Shown: positions 1-64,000, counted from the first letter of the stretch. The stretch: 64,000 bases of DNA from Anaerolineales bacterium (GCA_016785015.1 JADHTJ010000006.1:18927-82926), one strand, 5' to 3'. The notes: generated from the letters alone by a model not told the origin. Made by a program: numbers and translations.

Positions 1-569
1 CAGCTCCAAAAATAGGGCCTCCCAGCGTCCAATAACCTTGCTTCTCCACCTTGGCTGGGCACAGAATATAACGCCATGCCGCGGCTGAAATTTGAATCGG
101 CCAGAAAACCTAACTGATCATTGGTAGGTGACCAGGATATATAAAAGGGGAAGAACTGATCGCTGGTAAAAGTTTCAACAAGCTCTAAATTGTCCAATGA
201 AACCGTGAAGACACTCGCCGTATCAATCTCCTGGCTGCCCATTGAGCCGTTCACGCCCACGAAAGCTATCTGGCTGCTGTCAAATGACCAGGCAGGAGTC
301 TGGTATACCACAACTGAGTTGTCGTCCGCCGACCCGAAACGCGCATCAGTGGTGATCTGTTTATTTTTGCCACCCGCCTGATCCATTGTGTAGATATTGC
401 CATCCACTCCGACGTACGCAATCAGGCCAGATTTCCTCTCCAGGTTAGCCATCATCGGACTCTGCTCCATGCGCTGATTTGAAAGTGAACTGCATGAAGC
501 CAATATCAAGGAAATCATTAACGCCAATAATGTGATTCCAAATGCCTTAGAATTTTTTCTTAACCACAT
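1..569 (-). CDS. TolB-like/PD40 beta-propeller lipoprotein (partial, runs off window start)
   Basis: Manual translation from ATG at 569: MWLRKNSKAFGITLLALMISLILASC (lipobox), GLIAYVGVDGNIYTMD, PAWSFDSSQIAF, ISWSPTNDQLGF (PD40-type motifs). Not in the ORF track because it is truncated. Confidence 0.75.
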   Translation of the reverse strand, partial: MWLRKNSKAFGITLLALMISLILASCSSLSNQRMEQSPMMANLERKSGLIAYVGVDGNIYTMDQAGGKNKQITTDARFGSADDNSVVVYQTPAWSFDSSQIAFVGVNGSMGSQEIDTASVFTVSLDNLELVETFTSDQFFPFYISWSPTNDQLGFLADSNFSRGMALYSVPSQGGEARLLDAGRPYFWS

Positions 570-591
570 AATCTAAAACCTCTCAATAACT

Positions 592-694
592 TTACCGCAG
601 AGATGCTGAGGACGCGGAGTATATAAATCGGGATATTGCTACAAAATTAATAATCTCTGCTGTTTTCTCTGTGCACTCCGCGACTCTGCGGTAA
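592..694. repeat. Inverted repeat built from 9-nt tandem units (accgcagag-atgctgagg-acgcggag ... ctctgtg-ctccgcg-ctctgcggt)
   Basis: ttaccgcagag at 592 pairs with ctctgcggtaa ending about 694. Related arrays occur near 44345/44740, 25105-25225 and 48964-49125. Confidence 0.6.
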
Positions 695-701
695 ATAAAA
701 A

Positions 702-1964
702 TTATTGGTCCAGTAAATACTTCAACGCGGCATCAACCACAAGATCATTCCCAGGCTCCTGGGTCTCCCAAAGAGCCTCGATCACAATGTCCGGTTGAAC
801 TCCCAAGATCCCGATTTGACGCTGATCTGCAGGGACAAAGGTTGTAGTCGCAATTGACAGCACTGAGCCATCGGGCAGCGGAAAACTCTCCGAGCCTTCG
901 ATCAGCCCCAGGGTGGGCAACCCCATCACAGTCGCGCGATTGCTGATCTGCATCGCTGCTGCAAAAATCTCCGACTGCCCCCAGGTATCTGGACCAATCA
1001 AAATGACAACAGGGATATTCTGGGAATTGAAATAATCCTCGGCAACAACATTCGCCGGAAACCCGCCGGTCCGAGACATGGTCATCCCAACTTGTCCGTC
1101 GGTGAACATAGACAGCAATTGTACAAGCGGCCAACTGCTGCCTGAAGAAACGCGCAGATCTATGATCAGCCCTTCGATTGCCTGCGTCTCACTAAAAGCC
1201 TGGAACGTGGCAAAGAAGTCAAAGGCCATATCCCCATAAGTGATGCGGGGGAATTCTGCATAGACAACACTCGTACTATCGATAAAATCCATGGAGATTT
1301 TTTTAGATTGGGGCACCACACTGCCGCGCGTCACCACTACGATGCGTTGATCTTTTCCTGGAGATTGCACAGTCAGCGCGACATCGGAGCCGGCCGGTCC
1401 GCGCACGCGCTGCACAGTATTGAAACCTTCGCCGGCAGTAAACGGCAATCCATCGATCGCATAAATGCTATCGCGGTCACGAAGGCCTGCTGTTTCTGCC
1501 GGGGAACCGTTCATGACTTCAACCAAGACGATATGCGGCTCAGGTTGCTCGCGGAAGCTGACAAAGGCCCCAATGCCTTGATATGAAATATCTTCGCTGG
1601 ATAGGTCTAGCGCAAGGCGTTCTTCACGCGATTGCCAACTGGCCGTATTTCCGGGGAAATTGGTCAACATCTCATGAATCAGCGCGGAAAAATCTTCGCC
1701 CGAAATCATTGAGAGCACCTGAATTTTGTATTGATCTTTGAGAGCCTGCAATTCCCCAGCCAAAACTTCGCCGTAGATATAATGCGTTTCGATCGTCTCC
1801 CAAAGCGCATCAAAGGTTTCAAGATGATGGTTTTGGGTGGGTACCAGAACAGGCTCTGGAGTAGGCGTCGTGGTGGGCTCAGCTTTTAGCCCCGAACAAG
1901 CTGAAAGCAAGATACTAAAAACCGCAACCAAAAATATCAGGAATCTTCGTGAGTGTTTGATCAT
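702..1964 (-). CDS. S41 (CtpA/Tsp-like) peptidase-family lipoprotein with PDZ domain, probably catalytically degenerate
   Basis: Lipobox LLSAC; PDZ (GIGA...GSPAETAGL..D.I.AIDG); IIDLR; GVQPDI. The catalytic region reads TWGQSE rather than SASASE. Confidence 0.85.
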   Translation of the reverse strand: MIKHSRRFLIFLVAVFSILLSACSGLKAEPTTTPTPEPVLVPTQNHHLETFDALWETIETHYIYGEVLAGELQALKDQYKIQVLSMISGEDFSALIHEMLTNFPGNTASWQSREERLALDLSSEDISYQGIGAFVSFREQPEPHIVLVEVMNGSPAETAGLRDRDSIYAIDGLPFTAGEGFNTVQRVRGPAGSDVALTVQSPGKDQRIVVVTRGSVVPQSKKISMDFIDSTSVVYAEFPRITYGDMAFDFFATFQAFSETQAIEGLIIDLRVSSGSSWPLVQLLSMFTDGQVGMTMSRTGGFPANVVAEDYFNSQNIPVVILIGPDTWGQSEIFAAAMQISNRATVMGLPTLGLIEGSESFPLPDGSVLSIATTTFVPADQRQIGILGVQPDIVIEALWETQEPGNDLVVDAALKYLLDQ

Positions 1965-2120
1965 CTTTAGACAGAAAACAACTTCATAAAAAGGTCTAAA
2001 TAATTGGACTGCTTTTGTAATATATTAACCTGTTTTTTTAGTTTTAGGTTCATCGAGACATGAAAATTCAATGAGAATGTGCACCAGTCCAAATACCAGA
2101 AATATTTACCTCCTAAATGA

Positions 2121-2156
2121 AAACACTGCTGGTTTCAAATTCGCCAGCAGTGTTCA
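2121..2156 (-). terminator. Intrinsic terminator downstream of mgsA
   Basis: aacactgctgg-N-ccagcagtgtt stem, with a T-run on the minus strand. Confidence 0.65.
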
Positions 2157-2180
2157 TAGCTCTACTATACAAACTACAAA

Positions 2181-2618
2181 CTATCGTTTGAACTCAGGGG
2201 TGCGCCTCTCATAGATCTCTTTCATTAGGGGAGAAGAAACCATAAAATCAGCTGAGGCTCGATTGGTGGCAACGGGGATATTCCACACTTGGGCCATGCG
2301 CAACAAAGCTTTTACGTCCGGATCATGCGGCTGCGCTTCCAGGGGGTCCCAGAAGAAAATCAAAATGTCAATCTGGCCCTCGGCGATTTTTGCTCCCAAT
2401 TGCATATCCCCGCCAATGGGCCCGCTGAGCAGTTTGTTGATTGGCAAATCCAAGGCTTCTTCAATTACTTGCCCGGTTGTGCCCGTGGCATACAGATGAT
2501 GTCGGGATAATGAGGTGCGATTGAAATGCGCCCACTCTAAAAGGTCATCTTTTTGATTATCGTGAGCGACCAGGGCAATATGCTTCTTGGACACCATGAC
2601 GGCTTTTTGCGTTTCCAT
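2181..2618 (-). CDS. mgsA: Methylglyoxal synthase
   Basis: [40 protein letters not shown] signature. Confidence 0.97.
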
Positions 2619-2645
2619 GCCTACCTCGTGCCTGGTAACAGCATC

Positions 2646-2843
2646 CTAATGATGATCATGCCCCTCGGCCTTCAGGTTTTCTACACCTGGAAGTTTTCCA
2701 ACTAACATCTGCGGTTTGTGGATCAATACGGGTAAATGTTGAGGGCAAATGCCATAATTATTGCTCTGATATTCTACGCTAATAACCGGGACCTCGTCAC
2801 TCGTGCGCCCACAATGCACACATTCTAGTATATTGTCTGACAT
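2646..2843 (-). CDS. Small hypothetical protein with CxxC...CxxH (possible Zn binding)
   Basis: 65 aa, RBS aaggag, CVHC...CPQH; lies just upstream of mgsA on the same strand. Confidence 0.7.
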   Translation of the reverse strand: MSDNILECVHCGRTSDEVPVISVEYQSNNYGICPQHLPVLIHKPQMLVGKLPGVENLKAEGHDHH

Positions 2844-2890
2844 ATTTATCTCCTTAATTTATTGTGATGTCCAAGTATACCGCGGGAAAA

Positions 2891-2926
2891 CCAATACTAG
2901 TTTGCGCTAGCGCAAACTAGTATTGG
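2891..2926. repeat. Perfect 36-bp palindrome upstream of the 65-aa ORF/mgsA
   Basis: ccaatactagtttgcgctagcgcaaactagtattgg. Confidence 0.8.
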
Positions 2927-2992
2927 AAAATTTGATCTAATGAAAGTATTGCTTGCCCATCAGATTAGTACTCATCTCAAAAATGAACTAAT

Positions 2993-3089
2993 TGTCACTC
3001 TGAGAGAGCGAAATAAGCGCGGCGGCTGAAGCGACCGAAGAGTCTATTGTGCTAAAGTTGCCAGATCCCTCGCTGCGCTCAGGATGACA
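2993..3089. repeat. TGTCA...TGACA palindromic repeat (family A)
   Basis: tgtcactctgag...cgaagagtct ... agatccctcgctgcgctcaggatgaca. Confidence 0.8.
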
Positions 3090-3119
3090 TTCTTGAGATA
3101 GTAACTAGTTTATTTCGAA

Positions 3120-4859
3120 TTACTTTCTTCGAAAAGTAATCACTATGAACACACCCATGACCACAATCACTAATATGACGAGTGGGATGATCGGTGTGGC
3201 TTTCTCCACAATACCCGCCTCTGGGATGGGTGTACGTGTTGGGCTGGGCGTTGGCGTCACATCGGGAGTTGGTTCTGCTACACAATCATTCGAAGTGATC
3301 ACAATGTTGTAGAAGACATCCTCATCGGGAGCATCGCCGCTATTTACAGTGACATCCCACTCCCCCTCAATGGGGGCCAAAAGGGTGTAAAGGCTGATAT
3401 TATCGCTGCGTTGCACTGAGAATTTTGGATATCCGCTTTCGACACCGGTGCCATCGGGATCGACAATTTCCAACACTGGCCCGCCGGAGACAAAGTTCAA
3501 CGCCAGACTCATTTCGCAGACATTGGCTCCCACAGTAATCGGGTCAACCTGCGAAGGCTGATTTGGGCTGACATATCCTGCAACTTGTTTCACTTCGCCC
3601 ACAATTCCCTGGCGGCAGGCCACAAAGAAGTTGACCAATTCCTCACCTTTTCTGGCAAAGAGATATTCGCCGTCAGTCTTGTCGGCCAGGCCGCGCAGCA
3701 AATCCCAGTCGACATGGGCTTCCGTTGGCCCAATGCCCACGGTACAGATGGTGGTATCCATCTCGTTAGCTCGGACTGGAATCTCAGCTAAAATTTGATC
3801 CTCACCGGGCCCGACATTGGTTTGCCCATCGCTGAGCAGAATCACCAACGTCGGCTTGGTGTGATCAGCATTGCGCACCAACTCTTCGAGGGCATCGTCC
3901 AGCGCAGCGTAGATATTGGTCTGGAATTGCGGCTCCAGTTGAATGATCTTACCTTCAACCGAATCAAGGTCAGGTGTCAATTCTTGGATCAAGGCCGATT
4001 CCGTGGAAAAGATCACCAAGCCGACAATCGATACTCTACACCCAGCGGTTTCATCTAAACGAGATAAATCGAGCAGGGTTCTGGCGGCAAGTTTAGCGAG
4101 ATCGATCTTGCGAGGGATGCCCAGATCATCGATCATGTTCTCATAATCACCTTTGAGCAATTCATAGTTCGCATCAACGAAATATTGATCGCGCTGGGTC
4201 ATGAGATCAAAATAGCCCAAGGTTTCCATGGCTTCTGTGCGCCCGTTCTGTTTCTCAACGTAGGTTTCCCTGAGAGGGATATACTCTGGATCCCCAAGGT
4301 ATGGCACGGTATCCCGCAAAGTTTGTTTCTGCTCTAAGCTAATCCCTGCGTCGGCACAAGCCTGATCGATCCAATGATCCAACTCAGCCAGGGTCAGCGA
4401 GACTGCCATCTGAAGCGTAAACTGCGCCGCGGCCGAGCAACTATTCTCTGCAAGCGTTCTCCCAATTCCAACACGGATACTCTCGAGGCTATCGCCAAAT
4501 TCGTTCTCTAAAAACCAGGCATCCAAATCATCCACGGCGGTCTGTAATGCATCAGTTGCAGCCAGAAATTCTGGTGCTTCAACCAGCGCGGCCAGTTGAT
4601 CGTTAATCTCCTGCAACTCTGTGCCACCTTCAATAGCAGCGATCTCGTCATTAAGCGCCAACAATTCCTGGGGTAAATCGTCCGAGAGGATGGGGTGCTT
4701 CATGCTGTCAGAGACATCCAATACCAGCACCACCTGAATGGTATCGTCAGGATCATTGGGGTTATCTTGCCCAAGCGGATCAGCAAATACTGCGTTTGCA
4801 GTAACCAGCATTACAAACAAACCGACAAGAATGGACAAAGAGATTTTTCTCAACTTCAT
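3120..4859 (-). CDS. Secreted, C-terminally membrane-anchored VWA-domain protein with a large helical insertion
   Basis: Signal peptide MKLRKIS...AVFA; VVLVLDVSDS MIDAS motif; TNIYAAL, LLSDG, ICTVGIG; Pro/Thr linker and C-terminal TM helix. Likely start is ATG at 4859. Confidence 0.85.
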   Translation of the reverse strand: MKLRKISLSILVGLFVMLVTANAVFADPLGQDNPNDPDDTIQVVLVLDVSDSMKHPILSDDLPQELLALNDEIAAIEGGTELQEINDQLAALVEAPEFLAATDALQTAVDDLDAWFLENEFGDSLESIRVGIGRTLAENSCSAAAQFTLQMAVSLTLAELDHWIDQACADAGISLEQKQTLRDTVPYLGDPEYIPLRETYVEKQNGRTEAMETLGYFDLMTQRDQYFVDANYELLKGDYENMIDDLGIPRKIDLAKLAARTLLDLSRLDETAGCRVSIVGLVIFSTESALIQELTPDLDSVEGKIIQLEPQFQTNIYAALDDALEELVRNADHTKPTLVILLSDGQTNVGPGEDQILAEIPVRANEMDTTICTVGIGPTEAHVDWDLLRGLADKTDGEYLFARKGEELVNFFVACRQGIVGEVKQVAGYVSPNQPSQVDPITVGANVCEMSLALNFVSGGPVLEIVDPDGTGVESGYPKFSVQRSDNISLYTLLAPIEGEWDVTVNSGDAPDEDVFYNIVITSNDCVAEPTPDVTPTPSPTRTPIPEAGIVEKATPIIPLVILVIVVMGVFIVITFRRK

Positions 4860-4984
4860 GGGGAACCTCCCGGCATCGTATGGCTCATGAGAAGTAATGG
4901 ACAAGATTATTCTAGCACAAGAAATTCTTCGCCGGTATCCTGCCGATGTACTAGAGGAAAGGTATGTCAAATTTCATTTATTAA

Positions 4985-5078
4985 CTTACGTTACGCACAC
5001 GTAGCGGGAAAGTCCTGAAAATAGGGTGTGGGGACTTCGTCTCCGCACCCTATTTTCAGGGATATTTCTCTAAGTGCG
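4985..5078. mobile_element. Truncated MITE-like element (GTTACGCA end) carrying a long hairpin
   Basis: cttacgttacgca end plus tcctgaaaatagggtg...caccctattttcaggga hairpin; similar to 6587 and 38424 in opposite orientation. Confidence 0.6.
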
Positions 5079-5221
5079 CGCTGTGCGACCTCGATGGTGC
5101 GTGATTTGGAATTAGCGGTTATTTATATATTTGCGGTTGACGTACCGCCAGAAAAAATTATCGGCGCATCAAAAGAAAGTATAATTATCACCATACACCG
5201 AAAACATCAAAGGAAAACAAT

Positions 5222-6406
5222 ATGTCAAAGGTCACCATCAGGCCAGTGGTTGGGGATGAAATGCTCGAAATTGCTTACTGGATGTCCAGTTATGCATTCA
5301 GGCCATCACCGCCCTTCCCAAACAAAGAAGAACGCTTTGAGATCATCAGGAGTCGCAAAGGCATTGATTATTTCGCCCTGTTCGAGGATGATAAACCCGC
5401 GGCCGTAGCCGCCAGCACTCCCTTATCCCAGAATGTGCGTGGCTCAATTTACCAGATGAGCGGCATATACAATGTTGTGACGCATCCGGCCTACAGGCGC
5501 AATGGATACTCCAGGCAAGTTCTCGCAGCGCTACTCGCCACTGTTCGCGACAAAGGCTGGCCTTTTACCTGTCTTTACCCCTTCCGAGAGTCATTCTATG
5601 AGCGGCTTGGGTATATCACCTTCCCACAACCAAAAATCGCCAAGTTCGCAGTGTCAACATTGCAACCCTTATTAAAGGAAGATCTCGCTGGGGAAGTTGA
5701 AATCATCATGATCAAGGATGGCTATCAAGCGTATCGAGATTGGCTTTACGATATGCAGCCGAGTGTTCACGGTATGGGGGTTTTCAAATACGGCAATGAA
5801 GCCGGCGCAGCAGCTAATCAAAGTTGGGTTGCCATCGCCCGAGAAGAAGGCGAACCGGTAGGGTTCATGTTGTATTCGTTGAAGGGTGAAGAAGTTACTA
5901 AGTTCAATTTCCGCGCACAGCGCTTCCATTACAAAAATAGCCTGGGAAGGTATTTGCTCCTAGAGTGGATTGCGCGCCACATCGACCAGGCCAATCAAGT
6001 TGAAATCTGGTTACCACCTTTTGAACTCCCTGAAACCTGGCTGGCCGATATGGAAGTGCAAACCGAGCCGGCCTGGATTCCGCCTTTGGGCCGCATACTG
6101 GACGTTGAAAAAATTGGCGGCATGCAAGTTGGCTCGGGGAATTTCTCGGCACAGATCAGCGATCCCATTTGCCCTTGGAATGAGGGTGCTTGGCAGTTCG
6201 AGTCTGTCGATGGCGTATTGGAAGTTAGCAAAGGGAATGATGCACAATGCGAATTGAGTATCAACGCTCTCTCAGCCCTTGTCTATGGCACGCACGATCC
6301 CGGTGATTTCGCCCTGCGCGGCTGGGGAAGCCCGCCAACTGATCTTCAAGAGACTATGCGTAGCATGTTCCCATCCATGTTGCCCTACCTGCATGAATAT
6401 TATTGA
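5222..6406 (+). CDS. Eis-like GNAT acetyltransferase with C-terminal SCP2-like domain
   Basis: VVTHPAYRRNGYS acetyl-CoA motif; LYPFRESFYERLGY; DPICPWNEGAW. Confidence 0.9.
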   Translation: MSKVTIRPVVGDEMLEIAYWMSSYAFRPSPPFPNKEERFEIIRSRKGIDYFALFEDDKPAAVAASTPLSQNVRGSIYQMSGIYNVVTHPAYRRNGYSRQVLAALLATVRDKGWPFTCLYPFRESFYERLGYITFPQPKIAKFAVSTLQPLLKEDLAGEVEIIMIKDGYQAYRDWLYDMQPSVHGMGVFKYGNEAGAAANQSWVAIAREEGEPVGFMLYSLKGEEVTKFNFRAQRFHYKNSLGRYLLLEWIARHIDQANQVEIWLPPFELPETWLADMEVQTEPAWIPPLGRILDVEKIGGMQVGSGNFSAQISDPICPWNEGAWQFESVDGVLEVSKGNDAQCELSINALSALVYGTHDPGDFALRGWGSPPTDLQETMRSMFPSMLPYLHEYY

Positions 6407-6586
6407 TCCTTAACTCAGTTTCCACTAAACGGAGCAACATTCTGTATCCAACCTTCGACTACGCTCCACTGACCGCAGGTCCCCCTTCGGTGTGTTCCAC
6501 TCCGCTCAGGCAGTTTTTGTTATTTTTCTGGCATTTGGGCGTCGCAGTCGAAGGATAATTGTATAGGTGCAACTTAGGTTACTTAA

Positions 6587-6691
6587 CTGATGTTACGCAA
6601 CCTTAACAGAATCTCCCTGGAAATAGGGGGTGGGGGCGAAGATCCCACCCCCTATTTCCAGGGAAACCTCGCTACGTGTGCGTAACATCAG
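6587..6691. mobile_element. MITE-like element, TIR CTGATGTTACGCA, with hairpin cargo
   Basis: Perfect 13-bp TIRs; flanks ttacttaa/ttacctaa (8-bp TSD, one mismatch); near-identical to 38424-38528. Confidence 0.8.
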
Positions 6692-6784
6692 TTACCTAAG
6701 ATCATACGTGCCTAAATCATATCTGGAGAATAACATTGCGCTTTCGCACACTCTCCATCCCGATCGATATCTAAGGAGAGCCAC

Positions 6785-7885
6785 ATGTCAAACGAAAACA
6801 GAACCACGCCAGAGGTAATTTTTTCCATTCAAGAAAAAGCTATTCGAGCAGAGAGTCTTCCACAACTCGCCGAAGGCATTCTTCCCGAAGTGGCCAGCCT
6901 AGCCAATGTAACTGAAGCGCTGCTATATCTCCACCCCGATGAATATTTCCAATCTTGGGGATTCCCCGAAGGGGAAATCGATAAGTTAAACGCTATTGTT
7001 CCCAAACATTTCGACCATCTTGCCAACCAGGCATCCATCCAAAAAACTGCCCTGTCATCAACTGATTATTGGAAACCCCAGGCGAAATTGATCTTGCATC
7101 CGCTGCGGGAAAACGGTTCTTGTGTGGGAGCAATTGGTCTGCTTCAAAAGGAAGACCAACTTCCCATTGCAGATGATCAATGGCAAGGATTAATGGATTG
7201 TTTGGGGAGGATTGTAGGAGGGCTTTCGGAGAGAATTCAGCTAAAAAAGCAAGTTGGGCGTCTTAACAACTATGTCACGGTTAGCTCGATGTTGGTCCAG
7301 CCCTTGGGGTTGCACGATATGCTCGAGGCGGCTTTATACTGCTGCATGGAAACTACATCTGCGCAGGCTTCATCAGTTTTGCTCCTGGGAGAAAATAAAG
7401 CGCACTTCCATTTTTACCAGGTTGAGGGTCCGGCAAAGCCGGTGCTCGATGCGGCGACTTTCCCCATTGGGAAAGGCATCGCCGGTGCGGTTCTGGAGAG
7501 CCAGGAATCTGAGATCATCAATGACGTGCAAAACGATTCCCGCTTCTATAAGAATTTTGACTCCAAATCTGAATTTCAAACACGTAATATGATCGCCATT
7601 CCGCTGACCGCTGGAAAAGAAAAGATTGGCGTGCTGGAAGTGCTCAACAAAGCTGAGGGGGCTTACTTCACCGAAAACGAGCGTTTGTCCTTGATGATGA
7701 TCGCTGAAGAGATTGCCTTTGCCATCCGCAATGCGCGCATCTTCGAGTATGTTGTCGACAGCTACTGCTTGCAGCGCCAAGGGGAAACCACATGTCGGGG
7801 ATGCAAACGACCTTTGGGATCTTGGACACCCTGCGTCAGATATCGGGAAAATCTCACCGTTTTGAATATGAAATCGCCGCTTTAA
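6785..7885 (+). CDS. GAF-domain protein with C-terminal Cys cluster and no output enzyme domain
   Basis: GKGIAGAV...IINDVQNDSRF...TRNMIAIPL...GVLEVLNK GAF motifs; tail YC...CRGC...TPC. Confidence 0.85.
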   Translation: MSNENRTTPEVIFSIQEKAIRAESLPQLAEGILPEVASLANVTEALLYLHPDEYFQSWGFPEGEIDKLNAIVPKHFDHLANQASIQKTALSSTDYWKPQAKLILHPLRENGSCVGAIGLLQKEDQLPIADDQWQGLMDCLGRIVGGLSERIQLKKQVGRLNNYVTVSSMLVQPLGLHDMLEAALYCCMETTSAQASSVLLLGENKAHFHFYQVEGPAKPVLDAATFPIGKGIAGAVLESQESEIINDVQNDSRFYKNFDSKSEFQTRNMIAIPLTAGKEKIGVLEVLNKAEGAYFTENERLSLMMIAEEIAFAIRNARIFEYVVDSYCLQRQGETTCRGCKRPLGSWTPCVRYRENLTVLNMKSPL

Positions 7886-7892
7886 TTCTCAA

Positions 7893-7990
7893 TGTTACTG
7901 TGAGGAGCACCGCCAAGGCGTGCGACGAAGCAATCACAAATATATGCTCTGACTGGCCGAAGGCCCGCCTGTGGCGTGCTCGCAATGCCA
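7893..7990. repeat. Degenerate family A palindromic repeat
   Basis: tgttactgtgagg...cgacgaagcaatc ... ctcgcaatgcca. Confidence 0.6.
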
Positions 7991-7995
7991 GATAA

Positions 7996-8355
7996 ATAAG
8001 GTGGATTTTTGTTCCATATTGCTATGCCTTCACTGAGAAGGATGGCATACGGCTATGCGCTTCCCTACTGCGAGAACAGTGCATCAAACGCACGTCATTC
8101 TCTCTAGAAGATTTCCGCGAGGTGTACCTGGATCACATCGGCAAACTCGCCAGTGTTGGTATCCGGGCGCGCTTATTTGTGAACGCCAGGATTGGCACCG
8201 TTGAACAGACGGCCAAGTGGGATGCGGATGAATTCCGTGAGCACATCGTTGAATATGTCGAACGTACGGGCTTTGATGGCATTCCTACGCTGCCTACTGA
8301 AGCGAGATTCTCTATCGATTTCACTAAGAAGCTGCCAAAAATCATAGGCTTTTGA
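7996..8355 (+). pseudogene. 5'-truncated gene fragment of unknown function
   Basis: Frame stays open for 119 codons from 7996 (IRWIFVPYCY...KLPKIIGF) with no ATG; it begins right after a repeat element. Confidence 0.4.
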
Positions 8356-8435
8356 AGAACACATTGGGTCAATTAGTTTTCCTGTGGTATAAATGTGCCG
8401 GCATACCAAAGCAAGCCTAAAAATTTGGATAATTC

Positions 8436-8981
8436 ATGAGCGAACTACACCCCGATTTAGCCCGCGTCATCTTATCAGAAGAAGAAATCCAGGAGCGGGT
8501 CAAAGAGCTTGCAGCCCAAATTTCAGCGGATTACGCTGACGCAGAACGAATATATTTGATTGGCATTCTCAAAGGGGCGTTCATATTTTTAGCTGACCTG
8601 TGTCGCCATCTGACCATTCCCCATATTGTAGATTTTATGTCTGTTTCCAGCTATGGTAGATCAGGCGCCGTCAGTGGCGCAGTACGCTTGATGTTAGATT
8701 TGCGCGAACCCATCCGAGATGAGCATGTCATCATCGTGGAAGATATTGTCGACACCGGGCATACATTGGATTACATCAATCACACATTACAAGGGCGCGA
8801 ACCCACCTCGATGCGAACATGCGCCCTTCTGGAAAAGAAACGCGAGAGCCTTGAAGTACCCGTCGATTATTTGGGGTTTACTATCCCCGATTTTTGGGTT
8901 GTGGGCTACGGCTTAGATTACGCCGACACTCACCGCACCTTGCCCTTTGTGGCAGAACTCAAGCCCGAAGCATATCAATAA
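8436..8981 (+). CDS. hpt: Hypoxanthine phosphoribosyltransferase
   Basis: GILKGAFIFLADL, VSSYG, VIIVEDIVDTGHTL PRPP motif, VVGYGLDY. Confidence 0.97.
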   Translation: MSELHPDLARVILSEEEIQERVKELAAQISADYADAERIYLIGILKGAFIFLADLCRHLTIPHIVDFMSVSSYGRSGAVSGAVRLMLDLREPIRDEHVIIVEDIVDTGHTLDYINHTLQGREPTSMRTCALLEKKRESLEVPVDYLGFTIPDFWVVGYGLDYADTHRTLPFVAELKPEAYQ

Positions 8982-9017
8982 TTTCCGACCAACAATTTGC
9001 CAATGGAGGCATCATTT

Positions 9018-9251
9018 ATGGAGAAGACAACCACTCGACCCGCCATCCCCACCGAAACCGCAATCGAATTGTGCGCTCTGATCCGCGAGGAAATCCGCCA
9101 AGAATGGCACGCTGAAGCGGCGCGCTGGTGCTGGCTGTGCGAGCAAGAGCACGCCGTGAAACCCGAAAAAATGGGCTTTATCAAGCGGCCGGGGAATCGT
9201 GGTTGTCCGCAGATCAATGCCAGGTATGCCAGGGAATTTCTCACGAACTAA
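9018..9251 (+). CDS. Small Cys-containing hypothetical protein
   Basis: RBS ggagg then ATG at 9018; C...WCWLC...RGCPQIN. Confidence 0.65.
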   Translation: MEKTTTRPAIPTETAIELCALIREEIRQEWHAEAARWCWLCEQEHAVKPEKMGFIKRPGNRGCPQINARYAREFLTN

Positions 9252-9283
9252 CGAAGCCAATTCTTAACAATTTATTTTACCTA

Positions 9284-9312
9284 TTGATTATTGTAAAGAT
9301 TTTCTCTATAAT
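9284..9312 (+). promoter_or_regulatory. Sigma70-type promoter
   Basis: TTGATT-N17-TATAAT. Confidence 0.65.
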
Positions 9313-9320
9313 GACAATAT

Positions 9321-9395
9321 CTCATTAATGTTTTCGTCGGGGGATCTTTACTAATTTGGGGCAATTTCATTCACGCTGATAGGTAGCGTGGCTAA
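9321..9395 (+). ncRNA. Candidate ydaO/c-di-AMP-like riboswitch variant (degenerate or shortened)
   Basis: Ordered motifs TTAAT...CGGGGGATC...TTTGGGGCAAT...GATAGG...GCTAAC between a promoter and a terminator; the CCCGAACCC segment is missing. Confidence 0.4.
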
Positions 9396-9411
9396 CATCA
9401 AAAATTCATCG

Positions 9412-9442
9412 AAACCGCTCACCTTTGCGTGAGCGGTTTTTT
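9412..9442 (+). terminator. Intrinsic terminator in the 5' leader of ORF 9519
   Basis: aaaccgctcac-ctttgc-gtgagcggttt followed by T-run. Confidence 0.85.
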
Positions 9443-9518
9443 ATTGATAGGTCTCGGGAGGGAATATTAACAAATTTTCAAAATTTTAGACCACCAAAGA
9501 TAATACAACAAAAAGGAG

Positions 9519-9851
9519 ATGATGATGGCTGACAAATGTGTAATGGTGAAGGCAAAAAAAGACGTCTTTCCGTTTGAAAGGTATGGCAAAGATGGCGAAG
9601 GCAGACCAGAGGTCCGCCATCCGACGCCTAAGGTCAAAATTCCTGCCGGTCATCAAGTGGAGATCAATTTATCTCATCGTGAGACCAAGTGGGATGGGAA
9701 GGTTCACGTTAAGGGCGGAATTTGGACAACTGGTAACGCCGATATGGGTAGCAAATACCCTATGTATTTCATTTGCAATGGCAAAGGAAGAGTTGACGGT
9801 ACCGTTGTTAGCGTAAGTGGGATGTTTGTGCGCTGCGATCACGTCGATTGA
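9519..9851 (+). CDS. Hypothetical small protein, possibly SH3b-like
   Basis: RBS aaggag; 110 aa; beta-rich pattern ending GMFVRCDHV; followed by a hairpin. Confidence 0.65.
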   Translation: MMMADKCVMVKAKKDVFPFERYGKDGEGRPEVRHPTPKVKIPAGHQVEINLSHRETKWDGKVHVKGGIWTTGNADMGSKYPMYFICNGKGRVDGTVVSVSGMFVRCDHVD

Positions 9852-9911
9852 ATTTTTGTTTGGCAAACCAATACACCATGAGAGGCGCCCCGGTTTCCAA
9901 CAATAGTGCTT

Positions 9912-9949
9912 TAGCAAACTCCAGTGTAATTGCAGGAGTTTGCTAGTTT
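9912..9949 (+). terminator. Hairpin/terminator after ORF 9519
   Basis: tagcaaactcc-N-ggagtttgcta. Confidence 0.6.
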
Positions 9950-10114
9950 ACTCTGTAATACATAAATTTCATATCAAAGTAAATACAATCCCCATACTGG
10001 GTTTGGTTTTTGCTACATAGTTCTCTTGTGTTTCTTTATCATGGCAAAATCCAAGTAATAGAAAATTTTTTTACAAAGGAGCAAATAAGGTTACATAATT
10101 GGACAAAACTTATC

Positions 10115-10143
10115 TTGATATTGTTAATGATATGACTTATAAT
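10115..10143 (+). promoter_or_regulatory. Sigma70-type promoter for the AT-rich three-gene cluster
   Basis: TTGATA-N17-TATAAT. Confidence 0.55.
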
Positions 10144-10239
10144 GGTAATCTTATTGCAATGCATCTTAGGGGAGAATAGTCCATATTTTGCCTTTAAACA
10201 TCATGTCTTGTAGACTTGAACATTCGTAGGAGATAAACA

Positions 10240-13089
10240 ATGGAGAAACTAAGGGATGCTCTGCTCATCATTGCTGCTACATTAACTGTTATATTTACGG
10301 GATCAGCTATTGATTTTGGCAGTATTTTTGAAAATAATGAAACTGCGGTTCAAGTATTGGAATCTCTCTCCCCAGGCGAGAATGTTTTGGAATTAGCACC
10401 TGCTGAGGGAAATGTTGTTGAGGGCGAGGAACCTCCACCCTTCGACATTTCTCTCGAAACAAACAAAGACCAAATTTTTATTGGCAGTGGACTTGTTAAC
10501 TTCACCGTTTCTATAACAAATTCGTCAGAACAAGAAATTACACTAGCAAGTTTAAATGATGATAAATTCGGAGATCTTGATGGAGATTCAGATTGCAAAG
10601 CGGAATCAGTGATTGCAGCAGGTGCATCCTGTGATTTCCCATTCGAAGGTATCATTGAAGGGGATGCTGGCGCTACTCATACCAATTCAACAACGGTAAC
10701 AGCGACTACAACAATTGATGGATCTGAAGAAACAGTGGAAGCAAGTGCAAGCGTAGATATCGCGATTTCTGCATCTATTGTAGATATTCAACCAGGTACA
10801 GACATAACCATCTATACTACTTTGGCAAGTCCTTTTGGGAATTTTGTCAAAAATTCAAGTAATGTTCAATTATTGATTTGGGATCAAAACCCAAAAGAAG
10901 ATCTGTCTCTGGTATGGGGTCCAGTAACATCTTCTACCAGCGCAAATCAAACAAATCTTAAAATAGATGCAGGAACGAATACTTACGGATGGGGTGATTA
11001 TCAGATGAGTATTCGGAAACAATCTGATGAACAACTCACAGATGTTATTCATCCAATAAATATTTCTATTAAGAAATTTTTAACAAACTTAAAAGACAAA
11101 TCGTTTTCACGAATATTAATATCACCAGGCGAATATTCTTCCAATATCAAATTAATCAAAGGCGATGACAAAGAAGCCGGCAGCATCAATGTGAATGTCT
11201 TGGCAGGCTATTCATGGTGGTGGATATTGGTTACTGTGGCAGTGGGTGTAATTTCCACTAGGATCATTACGTGGTGGACAAATGAAGGAAAATACAAGGT
11301 TAATTGGGGATATCTTCGTGTAAGATGGATTGATCTGCTCAGTGAGAATTTAGATTGGACGAAAAAGGGAAAAATTCCAGATGATGCATACAAGCCGTTA
11401 CCTTTTCTCGTTCAAAAAGAGATCAACAATATATTAGACGAAATTAAAAATTGGGCAGATAAGATACACCACAAGAAATTAGAGATTGGGAAAACAAGAA
11501 GTGTGCTACCACAACTTCACTCATTGAACGAACAGCTAAATAAGTATCTAATAATAGATCAGCCAGTTGACATTAATAATTTGGTAAGTAGTGAAAAAAA
11601 TATTAATGTCATTGAAAAAATATTTACAGAAATTGAGTCAGAATCAAGAAAAAATTTAGAGGCCGCAATTTCTGCTTCGGATATCATATTTGATCAGAAT
11701 AATTATCTATCTTTGCGCAGGAATTTGGAAATTGTCAAAGAAAATTGCAGCGATGTCGACAAAAACCACGTTGACAACTTAGAGAAAATCATTAGCGATT
11801 ATTCTGACCTATTGTTGGAATATCATAGCATCAAACCAAAGAAAAACCAAAATATAACTTATAACGAAATTGCTAAAGCAGTTCAAGGCATGGAGCAGCT
11901 ATATAAAAATTTTAAAGAAAAAATATCAAAACCAATCGACTCCAAAGAGCTCAATGATTGGATTAATAACCATGGAACGAGTAGTTCTCTATGCAAATCC
12001 GCTATTACCATTAAAAAATTATTTACTCAACTCTACAGTCAATTACCGTTGAATAGTGTCCACAGTTCTAAGTTTCCTTCATCATCAAAACTACACACAT
12101 TATTAGCGAGTTTAACCACCGAGCTACAAACCATTAATGACGCAGTGTATCAAATCAATAGCACCCATATCAGTGAAAATTTCCTCCGGGACATTATGCT
12201 GGCGCCAATTATGGATGATTTCTCCATTGCGGATAATGACTTCAATAATCCAGACTCAACCCTTAGCTCGATTTGGAAAAAACATAGTTTTCGATATAAG
12301 CAAAACAAGCGAATTGCGAAAGCAGGGCAAGTATTACACAAAGTTAAGGAATATGAGGATACAAAGGTTTCCCGCAGCGCAGGCTATCGTCACCTGATTG
12401 AAAGAAAAGCACTCCAGGCTGAAGTCGAATCTGAGCGCGCAGTGTCGAAACTTTCAAAATCTCTAAAGATCGACATTAAATTGAGTTGGCTGAAAGATTT
12501 TTGGGGCAAAATTTGGCCTAAGGAGCCAAAGCAAAAAGATAAACAAACCTTCATCTTCATTAAATCAATAAAAATAAATCCCCATTTATTCTTGTGGATG
12601 CGACGATTTCTAGGATTGCTGTCTGTTTTTGCTGTGGCATTTATTTTTATTTTTGGTCTAAGATGGATTAGCTTATCGTATAGTTCCAATTTACTCTTTA
12701 CGACAAGCAGCCCAAGAGGGGTCCGGTGGATATTGATAGGCATTATCGCATTGGTGGCGATTTGGTTATTGAGAAAATGGCTAAACAATAATCTTCTTAT
12801 TCGATTTTTGCTCTCAGAATTTTTCGAAAACATAGGTCCAGCTACTCTTTGGATCTTTTCATCAACTTTCGGCAGCATTCTGACCATAGCAGTTGCTACG
12901 ATCTTGGTTGTTTATGGGTATTCACTATTTAGTAATTTGACAACCTGGGGCACGCCCAATGATTTTTTGTTGGCTTTGGCCGTAGGGGTTCTAAGTGATC
13001 GCCTAGCAATTCCCTCAAAAAGCCTGCTGCAAAAATTGGACGAAAAAATAAAAGAGTTTAGTCAAACAAAAGAAGAGGGCGAAAGCTGA
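10240..13089 (+). CDS. Large hypothetical membrane protein (N-terminal anchor, Ig-like extracellular region, TM helix, long helical region, about four C-terminal TM helices)
   Basis: 949 aa, RBS aggag; FTVSITNSS...HTNSTTVTA Ig-like segment; YSWWWILVTVAVGV TM; C-terminal TWGTPNDFLLALAVG; AT-rich codons. Confidence 0.8.
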   Translation: MEKLRDALLIIAATLTVIFTGSAIDFGSIFENNETAVQVLESLSPGENVLELAPAEGNVVEGEEPPPFDISLETNKDQIFIGSGLVNFTVSITNSSEQEITLASLNDDKFGDLDGDSDCKAESVIAAGASCDFPFEGIIEGDAGATHTNSTTVTATTTIDGSEETVEASASVDIAISASIVDIQPGTDITIYTTLASPFGNFVKNSSNVQLLIWDQNPKEDLSLVWGPVTSSTSANQTNLKIDAGTNTYGWGDYQMSIRKQSDEQLTDVIHPINISIKKFLTNLKDKSFSRILISPGEYSSNIKLIKGDDKEAGSINVNVLAGYSWWWILVTVAVGVISTRIITWWTNEGKYKVNWGYLRVRWIDLLSENLDWTKKGKIPDDAYKPLPFLVQKEINNILDEIKNWADKIHHKKLEIGKTRSVLPQLHSLNEQLNKYLIIDQPVDINNLVSSEKNINVIEKIFTEIESESRKNLEAAISASDIIFDQNNYLSLRRNLEIVKENCSDVDKNHVDNLEKIISDYSDLLLEYHSIKPKKNQNITYNEIAKAVQGMEQLYKNFKEKISKPIDSKELNDWINNHGTSSSLCKSAITIKKLFTQLYSQLPLNSVHSSKFPSSSKLHTLLASLTTELQTINDAVYQINSTHISENFLRDIMLAPIMDDFSIADNDFNNPDSTLSSIWKKHSFRYKQNKRIAKAGQVLHKVKEYEDTKVSRSAGYRHLIERKALQAEVESERAVSKLSKSLKIDIKLSWLKDFWGKIWPKEPKQKDKQTFIFIKSIKINPHLFLWMRRFLGLLSVFAVAFIFIFGLRWISLSYSSNLLFTTSSPRGVRWILIGIIALVAIWLLRKWLNNNLLIRFLLSEFFENIGPATLWIFSSTFGSILTIAVATILVVYGYSLFSNLTTWGTPNDFLLALAVGVLSDRLAIPSKSLLQKLDEKIKEFSQTKEEGES

Positions 13090-13120
13090 TCTCGCACAAA
13101 ATATTTTTGGAGTAGATCTC

Positions 13121-16114
13121 ATGAGAAAACAACTTTTTTCAGTTTTTCTTATTCTTTTTGTAGCTTTAGCACTAACGTCCTGTAAAAACCCAGTAAAACT
13201 CTGTGACAAGTTGCAGAACAACGATAAAGATGTGCAGCTTGATGGTTTAGACACACTGAAGAGATACAAAGAAAATGATTTCGAGAACCTTCAGGATGAT
13301 GAACGAGAATCGCTCTTTGATTGTGTTTTCTTTGCTTTGGGAGATACAGATGAAGAAGTTCGTCAGAAGACATTTGAAACATTAAAGAATCTCATAATTG
13401 ATAACGAACTCAAACATTCCGTCGGCGTAGATCAATTCTCTACTGCAATAACTGCAACATTTGGCGATGAGAATAAATACAATGACACCGTCAGAGGATT
13501 CGCAATTGATTTGATAGCATTTTTTGGCAAAGATGCTTCAAAAGCCATCAGCCCAATCATTCAGACCATGGGCAAAGATGGATTAAATGAAAAATCAATC
13601 AACGCCCTAAAGAAAATCATCGTTGACGAAAGTATCCCGGAAGGCATAGCCAAAATCGAAACTGCGCTTGCAGATGAGTTAGCCAAATTACCTGATGATA
13701 AACAAGAAGAATTACCTGAAAAAATTAATTTAAATACTATCAATGGGGCAGCGAAAATCATCGAATATCTTGGCCCTAAAGCGACTAACACTGTAGATGC
13801 CCTGATTACAATTCTTGGTGAGAGCAGATTTTCATTTGAACTTCGCAATCAAGCTGCATCAAGCCTCGGCAGTATTGGTGAGGCCGCCCGGGATGCGATT
13901 GACTTACTCATTGAGACAATGGGTATGAATGAGCTGCACAAGAAGTCAACTGATGCTCTTAAGGAGATCATCAATGGTAACAATATCACCGAAGGAGTGA
14001 ATAAGCTTGAATCCGTCATAAATACGGAATTTAAAAAATTACCAGAAGATCCTCAAGCGAAGTTACCAAAAGAATTAAACATAAATATCGTAGACGGGGT
14101 ATTGCAAATCATCGGCAATGTTGGGTCAAAGGGGTCTCAAATAGCAATTGAGACAATTCTTGTTCTTGAAGAAGCAAGGTTTTCCTATGGCATTCGCAAT
14201 CAAGCTGCAGTAACCTTAGGGGATTTCGGCGAGACAGCCAAGGAAGCCATTGACCCCCTTATTCAAACGATGGGCGAAGAGCAGCTCCACGAAAAATCAA
14301 CCAAAGCCTTAGAAAAAATAATTGTTGGGGATAATATTCCTGAGGGACTTGCTAAAATTGAGATCACGCTAAACACTGAATTGGCCAAGTTACCTAAAGA
14401 TAAAACAGAAAACCTCCCTGACGAATTAAATATATTCATTGTAGTGGGTGCCACTCAGATTATCAGCGGCATCGAGCTAAAGACAGTCCAAGCTACCGAT
14501 GAACTCATCCTAATCCTGGAAACACTTGCTTTTGGTGACGATCTTCGCAATCAAGCTGCCTTTGCGTTAGGCAATATTGGGGAAGCAGCGGCTGACGCAA
14601 TTGATCCCCTCATTTTGACTCTGGGCGAGGACGATCTTCATGATAATTCACTAGAAGCCCTCAAAAGTATTCTAATTGGGAAAAACATAACTGCCAAAAA
14701 CATAAAAAAACTCGAGGTTGAACTAAAAAATAATGTGGATGTTGGCGGAGCCATTAATATCTTGGAAGATTCAGAAAACACCGCATGGAAACTTAGAGAA
14801 ATGGCAGCAAAGGTATTAATGGACATAGGAACGGGAGAATCATTTGAACTTGATGCCCTAATTTCTGCATTTGGAGATCCTAACATTTCAGTACAAAGTG
14901 CAGCCGAGAAAACTCTTCAAAGTTATATTCAAGATGAAGGAAGCTACGCAAGTGATCAAACAATCGAAGCCCTTGTCAACGCCTTGACTGATGAGACTGC
15001 CAAAACTCGATCAGCCCGTCTAATAAAATCCATTAGCCCAAATTTATTTATTGCGCTCGATAAAGCAGTGAGTACTTTGATAAATACATATCTTAATGGC
15101 AATGATGAATCCAAAAACATCATGACGGATAAAACTCTTAATACGAAATATCAAAATGCAATCATCGATGGCTTGCTTGAAGAATTCTCGAAGAATGAAA
15201 CTGACAATTATGACTTTAATATGGATAATAAAGCTCCAAATGAAGATGAAATCATCGAAGTTTTTACAAGTATGACCGGGGTTACAGACAAACTATTGAA
15301 AATCTTTAAAAATGAAGTCGCAGGAGAAATTTATGAAAACAAATATAGAGAAGCAGCCGCATGGGTTCTCGCAAGAACAGGCAAAGAGGGAACGAAAGTA
15401 ATCAATGAATTCAAAAACATCTTGCACGAAACCGCATTTCCAGAAACCATTACTGAGGCCCTTGGACTATTTGTACTTTCTGATAATGAGAATGAAGCAA
15501 AAGAGGCATTAGTAGCACTTCTAGCAATGTTCGATGCATCATCTTTTGATGCAGATGAATTTGACCCTTCAGAGAATAGCTCTTCCCATCTATGGGATTG
15601 GAGTGTATGGGACGCAGAGGTAATCCTGATTAGAGATGATATCTACACCAAAAATCACGAATTTCTGACAAAGATTGTTAGTGATGGAGACTTATCACCA
15701 GGAGTTCGATCAGCTGCAGTTTTTGTGATTGGAGAAAATGCAATATTCTATCGTGGAGATGCCGAATCTGAGGTGTATTTGAAGGGGCGGAAAACTTTGC
15801 TCGATACTCTATCAGTTCAGATCAATGAAGGAACTGATGAATGGATGATCCCTAGAACAGCTGCCGTTGAGCTAGGAGTAATGTATTATTATCCTAGTCC
15901 AGTTAGTTTTGAGCCTGAGACTTGTGAGTTAATAGATAAGCTAATAATTATTCTAGAAAACCAACTTGTTCAAGTCGACAAACTTGACGAGTCAGTTAAT
16001 TGGGTTCTAAAATTAATTACCAATATTAACGAAAATTATCCTGAAGAATGGCGTCAATGGTATGAGGACCCTGAAACAGGAAGTGGATGTGAACTAGAAA
16101 TTGGTAATGAATAG
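13121..16114 (+). CDS. HEAT-repeat lipoprotein
   Basis: Lipobox LALTSC; repeated RNQAA..LG.IGE.A..AI..LI..; 117-aa super-repeat. Confidence 0.85.
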   Translation: MRKQLFSVFLILFVALALTSCKNPVKLCDKLQNNDKDVQLDGLDTLKRYKENDFENLQDDERESLFDCVFFALGDTDEEVRQKTFETLKNLIIDNELKHSVGVDQFSTAITATFGDENKYNDTVRGFAIDLIAFFGKDASKAISPIIQTMGKDGLNEKSINALKKIIVDESIPEGIAKIETALADELAKLPDDKQEELPEKINLNTINGAAKIIEYLGPKATNTVDALITILGESRFSFELRNQAASSLGSIGEAARDAIDLLIETMGMNELHKKSTDALKEIINGNNITEGVNKLESVINTEFKKLPEDPQAKLPKELNINIVDGVLQIIGNVGSKGSQIAIETILVLEEARFSYGIRNQAAVTLGDFGETAKEAIDPLIQTMGEEQLHEKSTKALEKIIVGDNIPEGLAKIEITLNTELAKLPKDKTENLPDELNIFIVVGATQIISGIELKTVQATDELILILETLAFGDDLRNQAAFALGNIGEAAADAIDPLILTLGEDDLHDNSLEALKSILIGKNITAKNIKKLEVELKNNVDVGGAINILEDSENTAWKLREMAAKVLMDIGTGESFELDALISAFGDPNISVQSAAEKTLQSYIQDEGSYASDQTIEALVNALTDETAKTRSARLIKSISPNLFIALDKAVSTLINTYLNGNDESKNIMTDKTLNTKYQNAIIDGLLEEFSKNETDNYDFNMDNKAPNEDEIIEVFTSMTGVTDKLLKIFKNEVAGEIYENKYREAAAWVLARTGKEGTKVINEFKNILHETAFPETITEALGLFVLSDNENEAKEALVALLAMFDASSFDADEFDPSENSSSHLWDWSVWDAEVILIRDDIYTKNHEFLTKIVSDGDLSPGVRSAAVFVIGENAIFYRGDAESEVYLKGRKTLLDTLSVQINEGTDEWMIPRTAAVELGVMYYYPSPVSFEPETCELIDKLIIILENQLVQVDKLDESVNWVLKLITNINENYPEEWRQWYEDPETGSGCELEIGNE

Positions 16115-16167
16115 CAAGCCACAATAATTCAGCGTTTTTCAAAAAATTTAGTTACCAATTGAATAGT

Positions 16168-17718
16168 ATGAAAACTACCTCTCAAATCCATATATTAATA
16201 GTATTGTTTCTAATTACTACAGCATGTAATTTGAGAAACGAGCAAGATCTTGTTGAAAAGATACCGCTTGATAGTTTAGTTGAATCAACGGTTTTCATCG
16301 GCACCAAACGGGAATCGATTGGTGATGATGTTAAAACGAAGGGATCTGGAATAGTAATATCACCGGATGGGCTTATTCTAACAAATGCTCATGTTGTCAG
16401 CCCATTAGAAGTAGGGAAAAGGAAACTGAATCCCGAATTATTCTTTATACTCACATCTGTTAATTCCGCTGAAAAACCAACCATCAAATATTTAGCAGAT
16501 ATAGTTGCAATTGATGCCACCCTCGATCTTGCGATACTACAAATTACACATCATTTTTTTGAAACAGAAGATGGGGAAAAAACATCTAAAGAAATCAACT
16601 CTGACGAGATTAATTTGCCATATATTGAAATTGATTATTCTCATACAGCCGGGATAAGTGAAAGCATTCATGTTCTTGGATATCCCACTATAGGAGAAGA
16701 CACTATTACTTATTCAACAGGAATTGTGGCTGGCTTCTCAGAAGAAGTGGTATGCGATCTCAATAACAACTGTACAACTGCATGGATCAAAACCGATGCG
16801 GTAATATCAGCGGGAAATTCTGGCGGTCCTGTAGTAAATAATGAAGGCAAATTAATTGGGATTGCTACAAAATCCTTTGAAGTTGAATGTAGGCGGGTGG
16901 CCGATACAAATGAAGACGGAGATATCAATAATAAAGACCATTGTGTCGCAGCAGGTGGATTTCTAAACAAAGTTCGCCCAATTCACTTTGCAAACGATAT
17001 CATATCTGCTTCAATAGAAAACCGAGAATATGGCAGCCGATACGTCCAACCCGACATTCCTTTTTGGATCGAATTTATCGGTTGGTCTGAAGAATTAGAA
17101 ACCACGCAGTGTCCAAATTCCACAGTTGATTTCTATGATGAATATACGAATCACATTACCGCATATTTCGACTACAGCGGATTGGAAGAGGACGAAATTA
17201 TTCAAGCATTTTGGTTTCATGATGTTAACTTGATCAAAGAAGAGAAAGTTAAGTTCATAGGTAATCAAAGCATAAAATGTATGCCCCTTTCTTTGGAATT
17301 TGAACAATATGAAAATATCCCGCCTGGCAATTACTCATTATTAGTTGCACAAAATGATCAGCCACTTGCGTTTGAGCATACAAAAGTTACAGAGTTTGAT
17401 CAAAGAATATCCATCTCTGGGTATGTCAGAGAATCCGTATCAAAAAATGCCATTGCAAATGCTCTAGTTTATATTCTCAAACCTGGAGTGTCCCCTTATA
17501 GTTGGATAATTGAAGGCAAGGATGATGCAGTTGCGAGACTAAGTAAAACCGACGAGAATGGCTTGATCATCTTCGAAGGTATTCCACGCGGAGATAAATT
17601 TACTATTGTTGCTATGGCCAAAGGATACCAAACGGGATTTATTTCGATCCTAATTCATGAATTCGAGACCTTCCAAACAAGCAATCAAATAGAAATCTTG
17701 CTTGAAAGCAAAAAATAA
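16168..17718 (+). CDS. Trypsin-like (S1) serine protease lipoprotein with C-terminal carboxypeptidase-regulatory-like domain
   Basis: ITTAC lipobox; GSGIVISPDGLILTNAHVV, DLAIL, GNSGGP triad; ISGYVRE...TDENG. Confidence 0.9.
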   Translation: MKTTSQIHILIVLFLITTACNLRNEQDLVEKIPLDSLVESTVFIGTKRESIGDDVKTKGSGIVISPDGLILTNAHVVSPLEVGKRKLNPELFFILTSVNSAEKPTIKYLADIVAIDATLDLAILQITHHFFETEDGEKTSKEINSDEINLPYIEIDYSHTAGISESIHVLGYPTIGEDTITYSTGIVAGFSEEVVCDLNNNCTTAWIKTDAVISAGNSGGPVVNNEGKLIGIATKSFEVECRRVADTNEDGDINNKDHCVAAGGFLNKVRPIHFANDIISASIENREYGSRYVQPDIPFWIEFIGWSEELETTQCPNSTVDFYDEYTNHITAYFDYSGLEEDEIIQAFWFHDVNLIKEEKVKFIGNQSIKCMPLSLEFEQYENIPPGNYSLLVAQNDQPLAFEHTKVTEFDQRISISGYVRESVSKNAIANALVYILKPGVSPYSWIIEGKDDAVARLSKTDENGLIIFEGIPRGDKFTIVAMAKGYQTGFISILIHEFETFQTSNQIEILLESKK

Positions 17719-17794
17719 CCTTACTCAAAATAATTATTCGGTGATCTAGGGCAATTACGCCCACCCCCTTTACCCACTAAATCGCATAAAAGGC

Positions 17795-17823
17795 TTGACA
17801 AGCGCTTAAAAACCTGCTATTAT
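17795..17823 (+). promoter_or_regulatory. Sigma70-type promoter
   Basis: TTGACA-N17-TATTAT. Confidence 0.7.
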
Positions 17824-17875
17824 TTAGCCAGTCCACCCGATTTAGCGGGTATACCGAATAAAGCAGGAGTAAAAA

Positions 17876-18970
17876 ATGGCTAATCTTGAGTTGATCGCCC
17901 CCCAGAAAATTGCTACGTTCAGGTTCTCTACGGATCCGGTTCGCAATCTGCTGTGCAGTCTTTTCTTGCTCAATGACGAAAAAGACGAGTTCTCAGAATG
18001 GGTCAACAGCATGATCAAAGGGCTTTCACAGGATCAGCTCAAAGAAAATAAAATGCTCACCGGTATCGCATCGAGATTTGCCGAAGGCCAGGAATGGTCA
18101 AGTTTTCCCGAATGGCTGAAAGCGCTGGAAGCCCGCGACCCTCAAGAAATGCAAGACTGGCTGATCGAAGATTTCTTGAAAGTCTCGGCCGAAATCATGG
18201 GGCTGCCCGAGGACCAACTCCCCACCCGAGAAGATATTACGTCTGGTGATGAGTTTTATCTGGCCACTTATGAGAAAGTTTACGAAAAGAAAGGTTATGA
18301 GTTTGATCGAGATTATCACCAGAAAGAGTATCAGCTGATAAAAGATGCCGCCACAGCTAAGAAGAAAATCGTTTCCTATATGCGCTATATGTGGGAAGAG
18401 CATCTTCAAGATGAGTGGGAACGCATTCAGCCAATGCTAGCTGACTCGATCAGAGCTTTCGAAACGTTAGATTTCTCGGGTATGTCCACAGAAGAAGCCC
18501 TACTGCGTATCACCGGCAGGGATCAGATGCCACAAATCTGGGATCAGTGGATCTCCTCAACTGAAGAAGTGGTCATAGTCCCGTCGGCACACATCGGGCC
18601 ATACCTGATGACTATGGACAAGAATGAAAGCACGGTCTGGTTGGTGGTGAGGGCGCACATTCCCGAGGGAGCAGGAATCTCATCACCCACACTGACCCGC
18701 TCTGAGCTCCTGATGCGTATCTCCGCTTTATCAAACGATACCCGCCTGCGGATACTAGAAGAACTACATATTAAAGGTGAACTCAATGCTACAGATATTC
18801 AGAAAAACTTAGAATTGACCCAGTCTGCTACGTCAAGACATCTGACACAACTTTTTGCGACAGGTTTCCTGCATCAACGGAGGCTGGAGGGCGTCAAACA
18901 TTACAACATCAACTATGATCGTATAGACAATACGGCCGACGCTTTAGTTGGATTTTTGGACCACAAATAA
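17876..18970 (+). CDS. Transcriptional regulator with C-terminal ArsR-type HTH and large N-terminal domain
   Basis: ALSNDTRLRILEEL...LTQSATSRHLTQL; VPSAHIGPY. Confidence 0.85.
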   Translation: MANLELIAPQKIATFRFSTDPVRNLLCSLFLLNDEKDEFSEWVNSMIKGLSQDQLKENKMLTGIASRFAEGQEWSSFPEWLKALEARDPQEMQDWLIEDFLKVSAEIMGLPEDQLPTREDITSGDEFYLATYEKVYEKKGYEFDRDYHQKEYQLIKDAATAKKKIVSYMRYMWEEHLQDEWERIQPMLADSIRAFETLDFSGMSTEEALLRITGRDQMPQIWDQWISSTEEVVIVPSAHIGPYLMTMDKNESTVWLVVRAHIPEGAGISSPTLTRSELLMRISALSNDTRLRILEELHIKGELNATDIQKNLELTQSATSRHLTQLFATGFLHQRRLEGVKHYNINYDRIDNTADALVGFLDHK

Positions 18971-18984
18971 TTGGAGAGTGAACA

Positions 18985-19152
18985 GTGTTAAAAGATAGAT
19001 TGCTTGTTCTCGATCTGGTCGAAGATGGAAAGATCTCCGTTCCCGAAGCTGTGGAACTCATCGAATCCATCAATGTCGACGAACCGAGCAATGGTTCCAA
19101 CGATGCCGGACAGAACGAAAACGAGATTATTATCCACTTGTATATAGAGTAA
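18985..19152 (+). CDS. Small SHOCT-like protein (55 aa, below the ORF-track cutoff)
   Basis: GTG after ggagag; MLKDRLLVLDLVEDGKISVPEAVELIESI resembles the R..IL.M...GKI...EA..L pattern. Confidence 0.7.
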   Translation: MLKDRLLVLDLVEDGKISVPEAVELIESINVDEPSNGSNDAGQNENEIIIHLYIE

Positions 19153-19162
19153 GTACTTAATC

Positions 19163-19243
19163 CCATCCCCCTTTTCCCCCTTCCTGGGAAGGGGGGGACA
19201 GTGCAAAAACAGGGTGTGAGCTATGCTCACACCCTGTTTTTGC
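19163..19243. repeat. Two adjacent hairpins between convergent genes
   Basis: cccccttcctgggaaggggg, and gcaaaaacagggtgtgagc-tat-gctcacaccctgtttttgc. Confidence 0.7.
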
Positions 19244-19419
19244 GAATTTCTATTAGATTTTCTTTATATATATAATTTTCTCAAACACCAGCCAGGGGGT
19301 TAGATACTTAAATCCTAAATCCAGGTTTATAAGGTTCCCTGTATCCACAGCAAAGAAAAATGCTGCAGGGATGACGGCGCGATGCTGAAACTCGTTTATA
19401 TATGTGAAAGGCTAATTCG

Positions 19420-20652
19420 TTATTGGTCGTTCTTCTTTGCCTGGCGAATTGTTCGGCCGTACAGCGGCACTACGGGTATGATCAACATCGCTGAAGCGGT
19501 CAAGGCGGCTCGGATTGAGCGCAGGTTGCCGACCAAACCGACGATGGGGCCGCCAAACATCTGTCCAAAAGCGTCAAGCTGGGCCGTCATCGACAGCATG
19601 GTGGCACGCACTTTAGACTCGATGTGCTTATTGATCCAGGTATCGATTAGCGGCACCGTCACTCCGCGCGCCGTATCAACCACCAGAGTTGCTAATAGCG
19701 CCCAGTAGAAATTTGTAGACCAGGCAAATCCAAGCAATCCCAATGAAATCAGCCCGTAAATCCCTTGCAAAGCGCGGGCAACTTTGAGGTTGTCAGATGT
19801 ATCCAAGCGCCTCCTGGCCAATTCGGTAGCGCCCAAACCCAGAAAAATCCCCATCACTCGCATTAATGCAAACCACGAGACGAAGGGATCACCACCCCAA
19901 GGCAGTAAAGGAAAATTGAACTGCCCGATGAAGTGAGCTTCTGTCAGGCGGTCGTAGCCCTCGCTGTACAGACCAACGAAAATGGCAATGACAGCAAAGG
20001 TCATCAAAACTGGTTTGAGGCGTGCCAGTTGGATACCGCCTTTGAGAGTCGCAACCATCTCATTCCAGGTATCCCGCTCTTCATTGAGCGTTGTTTGGAA
20101 TCCATCCTCGGGCATTGTCAAGAGCCGAAATAGCGCCACGCATAGGAACAGCGCGCCACCAACCGCGATAGGCAGTCGATAACTGACATTCCCTAACAAA
20201 ACAAATAATGGAATTCCCAGCAGGCTTCCGATGCGCCGATACTGCGTCGAGCGCAAATAGACCTGCCCCACGTTTTCTACTCCCACCTCATCGGCAATCC
20301 AGGCCGAATGCGCACCGCTGATAAACGTCCAGGCCACACCCAAAATTACTTGGGCCGAAATCACAATCCCAAATAGGGGTATCGAAGCTTCAACCAGGAA
20401 ACCAATTCCAAGTAAAAAGGTACCGATGATCACCGAGGCGCGCCGGGAGTAAACATCGGCCACAATGCCAGTAGGGATCTCAAAGATGAAGACTGTAATC
20501 TCTATCGTGGTTCCAACCAACACCAATTGCAGCGGGTTTAAACCCACTGTTTGTACACGGTACAACTGAGTGGCCGCAAGGACGATCGAAAAAATCATCC
20601 CTTCGAAGAAGATGGAGATCCAGTAGACAAGTTTAGCGTCCAGTTTTTTCAT
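19420..20652 (-). CDS. MFS transporter, TetA(P)-like group
   Basis: About 12 TM helices; LNPLQLVLVGT..E...F.FEIPTGIVADVYSRR; GLYSEGYDRL. Confidence 0.85.
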   Translation of the reverse strand: MKKLDAKLVYWISIFFEGMIFSIVLAATQLYRVQTVGLNPLQLVLVGTTIEITVFIFEIPTGIVADVYSRRASVIIGTFLLGIGFLVEASIPLFGIVISAQVILGVAWTFISGAHSAWIADEVGVENVGQVYLRSTQYRRIGSLLGIPLFVLLGNVSYRLPIAVGGALFLCVALFRLLTMPEDGFQTTLNEERDTWNEMVATLKGGIQLARLKPVLMTFAVIAIFVGLYSEGYDRLTEAHFIGQFNFPLLPWGGDPFVSWFALMRVMGIFLGLGATELARRRLDTSDNLKVARALQGIYGLISLGLLGFAWSTNFYWALLATLVVDTARGVTVPLIDTWINKHIESKVRATMLSMTAQLDAFGQMFGGPIVGLVGNLRSIRAALTASAMLIIPVVPLYGRTIRQAKKNDQ

Positions 20653-20670
20653 CTATAACCAAAACAAAAT

Positions 20671-20759
20671 TGTCACTGCGAGCGTACGCAAGTATGAACA
20701 GGGCAAACTACCCCTTTATAGGAGATTGCCGCGCTCCGCAAGCTCCGCTCGCAATGCCA
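20671..20759. repeat. Family A palindromic repeat
   Basis: tgtcactgcgagcg...gagattgccgcg...cgctcgcaatgcca. Confidence 0.7.
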
Positions 20760-20787
20760 TGTATTCGAAAATGTTTCTGGATCTAGT

Positions 20788-22038
20788 TTATGCACACAAC
20801 TCATCATAAATCTGAGTGTAATTCTTGTAGCGCAGCTCGGAGATAGCGCCATTGGCCACAGCAGCCTTGATGGCGCAGCCAGGCTCATTACTATGACTGC
20901 AATCCGAGTAGCGGCAGCCGCCGAGGTGATCTACCATCTCTGGGTACCATTCGGCCAGCTGAGCTTGCTTGATACCTACCAATCCGAATTCACGGATACC
21001 GGGCGTATCGATGACAACGCCGCCATTCTCCAAGTTCCAAAGACGGGATTGGGTAGTCGTGTGACGGCCTTGCCCAGTGAACGTGCCCCGTTGCGTGACC
21101 TTTCCGACGCGTAGATCGAGGCTGGGCTGGATAGCTGTTAACAGGGTTGATTTTCCTACTCCCGAGAGTCCAGCTAGCACCGTTGTGCTCGATTTGAGCA
21201 AAACTGCCAACTCGTCGATCCCGGCGCCAGTTTCGGCACTGGTCAAAATCAGGCGAAATCCTAGATCCTGATAAGGCTTAATCGTCGCCTGAAACTCGGC
21301 CGGGTCTTCAACCAGGTCGATTTTGTTGACGCAGATCACGGCCTCGAGTTGGTTACGCTGCACAGCGATCAAGTAACGATCGATCAGCGCCGGCCAGATA
21401 TTGGGCTCGCGCCAGGAGGCGACGATTAGAACCCGGTCGATGTTGGCAACAACGATTTGCTGCTTTGAACTGATCTTACCAACATCGGGTCGATATGGCC
21501 TTGCAAGGATGCTCCTGCGGGGTAGCACCTCTTCGACTACACCGCGCTGTTCTCCATTAAGGTTTATTTTAACTTGATCACCCGCGGCGACGACATTAGT
21601 AAAGCCAGTCTCCTGGGATTTCAAACTGCCACGGATATCGCACAATATGGGGGCTGCGCCGTTATGGATATCTACGCGGCACATCCCTGAGCTGACTCCA
21701 ACGACCAGGCCGGGAATTCCGGGACGGGAACCTGAGGCTGGTTCTGATCCTTGGGGATCAGCTGCCCTCTCAGAATTCCCCCCCGAAGTTCCACTCAAAG
21801 CTTTACGTTCAATCTCACGTCGACGTTCCTCCTCTCCACGAGGCATGATCCTCTCATCAACAGAGTAATCAAGGTCATCTATATCATCCCAAGAATCTGG
21901 AATCCATTCTTTCTGACGAGGTTTCTTCGCTTTATTCTTCGGCCCAGATTTCCGGCGTGTATTGCGTAATTGTTGTTTGCGGACATGCTTTTGCATATCC
22001 TCTGAATAATTTTCAATTTGTATCTTATTATCGTCCAT
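20788..22038 (-). CDS. rsgA: Ribosome small subunit-dependent GTPase A with long charged N-terminal extension
   Basis: Circularly permuted GTPase: NKID, GLSGVGKST, GRHTTT, DTPGIRE; Zn finger CRYSDCSH..EPGC. Confidence 0.95.
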   Translation of the reverse strand: MDDNKIQIENYSEDMQKHVRKQQLRNTRRKSGPKNKAKKPRQKEWIPDSWDDIDDLDYSVDERIMPRGEEERRREIERKALSGTSGGNSERAADPQGSEPASGSRPGIPGLVVGVSSGMCRVDIHNGAAPILCDIRGSLKSQETGFTNVVAAGDQVKINLNGEQRGVVEEVLPRRSILARPYRPDVGKISSKQQIVVANIDRVLIVASWREPNIWPALIDRYLIAVQRNQLEAVICVNKIDLVEDPAEFQATIKPYQDLGFRLILTSAETGAGIDELAVLLKSSTTVLAGLSGVGKSTLLTAIQPSLDLRVGKVTQRGTFTGQGRHTTTQSRLWNLENGGVVIDTPGIREFGLVGIKQAQLAEWYPEMVDHLGGCRYSDCSHSNEPGCAIKAAVANGAISELRYKNYTQIYDELCA

Positions 22039-22222
22039 TGTAGAACTCTTGTATTTTAAGATAGCGCTCCTCCGAGGAGGTAACCCAATCTCTGAATGCG
22101 TCTTCTAGACGACGGCGTTTGCCGTCCTTGAACTTTCGCAGCGACCGCTCATCCTTCCCATTCTTTGGGGTGGATGCGGTCTGGTCTTCACAGGTTTCGA
22201 TATAGATTTGTATGTTGTACAT
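22028..22222 (-). CDS. Small hypothetical protein (64 aa) whose end overlaps the rsgA start
   Basis: Strong RBS aaaggaggtg before ATG at 22222; MYNIQIYIETC...FYNGR. Confidence 0.65.
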   Translation of the reverse strand: MYNIQIYIETCEDQTASTPKNGKDERSLRKFKDGKRRRLEDAFRDWVTSSEERYLKIQEFYNGR

Positions 22223-22383
22223 GATCCACCTCCTTTCAGGGTAGATATCAAACAAATGGAATCAATCGCGCGCATAGAGCTTACGACGAGGCCATTCGCG
22301 CCAGATCTGAACTTAAATAGTTCAGCCACGGGCATACCCGTGGCTGCTAGGTTGTAATTAATAGGGGTTTACTGAGCGGTCAC

Positions 22384-22443
22384 TCAGTAGGCAGGCACGA
22401 GGCGCACTTGGCGGGTTACATTTTCACTATAAACTTTTGCCAT
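22384..22443 (-). CDS. Putative leader peptide MAKVYSENVTRQVRLVPAY
   Basis: RBS aaaggagg with correct spacing; 19 codons; stop codon lies in hairpin tactgag-tgaccg-ctcagta. Confidence 0.7.
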   Translation of the reverse strand: MAKVYSENVTRQVRLVPAY

Positions 22444-22617
22444 GATAATACGCCTCCTTTTAAAATTCATCTTGGTTTAATTTTACCAACGGGCTGAAGC
22501 TTATCACAAGGATTACCTGGAGTCAAGCAGATTCATAAAACTGGCACAAATTCCGGAAATAATTAAAAAATGCGAGCAGGCAAATTGTGCTGCACGCACT
22601 TTTCTGAATATTTATAT

Positions 22618-22731
22618 AAGGACTTACACAGTTCACGCATTTCTTGGGTAGGAACCCAACCGCGTTGGGTGTTGAATCGCTTTATCTTCGCCCAACGCGG
22701 TTGGGCTGGCTACCCAAGTGCGTAAGTCCTG
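22618..22731. mobile_element. MITE-like element, TIR (C)AGGACTTACGCA, carrying a GTAG-type REP doublet
   Basis: aggacttaca...tgcgtaagtcctg; 5-bp TSD tatat; close copy at 43315-43429. Confidence 0.8.
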
Positions 22732-22737
22732 TATATA

Positions 22738-23574
22738 TTATTTGTTGTTCCCCTTGCCCTTACTTTTGCCGTTATTCTTTTTGTCCTTATCTTTGTTTTT
22801 GTCCTTATCTTTATTTTTGTCTTTATCTGTTTTGGGTCCGGCATCATCTGGTTTGTTACTATTACCTGACTCGGTCTCGCTGTTTTCAGAATCACCTGCG
22901 CCATTATCCTGATCAGCGAGGTCTTGCCATATCTGCCCCCAGCCTTCACCGGCTGCTCTCCGAGATAAAAGCTCGTCAACGCTCACGCCTGTAGATTCAG
23001 CAGTTTGAAGAGCCAGCTTGATCTGACCAAAACCAACTTTGCGGACTGATTCTTCTCCACCTGCTTCTGCGTCTTCACCTTCAGACGTCCCAGATCCGCA
23101 GAACCACCCCATGACCTCTTCATAGGTCACATCGTAGGTTTCTGCCAAGGAGTTTCCTGTTGGATGAGGCACAGCGAGATTCTCACAGTACACGCCCCCA
23201 CCTTCTTCGGAAAATTGGTCTTCAGAGCCCGATATTAATTCTGAGCCTTCTTCATTCAAGAGGCTGGTGACATCAACAGTACCCCCAACAACGAGCGTTG
23301 TGAAATCAAAGCCCTCGGGCATCTGGATGGAATATAAAACCGTTTGGCCTGTTTCTGTCAGCACCTCGATAGCAAGAATCCCAGACGGAACATCGATGGC
23401 AACAATTGTCCCTTCAATAACGACGACTTCTAGAATTTCTTCTGGTTCAGTATCCTGAAATATTCTATTCGAGAATTGGGAGCTTGCGTGAGCGGCATTC
23501 GCTATTGTTGCTAAAAAAACTAGAACGCCAACTATAGAAAGAGTTCGGATTAGGGTAAGCCTTATGTTCATCAT
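22738..23574 (-). CDS. Secreted acidic hypothetical protein with Lys/Asp/Asn-rich low-complexity tail
   Basis: Signal peptide (ANAAHA); GFGQIKLA...GEGWGQIW; DKDKNK repeats. Confidence 0.75.
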   Translation of the reverse strand: MMNIRLTLIRTLSIVGVLVFLATIANAAHASSQFSNRIFQDTEPEEILEVVVIEGTIVAIDVPSGILAIEVLTETGQTVLYSIQMPEGFDFTTLVVGGTVDVTSLLNEEGSELISGSEDQFSEEGGGVYCENLAVPHPTGNSLAETYDVTYEEVMGWFCGSGTSEGEDAEAGGEESVRKVGFGQIKLALQTAESTGVSVDELLSRRAAGEGWGQIWQDLADQDNGAGDSENSETESGNSNKPDDAGPKTDKDKNKDKDKNKDKDKKNNGKSKGKGNNK

Positions 23575-23707
23575 GTAATCCTTTTAGTTTGTAAATCTTA
23601 CATCGATCATATCTGTGAATGGGACAGCTTTGAATAGCCACATAGTACTGTCTATCAAATTTGTAAGATACCATCGTACAGTTTCTAAAATTACGTTGAC
23701 AGAAATT

Positions 23708-23817
23708 GGTTCTTTGGGAATTGTCGTGAGAGACCTCACCTTTGGGGGTAGGGGGCGTGCGGAGCACCCCCCCTACCCTCAAAGGTGGCCCCTTACCACA
23801 GCGATTCCTGGAGACCC
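23708..23817. mobile_element. MITE-like element, TIR GG(T/G)TCT..GGAAT, with hairpin cargo
   Basis: Exact 8-bp TSD cagaaatt on both sides; homologous to 54453-54655. Confidence 0.8.
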
Positions 23818-23880
23818 CAGAAATTATCTATTTCGATATTATTCTAATTAGATTTATTTCGAATTAGACGAGGATGAATT

Positions 23881-24480
23881 ATGACCGATCAAGAAATGTC
23901 CACCCTACTACAATTCTTCAAAGCACTGTCCAATGAAAACCGCCTAAAGATATTGGGCGTACTGGCACAGAGAGAATGCAGCGTCGAGGAATTAGCCACA
24001 TTGCTGAATCTGAAGCCGCCCACTGTCTCTCATCACCTGAGCAAACTAAAAGATCTCTCTTTAGTGGCTATGCGCAAAGATGGCAACGATCATCTATATC
24101 GTTTAGATGTCGACAGTTTGCACAGCATGTCGAAGAGTGTGTTCACCTCGATCACTGCGGAGAAAGTTGTCACGCTGGCGGATGATGTTGAGTACGAAGC
24201 CTGGGAACGGAGGGTGCTAGAAATTTTCCTGGATGGCGATCAGGTGCTCACTCTTCCCGTGGGTTACAAAAAACGTCTGGCACTGTTTAAATGGATGATC
24301 AATTTCTTTGAAGAAGATCGGAAATACACCGAGCAAGAAGTCAATGAAATCATCCAGCAGCATTATCAAGATTCAGCCACATTCAGACGTGCCTTTATCA
24401 GCAATGGTTTAATGGAACGCGAAGGTGGTGGTGGGCTTTACTGGCGCATCCCCTGGGTAATGCCGGAACTTAAAGGGTAA
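23881..24480 (+). CDS. ArsR-family regulator with C-terminal DUF2087-like domain
   Basis: FKALSNENRLKILG..., PTVSHHLSKL; YTEQEVNEII...D.ATFRR...G.MER. Confidence 0.88.
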   Translation: MTDQEMSTLLQFFKALSNENRLKILGVLAQRECSVEELATLLNLKPPTVSHHLSKLKDLSLVAMRKDGNDHLYRLDVDSLHSMSKSVFTSITAEKVVTLADDVEYEAWERRVLEIFLDGDQVLTLPVGYKKRLALFKWMINFFEEDRKYTEQEVNEIIQQHYQDSATFRRAFISNGLMEREGGGGLYWRIPWVMPELKG

Positions 24481-24495
24481 TTCTCCAGCTAAGCC

Positions 24496-24630
24496 GCACC
24501 CTTCGATACGGCCTTCGTTACACTACACCCTACTCAGGATGCTGAGATCGAGATTATTGGTAAACTCTCTAAACAAATATCCAGCATCCTGAGTAGCACG
24601 AAACAGCGAGGAGTGCGTATCGAAGGGTGC
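24496..24630. repeat. Two inverted bipartite repeats upstream of the GIY-YIG gene
   Basis: gcacccttcgatacg-N19-ctactcaggatgctg, then its reverse complement cagcatcctgagtag-N19-cgtatcgaagggtgc. Confidence 0.9.
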
Positions 24631-24671
24631 GCCGCTATCGAATAATTACACTTCTCAAATGGGTGATTACA

Positions 24672-24965
24672 ATGCCCCGAGCCTGGGTTTATATTCTAAG
24701 CTGTTCTGATGGATCTTACTACACGGGACATACAACAAATCTTGAATATCGTCTCGCTCAACACCAAGATGGCGAAGCCAGCGATTGGACAAAGAGACGC
24801 TTGCCTGTTGAACTTGTCTTTTGTCAAGAAATGCCGGATAGACGCCAGGCGTTTGAAGCCGAACGCCAGGTCAAAAAGTGGTCGCGTGCCAAGAAAGAAG
24901 CGCTAATCGCAGAGGATTGGGATTTGTTGAAATGGCTCGCCAAAAAGCCAAAATTTCGGAAATAG
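24672..24965 (+). CDS. Stand-alone GIY-YIG nuclease (UPF0213-like), 97 aa
   Basis: WVYILSCSDGSYYTGHT..L..RL.QH; A...E.QVKKWSR.KK.ALI. Confidence 0.92.
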   Translation: MPRAWVYILSCSDGSYYTGHTTNLEYRLAQHQDGEASDWTKRRLPVELVFCQEMPDRRQAFEAERQVKKWSRAKKEALIAEDWDLLKWLAKKPKFRK

Positions 24966-24979
24966 CAAAAAAAATGACC

Positions 24980-25084
24980 GCACCCTTCGATACGCTTCGA
25001 ACACCTGGTAAACGAAAAATACCCTGGAACGCGAGATACTGCATGAAGCAATATTTCAGTGAGCGACCGCTACTCAGGATGCTG
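24980..25084 (+). repeat. Third bipartite repeat, downstream of the GIY-YIG gene
   Basis: gcacccttcgatacg-N75-ctactcaggatgctg, with both 15-mers identical to unit 1. Confidence 0.9.
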
Positions 25085-25230
25085 GCATTGGTATGCGACC
25101 GCAGTACAGGATACATGAACAGGATTTTAGGATTAAGAAAACTGAGCAGCAGCCTTGCTACCGCTCAGTTGTTTTTTTGATCTAATTAGCGGATATTTAA
25201 AATATAATCCTGAAAATCCGCGTCCCAAAA

Positions 25231-26265
25231 CTAAAACATCATCGCATTGACTTTGTCAATCGTCTCGCGGCGAGGGCGGATACGGTCATTGGTCAGCCGG
25301 TTGAGAGGTTCTTCGGGCAAATTGTACGTATCAAAGAGCGCTTGTTGCTCTGTATCGATATAGATCAAACCCGTGATTAATTCCTGTTTCGTATTCGCGT
25401 CTTCCAGCATACATAGGATCGTCGAGCGGTCCGTGGGATCGTAATCTGATGCAACTTTGCGCAGCATGATGCGCGAGCCATCGTGCATATCGACCTCTTT
25501 GGATTCGCCTTCGTCATAATCCACCATGATGTCCTCAGCCAGCGGCACATAAGAAAGATCGTGCAAAGCAACTTCGTGATTCCTGCCCCAGGCATAAGAA
25601 TGGTGGGCGTCATCCTGGTTGTTGAAGGTCACACATGGGCTAATGATATCTAGTACAGCGATGCCACGGTGACTCAGAGCAGCTTTGAGCAGCTCACGCA
25701 CTTGCTTGGGGTCGCCAGCGAAGGAACGGGCCACAAAGGTTGCCCGCCCAACAACGGCTTCCCAGATGATGTCGATGGGCATATAGGGATTTTGGCCGTG
25801 CCCCTTTAGTGCCAGGCCTTCTTCGGCGGTTGCAGAAAACTGCCCCTTCGTCAGGCCGTAAACACCGTTATTCGCTACGATATACACCATGGGTAAATTG
25901 CGGCGCATAACATGTTTGAATTGACCCATGCCGATACTGATGGTGTCGCCATCACCGCTCATTGCAATACCCGTCAATGACGTATCAGCGAAGAGGGCAC
26001 CCGTTGCCAGGGATGGCATGCGCCCATGCAGGCCGTTGAAACCGAAGGAGCGCCCGAGGAAATAGGTCGGTGATTTGCTCGAACAGCCGATGCCGCTAAA
26101 TTTGACAATATCTTCGGGCAGGATATTCAACTCGTAGCATGCCGTAATGACCTGGCTGTTGATCGAATTATGCCCGCAGCCTTGGCACAGCGTAGTGGGC
26201 GCGCCACGGTAATCAGATTTCGATAAGTTGATCAGGTTTATTTTAGATTGTTTTTTAGTCGCCAT
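25231..26265 (-). CDS. korB: 2-oxoacid:ferredoxin oxidoreductase beta subunit
   Basis: LCQGCGH, SGIGCS, LHGR, GDGD TPP motif, NNGVYGLTKGQ, SPCVTFN. Confidence 0.93.
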   Translation of the reverse strand: MATKKQSKINLINLSKSDYRGAPTTLCQGCGHNSINSQVITACYELNILPEDIVKFSGIGCSSKSPTYFLGRSFGFNGLHGRMPSLATGALFADTSLTGIAMSGDGDTISIGMGQFKHVMRRNLPMVYIVANNGVYGLTKGQFSATAEEGLALKGHGQNPYMPIDIIWEAVVGRATFVARSFAGDPKQVRELLKAALSHRGIAVLDIISPCVTFNNQDDAHHSYAWGRNHEVALHDLSYVPLAEDIMVDYDEGESKEVDMHDGSRIMLRKVASDYDPTDRSTILCMLEDANTKQELITGLIYIDTEQQALFDTYNLPEEPLNRLTNDRIRPRRETIDKVNAMMF

Positions 26266-26266
26266 T

Positions 26267-28099
26267 TTAGTTGCGCTCCTCACCAAGAATGGCCCCTTTG
26301 ATCCAGGTAGCAGTCAGAGGTAAACCATCGTTATGGGTAAGAGAAATTAAATGTGTCGCTCGTTCCGGTACTTCTAGAGATAGGATTTGGTGCAACTGCC
26401 CATCTCGATTCATTTCGACCACATACACATGCTCGTATTTGCGAATGAAATCTCTGACTTCATCGACGACGGGCAAGGCTCGCAAGCGCAGATAATCGAC
26501 TTCTAGATCTTCTTCGCTCATGTAGTCGATGGCCTCGCGAATTGCAGGGTCCGTGGAGCCGAAGGCGATCACACCAATTGTCGCACCTTTCCGCTTCACG
26601 ATCTCCGGTTGGGGCATCACGCTGCGGGCGTGTTCAAACTTGAGCAGCAAGCGGTCCATACCCTTGACCCAAACATCAGGGTCTTCAGTGTAATTGGCGA
26701 ATTCATCGTGACCAGTCCCTCGGGCAAAGTATCCGCTCTGGGAATGCCGGTTACCAGGCAGGGTTCGGTAAGGAATCCCGTCACCATCGATATCGAGGTA
26801 CCGTCCCCAAATTTCAAGACCCTCAAAATCTTCCTCCCAGAGCACCTTGCCGCGATCAATCTCCTTGTCTGGATACTTGAATGGCGAAGTCATCCACTGG
26901 TTCATGCCCATATCCAGGTCAGACAACAAGAATACTGGGGTTTGGAATCGCTCTGCCAGGTCAAAGGCCTTCCAACCTAACTCAAAACATTCATTCACCG
27001 ATCCTGGAAGCAGTACAATGTGCTTGGTATCGCCATGGCCGAGATAGTAGGTCAAGTTGATATCGCCCTGGGAAGTGCGCGTGGGCAAGCCGGTGCTGGG
27101 TCCCATACGCTGGACATTCCAAATTACGACTGGGGTTTCAGCATAATAGGCCATGCTGGCATATTCGGTCATCAAGCTGATGCCAGGGCCAGAGGTGGAG
27201 GTCATCGATCGTAATCCGCCCCACCCGGCGCCCACAGCCATACCGATAGCGGCTAATTCATCTTCTGCCTGGACAACGGCATAGGTGTTTTTGCCAGTTT
27301 CAGGATCAGTGCGCAACATAGGCAAATACTCAATACATGATTCCGCTAAACTTGAGGCCGGCGTAATCGGATACCATGAAACAAACTGCACTCCACCATA
27401 GATCGACCCCAGAGCACCAGCAGTGTTGCCGCTGGCCATAATCTGTCCCTCGGTCAAGTCCAAATCTTCAAGATAGTAGGGGTCGCTCTTTTGTAAATTT
27501 TCTTCAGCCCATTCGGCAGCTTTTTTTATGATATCTAAATTAAGCTTGATGGGTTTTTCTTTGCCTTTGAAATGGAAATCTAGGGCTTGCTCAATGCGTT
27601 GAGGGTTTATTCCCAGCATTTGAACCAGAACTCCCACGTAAACCATATTTGCGACATACGTTCGCAAGCTTGCAGGCGCATCGGATTCTTTGGCCAGCTT
27701 TTTCACCGGCATGGGATAGGCAACGATATCTTTTCGGGTGATAGCCTGTTTGATATCGTCGGCGTAAAAGAACACCCCACCGGGCACCAACGCAGCCTGA
27801 TCCTTAGCAAAGGTTGTTGCGTTCATGGCTACCATAACTTCAATGGTTTCAGTGCGTGCCAAATAGCCATCTTTGCTAACCCGGATGGTATACCAGGTCG
27901 GCAAACCTTGAATATTGGACGGGAATAAATTTTTCCCCGAAACAGGGATGCCCATCTTGAATAAAGCCCGCAGCAGCGTCAGGTTGGATGTCTGACTGCC
28001 CGACCCATTCATCGTGGCAACAGAGATGGAAAAGTCGTTGACTACTGAGCCGCTTGCTATAGCTTTATTGGATTGAATTTTTGTTTCGACAGTTGTCAT
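26267..28099 (-). CDS. korA: 2-oxoacid:acceptor oxidoreductase alpha subunit (gamma-alpha fusion)
   Basis: NGSGSQ, YPITPAS, QAEDELAA, TSTSGPG, QRMGPSTGLPT, VVEMNRDGQL. Confidence 0.93.
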   Translation of the reverse strand: MTTVETKIQSNKAIASGSVVNDFSISVATMNGSGSQTSNLTLLRALFKMGIPVSGKNLFPSNIQGLPTWYTIRVSKDGYLARTETIEVMVAMNATTFAKDQAALVPGGVFFYADDIKQAITRKDIVAYPMPVKKLAKESDAPASLRTYVANMVYVGVLVQMLGINPQRIEQALDFHFKGKEKPIKLNLDIIKKAAEWAEENLQKSDPYYLEDLDLTEGQIMASGNTAGALGSIYGGVQFVSWYPITPASSLAESCIEYLPMLRTDPETGKNTYAVVQAEDELAAIGMAVGAGWGGLRSMTSTSGPGISLMTEYASMAYYAETPVVIWNVQRMGPSTGLPTRTSQGDINLTYYLGHGDTKHIVLLPGSVNECFELGWKAFDLAERFQTPVFLLSDLDMGMNQWMTSPFKYPDKEIDRGKVLWEEDFEGLEIWGRYLDIDGDGIPYRTLPGNRHSQSGYFARGTGHDEFANYTEDPDVWVKGMDRLLLKFEHARSVMPQPEIVKRKGATIGVIAFGSTDPAIREAIDYMSEEDLEVDYLRLRALPVVDEVRDFIRKYEHVYVVEMNRDGQLHQILSLEVPERATHLISLTHNDGLPLTATWIKGAILGEERN

Positions 28100-28233
28100 A
28101 AAACTCCTTGGAAAATGCTCACGAGCCTGTCTCTGGGCGACCCGCAATTGGATCTTGGAGCATCAAACTAGAGAAATTTTCATTTATTACCTTAGCTTCG
28201 TGGTGTTCTACTTCCCAAACAGGAACATTTGGA

Positions 28234-28923
28234 CTACCACTCTGGTGATCCTGCACCCAGACGGTGATACAGCAAATCAGTGTGATCTACCAAAGCCTGA
28301 TATCCGGTATCAAGATCACCTGCGACAATTGCATCAACCATTTCTTGGTGATAATTCCAAACCTCGGTCAGATAATTATAATCAGCATAGACGTTCAGAC
28401 CAACCGCCTCGTACGCTTCCCAATAAGCTTCAAGGATGCCCAAAACAAAGGGGTTTTCCAGGCGGCGGAATATCACCAGGTGAAATTCGCGGTGCTCATT
28501 ATGAGGAATGCGAATGGGCGTGCCTTTCATCTTAGCCCAGGCAGAAGCCATCAACTCCCGCAATTGATTGTGATCTTCGGGGGTCAGTCCCTCGGTGGCC
28601 TCATGCCAGAAACACATTTCGAGATGCTTGCGCAGGCTTGTAAAGAGGTCGAAATTACCCCTATCGACCTCAATGGCATAGGCTAAAGACTGCCATACCG
28701 CAGGAAGAAAACTGTAAGGCAAGCGGCGGATACCCGTGCGAGGTTTGACATCTACGAACCCTAAAGCTTTGGCCACTTCCAATTGCTCGCGCAAGCGCGC
28801 CACGCTGATATCCAGCTCCTCACTCAGTGCGTTCATGGCAGGAAGCTGGTCATCGTCTGGGGCGTTGCTCAGATTCTCAGCCAAGTATTGGAAAAACTCC
28901 GATGGGTTGCGCCAATAACTCAT
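28234..28923 (-). CDS. GntR/FadR-family regulator with FCD domain
   Basis: LP.M..LSEEL.IS...LRE...G.V..KP..G HTH; FH..I...NP. Upstream TTGACC-N17-TAAAAT at about 28974-29002. Confidence 0.85.
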   Translation of the reverse strand: MSYWRNPSEFFQYLAENLSNAPDDDQLPAMNALSEELDISVARLREQLEVAKALGFVDVKPRTGIRRLPYSFLPAVWQSLAYAIEVDRGNFDLFTSLRKHLEMCFWHEATEGLTPEDHNQLRELMASAWAKMKGTPIRIPHNEHREFHLVIFRRLENPFVLGILEAYWEAYEAVGLNVYADYNYLTEVWNYHQEMVDAIVAGDLDTGYQALVDHTDLLYHRLGAGSPEW

Positions 28924-29122
28924 TAAATCTCCTAGGTGGGAATATCTCGGATTAATCGTATAATTCAAAAGAAATTTTAGCACGCGATTGGGAGGCGGTC
29001 AAGAAAATGTTTATTTCGATACGCGAAAATCGACAATATGTGTCATTTCAATTGACGATTACTGAGGTTAGTGTATAATATTGGACAACATTAGTCTGAA
29101 TTACACATCAACGGAGTAATCA

Positions 29123-30646
29123 ATGTGGAATCGAACCTTAGCGATCGTATTTAGTGTGTGCCTGATCGCCACAATGTCTTTTGGTCTGGTGCAAACTGCC
29201 CTGGCAGACTGCACCCCCGATGGAACCGCGGGCAGCGACAATATCACTTGTGATACCACTACCGATATGGACGGCAATGGGGATAATGCCGATGACGCAG
29301 ATGGGGTTCACGGCGAAGGAGACAGCGACACAATCACAGTAGTAAATGGAGCCTCGACCTATGAAGTACTCGGAGACTCTAACAGCGCTGGAGGCACAGC
29401 CAATGATAACATTTCGGTTCAATCTGGCGGCGAAGTCACTGATGGTATCTCTGGCGATAGCTATGATGGAGATAATAACAGCGGAGATGACAGCATCAAC
29501 AACGCTGGCGATGTGGGTATTATCGTTGGTGACAGTTATGAGGGTGATAATAACCGAGGTAATGATACGATCAATAATAGTGGCGTAGTGTGGGGTGAAA
29601 TTGCTGGCGATAGTTATGATGGGGATAACAACAGTGGAGATGATATCATCAATAATACTGGAACTGCCGGGGCAATTTTCGGTGACAGCGTTGAGGGGAA
29701 TAATAACAGCGGCAACGACACGATCAACAACAGTGGAACCGTCGAATATATCTTTGGTGATAGTTACTGCGGTTGTGGTAACAGTGGTAATGATACGATT
29801 ACAAACTCGGGCACGGTAGAAGTCGACGTTGCCGGGAGTGGCGGTGACGACACAATTACCAACACATCAACTGGCCTGATCAAAGACTCAATCGATGGAG
29901 ATGATGGGGAAGACATCATTGAAAACTACGGCACAGTAAATGACGATATCGAAGGCGACGATGACGATGATACGATCTTGAATGCAGGTACTGTTGGAGA
30001 TGATGTCGCCGGCGACGCGGGGAACGATACAATTACTAACACCGGAGTCATTGGTGGCGATCTCGAGGGCAATGGTGGGAATGACGTCATCGAGAATAGC
30101 GGCACCGTTCATGGAAATATCGAAGCTGGATCTGGCGATGATACAGTTTCGCTTACAGGAACTCAGGTTGATGGCATCATCGACGGCGGCCCAGATACGG
30201 ATACGCTTAAATTCAGCATGAAGACCAAGAATAAATCCCTATTTGAGCAAGCCAAAGCGGCAATCGAGGCCAGCGGAGATGGCAGCTTCGCCTGGACAAA
30301 CGGACGCATCGCCTGGCAGAATTTCGAAGTGCTAATAGATAACCTTACCCTCCTTCCTGGACCTGGGCTCTCACTAAAATTCCTAGATGACAAACTACTC
30401 GTATCCATGGATACCAATGGGAAACTCTATTTCTATGGCTTGAGCGAGGGCGCTAATGTATATCTAGCGATGTTGGGTTACGATATCTGGTCGGCAGCTA
30501 GTGCTGGCCAAGTGCTATTGAATGTCAGCAATGCGAATATTAATACCAATTTGATTGTGACCTCGTTGGGCAATGGACAGATACAGGTGCAATATTATTC
30601 TTTAGAAGATGGGTCCCTTTTGAGCAATACGGTGATTTCAAGATAG
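29123..30646 (+). CDS. Secreted Gly/Asp/Asn-rich repeat protein (RTX-like or beta-helix, possibly Ca-binding)
   Basis: Sec signal (ALA-D); tandem GDS.xG.NNSG.D.INNxG and G.xG.D.I.NxG units; upstream TTGACG-N16-TATAAT. Confidence 0.8.
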   Translation: MWNRTLAIVFSVCLIATMSFGLVQTALADCTPDGTAGSDNITCDTTTDMDGNGDNADDADGVHGEGDSDTITVVNGASTYEVLGDSNSAGGTANDNISVQSGGEVTDGISGDSYDGDNNSGDDSINNAGDVGIIVGDSYEGDNNRGNDTINNSGVVWGEIAGDSYDGDNNSGDDIINNTGTAGAIFGDSVEGNNNSGNDTINNSGTVEYIFGDSYCGCGNSGNDTITNSGTVEVDVAGSGGDDTITNTSTGLIKDSIDGDDGEDIIENYGTVNDDIEGDDDDDTILNAGTVGDDVAGDAGNDTITNTGVIGGDLEGNGGNDVIENSGTVHGNIEAGSGDDTVSLTGTQVDGIIDGGPDTDTLKFSMKTKNKSLFEQAKAAIEASGDGSFAWTNGRIAWQNFEVLIDNLTLLPGPGLSLKFLDDKLLVSMDTNGKLYFYGLSEGANVYLAMLGYDIWSAASAGQVLLNVSNANINTNLIVTSLGNGQIQVQYYSLEDGSLLSNTVISR

Positions 30647-30718
30647 CAAACGCACTGAATATGCAGTGCTTAGTTGGAATATGCCGGCAAACCTCTATCC
30701 ATCTATATACAAGTGCCA

Positions 30719-30758
30719 AAAACTAAGACCGACTTCTGGTAAAGTCGGTCTTAGTTTT
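30719..30758 (+). terminator. Intrinsic terminator (bidirectional type)
   Basis: aaaactaagaccgact-N-agtcggtcttagtttt. Confidence 0.8.
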
Positions 30759-30818
30759 ATGAGACATATTAAAATTAAAAAGAAATCTGATTTGTACATA
30801 TGTTGATAAATTTTTAAT

Positions 30819-30945
30819 TGTCATGCTGAGCGCAGCGCAGCCTCTCTGCAGAGACTCTTCGGTCGGGTACACCGCTCCCTCAGACTTGTACTGAGCCTGT
30901 CGAAGTGCTTGTCCTGCGACCGAAGGAAGTGTCGAAGGAGTGACA
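30819..30945. repeat. Family A repeat with inserted short modules
   Basis: tgtcatgctgagcgcagcg...ctcaga[cttgtactgagcctgtcgaagtg...gtcgaagga]gtgaca. Confidence 0.8.
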
Positions 30946-30996
30946 GGCGTAATCAGTTTATATGAACATCAATAAATCGCTTTTCAAATAAAATCA

Positions 30997-31030
30997 AGAG
31001 CCGTGTACTTGAAAGCAGTACACGGCTCTA
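30997..31030 (-). terminator. Terminator after the amidohydrolase gene
   Basis: agagccgtgtact-N-agtacacggctct. Confidence 0.7.
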
Positions 31031-31051
31031 ATTCGTGTTTCAGTAATATGA

Positions 31052-32242
31052 TTACTGCCCCATTAGAACTTCCACTGCAGCGGCAGCCATCAAGGCAGCG
31101 GCTTGTGGTAATACATCTTCATCGAAATCAAATTTGGGGTGATGATGCTTGGCATCTAATCCCTTCTCGGTATTTGCTGAACCAATCATGAAGTAACAGC
31201 CTGGGATGACGTCCATCATAAAGGACATATCTTCAGAGCCCATGGTCTGGTATTCGGTGATCAGTGGCACGTCGGGGAACATACGCTCAGCAACAGCTTG
31301 AACCATTTTGGTAACCTTGGGGTCATTATCAACTGCCAGGGTGACATCTTCGATGACAATCTCAGTTTCACAGCCCAAGGCAGCAGCAGTCCCTTCAACG
31401 ACCTCATGGAAACGACGCAGCACCAATTCGCGAATCTCGGGTTTGAAGGTACGAATTGTGCCCTGTAAATCCACGTAGGGTGGGATAACATTGAAAGTTG
31501 AGCCGCCATGCAAATTAGTGACACTGACCACGGCGGTTTCCACTGGATCAACATTACGAGAGACGATACTCTGTAGGGCGGTGATAATCTGACCGGCAGC
31601 AAAAATGGGATCAACAGCATCACTGGGCAAAGCACCGTGGCCACCTTTCCCAGTGATACGCACCGAAAAGGTCTCAGAAGCGGCCATCACCGGCCCGGGC
31701 GCCGCGGCAATCCATCCCAAGGGTTTGGCATTCCACAAATGCAAAGACAACGATACATCAGGTCTAGGATTTTGCAAAACGCCCTCTGCAACCATACGTT
31801 CAGCTCCACCCAATCCTTCTTCAGCAGGTTGGAACACAAGCTTGACGGATCCAGGAATCTCTTTTTGATGAGCATGCAGCAGCTTTGCAACGGTCAATCC
31901 AATGGCTGTATGTCCATCATGACCACAGGCGTGCATAACGCCCAGGGTTTGCGAGGCATACTCAGCGTCAGTTTCTTCCTCAATGGGCAGGGCATCCATA
32001 TCGAAGCGCAGCAGCACCACCGGGCCAGGCTTTGTGCCCTCGATCATGGCAACCACACCTGTTTCTGCGATCCCCGTGCTGACTTCTAACCCCAAAGACC
32101 GCAGTTCCTTGGCGACAATCCCAGCCGTGCGCACTTCTTGAAATCCTAACTCCGGGTGTTGGTGAAAATCACGCCGCAAGTCGCGCGTGTATTCGAATAA
32201 TTCTTTTGCTTCAGCGTAAAAATCAGGCATGCTTGTTCTCAT
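31052..32242 (-). CDS. M20D-family amidohydrolase
   Basis: RRDFHQHPELGFQE, RFDMDALPI, MHACGHDGH, FQPAEEG, GSEDMS, HHPKFDFDE. Confidence 0.95.
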   Translation of the reverse strand: MRTSMPDFYAEAKELFEYTRDLRRDFHQHPELGFQEVRTAGIVAKELRSLGLEVSTGIAETGVVAMIEGTKPGPVVLLRFDMDALPIEEETDAEYASQTLGVMHACGHDGHTAIGLTVAKLLHAHQKEIPGSVKLVFQPAEEGLGGAERMVAEGVLQNPRPDVSLSLHLWNAKPLGWIAAAPGPVMAASETFSVRITGKGGHGALPSDAVDPIFAAGQIITALQSIVSRNVDPVETAVVSVTNLHGGSTFNVIPPYVDLQGTIRTFKPEIRELVLRRFHEVVEGTAAALGCETEIVIEDVTLAVDNDPKVTKMVQAVAERMFPDVPLITEYQTMGSEDMSFMMDVIPGCYFMIGSANTEKGLDAKHHHPKFDFDEDVLPQAAALMAAAAVEVLMGQ

Positions 32243-32352
32243 CCTTCATATAAAAATGGTAACTCAATTACCATTAGGGAACAAAGGCGCTATTCCCTAT
32301 TCCTAGTGCCGTTATAGTTTTGTGGAAATGAGTAAATGTACAAAAAAGTATT

Positions 32353-33174
32353 TTACGAGCGATCAGGATATGAAATTTCATCCGAGGAAAATTCTTTTGC
32401 CCCTTGTTCCCCCAAATTCACCAGAACCGTTTCTTTGAGAGGGTTCACCTTGAGAACGCGCCCTTCACCCATGGGCGTGATAACTATTTTCTTTACCCGA
32501 GGAAGGGTCTTGCGTAATTCAACATAGGTATCGTACTCGTACTGCAAGCAGCAGCGCAGTCGGCCGCACATTCCTGTTATTTCTGATGGAGCCAATGAGA
32601 CATTTTGCGCTTTGGCCATCTTAATCGAGATAGGGCGGAATTCATCTAAATACATTGAGCAACAGCGCGTTTCTAAACCGCAAGCTCCCATACCACCAAT
32701 GATTTTGGCAGCATCTCGCGGGCCGATCTTACGCATGCTGATCTTAGCCTCGTAGAGCTTTTCCATTTCTTTGCGCAGCGCGGTGAGTTCGAGCTTTTCA
32801 TCTTCCTCGTAGGAATACAAAAAGGTAAGTCGGCTTCCATCCAGGGTAAACTCAGCAGAAACAATCTTGACCCCCCGAAGGTTTAGGTGAGAAGTTTTTG
32901 CGCGGCAGTTCACTAATGCCTCAGCTTCTTTCTTCTCCCATACTTGCCTGGCAACCAGATCTCGTGGAGTTGCTTTGCGCAATACAGGCTTCCAAGACCC
33001 ATTTTTGGGCTTGCGAGCATCTTCAACTAATTGGGCAATCTCCCCAAGCTGACGCCCTCGACTGGTATCAACGATCACATGATCGCCAACCTGTAAATCA
33101 CGCTGCCGATTAGCACTGAAATGGTAAACCTTGCCTACTTTTTGAAATCGAACACCAACAATGAATTCAGTCAT
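32353..33174 (-). CDS. ricT: PSP1-domain protein (RicT/YaaT family)
   Basis: VGVRF...K.Y.F; GGMGACG..CC; ISIKMAK.Q; GMCGRLRCCL.YE. Confidence 0.9.
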   Translation of the reverse strand: MTEFIVGVRFQKVGKVYHFSANRQRDLQVGDHVIVDTSRGRQLGEIAQLVEDARKPKNGSWKPVLRKATPRDLVARQVWEKKEAEALVNCRAKTSHLNLRGVKIVSAEFTLDGSRLTFLYSYEEDEKLELTALRKEMEKLYEAKISMRKIGPRDAAKIIGGMGACGLETRCCSMYLDEFRPISIKMAKAQNVSLAPSEITGMCGRLRCCLQYEYDTYVELRKTLPRVKKIVITPMGEGRVLKVNPLKETVLVNLGEQGAKEFSSDEISYPDRS

Positions 33175-33299
33175 ATGAAGATTCTACCGCAAATTCGGAG
33201 AACTTTGGGATGATTTTGTTTTGAAATCAGAAACCAGGACAAAAATCATTTCGTCCTGGTTTCTTGGATCACACCCTTTAGGTGATATCTCGAATACGT

Positions 33300-34388
33300 T
33301 TAATTCGTCTCGATAAACTCGATGGGCACCACATTATCTTGTCGCATGGCAGCCACACTGACCTTAGCAGCAACATCCTCGGCGATTGCTTTTAGTGCTT
33401 TGGCGACGGGGCTATCGGGGTTGGTAATTACAATGGGTTTACCAGCATCGCCACCTACTCGGACTGCTGGGTCCATGGGAATAGCGCCAATAAAAGGCAC
33501 GCCCGTAGCCTCGGCTAATTTTTTACCACCACCGCTGCCGAAGACATCCATCTTGGTGCCATCGGGGAGTTCCAAGAAACTCATGTTTTCAACTACACCC
33601 AAAATAGGCACATCAAGCTGGCGGAACATCTCCAGACCTCGCAATGCATCGTCTAAGGAGACTTGCTGCGGCAAGGTGACAATCACACCACCGCTCAGAG
33701 GCAGTGATTGCGAAAGGCTAAGTTGAGCATCGCCAGTTCCAGGTGGCAGGTCTATCACCAGGTAATCTAGCTCATCCCATTGCACATCGGTGAGAAATTG
33801 GCGAATGGCAGAGTGCAGCATAGGCCCGCGCCAAATCAGGGGTTGATCAGGCTTGACCAGGAATCCTATGGACATCAACTGAACGCCATATGCCTCGGCA
33901 GGAACTAGTTTTTCATTTTGAGGAGGGGGCAGTTTTTCTACACCCATCATTGTGGGGATGTTGGGCCCATATATATCGGCATCCAGCAAGCCGACGCGAG
34001 CGCCGCTCTGCGCCAGCGAGACAGCCAAATTCACCGCCACCGTACTTTTCCCAACGCCGCCTTTTCCAGATGCAACGGCAATGGCATTACGCACGGGGAC
34101 ATTCAAGAGCCCGCGCGTGCGCCCATCATTGGGTACATTGGCATCCATTTTGATATCGATCTGACCGACGCCGGGGATAGCGCCCACGGCCGCCAGGGCA
34201 TCGTTCTTCATCTTGTCCTTCATCGGGCAAGCGGGGGTAGTCAACATGATAGTAAAGCTGACATCACTATCCTTGATTTCTAGATCCTGGATCATATTCA
34301 GGGTGACTAAATCTTTGCGTAGATCGGGATCATGAACCTGACTTAGGGCTTCTAGCACTGCTTCTTGAGAAACTTTTTCTTTGCTCAT
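33300..34388 (-). CDS. mrp: Mrp/ApbC/NBP35-family Fe-S carrier ATPase with N-terminal DUF59
   Basis: LTTPACP; [11 protein letters not shown]; DADIYGP; WRGPM; DLPPGTGD. Confidence 0.95.
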
Positions 34389-34494
34389 TCGTGTTTATCC
34401 ATTGATTTATTCTAGTATAGAGGAGGCGAAGAGTCTCAATTCCTATCGAGATTCTTCGCCTCTTGATTTTTAGATTGTTCTGAACTTTGGGAGG

Positions 34495-35136
34495 TTATTC
34501 CTTCGCGGCTGCCTTGGCGGCTGCTTTCGCTTCCCTTGCCGCAATAGCAGCAGCCTTCTTGGCCTCTTTCTCAACCCGGGCGTCCGCTTGAAGTTTATAA
34601 TTATACGGACGAATAGATTGATAATATTCAGCCGGCTTGAGTAGTTTTTCCTTATCGAAGATATTGGTTTCAAAACGATCGAAGACGGCTAACTCATAAT
34701 CATGGTCCATGATGATGGCATCGAAAGGACAGAACTCCGCACATAGACCACAATTCATACAAATATCTATGTCGATGAAGAAATTTGCCGGATCGGGGAT
34801 TGGGCGGCCCGTCTTGGGATCTTCCGAACGCTCAATCCAAATACACTGTGGAGGGCAAACCTTGGCACAGATACCACAGGAAGTACAACGCGTAGTCTGC
34901 ACTCCGGCTTCATCTTCATCATAAACCAGGAAAGGCACGAAGCGGAATTCCTCGGGGGTGGGCAATTTTTCTTCAGGGTATTGCACGGTGAACAAACCGC
35001 GCACGTCTTTACTGCTGCGATATTCGATGCCCTCATCCGTGTAGCGCTTCTTGCCCATGCGGATGTCGTCGATATACGTATCGAGAAAGTGTTTGAGGGT
35101 TACGCCTAACCCTTTGATGATTCCTTTACCGTACAT
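34495..35136 (-). CDS. nuoI: NADH-quinone oxidoreductase subunit I
   Basis: TVQYPEE; two ferredoxin motifs, CTSCGICAKVCP and CMNCGLCAEFCP. Confidence 0.93.
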   Translation of the reverse strand: MYGKGIIKGLGVTLKHFLDTYIDDIRMGKKRYTDEGIEYRSSKDVRGLFTVQYPEEKLPTPEEFRFVPFLVYDEDEAGVQTTRCTSCGICAKVCPPQCIWIERSEDPKTGRPIPDPANFFIDIDICMNCGLCAEFCPFDAIIMDHDYELAVFDRFETNIFDKEKLLKPAEYYQSIRPYNYKLQADARVEKEAKKAAAIAAREAKAAAKAAAKE

Positions 35137-35158
35137 AAATAGTTCTCCTGTTACACGC

Positions 35159-35234
35159 TACAAGGTACAAGTTGCAAGTTGCAGGTTCTATGCAATTGCT
35201 TTTTACTTGATACTTGCAACTTTATACTTGACAC
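35159..35234. repeat. Inverted arrays of 7-nt tandem units between nuoCD and nuoI
   Basis: tacaagg tacaagt tgcaagt tgcaggt ... tacttga tacttgc aacttta tacttga. Confidence 0.75.
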
Positions 35235-35238
35235 TCGT

Positions 35239-36978
35239 TCACCTGTCCGTTTCGCCTAGTACGATATCAATCGAGCCCAGGATAATTACAGCGTCAGCAA
35301 CTTTATCGCCTTCGCACATCTTGCTCAAACCCGTTAAGTTGATGAAAGATGGGGCTCGGACATGGTAACGCCAGGGATTGGCACTGCCATCGGAAACAAC
35401 ATAGAAGCCAAGCTCACCTTTGGGGGCTTCGACTCGACCATACGCCTCACCAGCCGGAACACGGATAGAATATTTAGGCTTCCCCATCATAATCTCGCCC
35501 TCAGGCAAATCGTCCAGCGCTTGCTGCAAAATGCGGATACTCTGACGGATTTCTTCCAGACGAACGAGGTAACGATCGTAAACATCGCCATGGTAAGCTA
35601 CAGCAACATCGAAATCGAAGCGGTCATAAATGCCGTAGGGATCAGCTTTGCGAACATCATAGGGCACACCAGAGGCTCGCAGCACCGGGCCAACCGCGGA
35701 GTAGCCAATTGCTTCTTCGGGGGTGAGTACACCGATTCCCTCACAACGTACGACAACAATTTCGTTTTCGGTCAGGTAGCGGTCCAACTCGTCGATCTTG
35801 CGCGGCAGACGCTCAAAGGCAAGATCACGCATCTTTTGCTCCACCCCAGCTGGGAGGTCGCGAACCAGTCCGCCAAAACGAAAGTAGTTGCACATCATGC
35901 GCGATCCAGCCGCAGCCTCGAAAATATCCAAAATCAATTCGCGTTCTGTGAGCGCATAAAGCATTGGAGTGAAGTAGGCACCCAAGTCATTCAGCAATGC
36001 ACCGATGGCCATTAAGTGGTTGGCAATACGGGTGAATTCAGACATGATCACGCGGATATATTCGGCGCGCTCAGGCACTACAACCTTGGGTCCCAAAAGT
36101 TTCTCAACAGCCTGCACATACCCCCAATTGGCGGTCATCGATGAAAGATAATCCAAGCGATCGGTAAAGGGGATATTCATCAGATAAGTATTGCGCTCAC
36201 CGATCTTTTCATGATTGCGGTGCAGATAACCCATCACCGGCCTAAGCTTGACAATCGTCTCTCCATCCAGGGTGGCTACCATGCGGAAAACACCATGGGT
36301 CGAGGGATGCTGTGGGCCTAAGTTGACCACAATCTGATCAGTGTGCATGGGATCATCAGATTCGATCTCTGTCATTCCTGCATAAACGGCGGTTTCGCCT
36401 TCGGGAGTCCATTTTTCGGGATCAAAGCCCTCTGGATACAGCACGTTTTTTGTGAAAGGATTCTCGTCCTCAGCTCGATACACATCGCCTCCGGGCCAGC
36501 GAGCATCGAATGGCTTGGTATCGTTTTCGTGGAAGGCTTCCTTCCAATCTTTGCGCAGCGGGTGACCTTCGAAGCCCTCCCACATCAGAATCCGCCGAAG
36601 GTCTGGGTGACCTTCAAACTTTATACCTAACAGATCCCAAGCTTCGCGTTCTTGAAAATCGGCGCCGAGGAAAACATCATAGAGGGACGGTACAACTGGG
36701 GCTTGGCGTGGCACCTGTACCTTGAAGATTAGTGCGCCCCCGCCGGTGGATTTGTACATATGGTAGACGACTTCCATCTTCTCTTCGGGCAGGTAATCGA
36801 CACCCGTAACAGAGGAGAGGAAATCATAACCAAACTCATCTCGTAAGGCTGTTGCAAATTCGATCAGCTTGTCCGCTTCTACGATATAACCTTCGTAGCC
36901 CGTGCGTTCATCCAGGGTAACGCCGTCCGAGAAGCGGGTTTCAATATTTTTGGAAATAGCCATTGTTGTTTCTGTCAT
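35239..36978 (-). CDS. nuoCD: NADH-quinone oxidoreductase fused subunits C/D
   Basis: [18 protein letters not shown] (NuoC); [40 protein letters not shown] (NuoD); likely start ATG 36978. Confidence 0.95.
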
Positions 36979-36991
36979 ATTTGTTCTCCAG

Positions 36992-37636
36992 CTATACTTC
37001 TTCCGGCTCTGCGACAACCGCTTGCGCCTTGGCCAGCTTTTCCGCAAATTCTGGGTAATCGCGCGGGTCAATAAGATCAGGTCCCAAAATGGGGATTGGG
37101 ATGGCGGGCAAATCTCCCTTTTGATACCAGCGAACTTCTTTGAGGGATTGATTATCGATCATTTCCTGCACTCTCATCAGGCCAAATAGGAGCGCCTGAG
37201 GCGTCGGAGGGCAACCGGGAATATATACATCCACCGGTAAGAATTTGTCGATTCCGGAAACAACGTTATAGCCTTCTTTGAAGGGGCCACCACCGGAAGC
37301 ACAGGCACCCATAGCAACGACATACTTTGGTTCGGGCATCTGGTTATAGAGGCGCACGATTTGGGGAACCATCTTCTTGGTGACTGTGCCGGAAACCAGC
37401 ATCAGGTCGGCCTGACGCGGGCTGGGCCTCATGATTTCCATGCCGAAGCGGGAGAAATCGAAGCGGGAGGCTGCGGTACAGATCATCTCGATTGCGCAGC
37501 AGGCCAAACCAAACATCATCGGCCAGACAGAATAGCGCCTACCCCAGTTGTAAATCTTATCCAGAGTCGTAATGGCAACAACATTCTGCATCTCGGGCGG
37601 AACATCGTAACCTTGTGAGTTGATATCCTCAGACAT
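36992..37636 (-). CDS. nuoB: NADH-quinone oxidoreductase subunit B
   Basis: [35 protein letters not shown]. Confidence 0.96.
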
Positions 37637-37699
37637 TATTTACTCCTCGATTTTTGAAAGTAGAGGTTGGATATTAATTGTGGAAAAACAACGACCCTA

Positions 37700-37770
37700 A
37701 TTATACCTGCGCGAATTAGCGTGTCAACGCAGATTAACGCAAATAATTATTTGCGTTAATAAGGTATAAT
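37700..37770. promoter_or_regulatory. Divergent promoters with a perfect 28-bp palindrome (candidate operator)
   Basis: Minus strand TTGACA-N16-TATAAT (37727-37700); palindrome attaacgcaaataattatttgcgttaat at 37733-37760; plus strand TATAAT at 37765. Confidence 0.75.
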
Positions 37771-37779
37771 TCCGAAGTT

Positions 37780-38373
37780 ATGCCCAATACGCGTGCCCAA
37801 ATTCTTGAATATATTCGCTCTCACCAGATGGCATCTGCGCTAGAGATCAGCCGCGCCCTGCCAATGACCCCGGCAAATGCGCGTCATCATCTGAGCGCTC
37901 TTGAACGAGAGAACATAATCGAGGTGGTTGGCAATCGCTCAGCAAAGGGGCGCGGCAGACCGACAAAGCTCTTTGCATTAACCCATCAGGCCATGGACCA
38001 CAATATCGACCTTTTGGTGGATGCTATGCTGAAAGTGTTGAAATGCGAAGATGATCTTGAAGAGCAATTCTCAAGACTTGTCCCCCATCTCTTTGGAGAG
38101 ATCGAAGGCAGTGCTGCTCCGTTTGCGAAACTAAATAAAACCGTATTACGCTTAAACGAAATGAACTATCAGGCGCGCTGGGAAGCCTCGCCTGAAGGCC
38201 CGCGCGTGATCTTGGGGCATTGCCCTTATGCGGCTATTCTGGCCGAAAACCCTGAGTTGTGTCAGATGGATGCAGTATTTTTGGCATCTCAACTCGATCA
38301 AAAAATTGAGCAGGTGGCCAAGCTAGAGCGTGGGCCTCAGGGAATCCCCCACTGTATTTTTTCGGTACGATAA
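37780..38373 (+). CDS. SufR-like HTH regulator with C-terminal Cys motif
   Basis: TR..IL...HTH...RHHL..LE...GRGRP; HCPY......PELC...C. Confidence 0.8.
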   Translation: MPNTRAQILEYIRSHQMASALEISRALPMTPANARHHLSALERENIIEVVGNRSAKGRGRPTKLFALTHQAMDHNIDLLVDAMLKVLKCEDDLEEQFSRLVPHLFGEIEGSAAPFAKLNKTVLRLNEMNYQARWEASPEGPRVILGHCPYAAILAENPELCQMDAVFLASQLDQKIEQVAKLERGPQGIPHCIFSVR

Positions 38374-38423
38374 ATAGAAAAAGCGAATTTGATTCCAATT
38401 TCAGTAGATCACAGATTGACTAA

Positions 38424-38528
38424 TTGATGTTACGCAACCTAATGAGAATCTCCCTGGAATAGGGGGTGGGGGCCAGAGCCCCCCACCCCCTATTCCAGGG
38501 AAACCTCGCAACGTGTGCGTAACATGAA
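38424..38528. mobile_element. MITE-like element, copy of 6587-6691
   Basis: ttgatgttacgca...tgcgtaacatgaa; flanks tgactaa/tgacgaa. Confidence 0.8.
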
Positions 38529-38652
38529 TGACGAATTCTGATATCATTGCGAACGGAGTGAAGCAATCTCCCCCCTTTACTTGGGGATTGCTTGGGCACA
38601 AAACGCCTCGCAAATACACAAAATCGTGATCCACTTAATTTGAAAGACCCTT

Positions 38653-39507
38653 ATGCCACATTTTTCTCTCATACTATTCGAATTAATCATGTTGCTGCTG
38701 CTGGCATTCTGTCTTCGTCATGCATGGCAGCATGCAGGCTGGCTGAGAGTTTGGGAATTCAGTTCGGGGGTAGTTTTCGGCTGGCTGCTCGAATGGGCGA
38801 CCATCATGCAGTTGAGTGCATACGAATACGGCGATTTTGTACTTAAAATTGGGCCCCTGCCATTAGGCGTAGGCATTGGCTGGGGAGTTATTATTTACAC
38901 TGCCATGCTCTTCTCAGATGCCAGCAGCTTACCCCTATGGGCGCGCCCCATCTCTGATGCACTCATGGCTCTCAACATAGATTTAGCCATGGACGCAATT
39001 GCAATCCGTTTAGGCATGTGGGATTGGGGGCGCAGCCTTTCTTCTGAGTATTTTGGTGTACCCTTTGCTAATTTTTGGGCCTGGTTTTGGGTAGTGTTTT
39101 CATTTTCACTTGCATTAAGAACCCTCAAACAAGTATCATATAGTGGCTGGCGATGGCTGGCTCCACTTGGTGCCATCGTCTTAGGTACTTTGGGTGTGCT
39201 AGGCACCAATACCATGATCGTCGATCTTTTTATCCCTGCCGGACTGTATGAGCCTTCAGTTGCAGTAATCGTCTTCGGTGCTTTGGGTTTATTGGTTTAT
39301 CTACGCCCGAAATACAATTTACACCCTTTAGATCATTTGGTATTCTGGGTACCCTTTACTTTCCATATATATTTCCTGATTATTGGCCTAGTAACAGGCG
39401 TAATCTTACAACCCGTAATTCTATTAATAATCAGTATCATTATGTTTGTCGTTTCTGTATATTTGCATCTCGACCATTTGCCATTCTGGAGAAAAAATGA
39501 AATCTAA
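38653..39507 (+). CDS. CruF/DUF422-like membrane protein (carotenoid biosynthesis protein family)
   Basis: Multi-TM; E......Y.Y....GPLPL....W; D...D..A...G.W.W; YFGVP..NF.AW. Confidence 0.7.
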   Translation: MPHFSLILFELIMLLLLAFCLRHAWQHAGWLRVWEFSSGVVFGWLLEWATIMQLSAYEYGDFVLKIGPLPLGVGIGWGVIIYTAMLFSDASSLPLWARPISDALMALNIDLAMDAIAIRLGMWDWGRSLSSEYFGVPFANFWAWFWVVFSFSLALRTLKQVSYSGWRWLAPLGAIVLGTLGVLGTNTMIVDLFIPAGLYEPSVAVIVFGALGLLVYLRPKYNLHPLDHLVFWVPFTFHIYFLIIGLVTGVILQPVILLIISIIMFVVSVYLHLDHLPFWRKNEI

Positions 39508-40225
39508 AAACACATTCGATATTTTGCTGCTGATTGCCCGCCCTGCAGCAGGAAAAAGTGAGATTATCGATCATCTAAAAAACACCGCTGTTGAAGATCG
39601 CAAAAAAACCTACCACATTGGTGAGTTCGAAGAGATTGATGATTTTCCTATGCTTTGGACCTGGTTCGAAGAAGATCGCATTCTGGAGGATATGGGATAC
39701 CCACGACTGCACTCCGACATACAGCGAAACTTCAAATATGATTATCTCTGGAATGTACTTATAAAACGGATTTGTCAGGAATATCAAAAAATAATGCGCG
39801 ACGATCCAGACTATCATGACACAAAAACGACCATTATCGAATTTGCCAGGGGTTCTGCGCACGGTGGGTTCGCTCAGGCTTTCCAACATTTGAGCCGCCA
39901 AGTTGCAGAGAGAGCAGCAATTTTATATATTGATGTGTCCTGGGAAGAATCTCTACGCAAAAATCGCAAACGTTATAACCCCGAGAAACCCGACAGCGTT
40001 CTCGAACACGGTTTATCAGATATTAAGATGGAAACCCTTTATCGTCATTCAGATTGGGATAAAGTCAGTTCTGCAAACCCAGAATTCATCGAGATCCAAG
40101 GGGTCAAGGTGCCGTATGCAGTTTTCGAAAACGAAGATGATGTCACCACCGAGCGTGGCGAGGCACTCGCTAACAGGCTAAAATCTTCTTTTAATACTTT
40201 GTGGAATCTGTATCTTGGAGAATAG
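39497..40225 (+). CDS. P-loop NTPase, nucleotide-kinase-like, unknown function
   Basis: LLIARPAAGKS Walker A; IIEFARG; start overlaps the upstream gene end. Confidence 0.75.
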   Translation: MKSKNTFDILLLIARPAAGKSEIIDHLKNTAVEDRKKTYHIGEFEEIDDFPMLWTWFEEDRILEDMGYPRLHSDIQRNFKYDYLWNVLIKRICQEYQKIMRDDPDYHDTKTTIIEFARGSAHGGFAQAFQHLSRQVAERAAILYIDVSWEESLRKNRKRYNPEKPDSVLEHGLSDIKMETLYRHSDWDKVSSANPEFIEIQGVKVPYAVFENEDDVTTERGEALANRLKSSFNTLWNLYLGE

Positions 40226-40229
40226 CTCG

Positions 40230-40724
40230 ATAGTGTTGAAATTTCTTTAATGGGTAAATTGATGTTGAACACTTTGCCTTGTCATTCAGAGGAGCGCAGG
40301 AAGCGCAGCGGCTGCAGCGACGAAGCTTGCCCTGAGCAAGTCGAAGGGAATCCCTGGAAGGTCGAGCCAGTTTATACCTGCATTGGCTCAAATGTATTGA
40401 ACGTATCAGGGATTCTTCGCTCCGCTCAGAATGACATAAGTGTTCAAAGTATTATCACCCATTACATAGTGTTGAAATTTCAAAAAATTTTAGGAGTTAC
40501 CACCCACGATGTGGTTCGCATCCATTTCGAGAGAGTGTCCCAAATGTCAACGCGGCCTAATCACGACAAAGTATTTATAGTAGATTGTCAAAAAAGTGTC
40601 ACTCTGAGCGAAGCGAAGAGTCTCCTACCCTACGGGCAGAGATTCTCACCTGCACTTGCAGCGCAGGTGCAAGTCTCACCCCTTGCCACAGGCACGCCTT
40701 CGGCGACGGGGTTCAGAATGACAG
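40230..40724. repeat. Cluster of nested repeats (family A doublets, an IR shell and a GTGTTGA-ended element)
   Basis: tgtca...tgaca at 40280-40436 and 40597-40724; 16-bp direct repeat at 40230 and 40466. Confidence 0.8.
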
Positions 40725-40778
40725 AAAATTAAAGGACTTACAGAGTCCACTTAAAACTTCTCCGATAAAGGGGTTGCC

Positions 40779-42089
40779 ATGAAAACACAAAACATAGTCG
40801 CAATAATTGGCCTACTCATGCTTGCGTTGGGGGCTTGCTCAAGTCCAAGCATTGTAACTGAAGAAACACCTACGCCTAGCGATATTCCTCGACCCACACA
40901 CGCGCCTGCTGCGACAGCTATTATTACACCTACTTCAATTCCTGAAACTTCAGAACCAGAAAAGTCTGGCCCAATTGGCGTTATTTCTTTTGAAAGCGGA
41001 ACCGAATTAGTCAGGCTGAGTTCTCTTGACGGGCAGCTGATAGATGAATGGCAGTTTCCTGGATATTCTTTCGGACCTCAATCGGATAACAATTTCCATT
41101 TCGGAGGTCAAGTTGAAAATGGTCTGATCGCGTCACCCTGCATCTTTCAGTCATTTCTCAATCAAGAAACACACATTGTCTACCACGAGGACAAAGCGCT
41201 CGTACCTCTTCAAGAAATATCCCAATTGATTAATATGGTCGGCGCTCCGGGTAAACCTTTGGTTGCCTATTCATTCTTAGATTCCCAAACCCTGCAATCG
41301 TTCAATGAAAAGCGCCTTCAAGCGCCGCCAGACGAGGCAGCCGAAACAACCATTCAACCAGAATATGTTCAAAGTTGGCTGTATGCTGGATCGCCTACAA
41401 CCTTGGCTGACGCGCAAGCGATCATTTCCAGGGCTGACGATAATGGTTATGTTATCTATCCCCTGTCAGTGCAATTGGAGGAAGATGAGATGGTGGGGGT
41501 CTGGTATACGCTTGAGCCCAAAGGCGTCGTTGGTATGGGTCCAATTTTCTTCAGAGGTTTCAGTCGCCTCTATTATGCCGATCTACAGACGGGTTTGATT
41601 GATGAAGTGTTGGGACGTGGATTCAGCACATTGGCGCTTTCCACTGACCAAACCACGGTGGCGTACGAAGATAGTGGCATGAACGATCAAGCCATTGTCA
41701 CCATCCATAATTTGGTCAATGGGAAAATCAAGTTCATCGATGTGCTGCCAGACACACATCCCACCGGAGTCGGTGATGCACACTTCTCTCCATCTGGGGA
41801 ATTCCTGGCCTGGCGGGAAGTTGGCCTGGGGGAAGAGGATCTATACTCAATTATTCGAATCGCCTCTCCAACAGAAGCATTGCTTTTCGAATTGCACTCA
41901 CAAGAGATCACTGCCCAAATAGACAGAGAAAATATTCGCTGGATATTAATTGCTGGCTGGTTGGATGACGAGACTCTGTTAATCGAGGTAGATTTTGATG
42001 GGGGGACTGATTTATACAGCGCACACATTGACGGAAGTGAAGTGGAGTACTTGGTTTCAGGAAAATTCTTGGGATTTGCGTATCCTTAA
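40779..42089 (+). CDS. Lipoprotein, probable beta-propeller
   Basis: LALGAC lipobox; Pro/Thr linker; LSTDQTTVAY, FSPSGEFLAW, GWLDDETLLI. Confidence 0.75.
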   Translation: MKTQNIVAIIGLLMLALGACSSPSIVTEETPTPSDIPRPTHAPAATAIITPTSIPETSEPEKSGPIGVISFESGTELVRLSSLDGQLIDEWQFPGYSFGPQSDNNFHFGGQVENGLIASPCIFQSFLNQETHIVYHEDKALVPLQEISQLINMVGAPGKPLVAYSFLDSQTLQSFNEKRLQAPPDEAAETTIQPEYVQSWLYAGSPTTLADAQAIISRADDNGYVIYPLSVQLEEDEMVGVWYTLEPKGVVGMGPIFFRGFSRLYYADLQTGLIDEVLGRGFSTLALSTDQTTVAYEDSGMNDQAIVTIHNLVNGKIKFIDVLPDTHPTGVGDAHFSPSGEFLAWREVGLGEEDLYSIIRIASPTEALLFELHSQEITAQIDRENIRWILIAGWLDDETLLIEVDFDGGTDLYSAHIDGSEVEYLVSGKFLGFAYP

Positions 42090-42184
42090 CTGATGTTACG
42101 CAGGACTGGCAGTCCTTAGGAGAGAAATTCCCATGCTCCAACCAAATTTATCAGGACTGCCAGTCCTATAGTGCGTAATATGAG
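42090..42184. mobile_element. MITE-like element, TIR CTGATGTTACGCA, with different cargo
   Basis: Exact 7-bp TSD tccttaa, which includes the upstream stop codon; cargo is a ggactggcagtcc hairpin doublet. Confidence 0.8.
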
Positions 42185-42230
42185 TCCTTAATTCAAACCA
42201 AAATTAATCTTCTAGAAGCAATCTTAAATA

Positions 42231-42349
42231 TGTCATTCTGAGTGAAGCGAGGAATCTGAACATCTGATTTCGAGAGACACTTCGGTCGCTCGCCACAGTC
42301 GCGGATGCATTGGAGCCATCTTTCACATTGGCGGCTCCCTCAGTGTGAC
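42231..42349. repeat. Family A palindromic repeat
   Basis: tgtcattctgagtgaagcgaggaatct...agacacttcggtcg...ctcagtgtgaca. Confidence 0.75.
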
Positions 42350-42386
42350 AATGAGTTTTTTCGAGACAAGTACACGCAATCTAGAA

Positions 42387-43268
42387 TCACTTATCCAGAA
42401 CTTGCCTGGCCTTCTCCCATCCTGCACGTATGCGCATTTCAATAGCTTCCTTGGAGAAATCTAAAGTATCCCCTAAGTTATCATCGGGCTGAATAATTTT
42501 GCAATCGTAATATTTGTACGGTTTCCCCTTCTCGTTGTGCAAAGTAACCCCGGCGGCCTGAGCCTCCTTGACATTGTGATTAATGCGCAGGAATTCGCGT
42601 AAATCGGTGATGAAGATTTCATTGAGCATGACTTCGAGGGTGTGCAACCCGATATCCAACGCATTGCGCAAGGGGCGTGTGGCAACGGGCGAAGTATCGG
42701 GGCTGCAGTTGATGATCACCACTTCGTCTGGGTCAGTATCCAGCACATCACCCAAGGGAGAGATATTGCGCACACCACCATCAACCATATCGGGATATGC
42801 GGCTGAAACATGCACTGGTTTCCATACGATGGGGATAGCCGTTGAGGCCAAAATAGCTTGCTCAAATCCAGGCTCTGTGGGTACAAAGCGGACATATTCG
42901 CCTGTGCGTAACGATACAGCCCCAATGCGCAAATCGATCTCGACTTTATCAGGCTCAAATTCAGCTTGCAGCAACTCCCGCAGTGGATCATTATTCAAGA
43001 TCGATTTCGCGCCGAAGACAATTTTCAACATCGACCAAAAATTGAGTTTACCCTTATAAACTTGCTCAGCGGAGATATTCCACCACAATTCTTCAAGGCG
43101 CTGATACTTCTTCATCGCCAGCATAACGGCATTAAGCGCCCCCACCGAGACTCCTGCGATCACATCCCACTGGTAGCCTTTCTCCTCACGCGCATACTTC
43201 TCTGCGATAAATTGGAAGGCACCTTTAGCACCACCGCCACTCAGAACCAGGGCTGTTTTTTTATTCAT
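42387..43268 (-). CDS. Patatin-like phospholipase
   Basis: LVLSGGGAKG, GVSVG nucleophile, ASTAIP, VDGG. Confidence 0.95.
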   Translation of the reverse strand: MNKKTALVLSGGGAKGAFQFIAEKYAREEKGYQWDVIAGVSVGALNAVMLAMKKYQRLEELWWNISAEQVYKGKLNFWSMLKIVFGAKSILNNDPLRELLQAEFEPDKVEIDLRIGAVSLRTGEYVRFVPTEPGFEQAILASTAIPIVWKPVHVSAAYPDMVDGGVRNISPLGDVLDTDPDEVVIINCSPDTSPVATRPLRNALDIGLHTLEVMLNEIFITDLREFLRINHNVKEAQAAGVTLHNEKGKPYKYYDCKIIQPDDNLGDTLDFSKEAIEMRIRAGWEKARQVLDK

Positions 43269-43314
43269 TTTTTTTGCTTCCTAAAGTATTCCGTCTCACA
43301 AATAATTATTTGAT

Positions 43315-43429
43315 CTGGACTTACGCAGAATTTGTATTTCCAGGGTAGGAACCCAACCGCGTTGGGTGTCGGTTTGCCTGTTCTACGCCCAACACGGTTG
43401 GGCTAGCTACCCTAAGTGCGTAAGTCCTG
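43315..43429. mobile_element. MITE-like element, copy of 22618-22731
   Basis: ctggacttacgca...tgcgtaagtcctg; exact 5-bp TSD ttgat. Confidence 0.85.
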
Positions 43430-43554
43430 TTGATGTCATTGCGAACGCAGCACAGCGGAGTGTGGCAATCTCCAGACAATGGTTCAGACTGTTTCACTTC
43501 GCTCGAAATGGCATAATTAAGAAACATTTTTGGAATTACTTTAACGAGTATTTC

Positions 43555-44301
43555 TTACTCTTTCTGGAAAGTCACCTGGCCCTCAACAGCGTCATCCCAG
43601 GGGTATGCTTCGAATGGTTTGGCCGCTTCACGAATAGCAGGGTCATCGGAATAGCGGCCGCGGAAATCTTCAGGCAACTGCTCAGCAATTTTTTCCATGA
43701 TGGCATGGCCAATCTCATCAAGCCGCTCGCGGCGCTCACGCCCGCGCCCCTTGACTTCAAAGGGGCCAAAGGGTTCTCCGATATTGATTTTGATCACCGG
43801 GCGGTTGATGATCCGCAGCGGGAAGAGATTCTCTAAACCCACAATCCCAACCGGAATGATTGAAACCTTACTGCGGGTGGCGATATAGGCTACGCCCGGA
43901 CGCGGCGGGCGCAATACTTGCGCCCAGGCACCACCCTCAGGGAAGATATTCAAGACACCGCCACTCTTCAGCCAGCCTTCAGCTAACTTCAAGGCATCGC
44001 GCGAGCCGGTGCCGCGATGCACCCAAAATGCGCCCCACAATTTGGGGAATAGGGCAGCCCAGGCAGGCGCGAAACCAGCTACTGCGCCAGCGATGAAATT
44101 TGTCTTCCAAGGTGTGATGCGGATCAGCACTACTGGGTCTGCAAAGCTAAAGTGGTTAGCGACCAGAATGTAAGGTCCTTTTTTAGGCTGGTTCTGCTTG
44201 CCGTTGATCTCCAATTTGGTAAAGATACCCAGGGCAAGGTAAATCAGGGATTTGAAAAGTAATCGTACGGGGGCGCGTTTGGGGAAATTGTATTGGGGCA
44301 T
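43555..44301 (-). CDS. plsC: 1-acyl-sn-glycerol-3-phosphate acyltransferase (paralog 2)
   Basis: NHFSFAD (HX4D), FPEG. Confidence 0.9.
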   Translation of the reverse strand: MPQYNFPKRAPVRLLFKSLIYLALGIFTKLEINGKQNQPKKGPYILVANHFSFADPVVLIRITPWKTNFIAGAVAGFAPAWAALFPKLWGAFWVHRGTGSRDALKLAEGWLKSGGVLNIFPEGGAWAQVLRPPRPGVAYIATRSKVSIIPVGIVGLENLFPLRIINRPVIKINIGEPFGPFEVKGRGRERRERLDEIGHAIMEKIAEQLPEDFRGRYSDDPAIREAAKPFEAYPWDDAVEGQVTFQKE

Positions 44302-44412
44302 TTTTTGCTCTTCGTTGGATTCAAGAATAATGTCAAAATATTCTAACGCGAAGACGCGAAGTTCGAAAGTCGCAAAGATTTTAAATTAATTTCAGCAGAT
44401 CACGATTTCAGT

Positions 44413-44647
44413 ATCACTCTGAGCGCAGCGAAGAGTCTCCCGCCTTTCGGGTGGAGATTCTTCGCTGCGCTACTAATGACAAACATGTGTCATGCTGAGC
44501 CGAAGGCGAAGCATCTCGCGCACGGATGCGCCAGACTCTTCGCTCCGCAAAGCTGCGCTCAGACTTGTACTGAGCCTGCCGAAGTGCTTGTACTGAGCCT
44601 GTCGAAGTGCCTGTCCTGCGACCGAAGGAAGTGTCGAAGGAATGACA
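44413..44647. repeat. Two tandem family A doublets with an inserted 23-nt module array
   Basis: tcactctgagcgcagcgaagagtct...agattcttcgctgcgct; two copies of cttgtactgagcctgYcgaagtg. Confidence 0.85.
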
Positions 44648-44751
44648 TAATTGCATTTTCAGTTTGAGCAGTGCTTAACGCGCTGTAGATATACTCAGAA
44701 TGACACTTTGAGACGCCCCACAGGCTACTACGTTGCTACCGCGTCTTTGCG

Positions 44752-45504
44752 TTAATTAATCAACCCGCCGCTGTCGACCTGGCCTTCTGGATTCTCATCC
44801 CAGGGGTAGGCTTCGAACTCCTTGGCCGCTTCACGCAAGGCAGGATCAGCAGAATAACTGCCGCGCAACTCCTCGGGCAACAACTTAGCGATTTCCTGCA
44901 TGATCATGTGGCCAATCTCGTCGAGCTGTTCGCGGCGCTCACGACCGCGACCGCTAACTTTGAAGGGGCCAAAGGGCTTTCCAATATTGATCACCGGCTT
45001 GGCACGCTTGCGTAAGCGAGCTGGAAATACCTGCGTAAACCCATACAAACTAACGGGCAATAATTTTGCTCCCGAACGCGCCGCCAGGTAAGCGGTACCA
45101 GGGCGGGCAGGGCGCAGGATGGTGGCCCAGCTGCCGCCTTCGGGGAAAACGCCTAAGACGCCATCTTGCCCCAGAATTGCCTCGCCAGCGCGCAAGGCTT
45201 CCGTTGAACCCGTACCGCGATAAAGCTTATGAAAACCCCACAGGGCAGTAAAGAATGGCCCCCAGCGTGGAGAAAAAGGAGGCAAAGCTGCGCCGATGAA
45301 ATCCATCGGCCAGGGGGAGAAGCGCACGAATGCGACAGGGTCAAGAAAACAGAAGTGATTGCCGACGACAAGCAGTGGCCCCTTCTCGGGCAAATTCTCG
45401 CGGCCGAGCACCTTGACTTCGGCGAATAAGGCCAAAGCCGGTATCGAGAGTTGGTGCATCACCCAACGCAGAACTCGACGACGGGGGTATCTGTATTCAG
45501 GCAT
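44752..45504 (-). CDS. plsC: 1-acyl-sn-glycerol-3-phosphate acyltransferase (paralog 1)
   Basis: NHFCFLD, FPEG; collinear with 43555-44301. Confidence 0.9.
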   Translation of the reverse strand: MPEYRYPRRRVLRWVMHQLSIPALALFAEVKVLGRENLPEKGPLLVVGNHFCFLDPVAFVRFSPWPMDFIGAALPPFSPRWGPFFTALWGFHKLYRGTGSTEALRAGEAILGQDGVLGVFPEGGSWATILRPARPGTAYLAARSGAKLLPVSLYGFTQVFPARLRKRAKPVINIGKPFGPFKVSGRGRERREQLDEIGHMIMQEIAKLLPEELRGSYSADPALREAAKEFEAYPWDENPEGQVDSGGLIN

Positions 45505-45582
45505 TAATTCCCTCTACCAAAACATACCCAGTCTGAGCGGAGCGCCTCTTCCCCATCGGGGCTCCGCTCAGGATGATAGTTT

Positions 45583-46911
45583 CTAATCCACCGCGGCAAT
45601 CGGCGATTCGAATGACGCGGCCCGCGCTTTGGCTTCATTGACAGCCAGCAGGATGATCAGGCCAGCCAGCAAGAAGAAGATGATCGAAACAATGGCGGCG
45701 CGCTGACCGGCGATTTCTGCGGAGAGCAGATCCATACCGCGGTCGGCCGCATAAAAGATGGCCGCTTCAGCAGCAATAATACCGTAAACAGTCGGCCCAA
45801 TGAAAGATGAAGTACGCCCAGCAATGGCGAAGAAACCAAAGAATTCGCCGCTGCGACCTTCAGGGGCAAACAGGCCCACCATCGTGCGGCTCAACGACTG
45901 CACGCCTGTCAGGGCGAACCCAGCAAAAGCGCCAATCACGAAATAGCCGTTCAATGTGCGCGTGAAGAGCATGGCCACAACCACACCAATCATCATAACC
46001 ACCGAAAAGATCAATGAGCGCTTATAGCCAAATTTGTCGCCGATTACCGCAAAGAGATATGCCCCAGCGACGCTGGTCACCTGCACGACGATCATGAAGA
46101 TGATTAATTGCGTCTGGTTCATGCCAAAGAGCACCGCGCCGATAATGGCAGCAAAATTCATCGCCATCAGGATGCCATCGTTATAGATCAAGAAGGCGAC
46201 GATGAATTTGATAAATTCTTTGAAATGGCGGATAGAGCGGAAAGTCTTGCCAATTCGCTTGAAAGCGATAGAAATGTAACTCTCTCCCTCGGGCAATGTC
46301 TGCGCCTGGGCGCGTTCTTGAATCCAACGGAAAACCGGGATGGCTGAGATGACAAAGAATACCGACGTAAAGACCAGTGCCAGCCGTACCACCAAAGTTC
46401 CGCCAACGATCACGATTGGAGGCAATACAATCAAAAGGCACAGAATCCCACCCAACGACCCAATTGCCCATCCGTTTCCGGACACGCGGCCCAATTCCTC
46501 GGGTTCAGCAATCTCAGGAAGCAGGGAGTTATAAAATACCTGTCCCCCACGATATCCGATCTCTGCCAAAATAAAGAAGGTCATCCCCAAGAAAATGTCA
46601 CCTTTCTGAACAAAGAAAAGCAGTGCGGTGAAGGTCCAAGTTACAATGGAAAAGCCTAATAAGAACTTCTTCTTCGAGGCAGAAAAATCGGCTAGAGAGC
46701 CTAAGATGGGTGCGATGACTGCTACCACCAACATGGCGATTCCAATCGAGATCCCCCACAGGCGAGAACCCTCTGCACCACCGACAACTTCCCCCTTAAA
46801 ATAGGCTGAATAAATTGCTAATAAGACCACCGCAGCATAAGCCGAATTACCAAAATCATACAGGTACCAGGCCAGGTGTTCACGGTTCATGGTTTTTAAT
46901 TTAGAGAACAT
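45583..46911 (-). CDS. MFS transporter, UMF1/Atg22-like
   Basis: AWYLYDFGNS, FYNSLLP, SGNGWAIGSLG, FLIYNDG, QSLSR, EFFGF. Confidence 0.88.
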   Translation of the reverse strand: MFSKLKTMNREHLAWYLYDFGNSAYAAVVLLAIYSAYFKGEVVGGAEGSRLWGISIGIAMLVVAVIAPILGSLADFSASKKKFLLGFSIVTWTFTALLFFVQKGDIFLGMTFFILAEIGYRGGQVFYNSLLPEIAEPEELGRVSGNGWAIGSLGGILCLLIVLPPIVIVGGTLVVRLALVFTSVFFVISAIPVFRWIQERAQAQTLPEGESYISIAFKRIGKTFRSIRHFKEFIKFIVAFLIYNDGILMAMNFAAIIGAVLFGMNQTQLIIFMIVVQVTSVAGAYLFAVIGDKFGYKRSLIFSVVMMIGVVVAMLFTRTLNGYFVIGAFAGFALTGVQSLSRTMVGLFAPEGRSGEFFGFFAIAGRTSSFIGPTVYGIIAAEAAIFYAADRGMDLLSAEIAGQRAAIVSIIFFLLAGLIILLAVNEAKARAASFESPIAAVD

Positions 46912-46994
46912 AAGACCATCCTTTTGTCAGGCGAATAATAAATGTGGATCAGATGATTACCATGGTAAGATTCCCAAAGTTGCTGCTCGCTCGG

Positions 46995-47083
46995 TAGTGT
47001 TGACATTTCAATAATTAGCAAAAGTGCTAGCCGAAATTTACAAGGATCATTTCAGGAGAGAAGTCTCCAAATGTCAACACGGC
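46995..47083. mobile_element. Short IR-bounded element of about 90 bp (gtgttgacattt...aaatgtcaacac)
   Basis: Homologous to 40467-40556; no clear TSD. Confidence 0.55.
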
Positions 47084-47147
47084 ATAATCTTATCATACGA
47101 ATCTTTCTATCCCTTTTAGAAACCCGAATACAGGAGAATCGTTACCC

Positions 47148-48959
47148 ATGACACAAAAATCGCTATCCCACCGCAGTGAAGTCCCTATTGAGCAAACCTG
47201 GAATCTTGAAAGCATTTTCGCCACTCCGGAATCCTGGCAGGAGAATTATCAAAACGTAATTGCTCGGCTGCCGGAGATTGAAAAATTTCAGGGCAAATTA
47301 GGCGAAAATCCCAAAAATTTGCTGCAGGGTTTGAGCGTTTTTGAAGAAATCTTTATCCCAGGTATGCAGGTTTATGTTTACGCCGGATTGGCTGCGTCGG
47401 TGGACGTTGGCGATCAGGATGCCGCGGCTCGCTTCGGCCAGGCGCGCGGCTTACTGGCCAAAGTGCGTACTGCGACGGCATTTGTGGAACCGGAGATCAT
47501 GGCGATTGGATTTGATGCGCTGGAAAAATGGATGGGGGAAGAATCGGAATTAGCAGTATATGAACACTATTTCGATCAACTAAAAAAACGCGCTGCTCAT
47601 GTTCGCTCTCCTGAGGTCGAGGAGGTGATTGCCATGGTGAGCGATCCCTTGCCTCCGAGGATGACCCTGGCAGCTTACGCCTCGCTAACCAACGCCGACC
47701 TGAAGTTCAAGCCTGCGATTGGCTCCGAGGGGGAAGAAAATGAAGTTGGCCAGAGCAGTATCGGCTCATTGATCACACACTCCGACCGAGAAATCCGCCG
47801 TACCGCCTGGGAGAATTATGCTGATTCATATTTGGATTTCAAGAACACACTCAGCAGCATCCAGACGCAGGTAATCCAGCGCGATGTCTTCAACATGCGC
47901 GCCCATAATTACGATTCGTCTCTGCAGGCTTCGCTGAAACCCAACGACATCCCCGAGGAAGTATTCCACAACCTGATCGAGGTCTTCAAGAAAAATTTAC
48001 CCACCTGGCACCGCTATTGGCGCATCCGCCGAAAAGCGCTTGGGTACGACAATTTCCACGTTTACGATATCAAAGCCCCTGTAATGGAAAAAACCCCTGC
48101 GGTGCCTTACGCCCAGGCCGTAGAGTGGATCTGCGAGGGCATGATGCCCTTGGGCGATGAATATGTCGAGGCAATGCGCGCCGGATGCACCAGCAAACGC
48201 TGGGTTGATCGAGCGCTCAACAAGGGCAAACGCCAGGGCGCATTCTCTTGGGGCTCCTACGGCACGCAGCCCTTCATCATGATGAGCTACTCCGATGACA
48301 TCTTCAGCCTGAGTACCTTGGCCCATGAGTTAGGCCATTCGATGCACTCCTACTATACCCGCAAGACACAGCCGTTCACTTACTCTCAATACTCGCTCTT
48401 TGTAGCAGAAGTGGCTTCCAATTTTAACCAGGCCATGACGCGCGAATACTTGGTCAACACGCTGGACGACGCGACCTTGCAGTTGGCTCTGGTCGAGGAA
48501 GCCATGGCTAACTATCACAGGTATTTCTTCATTATGCCCACCTTGGCGCGTTGGGAACTCGAGATGCATCAACGTATCGAAGAGGGCAAACCAGTCAGCG
48601 CGCAAAGTATGATCGACCTGGCCGCGGAGTTATTCAAAGAAGGTTATGCCGACGAAGTCGAATTCGATCACGACCGCATTGGTATCACCTGGGCGCAGTT
48701 CGGCCATATGTATATGGATTTCTACGTATATCAATACGCCACAGGGATCTCGGGTGCCAATGCCTTAGCAGATACTGTTTTAGCTGGAAAAGAAGGCGCC
48801 GCCGAAAAGTACATCGACTTCCTGAAGGCTGGAAATTCACAATACCCCTTAGATGCCTTGAAGGCCGCCGGCGTAGATATGACATCGCCCGAACCCGTTG
48901 AGAAAGCCTTCGCCGTGCTGGCAAGTTATGTAGATAAGTTTGAAGAATTGGTGAATTAA
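47148..48959 (+). CDS. pepF: Oligoendopeptidase F (M3B)
   Basis: TWNLESIF, GKRQGAFS, TLAHELGHSMH (HEXXH), AEVASNFN, FYVYQYATG. Confidence 0.96.
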   Translation: MTQKSLSHRSEVPIEQTWNLESIFATPESWQENYQNVIARLPEIEKFQGKLGENPKNLLQGLSVFEEIFIPGMQVYVYAGLAASVDVGDQDAAARFGQARGLLAKVRTATAFVEPEIMAIGFDALEKWMGEESELAVYEHYFDQLKKRAAHVRSPEVEEVIAMVSDPLPPRMTLAAYASLTNADLKFKPAIGSEGEENEVGQSSIGSLITHSDREIRRTAWENYADSYLDFKNTLSSIQTQVIQRDVFNMRAHNYDSSLQASLKPNDIPEEVFHNLIEVFKKNLPTWHRYWRIRRKALGYDNFHVYDIKAPVMEKTPAVPYAQAVEWICEGMMPLGDEYVEAMRAGCTSKRWVDRALNKGKRQGAFSWGSYGTQPFIMMSYSDDIFSLSTLAHELGHSMHSYYTRKTQPFTYSQYSLFVAEVASNFNQAMTREYLVNTLDDATLQLALVEEAMANYHRYFFIMPTLARWELEMHQRIEEGKPVSAQSMIDLAAELFKEGYADEVEFDHDRIGITWAQFGHMYMDFYVYQYATGISGANALADTVLAGKEGAAEKYIDFLKAGNSQYPLDALKAAGVDMTSPEPVEKAFAVLASYVDKFEELVN

Positions 48960-48960
48960 T

Positions 48961-49129
48961 TTGGGACACGGATTGCACGGATGACTCCACTGAAAAAACT
49001 ACCAGACGAGGGCTTCCGCCGGAATATATGGGTGTGGTTGCGGAGCAACCACACCCATATATTCCGGCGGGAAACTCGCTTTTTGGAATTTTTTTGATCC
49101 AAATAACCTGCGTGAATCCGTGTCCAAAA
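48961..49129. repeat. Composite inverted repeat: acacggat-type ends around a long perfect hairpin
   Basis: ggacacggatt...aatccgtgtcc; core ccgccggaatatatgggtgtggttgc-gga-gcaaccacacccatatattccggcgg. Confidence 0.8.
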
Positions 49130-49139
49130 AGGTATTTAT

Positions 49140-49640
49140 ATGAGTGAACAACCAACAAAAAGTGAATTGCTCGAAGTGATTAACCAAACCTGGGCTGATC
49201 TCAATGAAATCATTGACGGCTTGAGTGAAGAGCAATTGCTTGATTCAAGCGCGATGAGCAACGGTTGGAGCTACAAAGATATTTTGGCCCATGTCACGGC
49301 ATGGGAATTATTAGCTATGGACCGCATCAATTCTGCCATTACTGGCGAGTCGTTGAAATATGAAGTTATAGAGAGCGATGACTTCGCCAATGATTTCAAT
49401 GCCGATATCTACGAGAAGAACAAGGATAAAGCTTTAGCAGAAATTGCTGAAGATTTTCATAGAATCCATGGGGAATTCGTAACGCAAATCGAAGGACTAG
49501 ACGAGTCTGTGTTACCCCAAAAGCTGCCATTTGATTGGGCCGGGAATTTGACTTATCAAGTGCTGATCTCAGCCAATACCCACTGGCATTATAATGAGCA
49601 TATTGAAGCCAGCGAGAAGTGGTTGGCAAAGCAAACCTGA
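49140..49640 (+). CDS. DinB/ClbS/DfsB-like four-helix-bundle protein
   Basis: WSYKDILAHVTAWE ... NTHWHYNEH. Confidence 0.8.
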   Translation: MSEQPTKSELLEVINQTWADLNEIIDGLSEEQLLDSSAMSNGWSYKDILAHVTAWELLAMDRINSAITGESLKYEVIESDDFANDFNADIYEKNKDKALAEIAEDFHRIHGEFVTQIEGLDESVLPQKLPFDWAGNLTYQVLISANTHWHYNEHIEASEKWLAKQT

Positions 49641-49740
49641 TCATTCCAGCATACGAGCATTCAAAGTCACCCTAAAAACAGACTCCCGCCAGGTACACTC
49701 GGGGGTCCGTTTGAATTTCTCTCCTACGCTGCGGTATCGC

Positions 49741-52700
49741 TCAAGAATTTGCGCTCTTCTCAAGCAACCTTTCGATGGCCTGCTTATCTTTTGGCTTGGC
49801 AAATAAATACCCTTGCCCATTCGTGCAACCCAGCCTCACCAATTCATCCATCTGCTGCTCCGTTTCGATCCCCTCAGCAACAACATCCATATCTAAATCA
49901 CGCGCCATATTAATGATGGTTCTAATCAGACTGGTATGTTTTTTGTCAGGGATATTTTTTACAAAGGAGCGGTCTATTTTAACAACATCTAGGGAGATCT
50001 GTCGCAAGTAGTTCAAAGCGGAATAGCCCGTGCCAAAATCATCCAAATGGATATTGATCCCCAAGTTTTTAATTTGGCGGACCAATTTCTTCGACTCTTC
50101 GAAATCTTGGATGATTGAACTTTCGGTAATTTCGAGGTTTAGCAAATTTCCAGGGAATCCGGTTTCTGAAAGTATTAGAGTCAGCTGGTTCAAAAAATCT
50201 GGATGCGCCAGCTGCTTTCCAGAGATATTGACGCTCAACGAGAAAGGGGCCTGATTGACAAGTTGCCCATTCCATTGATCCACTTGAAGACATGCATCTC
50301 TAATTAAAATATTGGACATTTCGTTAATCAAGCCAGATTCTTCTGCTACTGGAATGAACTCTGCTGGCGGCAGGAGTCCGCGCTCGGGATGCTCCCAGCG
50401 CATCAATGCCTCAAAACCAAAGATGATTTGGTCCGGCAATGTGATGATCGGTTGATAGTGGGTTTTTAATTCATTTTGATCCACAGCATTGCGCAGGTCT
50501 TGCTCTAATTTCATACGCATATTGACTTCTTCTCGCATGGTGTGATCAAATATTTCGTATGTAGATTTCCCCATATTTTTAGCACGATACATGGCGATAT
50601 CCCCATCCCTCAAATAAGCCATGGGATCGGAATATTCAGCGCTGCTCATTACGATCCCAATGCTGGCAGTAATCATTAGGTCGTTACCCTGAATATTGTG
50701 CGGTGAGCCAAGTTCAGCCTGGATACGCTCAACCAAAGTGACTACACTATGAATACTTTGAACCTCTTCCATCAGAATTGCAAATTCATCCCCCCCAAAC
50801 CGTGAGGTTGTATCGATCTGCCGCGTGCATATTTCAAGCCGCTTCGCGACTCGGATGAGTAATTTATCGCCAATCAGATGGCCCAAACTATCATTGATTA
50901 TTTTGAAACCGTCCAAATCTAGAAACAACAAAGCAAAATGATACCCTTCTCTCCGGGCGGCACGTTGAATAGCTTGCTCCAAGCGGTTGATCAATAATGC
51001 CCGGTTAGGCAGGTTGGTAAGTTTGTCGTGAAAGGCGTCGTGTAAAAGCTGACCCTGGACGCGCTCGCGTTCGGCAATTTCCACTTTTGCCTGCTCATAC
51101 AAGCGGGCATGTTCAAGAGCGATGGCAGCCTGACGTGAGATAGCGTGGCACCAGTCGATTTCTTCCTGGGTGAACTCATGTTTTTGGCGGCTTTCCCAAA
51201 GCTCTGTGAACCCGATAAATTGTTCTTTGATGATCAAGGGGATATACAAGATGGATTTGACCCCATATTTATCGAAGTCATTGATATCAAATGGAGAATT
51301 TTCAACAGCATCATAGTGGTCGAAATCATGCCCACCAGCTTTCATTATCTCAAAAAATTCGGTTTCGCGCTCTATGCTCGGATATTCGACACCTAAATCA
51401 GACAATCTTTCTAGGTCGGTAGCATTTTCTGTGAAATATTCTGCGATTACCGTTGCGTTGGTGGAACCCTGTTTGACTTCCAGAATATACCCACTGGTCG
51501 CATCGATCGCCTTACACATTTGCTCTGCCAGGCGGGTTAGAATCGTGTTGGTATCCAGCGCAGAAGAAATGATCGTGCTAGCCTCTTGCAGCGCGATCTG
51601 CGCCACCAACTGCTTTTGAGTTTGTTCGAAACGAATTGCTCTATCGAGCGCAATCCTGGCCTGATTGGCGATGGCAAAGCACAACTCGATTTCGTCGTCT
51701 GTAAAATTGCGCTCGTTTCGACTTTCCCACAATTCAATGTAACCAATGGCATTCTCTTGGCGGCGCAGTGGGATATAAAGGATCGTTTTCCCACCGAATT
51801 CTTCCATCTCGCGCCGCACGGATTCGTTGATGGATTCATCGCTAATGCCACTAATGTAATGCTCTCCAGAATTCAATTGCTCCCAGAACATCGGAAATTC
51901 AGAACTCGATTCATCATATTCCAACCCTATATCGGAGATACGCTCCATTTCATTTGCCACGAGACTTATATACTCTGCCACTGTAGTCGAGATCTTCCTT
52001 TCTTCATCATACAGCGTAATATAGGCACTGGTGATATCAAATGCTTTACACACATGTTCTGCAAGCTGATTGAGTACGGTTTGAGAATCAAGCGATGACG
52101 ATACGATCGCCCCGGCCTCTTGCAGCGCGATCTGGGCTGCCAATTGCTTTTGGATTTGTTCGAACTGCTGCGCTTTCTCAAGCGCCAGCTTAGTTTGGTT
52201 AGCGATATCGAAGCACAATGCAATTTCGTCGTTTGTAAAAACTCGCTTACCCCGGCTCTCCCACAACTCGATATACCCAATGACCTCATCCTGGCGCATC
52301 AGCGGAACGAACAGAATAGTGTGTCCACCAAACTCCTCGATCAATCTTCGATCTAGGGGACTGATATCCTCGTCATCAATATGTTGATAATGATAGTGAC
52401 CTGCGTTCAGTTTGGACCAGAGCTCCAACTCTGCTTCCCCAGACTCGTCATATTCCACCCCCAAATCTGAGATCTTCTCCAACGCATTGGCACATGGGCT
52501 GATATATTCTGCCACGGATAAGACAGTTTGTTTTTCTTTGTTATACAAAAAGATATAACTACTGGTAATATCAAAAGCTTTACATAAATGTTCGGAGAGG
52601 CGATTGAGGACTGTTTTGGTATCAAAAGATGACGAGACGATCGCCCCGGCCTCTCGCAGGACGACTTGGTCCTGCAATCTTTTTTTTGTTTCAGCATGCA

Positions 52701-54225
52701 AACGCGCTTTTTCTACTGCGACCGCCGTCTGGCTGGCTAACGCCCGGCTCAGGCGAATTTCTTCTTCTGTAAATACATGTTTGTCAGTTGAGTGATCTAA
52801 CTCAACGATACCTAACACTTGATCCGATGTGCTGAATGGAAGCATTAGCAAGTTTGAAGTACCTACATCTCGCATATAGGCGATTTCAGCTGGATCAGCA
52901 TTGGGATCTGAAATATGAATCAAATAATCCACATTTTCTTCTAATACTTTGCGAGTTGCCGGATAATCATCCAATGCATAGGTGGTACCCGGTTGATCTA
53001 CTTCTTCATAACCATCACGGCGAAATTCGAAGACAGTCACGACCGTGTCGGCCTTCTGATCCCATAATGCGATCGCACACCCATCCGCTCTAGCAGATAT
53101 TGCCATCTGCTCCGCAATGATCGCCAGAACTTCATCGAGTTCCAGCGTTGAAGCAACCGCCCTATTCGCCTCCAACATAATCTCCAGATCGGATGATTTT
53201 TGCCTTAATTGCGTGATATCGTGCAAAGCAAGCATAAACCCATATTCCCGATTCCGAGAGAGACGCAACCGCGCCAGGTGAACCTCAAAGATGCTCAAAG
53301 CGCCATTGAACGGATAAGAGATCTCAGCCTTACTTTCTGTTGAAAAATCGCTCTCTTCAACCAACTCCCATAAATCAGGCCAGAGGTCTTTCAAGTTTTT
53401 ATTGATGATTTTCTTATCCCCAGGCCCGAAAATATTTTTTGCAGATCCGTTTAGATCAATGATACGTTTTTCCACATCCAGCACCATGATCGGCGCAAAG
53501 ATATTATCCAAAACCTCTTCACGAGTGGCATTCAATATTTCGGCTTTCCGAATGCGGGATAAATTAGCCCCCGCAACAACTCCAGAAATGCCCATCGCCA
53601 GACTCGTCGGTTCAAAGGGGCTGGAAGATTTAAAAACCATGGAGATTACCGCGATTCCAATCGGAAACAAGGCAGCAATCATCAAAATAATGGTTTCATT
53701 GGACCGATAGTGTCGCGATTCCCTCAGTGATCTGATCATTAACAAAAAAGATCGTAGCACCTGTAAAAAAGCAAAAAACATGATCGCCCATAATCCAAGA
53801 CCATAGCTTTGCTCTAGAAAGAAATATTGTCCATTCAAGGATAATTCAGCATGAGACCAAATTAAATGATGATACTCATTCGTGAAAACAATTACCCCAA
53901 GGAAGATATTGATGGCGATTATGGATGAAATATATTTAGATGTTCTTTTGTAATTAACATAATATAAACTATAAAACAGGAAGCCCGAGGGAGCAAAAAG
54001 GATGCCGATATATTGGATTTTATCGAGCAAGAGCATCACATCGAAATCGATAATGCTCAACTCTAAAGCATATGCCAGGTTCCAGAACGCGCTCGAAATC
54101 AAGATTACCCTAACCCAGCGAACATCAGGGTGGGTGCGATAACGGTGTAATCTGAATGTGATGTAGATCGAGCTAATCCCAATAACAGACAGTAGGATTG
54201 AATAAGGAATTAATTGAAATGACAT
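49741..54225 (-). CDS. Diguanylate cyclase/phosphodiesterase: 7TM sensor, PAS, four GAF, GGDEF, EAL
   Basis: HDKLTNLPNR, DLDGFK.IND.LGH, RFGGDEF; YQPI..GFEAL, DDFGTGYS, VAEGIE, GQGY. Confidence 0.93.
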   Translation of the reverse strand: MSFQLIPYSILLSVIGISSIYITFRLHRYRTHPDVRWVRVILISSAFWNLAYALELSIIDFDVMLLLDKIQYIGILFAPSGFLFYSLYYVNYKRTSKYISSIIAINIFLGVIVFTNEYHHLIWSHAELSLNGQYFFLEQSYGLGLWAIMFFAFLQVLRSFLLMIRSLRESRHYRSNETIILMIAALFPIGIAVISMVFKSSSPFEPTSLAMGISGVVAGANLSRIRKAEILNATREEVLDNIFAPIMVLDVEKRIIDLNGSAKNIFGPGDKKIINKNLKDLWPDLWELVEESDFSTESKAEISYPFNGALSIFEVHLARLRLSRNREYGFMLALHDITQLRQKSSDLEIMLEANRAVASTLELDEVLAIIAEQMAISARADGCAIALWDQKADTVVTVFEFRRDGYEEVDQPGTTYALDDYPATRKVLEENVDYLIHISDPNADPAEIAYMRDVGTSNLLMLPFSTSDQVLGIVELDHSTDKHVFTEEEIRLSRALASQTAVAVEKARLHAETKKRLQDQVVLREAGAIVSSSFDTKTVLNRLSEHLCKAFDITSSYIFLYNKEKQTVLSVAEYISPCANALEKISDLGVEYDESGEAELELWSKLNAGHYHYQHIDDEDISPLDRRLIEEFGGHTILFVPLMRQDEVIGYIELWESRGKRVFTNDEIALCFDIANQTKLALEKAQQFEQIQKQLAAQIALQEAGAIVSSSLDSQTVLNQLAEHVCKAFDITSAYITLYDEERKISTTVAEYISLVANEMERISDIGLEYDESSSEFPMFWEQLNSGEHYISGISDESINESVRREMEEFGGKTILYIPLRRQENAIGYIELWESRNERNFTDDEIELCFAIANQARIALDRAIRFEQTQKQLVAQIALQEASTIISSALDTNTILTRLAEQMCKAIDATSGYILEVKQGSTNATVIAEYFTENATDLERLSDLGVEYPSIERETEFFEIMKAGGHDFDHYDAVENSPFDINDFDKYGVKSILYIPLIIKEQFIGFTELWESRQKHEFTQEEIDWCHAISRQAAIALEHARLYEQAKVEIAERERVQGQLLHDAFHDKLTNLPNRALLINRLEQAIQRAARREGYHFALLFLDLDGFKIINDSLGHLIGDKLLIRVAKRLEICTRQIDTTSRFGGDEFAILMEEVQSIHSVVTLVERIQAELGSPHNIQGNDLMITASIGIVMSSAEYSDPMAYLRDGDIAMYRAKNMGKSTYEIFDHTMREEVNMRMKLEQDLRNAVDQNELKTHYQPIITLPDQIIFGFEALMRWEHPERGLLPPAEFIPVAEESGLINEMSNILIRDACLQVDQWNGQLVNQAPFSLSVNISGKQLAHPDFLNQLTLILSETGFPGNLLNLEITESSIIQDFEESKKLVRQIKNLGINIHLDDFGTGYSALNYLRQISLDVVKIDRSFVKNIPDKKHTSLIRTIINMARDLDMDVVAEGIETEQQMDELVRLGCTNGQGYLFAKPKDKQAIERLLEKSANS

Positions 54226-54452
54226 CAAACAACCCAATCACTGGAGAAAAATAATCGCTTTACCACCCCAAAAAAAAGTTTTTGAAGGGGTTAGGAGCGA
54301 CGAAAAACATGTAGATACAATCACTTTCCATTAGTTGTCTTATCTGTGCCAACGAGCGGCTGGATTAATTGCTAACCCCATACATAATACTAGAGAAAAC
54401 CCACACAAGATACAACAATAAGTATAAACCAATCCGCAAAAAATTCAACTTT

Positions 54453-54655
54453 GGTTCTTTGGGAATCGTCGGGGAGGTTACCTGAATTTAGGGTATGGAG
54501 TGTGCTCCGTACACATCGTGCCCCAAAATCAGGACATTGCCACGGAATTCTGGAATTGCCGTGAGAGACCTGACATTTGGGGGTAGGGGGCGTGTGGAGC
54601 ACGCCCCCTACCCCCACCCTACCACGGCGATTCCTAGAGACCCTCCTAGAGAGCC
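54453..54655. mobile_element. Composite/nested MITE-like element (family of 23708-23817)
   Basis: Exact 8-bp TSD tcaacttt; two tandem right ends (gagaccc, gagagcc) and two hairpin cargos. Confidence 0.8.
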
Positions 54656-54675
54656 TCAACTTTTCTGAATAACCG

Positions 54676-54700
54676 TGATAAAATACTAGAACATATGGGC
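54676..54700 (+). promoter_or_regulatory. Extended -10 promoter plus candidate LexA box
   Basis: TGATAAAAT followed by GAACATATGGGC, a near match to the GAAC-N4-GTTC box. Confidence 0.5.
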
Positions 54701-54756
54701 GACTTATTGCAATACAATATCATGCTCCGTTCTTGTTTTTTCGAACCCCTGGTTTC

Positions 54757-57700
54757 ATGAATGAAATCTTAGATTACTACCGCAGCCACTCCCCCATCAC
54801 CGACCCAGGCGAATTCGTTTATCTTTACAAAGATCTCCCTGATGGCATCCACAAGTTGATCGATGCCATCCAGGGTCAGCTCATGCACCGCCTGGCTGCC
54901 GAACAATTTGGCGTCACGTTGACTCGCGAAAGTCGCGGCGAGCAGCGTCTGCGCACAATGCAGCAGCGCTTAGCTCGCATCGCCGAACTTTCCCCCGATC
55001 CATTAACGATCAAACGCGAACCCAAGGAACGTCAGGTTGGAATGTGCCGCGACTTCGCTGTCTTTTTGGTGTCTATGCTGCGGCACAAGGGCATCCCTGC
55101 CCGTTTGCGGGTTGGATTCGCAGACTATCTTGGTAAAGAAAGCATATTCAAAGGCGACCACTGGATTGCAGAATATTGGAATACGTACCAGTACCGCTGG
55201 GTGTTGGCTGATCCCGATGTGGGCGGTATACCCCTGGGTATGCTCCCAATTAAAGATGGCTGCAACTTTCATGATCTGCGCCACAATGTGGATTTCTACG
55301 TTGCCGGGTCTGCCTGGAAGTTAGCTCGTGATGGGAAAGTACGGCCCGACATCTTCCGCTATTCGGGACGTTGGAAAGGTTTCCCCTGCATCCGTGGCAA
55401 CCTGCTGCACGATTTCCAGGCACTCAATTTGCTGGAGCTCGCTCTCTTCGATTATTGGGACGAATTACACACTAAACCTGAAAACCAACTAACCGTCGAT
55501 GACAAAACCATCCTCGACAGAATCGCAGACATGACTCTCGATCCTCAGGCCAATTTCGAGGCAATGCGCCAGCTCTTTGACGACATGCCCCGCACCCAGC
55601 GAATCTATGCCAAACTGCGCCAATTGGGCGTGATCGATGACAAAGAGCTGGCTAGCGTTGAAGAATTGAAGCCATCAGGAATGGGTCGGCTAACAGAGCT
55701 TTCTAATTCAGATCTCTCCAGTGCTGCACGTTCGGCGTTCGACGCCCAACGTTTCACCCAAAACGACGACGATCTTCCTGAAGATCATCCTGCCTATACG
55801 CAGCAAACTATGCTCCCGCCCGGATTGGGCGACATCATCGTGCGCGGCGCCCGGCAGCACAACCTCAGAAATATCGATGTTCATATTCCGCGCCACAAAC
55901 TGGTTGTTATCACCGGGGTCAGCGGCAGCGGAAAATCTTCGTTGGCCTTTGACACAATCTACGCCGAGGGGCAGCGACGCTATGTCGAGAGCCTTTCGTC
56001 TTTTGCACGCCAGTTCATGGACCAGATGGAAAAACCCCTGGTTGACCAGATCACTGGTCTCAGCCCAGCTATCGCCATCGAGCAAAAAACCATTCGCCGT
56101 AACCCGCGCTCCACGGTGGGTACAGTCACCGAAATCCTCGACTATCTACGCGTGCTGTACGCCCGCTTGGGCATCCCGCACTGCCCGCAATGTGGGCGCG
56201 CCGTACAACCCCAAAGCACCCAACAGATCGCCAATCAGCTATCCAAGCTGCCGGCAGAGACGCGCTTTCAACTCCTAGCCCCCATCGCCCGCAAACGCAA
56301 AGGTGCCTACATCAACACGTTCAAAAAGGCTCTCAGAGATGGTTATTCTCGCGCCCGCGTCGATGGAAAGTTGATCGATTTGAGCGAAGGCATTCCAAAA
56401 ATTGACAAGAACAAGAAGCACAATATCGAGCTAATTGTGGACAGGTTAGTTGTTCCCAATACCCTCATCCCCAGCCCTTCTCCCACAAAGAGAAGGGAGT
56501 CAGCTTCCCCTCTCCCCGCGGGAGAGGGGCCAGGGGTGAGGGCCGTGGATGAAGAGCCAGGGGTGAAGGCTGAGAGCGACTTCCCCACCCGCCTGATCGA
56601 TTCGATCGAAACCACTCTCCGCGCTGGTGAAGGCATCCTGATTGTCGATTTGGGAGACGAGGAGATCACGCTAAGCGAGCACAATGCCTGCCCCGATTGT
56701 GATATCAGCTTCCCGCAGTTGGAACCCCACATATTCAGTTTCAACTCGCCATTAGGCATGTGTGACGAGTGCAACGGCCTGGGTGTCAAATTGCAGGTCG
56801 ATCCTGATGTAATCGTCGTCGATCCAGAAGTCTCGATCTTAGATGGCGCTACGTCGTGGTATGGCAATCTCAACAAGAAAAAAGGCAGTCCCTATCGCGC
56901 CAGACATCTCAAAGTTATGGCCGAGCACTATAATGCTGACATCAATTTAGCCTGGAAAGATCTACCAAAACAATTTCAAGATGTCATTATGTACGGGTCG
57001 GGGGATACTAAATTTAATTTCGAGTACGAATCGCAAGACGGATCTTGGAGCGGCCAAAGCTACCGACCAGCCATGGGGATCATCTACCATGTTAAACGCC
57101 TCTTTCGACAAACTAAATCTGAAGGCTCACGTCGCTATTACATGCAATTCATGAGCCGGCTGCCATGCCCGCGCTGCGAAGGCGAGCGTCTCAACCCAGA
57201 AGCGCGTTTCGTGACCATAGACAGCAAACGACTTCCCGAACTGACATCTTGGAGCATCGAGGCGCTTCACGATTGGGTGGGCAGTTTGTTGCACACACTC
57301 CCAAATGAACAAATCCAAATCGGTGAAGAACTAGTCAAAGAGATTTATGAAAGATTAGGCTTCCTGCGCAACGTCGGCCTGCACTATTTGACCCTCAACC
57401 GCCCCGCGCCAACCCTTTCCGGCGGCGAAGGCCAACGCATTCGTCTAGCCAGTCAGATCGGCAGCGGCTTGGTGGGTGTGATGTACATCCTCGACGAACC
57501 TTCCATCGGCCTGCATGCCCGTGATCACCGTGCCTTGCTCGACACGCTCATCCGCTTGCGCGACATCGGCAACACGGTGCTGGTCGTCGAACATGACGAA
57601 GCCACCATGCGCGCTGCTGATTGGATCATCGACCTGGGTCCTGGTCCTGGCATGATGGGCGGCGAGGTGGTTGCTGCGGGGAGTCCGGATGAAATTATCC

Positions 57701-58794
57701 TGGACCCCGAGTCGATCACAGGGAAATACCTTTCTGGCAAATTGACGGTTTCACCCCCCAATGGCAGGGAGCGTCGGACTGCATCCGCATCGGGGGTGAT
57801 GACTCTGCGAGGGGCCGGGCTCCACAACTTGAAGGGAATCGATGTCAACTTCCCCTTGGGCACGTTGATCACCATCACGGGAGTCAGCGGCTCGGGCAAA
57901 AGTAGTCTCATCGCCCAGACGATGTATCCAGCCCTGGCACGTGCACTGCACAACGCTAAAATGGCCACACCCGGCCCACATGAGGGTATCGAAGGGCTTG
58001 ATAAACTTGACAAGATCATCAATATCACCCAAGACCCCATTGGCCGCAACCCTCGCTCTAACCCTGGCACATACGTGGGTGTGTTGAGTGAAATCCGCAA
58101 AGTTTTCGCCGAAGTTCCTGACGCCAAAGCGCTAGGATTCAAACCGGGACGCTTTAGCTTCAACGTCAAAGGCGGACGCTGCGAAGAATGCAAAGGCTAT
58201 GGTTTTAAGAAAGTTGAGATGCACTTCCTGGCCGATGTTTGGGTGCGCTGCGCAACGTGCGAGGGGAAACGCTTCAACAGGCAAACTTTGCAAGTCACTT
58301 ACAAAGAAAGGAATATCGCCGAAGTGTTGGATATGGATGTGCAGGAAGCGCTGACTTTTTTCGAGAATCACCCCAAGATTAGGCGCATCCTGCAAACCCT
58401 GCATGACGTCGGGCTGGATTATGTCAAACTCGGCCAGAGCGCCCTGACCTTGAGCGGTGGCGAGGCACAGCGCGTCAAGCTGGCCAAAGAGTTGAGCCGC
58501 GTGGCCACGGGGCGCACCGTCTACATCCTTGATGAACCCACCACTGGTCTGCATTTCGCCGATATCCAACGCCTGCTGGATGTGCTCCATCGCCTGGTCG
58601 ATGCCGGCAACACCGTCATCATCATCGAGCATAATCTGGATGTAATTCGCACCGCGGATTGGATCATCGACCTGGGTCCCGAGGGGGGCGATAAGGGAGG
58701 CTACATTATTGCAGAGGGCACACCCGAAGATGTAGCACTTATTGAAAATAGTTATACGGGGAGATTCTTGAAGGAATTGTTAACATCCAGGTGA
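54757..58794 (+). CDS. uvrA: Transglutaminase-like domain fused to excinuclease ABC subunit UvrA
   Basis: Single open frame. N-terminal VGMCRDF..ARLRVGF..DHWIAEY..LADP. From about 55830: GARQHNL, GVSGSGKSS twice, LSGGE twice, Zn fingers, UvrB-binding region. Confidence 0.92.
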   Translation: MNEILDYYRSHSPITDPGEFVYLYKDLPDGIHKLIDAIQGQLMHRLAAEQFGVTLTRESRGEQRLRTMQQRLARIAELSPDPLTIKREPKERQVGMCRDFAVFLVSMLRHKGIPARLRVGFADYLGKESIFKGDHWIAEYWNTYQYRWVLADPDVGGIPLGMLPIKDGCNFHDLRHNVDFYVAGSAWKLARDGKVRPDIFRYSGRWKGFPCIRGNLLHDFQALNLLELALFDYWDELHTKPENQLTVDDKTILDRIADMTLDPQANFEAMRQLFDDMPRTQRIYAKLRQLGVIDDKELASVEELKPSGMGRLTELSNSDLSSAARSAFDAQRFTQNDDDLPEDHPAYTQQTMLPPGLGDIIVRGARQHNLRNIDVHIPRHKLVVITGVSGSGKSSLAFDTIYAEGQRRYVESLSSFARQFMDQMEKPLVDQITGLSPAIAIEQKTIRRNPRSTVGTVTEILDYLRVLYARLGIPHCPQCGRAVQPQSTQQIANQLSKLPAETRFQLLAPIARKRKGAYINTFKKALRDGYSRARVDGKLIDLSEGIPKIDKNKKHNIELIVDRLVVPNTLIPSPSPTKRRESASPLPAGEGPGVRAVDEEPGVKAESDFPTRLIDSIETTLRAGEGILIVDLGDEEITLSEHNACPDCDISFPQLEPHIFSFNSPLGMCDECNGLGVKLQVDPDVIVVDPEVSILDGATSWYGNLNKKKGSPYRARHLKVMAEHYNADINLAWKDLPKQFQDVIMYGSGDTKFNFEYESQDGSWSGQSYRPAMGIIYHVKRLFRQTKSEGSRRYYMQFMSRLPCPRCEGERLNPEARFVTIDSKRLPELTSWSIEALHDWVGSLLHTLPNEQIQIGEELVKEIYERLGFLRNVGLHYLTLNRPAPTLSGGEGQRIRLASQIGSGLVGVMYILDEPSIGLHARDHRALLDTLIRLRDIGNTVLVVEHDEATMRAADWIIDLGPGPGMMGGEVVAAGSPDEIILDPESITGKYLSGKLTVSPPNGRERRTASASGVMTLRGAGLHNLKGIDVNFPLGTLITITGVSGSGKSSLIAQTMYPALARALHNAKMATPGPHEGIEGLDKLDKIINITQDPIGRNPRSNPGTYVGVLSEIRKVFAEVPDAKALGFKPGRFSFNVKGGRCEECKGYGFKKVEMHFLADVWVRCATCEGKRFNRQTLQVTYKERNIAEVLDMDVQEALTFFENHPKIRRILQTLHDVGLDYVKLGQSALTLSGGEAQRVKLAKELSRVATGRTVYILDEPTTGLHFADIQRLLDVLHRLVDAGNTVIIIEHNLDVIRTADWIIDLGPEGGDKGGYIIAEGTPEDVALIENSYTGRFLKELLTSR
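56462..56570 (+). repeat. CCCTC..CCCTCTCCC-type palindrome inserted in frame in uvrA
   Basis: ccctcatccccagcccttctccc...cccctctccccgcgggagaggggccaggggtgaggg. Confidence 0.85.
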
Positions 58795-58820
58795 CAGTCA
58801 CTTTGGCAGTGACTGTCACC
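58789..58820. repeat. Hairpin overlapping the uvrA stop codon
   Basis: ggtgacagtcact-ttggc-agtgactgtcacc. Confidence 0.75.
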
Positions 58821-58836
58821 AGTGAAGGAGGAAACC

Positions 58837-59379
58837 ATGATCGAAATGCCTGAAGCAGTTACCATCGCCAGGCAGATGGAGGCAGAATTAACGGGGAATC
58901 GCGATTGCCAGTTTTGGGCGCGGGAATAGACACATAAGTTTTTATGGCTCAACCGGCCCAATGAAGAATACGCCGTAATTCTTCCAGGATTGAGAGTGAC
59001 GGGCGCTAGCAGTTTCGGCCGCTCGATTTATTTGCATTTAGGGGAGCATATGCTCTGGTGGAGTGACGCCGGTGGAAAAATCCTTTATCACGCGCCTGGA
59101 GAGAAGCTGCCTAAGAACTACCACCTGGGATGAGAATTCACCGATGTCTCCGCGCTGACGTATGCTTTACAGATGTGGGGCGCAGTGAAACTTCTCGATC
59201 AATCTGAGTTCGGAAAAATCCCCAATGACGAGGTTGATCTCTACGGTCAGAAGGGTGGCTACATCCGTTTGATGGACAGCAAAACTAAAGATACCCCATG
59301 CCCAAACTGTGGAACTGACATTCAGAAGATTTCGTATCTTGGTGGAGCGTGCTATCTTTGTGTGGAATGTCAGCAATAA
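58837..59379 (+). pseudogene. Fpg/Nei-family DNA glycosylase pseudogene
   Basis: RBS aaggagg; MIEMPE N-terminus; C-terminal CPNCG...CVECQ Zn finger; in-frame stops TAG at 58927 and TGA at 59131; central H2TH region apparently deleted (only 181 codons). Confidence 0.8.
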
Positions 59380-59389
59380 TTTGATATAT

Positions 59390-59543
59390 TGTCACTCTGA
59401 GCGGAGCGGGTAGGACAGTACTTAAACGAGGACATAAAAATTTGCTATAAAGTTGTCATTCTGAGGAGCGCAGTGACGAAGAATCTTGCTCTTTGCGTGA
59501 CAAATTTAGAGATTCTTCGCTCCTTTTGTCGCTCAGAATGACA
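59390..59543. repeat. Family A repeats (a half copy plus a doublet)
   Basis: tgtcactctgagcg; tgtcattctgagg...cgaagaatct...agattcttcg...ctcagaatgaca. Confidence 0.8.
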
Positions 59544-59549
59544 GAAAAT

Positions 59550-59589
59550 AAAAAAACTCCCGAAAGAGTCATCCCTTCGGGAGTTTTTT
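59550..59589. terminator. Bidirectional intrinsic terminator
   Basis: aaaaaactcccgaa-N-ttcgggagtttttt. Confidence 0.8.
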
Positions 59590-59609
59590 ATATCAAACTT
59601 TCGCTTATT

Positions 59610-60830
59610 CTATTCTACAAAAGTCACCACCACCGTCATACCCCAACGCAAAAGTGGATCAATCTCATCAACTAAGATTCGAGCGGTGTAGGTGACATCT
59701 CCGCGTTTCTCTTCGAAGAAATCGTCGATCGATTCCACGCTGCCAGTCAGCTCAACATCAGGTAAAGCATCTGGGACAATGGTCACCGACTGACCAACAG
59801 ACACATCTACGACCTCAATTTCTGTCAGGTTATCAGTCTCGACATACCATTGAGAGAAATCTACCACGGTAGCAATGGGCTGGCCTGGAGAAACCTGCTC
59901 ACCCACTATTAAATCAAAATCGACGATGGTTCCAGTAAAAGTGGCCACAAGATCCAGATCATCCAAGGCCGATTGGGCGGAGGCAATATTCGCCTGAGCG
60001 GCCGAGATGCGTGCCTCTGCTGAAGTAATGCGCGCTTCAGCCAGGGCGATATCATCGGGATCGGGCCCTTCGAGAAGATCGTCGTAATCTTCCTGCGCCT
60101 GCTCAAGACGGGCTTGGGCGATGTTGAAGTCTGCTTCGGCCTGAGAAATTTCGAAATCACTGGAAGGATCGACTAAGGAATTGTATTTGCGCACGGCATC
60201 ATCATAAGCCCCCTGGGCTTCAGCCAGACGGCTCTGGAAATTTGCCCGTGTTAAATCTGTTTCGATTTTGTCTTCATAAGGTTCAAAATCTTCTTTGGCT
60301 TTATCTAACTCATCTTCCGCCAAAACAACCTGAGACCAGGCAACATCAATATCGGTTTGGTCCGCTGACGTGGTGCGATAATTGAAGATGCGCTCAGTAT
60401 CACGAACCTCCTGACGGGCGTTAGTCAGTGTTTCTTGGGCCGCAGTAGCAGCTTCAGGCCAGTTATCATAAAGGGTCTGAAAATCTTGTTGGGCAGAAAG
60501 CAACTCCAATTCTGCACCACTCAACTCTAACTTTGCGCTGGCAAGATTGCTTTCAATTTGCTCGCGATCGCCCAATTGAGCCAGCACCTGGCCCGCATCC
60601 ACTTGATCGCCCTCGGTCACAAATATTTCAGCAACTTGACCAGCAGTCACAAAGGACAACTGTGCTGATTGATTGGGAACCAGGCGCCCTTCGGCAACCA
60701 CAGCAAAATCTTGGACTACTGGAATGGCCGTAGGATCTTCTGGTTCGGGTGTGGTAGAAAATTCACATGCAGACAGAACGATACTCAAGATTAGAAAAGT
60801 TATAGCGAAGTAAATATGTTTGTGTTTCAT
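59610..60830 (-). CDS. HlyD/MacA-like membrane fusion lipoprotein
   Basis: VLSAC lipobox; G.V.EI.V.EGD.V.AGQVL lipoyl half; coiled coil; A.F.G.I. Confidence 0.9.
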   Translation of the reverse strand: MKHKHIYFAITFLILSIVLSACEFSTTPEPEDPTAIPVVQDFAVVAEGRLVPNQSAQLSFVTAGQVAEIFVTEGDQVDAGQVLAQLGDREQIESNLASAKLELSGAELELLSAQQDFQTLYDNWPEAATAAQETLTNARQEVRDTERIFNYRTTSADQTDIDVAWSQVVLAEDELDKAKEDFEPYEDKIETDLTRANFQSRLAEAQGAYDDAVRKYNSLVDPSSDFEISQAEADFNIAQARLEQAQEDYDDLLEGPDPDDIALAEARITSAEARISAAQANIASAQSALDDLDLVATFTGTIVDFDLIVGEQVSPGQPIATVVDFSQWYVETDNLTEIEVVDVSVGQSVTIVPDALPDVELTGSVESIDDFFEEKRGDVTYTARILVDEIDPLLRWGMTVVVTFVE

Positions 60831-60939
60831 AATGTTCCTCCAAAAAGGATATTTCAAATAATTACGAACTGCATTTCTAGGCGGAATTCGTCTCCCATCG
60901 GAGATGCTTCCCGAAAATCCGCGCCGCTTATGTCAGACT

Positions 60940-63330
60940 CTATTCGTACGCTAGGCTTTCATTGACACTGATGCGTGTTGCCCGACGAGCTGGAATCCAG
61001 GAAGCCAGGATTGAGAGCACCACAACGATACCCAGCCAGATCCATATTCCATGGAAAGCGGGGAAATATTCAGCGGGAAAATCAATTACACCGCCTAATG
61101 ACTTGACAAAAACTGGGCCGACAGTGAGACCAATCGGAATGGCTGCCAGCCAACTGATCAAACCCAACATCAGGCCCTCGCCCACAAAAATATATCCCAC
61201 ATCCCGTGAAGAGGCTCCGACAGCGCGCATGACGCCGATTTCGCGACGGCGTTCGATAACATTGATCGAGAGCGTTCCGGAGAGACCCATACTACCAACA
61301 GCTGCCATTAAGATAGTCATGATCATTAGAATTTGGGTAAGCACACCAAATTGAGCACTGGCCTGGGCACGATCTTCACTAGCAACCGCCGAATAATACA
61401 CTTCCATTCCTTTCGCATCAAAGAACTCGCGCATGTCAGTTTCAATGGATTTCTGAACTGCCAGATTATGTTCAGTAGCCTGGATCATAGCAACTGCAGA
61501 ATTGCCGACATTATGCAAGGCGCGATTGAAAACATCAATGTTGGCAAAGGCTGTGTTTTGATCACGGCCATTTAGGTCGAATACTAATCCTACGACCGTC
61601 CAGGTTGTATCTCCAACGTCGGGAATATCGATGATGATTTCATCGCCGACTTCAACGCCCATTTTCCCAGCCAACTTTTGGTTTAAGAGAATAGCCTGGT
61701 TATCTGCAGGGTCTAGCATGCGCCCGGCAGTAAGCTCGGGTTTGAACATTGGCGAAGCTGAGGGCACACCGCGCACAAAGATTTCATATTCGCTTCCGGG
61801 TCCGGACGAACCCGGAATTCGAGTTTCGGCTGTACGAAAGGTCCACATCTCAGCATTGGCGACATTGGGACGCGATTCGATCAGCGGAATGACCTCATCT
61901 ATGCGCTGGTACTGACTGAAGTTGATTTGTACTTCATACCCAAACCCGGCAAAGATCTTATCGATTGTCTGCTCAAATGAATATTGCGTGCTGAAAACCA
62001 TCATGAATATGGCGCCTGAAAAGATCAGGGTCAGCAATGTAAGCAGAACTCGCCCAGGACGCCTGAACGTGTTGCGCAGTGATAAAGCTGCCATGCGAGG
62101 TAACCCACGCACGCCAGCCATGATTCGGTCGATCAAACGTCGGCCGTATTCCCCTCGTCCCAGGCCCGTCTGGCTGATAGCGTTTGCGGCAGGAATGGCA
62201 ACACCTCTCAACACAGGAAATAAACCAGCTACCAATGGAACCAGCAAGCCCACTAAAATTTGTAATATCAGCACTTCGGGCAAAATCTTAAAAGGGATCA
62301 CCGGCACGTTCAAAAGGTACAGCATCCATTGTGCCAAAGTGTTGCCCCCATATGCACCAAGAGGTACGGCAATTAGCAAACTGAGGAGGGCATAAACGAG
62401 AATAATAGACATGTACAATCCAGAAATCTGGCGGCGCAGCGCCCCAATAGCTTTCATGATCCCAATTTGGGGGATTTGCTGGGCAATGAGGGCATTGATG
62501 GTATTGATAACCAGAAGTGTGCTTAATCCCAGAGATCCGACGGCCATCACGGAGAGCACCATGCCAACGCCGTTGATCATTTCCTGAAGGTAATGCTCTT
62601 CAGGGTGAAATGGTTCTGAATACCCAACGGACAAGCCGATCTTTTGGAGCTTTTCATTAATCCTGTCTGCAACTAAATAGAAATTGTCTTCACTGTAATT
62701 CGTGAGTGTGATTCTTAATTGGTCCGCTCCACGAAATCCAGCAATCTTTTGAAAGATATCTGGAGTCACATAAAATGCAGCATTCTGCCCAAAAGGGAGT
62801 GGCCACTCAAAAGGATTTCTTACAACTCCGTTAACTTCTAGAGCACGGGCTCGTTCGTTGATCTCAAAATAGACCGTTCCACCAATCTCAGGCACACCAA
62901 ACGATTCGATGTGGGCAGCTTCGACAGCGATTAATTTTTCGGTGGGCCAATTCCCATCCATCAGCGTAAGCTGGTCATATTTTTGATTCTCGTAATCGGT
63001 ATAGGTGATGATATGGCCATCCTGCCATTCACCATCCAAAGTAGATTTCCAGCGAATTGTGGCGTCTGCAAACCCTTCGATGTCATCCACGCCTTCTACC
63101 CGTCGCAGGCTGCGGATAGTATCTTCACTGGCGAGACCCGCAATGTAAAGCACGCCATGTGAAGGATTGCTATCAAGATGAGATTGCGCCATTTGACCTA
63201 AGACCATCTGATTGCCAGAAACAACCATGCCAACAGCCATAACACCAATGGCGATACTCAATACAACCATTACCGTGCGGCCAAAGTTGCGCCATAGATC
63301 ACGCCATACTTTGCGAAATGCGGTTCTCAT
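60940..63330 (-). CDS. ABC transporter permease, FtsX/MacB-like (duplicated)
   Basis: [10 protein letters not shown] and [14 protein letters not shown] motifs; PARRA. Confidence 0.92.
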
Positions 63331-64000
63331 TTGCGGCCTTTCCCATTGTCGAATAACTCACCATCGAGCACGTCTACCACTCGAGGTATCCGGCTGGCCA
63401 ACTCGACGTTATGAGTCACCATCATGAAGGTTTTGCCCTGCGTGACGAGGTCCTCGAAAAGGACAAAAACCTTATCCGCGGCCTTCGTATCCAGGTTGCC
63501 TGTGGGTTCGTCGCCCATCACTAAAGGTGGGTCATTTGCCAGGGCACGGGCGATCGCAGCGCGCTGCTGCTGGCCACCTGAGAGGGTGTTGGGCAGCTTG
63601 TAGGCCTGGTCTGCTAATCCGACTTGATCGAGCAGGTGCATAGCACGCTCAGGCCGTTCACGCGGTTTCCAGACGCGACAAAAGTCCATGGGGAGCATCA
63701 CATTTTCAATTATCGTTAATGTGGGAAGTAATTGGAAGAACTGGAAGATGACGCCGACATTTTTTCCGCGCCAGCGTGCTAATTTATTTTCATTCAGGTC
63801 GTTGAGATGTGCCCCCGTCACACAAATATCACCATTGGTGGGACGGTCTATCCCCGTGATCATATTCAATAAAGTTGATTTTCCGCTGCCCGATGGCCCT
63901 CGCACCCCTACGAATTCACCAGAACCCACTTGAATATTTACAGACCTAAGTGCATGTATCGGTCCTGCGGGTCCCTCGAAGGTTTTGTCGACCTTCTCTA
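63327..64000 (-). CDS. ABC transporter ATP-binding protein, LolD/MacB-like (5' end outside window)
   Basis: [29 protein letters not shown]; frame open to the window end. Confidence 0.93.

Follow-up and report, generated by a model that had tools for sequence, protein, structure and literature searches.

A GIY-YIG nuclease gene between inverted two-tier hairpins in an Anaerolineales genome: a candidate selfish cassette

What kind of system is formed by a very short nuclease gene that stands between inverted copies of a two-part repeat? The question is raised by a locus at positions 24,496 to 25,084 of a 64,000-nt stretch of DNA from an Anaerolineales bacterium (GCA_016785015.1, JADHTJ010000006.1:18927-82926), the whole of which we refer to as the window. 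A sequence-only reading of the locus had likened it to REP repeats and the RAYT genes that they flank, with a small GIY-YIG nuclease as the trans-acting factor, or passenger, of a mobile repeat system. The explanation that we favour, and think probable, is that the locus holds a compact selfish cassette of ~505 bp (24581-25085), in which a GIY-YIG gene has inverted two-tier hairpins as its ends, accompanied by one extra solo hairpin.

As a kind, the arrangement was already published in 2025, REP/RAYT analogy included (Chenal et al. 2025; PMC11893778). According to the part of that paper available to us, SsnA of N. meningitidis is a 94-aa single-domain GIY-YIG protein that binds the hairpin repeat flanking its gene (NTS) and cuts beside it, acting on single-stranded DNA (ssDNA) only and on one strand only, without action on RNA.

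The cassette and its neighbours

The gene at the centre of the locus (24672-24965, + strand) encodes a 97-aa single-domain GIY-YIG nuclease, recognised with Pfam. On its left, unit 2 of the repeat (24581-24631, + strand) reads CCAGCATCCTGAGTAGC-17 nt-GCGTATCGAAGGGTGCG; 40 nt separate it from the start codon. On its right, unit 3 (24978-25085, - strand), which has both arms as in the other units and a 75-nt spacer, begins 12 nt past the stop codon. Unit 2, gene and unit 3 make up the conserved cassette, with the two units as its left and right ends. Unit 1 (24494-24544), an extra copy of the two-part hairpin repeat that reads CAGCATCCTGAGTAG-19 nt-CGTATCGAAGGGTGCGG on the - strand, forms an inverted doublet with unit 2 and brings the whole block to ~590 bp. 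The flanking host genes are an ArsR-type HTH gene with DUF2087 upstream of the cassette (23881-24480, + strand; Pfam) and, downstream and convergent, a korB-like gene for the TPP-binding subunit of a 2-oxoacid:ferredoxin oxidoreductase (25231-26286, - strand).

A search of the window located the 15-mer GCACCCTTCGATACG exactly at 24496-24510 (+), 24616-24630 (-) and 24980-24994 (+), and the 15-mer CTACTCAGGATGCTG exactly at 24530-24544 (+), 24582-24596 (-) and 25070-25084 (+). With up to three mismatches allowed, the window holds five matches to GCACCCTTCGATACG against 1.12 expected (one of 100 shuffles reached five) and five to CTACTCAGGATGCTG against 1.32 expected (none of 100 shuffles reached five). 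The spacers between the two 15-mers are 19, 19 and 75 nt long and unrelated in sequence; the arms share identical stretches of up to 17 nt and, where inverted, are 100% complementary. The sequence-only reading had described three units with perfectly conserved 15-mers and these spacers, which is correct to the base. Coordinates and arm complementarity likewise bear out its inverted doublet of units 1 and 2, and the ORF that it placed between units 2 and 3 is indeed enclosed by them in inverted orientation. Folded as ssDNA, the doublet reaches -38.2 kcal/mol (z = -7.7), and none of 200 shuffles was as stable. In the 4.95-Mb, 81%-complete assembly the exact 15-mers have no copy outside the cassette locus, all 3 + 3 being here.

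A hairpin conserved in structure

On the strand of unit 2 the unit can be written CAGCATCC-TGAGTAG-spacer-CGTATCGA-AGGGTGC. Its outer bases pair, GCATCCT with AGGGTGC (one G-T included), and GAG stands opposite CGA. The unit is a two-tier hairpin, in which a covarying basal stem of 4-7 bp is followed by the GAG/CGA core and the TAG...CGTAT shoulder, both of them conserved, and by an apical stem-loop that varies. The shortest spacer has 4 nt and the longest 106 nt, and many spacers are small stem-loops or nested CTGAG..CGAAG modules.

We examined covariation in 266 distinct units pooled from all fetched loci. The basal-stem positions next to the core, 1 to 4, pair in 97, 98, 92 and 90% of these units, compared with shuffled means of 92, 93, 70 and 71%. 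Moreover, pair types are swapped, position 3 being CG in 201 units and GC in 29, and position 4 being TA in 106, CG in 62, TG in 57 and GC in 11; at locus L010, a T-A pair in the stem has become C-G through a double change. Single units folded as ssDNA with nearest-neighbour energies are weak compared with shuffles (z from -2.3 to +1.1), so the case for the structure rests on covariation, not on energy. The covariation shows that the hairpin is structurally conserved.

The unit shares the base design of a palindrome family, family A (xxCTGAGC..CGAAGxx), but adds the TAG...CGTAT shoulder and the variable apical insert. The sequence-only reading had reported family A throughout the window, and the family is real: CTGAGC-N1-12-CGAAG occurs nine times in the window against 0.31 expected, a count reached by none of 100 shuffles, and the 4.95-Mb assembly has 260 copies, where three Markov simulations gave 27-31. 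A scan for GAG...CGA with a 6-bp stem gave 74 matches against ~65 by chance, an expectation taken from base frequencies rather than simulation, and most of these matches are, in our judgement, due to chance. When the module was defined more strictly, the scan returned 62 matches, the simulated counts being 26-30.

Other palindromes were noted along the way. Clusters of three and four family A modules lie at 40332-40618 and 44419-44607 of the window, with an inverted pair at 44422-44471 and a module at 44489-44520 as examples. A second, unrelated family, rich in GGGGGTGGG / CCCTGGAA..AGGG, is found at 4994-5080, 6579-6699, 23737-23787, 38451-38501 and 54578-54616, the member at 23737-23787 having 24-nt arms and lying ~95 nt upstream of the ArsR gene start. 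Positions 49016-49070 hold a perfect palindrome with 26-nt arms and a 3-nt loop (CCGCCGGAATATATGGGTGTGGTTGC / GCAACCACACCCATATATTCCGGCGG). Elsewhere in the source genome (G000), GCTGTCTGAGG...CTCGAAGACAGC hairpins at C4:28218-28289, C62:5521-5567, C187:42237-42284 and C18:2155-2200 contain one or two additional CTGAG..CGAAG modules within the loop; because of this nesting, hairpin loops may themselves serve as insertion targets for other hairpins.

The protein and its branch

The 97-aa protein matches Pfam GIY-YIG over residues 4-75 (E 2e-17), with no second domain matched. Y7, Y17, G19, R27, H31 and E64 are invariant among 12 aligned proteins, one of them a Neisseria SsnA homologue, and the catalytic residues (two Tyr, Arg, Glu) are intact. 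The clade of the protein has a specific basic C-terminal tail. NCBIfam returned no family for the protein or for the Neisseria homologue. The best solved-structure matches are UPF0213 proteins, BH0048 (PDB 1zg2, E 8e-16) and EF2693 (PDB 1ywl, E 9e-12), and the Neisseria SsnA homologue matches the same solved structures.

We placed the protein in a tree of 112 small GIY-YIG proteins (FastTree), a small tree rooted at its midpoint, without an outgroup. The 97-aa protein and the Neisseria SsnA homologues fall on opposite sides of its deepest split (support 100), though both groups may belong to cd10448, the clade of PMC11893778. The group of the 97-aa protein also holds two further genes of the source genome, on contigs C237 and C114, together with Bacteroidota and sphingomonads; on the other side, the Neisseria homologues are joined by the C56 gene of this genome and by one gene from each relative. 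Eleven hairpin-flanked proteins form one clade (SH-like support 97). A tblastn search of the genome with the N. lactamica SsnA homologue, a stand-in for the N. meningitidis protein, matched the C56 gene (E 9e-13) and did not report the 97-aa gene at E 1e-3, the published definition of a homologue being E < 1e-10 in the available part of PMC11893778. In a pairwise BLASTP the 97-aa protein and the N. lactamica homologue are 32% identical over 73 aa.

The three other small GIY-YIG genes of the source genome lie outside the window. The SsnA-like (group I) gene at C56:1450-1710 (L001) has a different hairpin (CACGCAAAGACGCAAGG...) directly upstream; a group-I small GIY-YIG gene was found, one each, in nearly every relative searched, and this type looks vertically kept rather than mobile. 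The second gene, of 96 aa (C114:7964-9785, L004), is embedded in tandem arrays whose ~76-84-nt unit (GTCATGCTGAACGAAGTGAAG...CTCTTCGCTCCGCTCAGAGTGAC) is of family A; twelve CTGAGC..CGAAG modules lie no more than 1 kb from the gene, where the rate for the whole genome is 0.05 per kb. The third (C237:8672-9223, L002:1501-2052) is 54% identical to the 97-aa protein and has no stop codon of its own, its 183-aa reading running into downstream GCCGGGCTTCGAGA..CCTCAGCCC repeats.

Gene and hairpins together at unrelated loci

Related loci numbered 80, with protein identities of 52-78%. The ten best (66-78%) are from MAGs labelled Chloroflexota/Anaerolineae, Deltaproteobacteria, Calditrichaceae, KSB1 and Deferribacteres and from one unclassified MAG. 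A two-tier unit lies within 450 nt of the gene at every one of these ten, at 2 of 10 loci with 60-65% identity, at 2 of 28 with 56-59% and at 7 of 32 with 52-55%. Units are also denser near the gene (55 per 68.5 kb) than at more than 1 kb from it (14 per 207 kb). When the homologous loci are aligned, the conserved DNA spans the gene and the unit on either side of it, and conservation ends at the outer ends of the units; in the bases outside the cassette ends we saw, by eye, no convincing common target-site motif in the aligned loci.

The surroundings of the cassette are not conserved. The 21 flanking ORFs of 11 loci fall into unrelated Pfam families, none of them ArsR or korB, and gene context is shared by L008 and L009 only. 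The distribution is patchy: among 40 relatives no homologue exceeds 60% identity, yet 66-73% is reached in MAGs labelled Calditrichaceae, KSB1, Deferribacteres and Deltaproteobacteria. The sequence-only reading had named homologues without repeats, sitting in conserved synteny, as the outcome that would speak against its idea; the closest homologues (at least 66% identical) gave the opposite, with the hairpin at 10/10 and neighbourhoods that are unrelated. We take these results to show that the gene and its hairpins co-travel, reaching loci and phyla that are unrelated.

In more distant homologues, L012 and a tandem gene pair of G020, the orientation of the unit relative to the gene is flipped. 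The L360 locus (G020:C85:4638-7916) has two tandem copies of a 55-60% homologue, which are separated and flanked by inverted doublets of a stem-variant unit (GGTTGAGTAG...CGTATCGAAACC).

Solo hairpins and the possibility of a passenger gene

We counted units in 41 related genomes with the pattern CTGAGTAG-N5-35-CGTATCGA. There are 68 in G020, 37 in G025 (nearly uniform), nine in G018, six in G003, five in G005 and two each in G006 and the source genome, with one in each of five genomes and none in 29; a reversed-pattern control gave none in all 41. Solo units in relatives resemble units 1 and 2 at 80-94%, a likeness that extends to the spacers, and the counts show that solo hairpins have multiplied in some related genomes. 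Among 300 further Chloroflexota genomes eight had a match, six of them a single one; since the reversed-pattern control gave nine single matches, the singletons are at chance level, and only G052 (four units) and G202 (three units) look real. The public genome collection has the pattern at at least 128 loci in many phyla, with a rough chance expectation of the same order. These matches nevertheless fall into a small number of spacer lengths, have spacers that are hairpins themselves and are often paired as inverted doublets, and many of them therefore belong to real families.

Repeat abundance independent of the gene had been named as a further outcome against the sequence-only reading, and it is partly what is seen: units also occur in genomes in which no gene of this clade was found (G025, G052, G202), in some cases many units. 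In G025 (93% complete) the sole small GIY-YIG gene is of the other, SsnA-like group, with UvrC besides; G052 and G202 (99-100% complete) gave no match to the 97-aa protein at E 1e-8. Among the matches listed for the public collection, a GIY-YIG gene lies within 1.2 kb at 2 of 128 pattern loci.

Units in such genomes, and solo loci so rarely near a GIY-YIG gene, are what would be seen if generic REP- or MITE-like hairpins were multiplied by a host process, a Y1/HUH transposase or an SsnA-like group-I nuclease, with the GIY-YIG gene riding between two of them as a bystander. Candidate agents are present as well, in the form of Y1_Tnp genes in G000, G020, G025 and G018 and of the group-I gene kept in nearly every relative searched. 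However, none of six Y1_Tnp loci examined has a convincing unit, and all ten closest homologues, in unrelated contexts and several phyla, have the hairpin at both ends of the gene, with conservation stopping there. Such constancy speaks against a chance ride, and we regard a bystander gene as unlikely.

An insertion relative to congeners

Matches to the ArsR gene and korB lie on one contig and 30-128 nt apart in 10 of 13 same-genus genomes; here they are 750 nt apart. The ~590-bp block is therefore an insertion relative to congeners. For the remaining three, korB alone was matched in two, and the third has the genes on different contigs. Nine congener spacers contain little beyond a terminator-like hairpin, and no gene. 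The distal 144 nt of the intergenic gap, with a terminator-like hairpin at 25140-25170 (no strand assigned), resemble this native spacer and lie outside the cassette. The sequence-only reading had placed an insertion between the ArsR gene and korB and had proposed a check for empty sites in relatives, and such sites are what the 10 congeners have. The inserted DNA has structured inverted ends of ~50-108 nt. A classical IS or MITE has terminal inverted repeats together with a target-site duplication; here the intergenic DNA of the congeners is too diverged for the exact junction, or such a duplication, to be read.

Parts of the stretch are present in independent public assemblies of four studies, three of them without any difference inside the cassette, and a single public contig runs from within the ArsR gene, over all three units, to 3 nt short of the korB stop codon. 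Thus, the cassette is not an assembly artefact. The public contigs (X1, X7, X8 and X9) have the filled site only, with no excision variant and no joints; contigs drop rare variants. Among the public runs, none of RNA was listed as carrying the locus.

Since the filled locus is identical wherever it is covered across these assemblies, it is stable in the population. Such stability would suit a domesticated system of the Ssn type, in which the nuclease cuts incoming or exposed ssDNA that bears the hairpin and thereby tunes recombination or transformation. The flanking copies would then be marks or regulators and not transposon ends. In the available part of PMC11893778, service of this kind is the sole experimentally shown role for the family. 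However, the gene is missing at the same site in 10 of 13 congeners, 40 relatives have no close homologue, and the genome has no further target copies of the exact unit. A recent arrival fits the absence from congeners better than a domesticated function does, and we consider the host-serving explanation quite improbable.

A proposed mode of action

We return, then, to the selfish cassette. By analogy with SsnA and NTS, as described in the available part of PMC11893778, the nuclease would recognise its own hairpin in DNA that is single-stranded during replication, transformation or conjugation, and would nick one strand beside it. With the end units inverted, recognition would fall on the top strand at one end of the cassette and on the bottom strand at the opposite end, and as a result both borders would be marked. 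Such nicks might set the cassette and solo hairpins in motion, by transposition or by homing; alternatively, they might serve the host as in Neisseria, with the cassette spreading otherwise.

An RNA-level role, in which the units would be structured signals in the transcript of the GIY-YIG gene or of its neighbours (as terminators, as stabilisers or as a riboregulator), is scarcely credible: the basal stem does tolerate G-T (G-U) pairs, with 203 G-T against 116 A-C at positions 1-7 of the 266 units, and units 2 and 3 could pair across the mRNA, but units occur in both orientations and solo at unrelated loci, no U-tract lies 3' of them, the window and three other GIY-YIG loci matched no Rfam family at gathering score (only microRNA and sRNA matches at chance level, E up to 10), and SsnA is inactive on RNA in the available part of PMC11893778.

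Several observations count against the selfish cassette. The exact unit has not spread in this genome, where all three copies are at one locus. Hairpins occur without the gene (G025, G052, G202), and few of the pattern loci, 2 of 128 among the matches listed, have a GIY-YIG gene. Finally, there are the orientation flips (L012, G020), the weak folding of single units, the unreadable junctions and the contigs that have the filled site only.

We also put forward, as a bolder conjecture that is possible though doubtful, that the nucleases of this branch and their two-tier CTGAGTAG...CGTATCGAAGG hairpins are autonomous minimal transposons of ~0.5 kb. The 97-aa nuclease would then be a transposase acting on hairpin ends in ssDNA, solo and nested hairpins would be non-autonomous offspring, and the whole would be a GIY-YIG counterpart of IS200/IS605 and REP/RAYT that moves between phyla.

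If the nuclease does cut its own hairpin, its branch would represent a second family of hairpin-specific ssDNA nucleases, with a target that is modular and easily recognised. Such cutting would be of interest for the ssDNA tools envisaged in the available part of PMC11893778. The empty sites and the spread across phyla also bear on a question left open in that part of the paper, namely whether units of a nuclease and its hairpin are mobile in their own right.

Comparison with known systems

Like a REP/RAYT system, the locus has a small nuclease gene between inverted hairpin repeats that also occur solo and as inverted doublets. REP/REPIN elements with RAYT genes are said to have been described by Nunvar in 2010 and by Bertels and Rainey in 2011; a RAYT is an HUH Y1 transposase, and the same repeat is present in many dispersed intergenic copies of one genome. 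Here, in contrast, the enzyme is GIY-YIG and not an HUH/Y1 transposase, the Y1_Tnp genes of these genomes are without this hairpin (0/6 loci), and the cognate exact unit is not dispersed, whereas family A is abundant (260 against ~29). The REP/RAYT likeness drawn by the sequence-only reading thus holds for the flanking inverted hairpins and for the solo copies in relatives, but not for dispersal of the exact unit within this genome. Since related genomes have this type of repeat scattered in solo copies, we find the REP-like analogy apt.

The IS200/IS605 elements are single-strand transposons, very small, with structured imperfect hairpin ends and miniature derivatives. By analogy, the cassette would share with them hairpin ends to be recognised as ssDNA, very small size and non-autonomous derivatives that consist of a hairpin only. 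It differs in enzyme class and in that its end hairpins are inverted, not on the same strand, and we know of no transposition chemistry for a 97-aa GIY-YIG protein. The same elements are mentioned in the Discussion of PMC11893778, in the part available to us.

Two other kinds of GIY-YIG protein were compared. Homing endonucleases of the I-TevI/Seg type have a C-terminal DNA-binding domain and reside in introns or phages; the protein here differs in being a single 97-aa domain encoded at a chromosomal intergenic site. The group I intron endonuclease model TIGR01453 gave no match to the 97-aa protein. The UPF0213 proteins resemble it in their single-domain size; to our knowledge these small GIY-YIG proteins have no repeat association, and their function is uncharacterised.

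The Ssn nucleases stand closest in arrangement. In the available part of PMC11893778 (Nat Commun), 71% of SsnA homologues have SRM repeats nearby, and NTS-ssnA-NTS is itself likened to an insertion sequence and to REP/RAYT. Our search for literature on GIY-YIG proteins with REP, REPIN or miniature inverted repeats yielded no other relevant description; the large supplementary tables of PMC11893778 may cover this branch or hairpin. The published SRM sequence, HGTCWYN(0-2)YYVSBRHN(0-5)WNVSBRGN(0-2)RNCYNB, as given in the available part of that paper, does not occur in the window, nor is it in excess in the genome (16 matches against 15, 16 and 30 in three simulations). As far as that part of PMC11893778 allows comparison, both systems have a single-domain GIY-YIG protein of ~90-100 aa, inverted hairpin repeats on both sides of the gene, repeats that are also dispersed, and a spread across phyla. 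They differ in the protein, which here lies opposite the Neisseria SsnA homologues at the deepest split of the midpoint-rooted 112-row tree and whose clade has an extra basic C-terminal tail. They differ also in the hairpin, which here is built in two tiers, its apical insert being variable or nested and 4-106 nt long, and in the insertion, which is documented here by empty sites and for which we found no counterpart in the available part of PMC11893778. What is new at this locus is thus the branch of the protein, the type of hairpin and the documented insertion.
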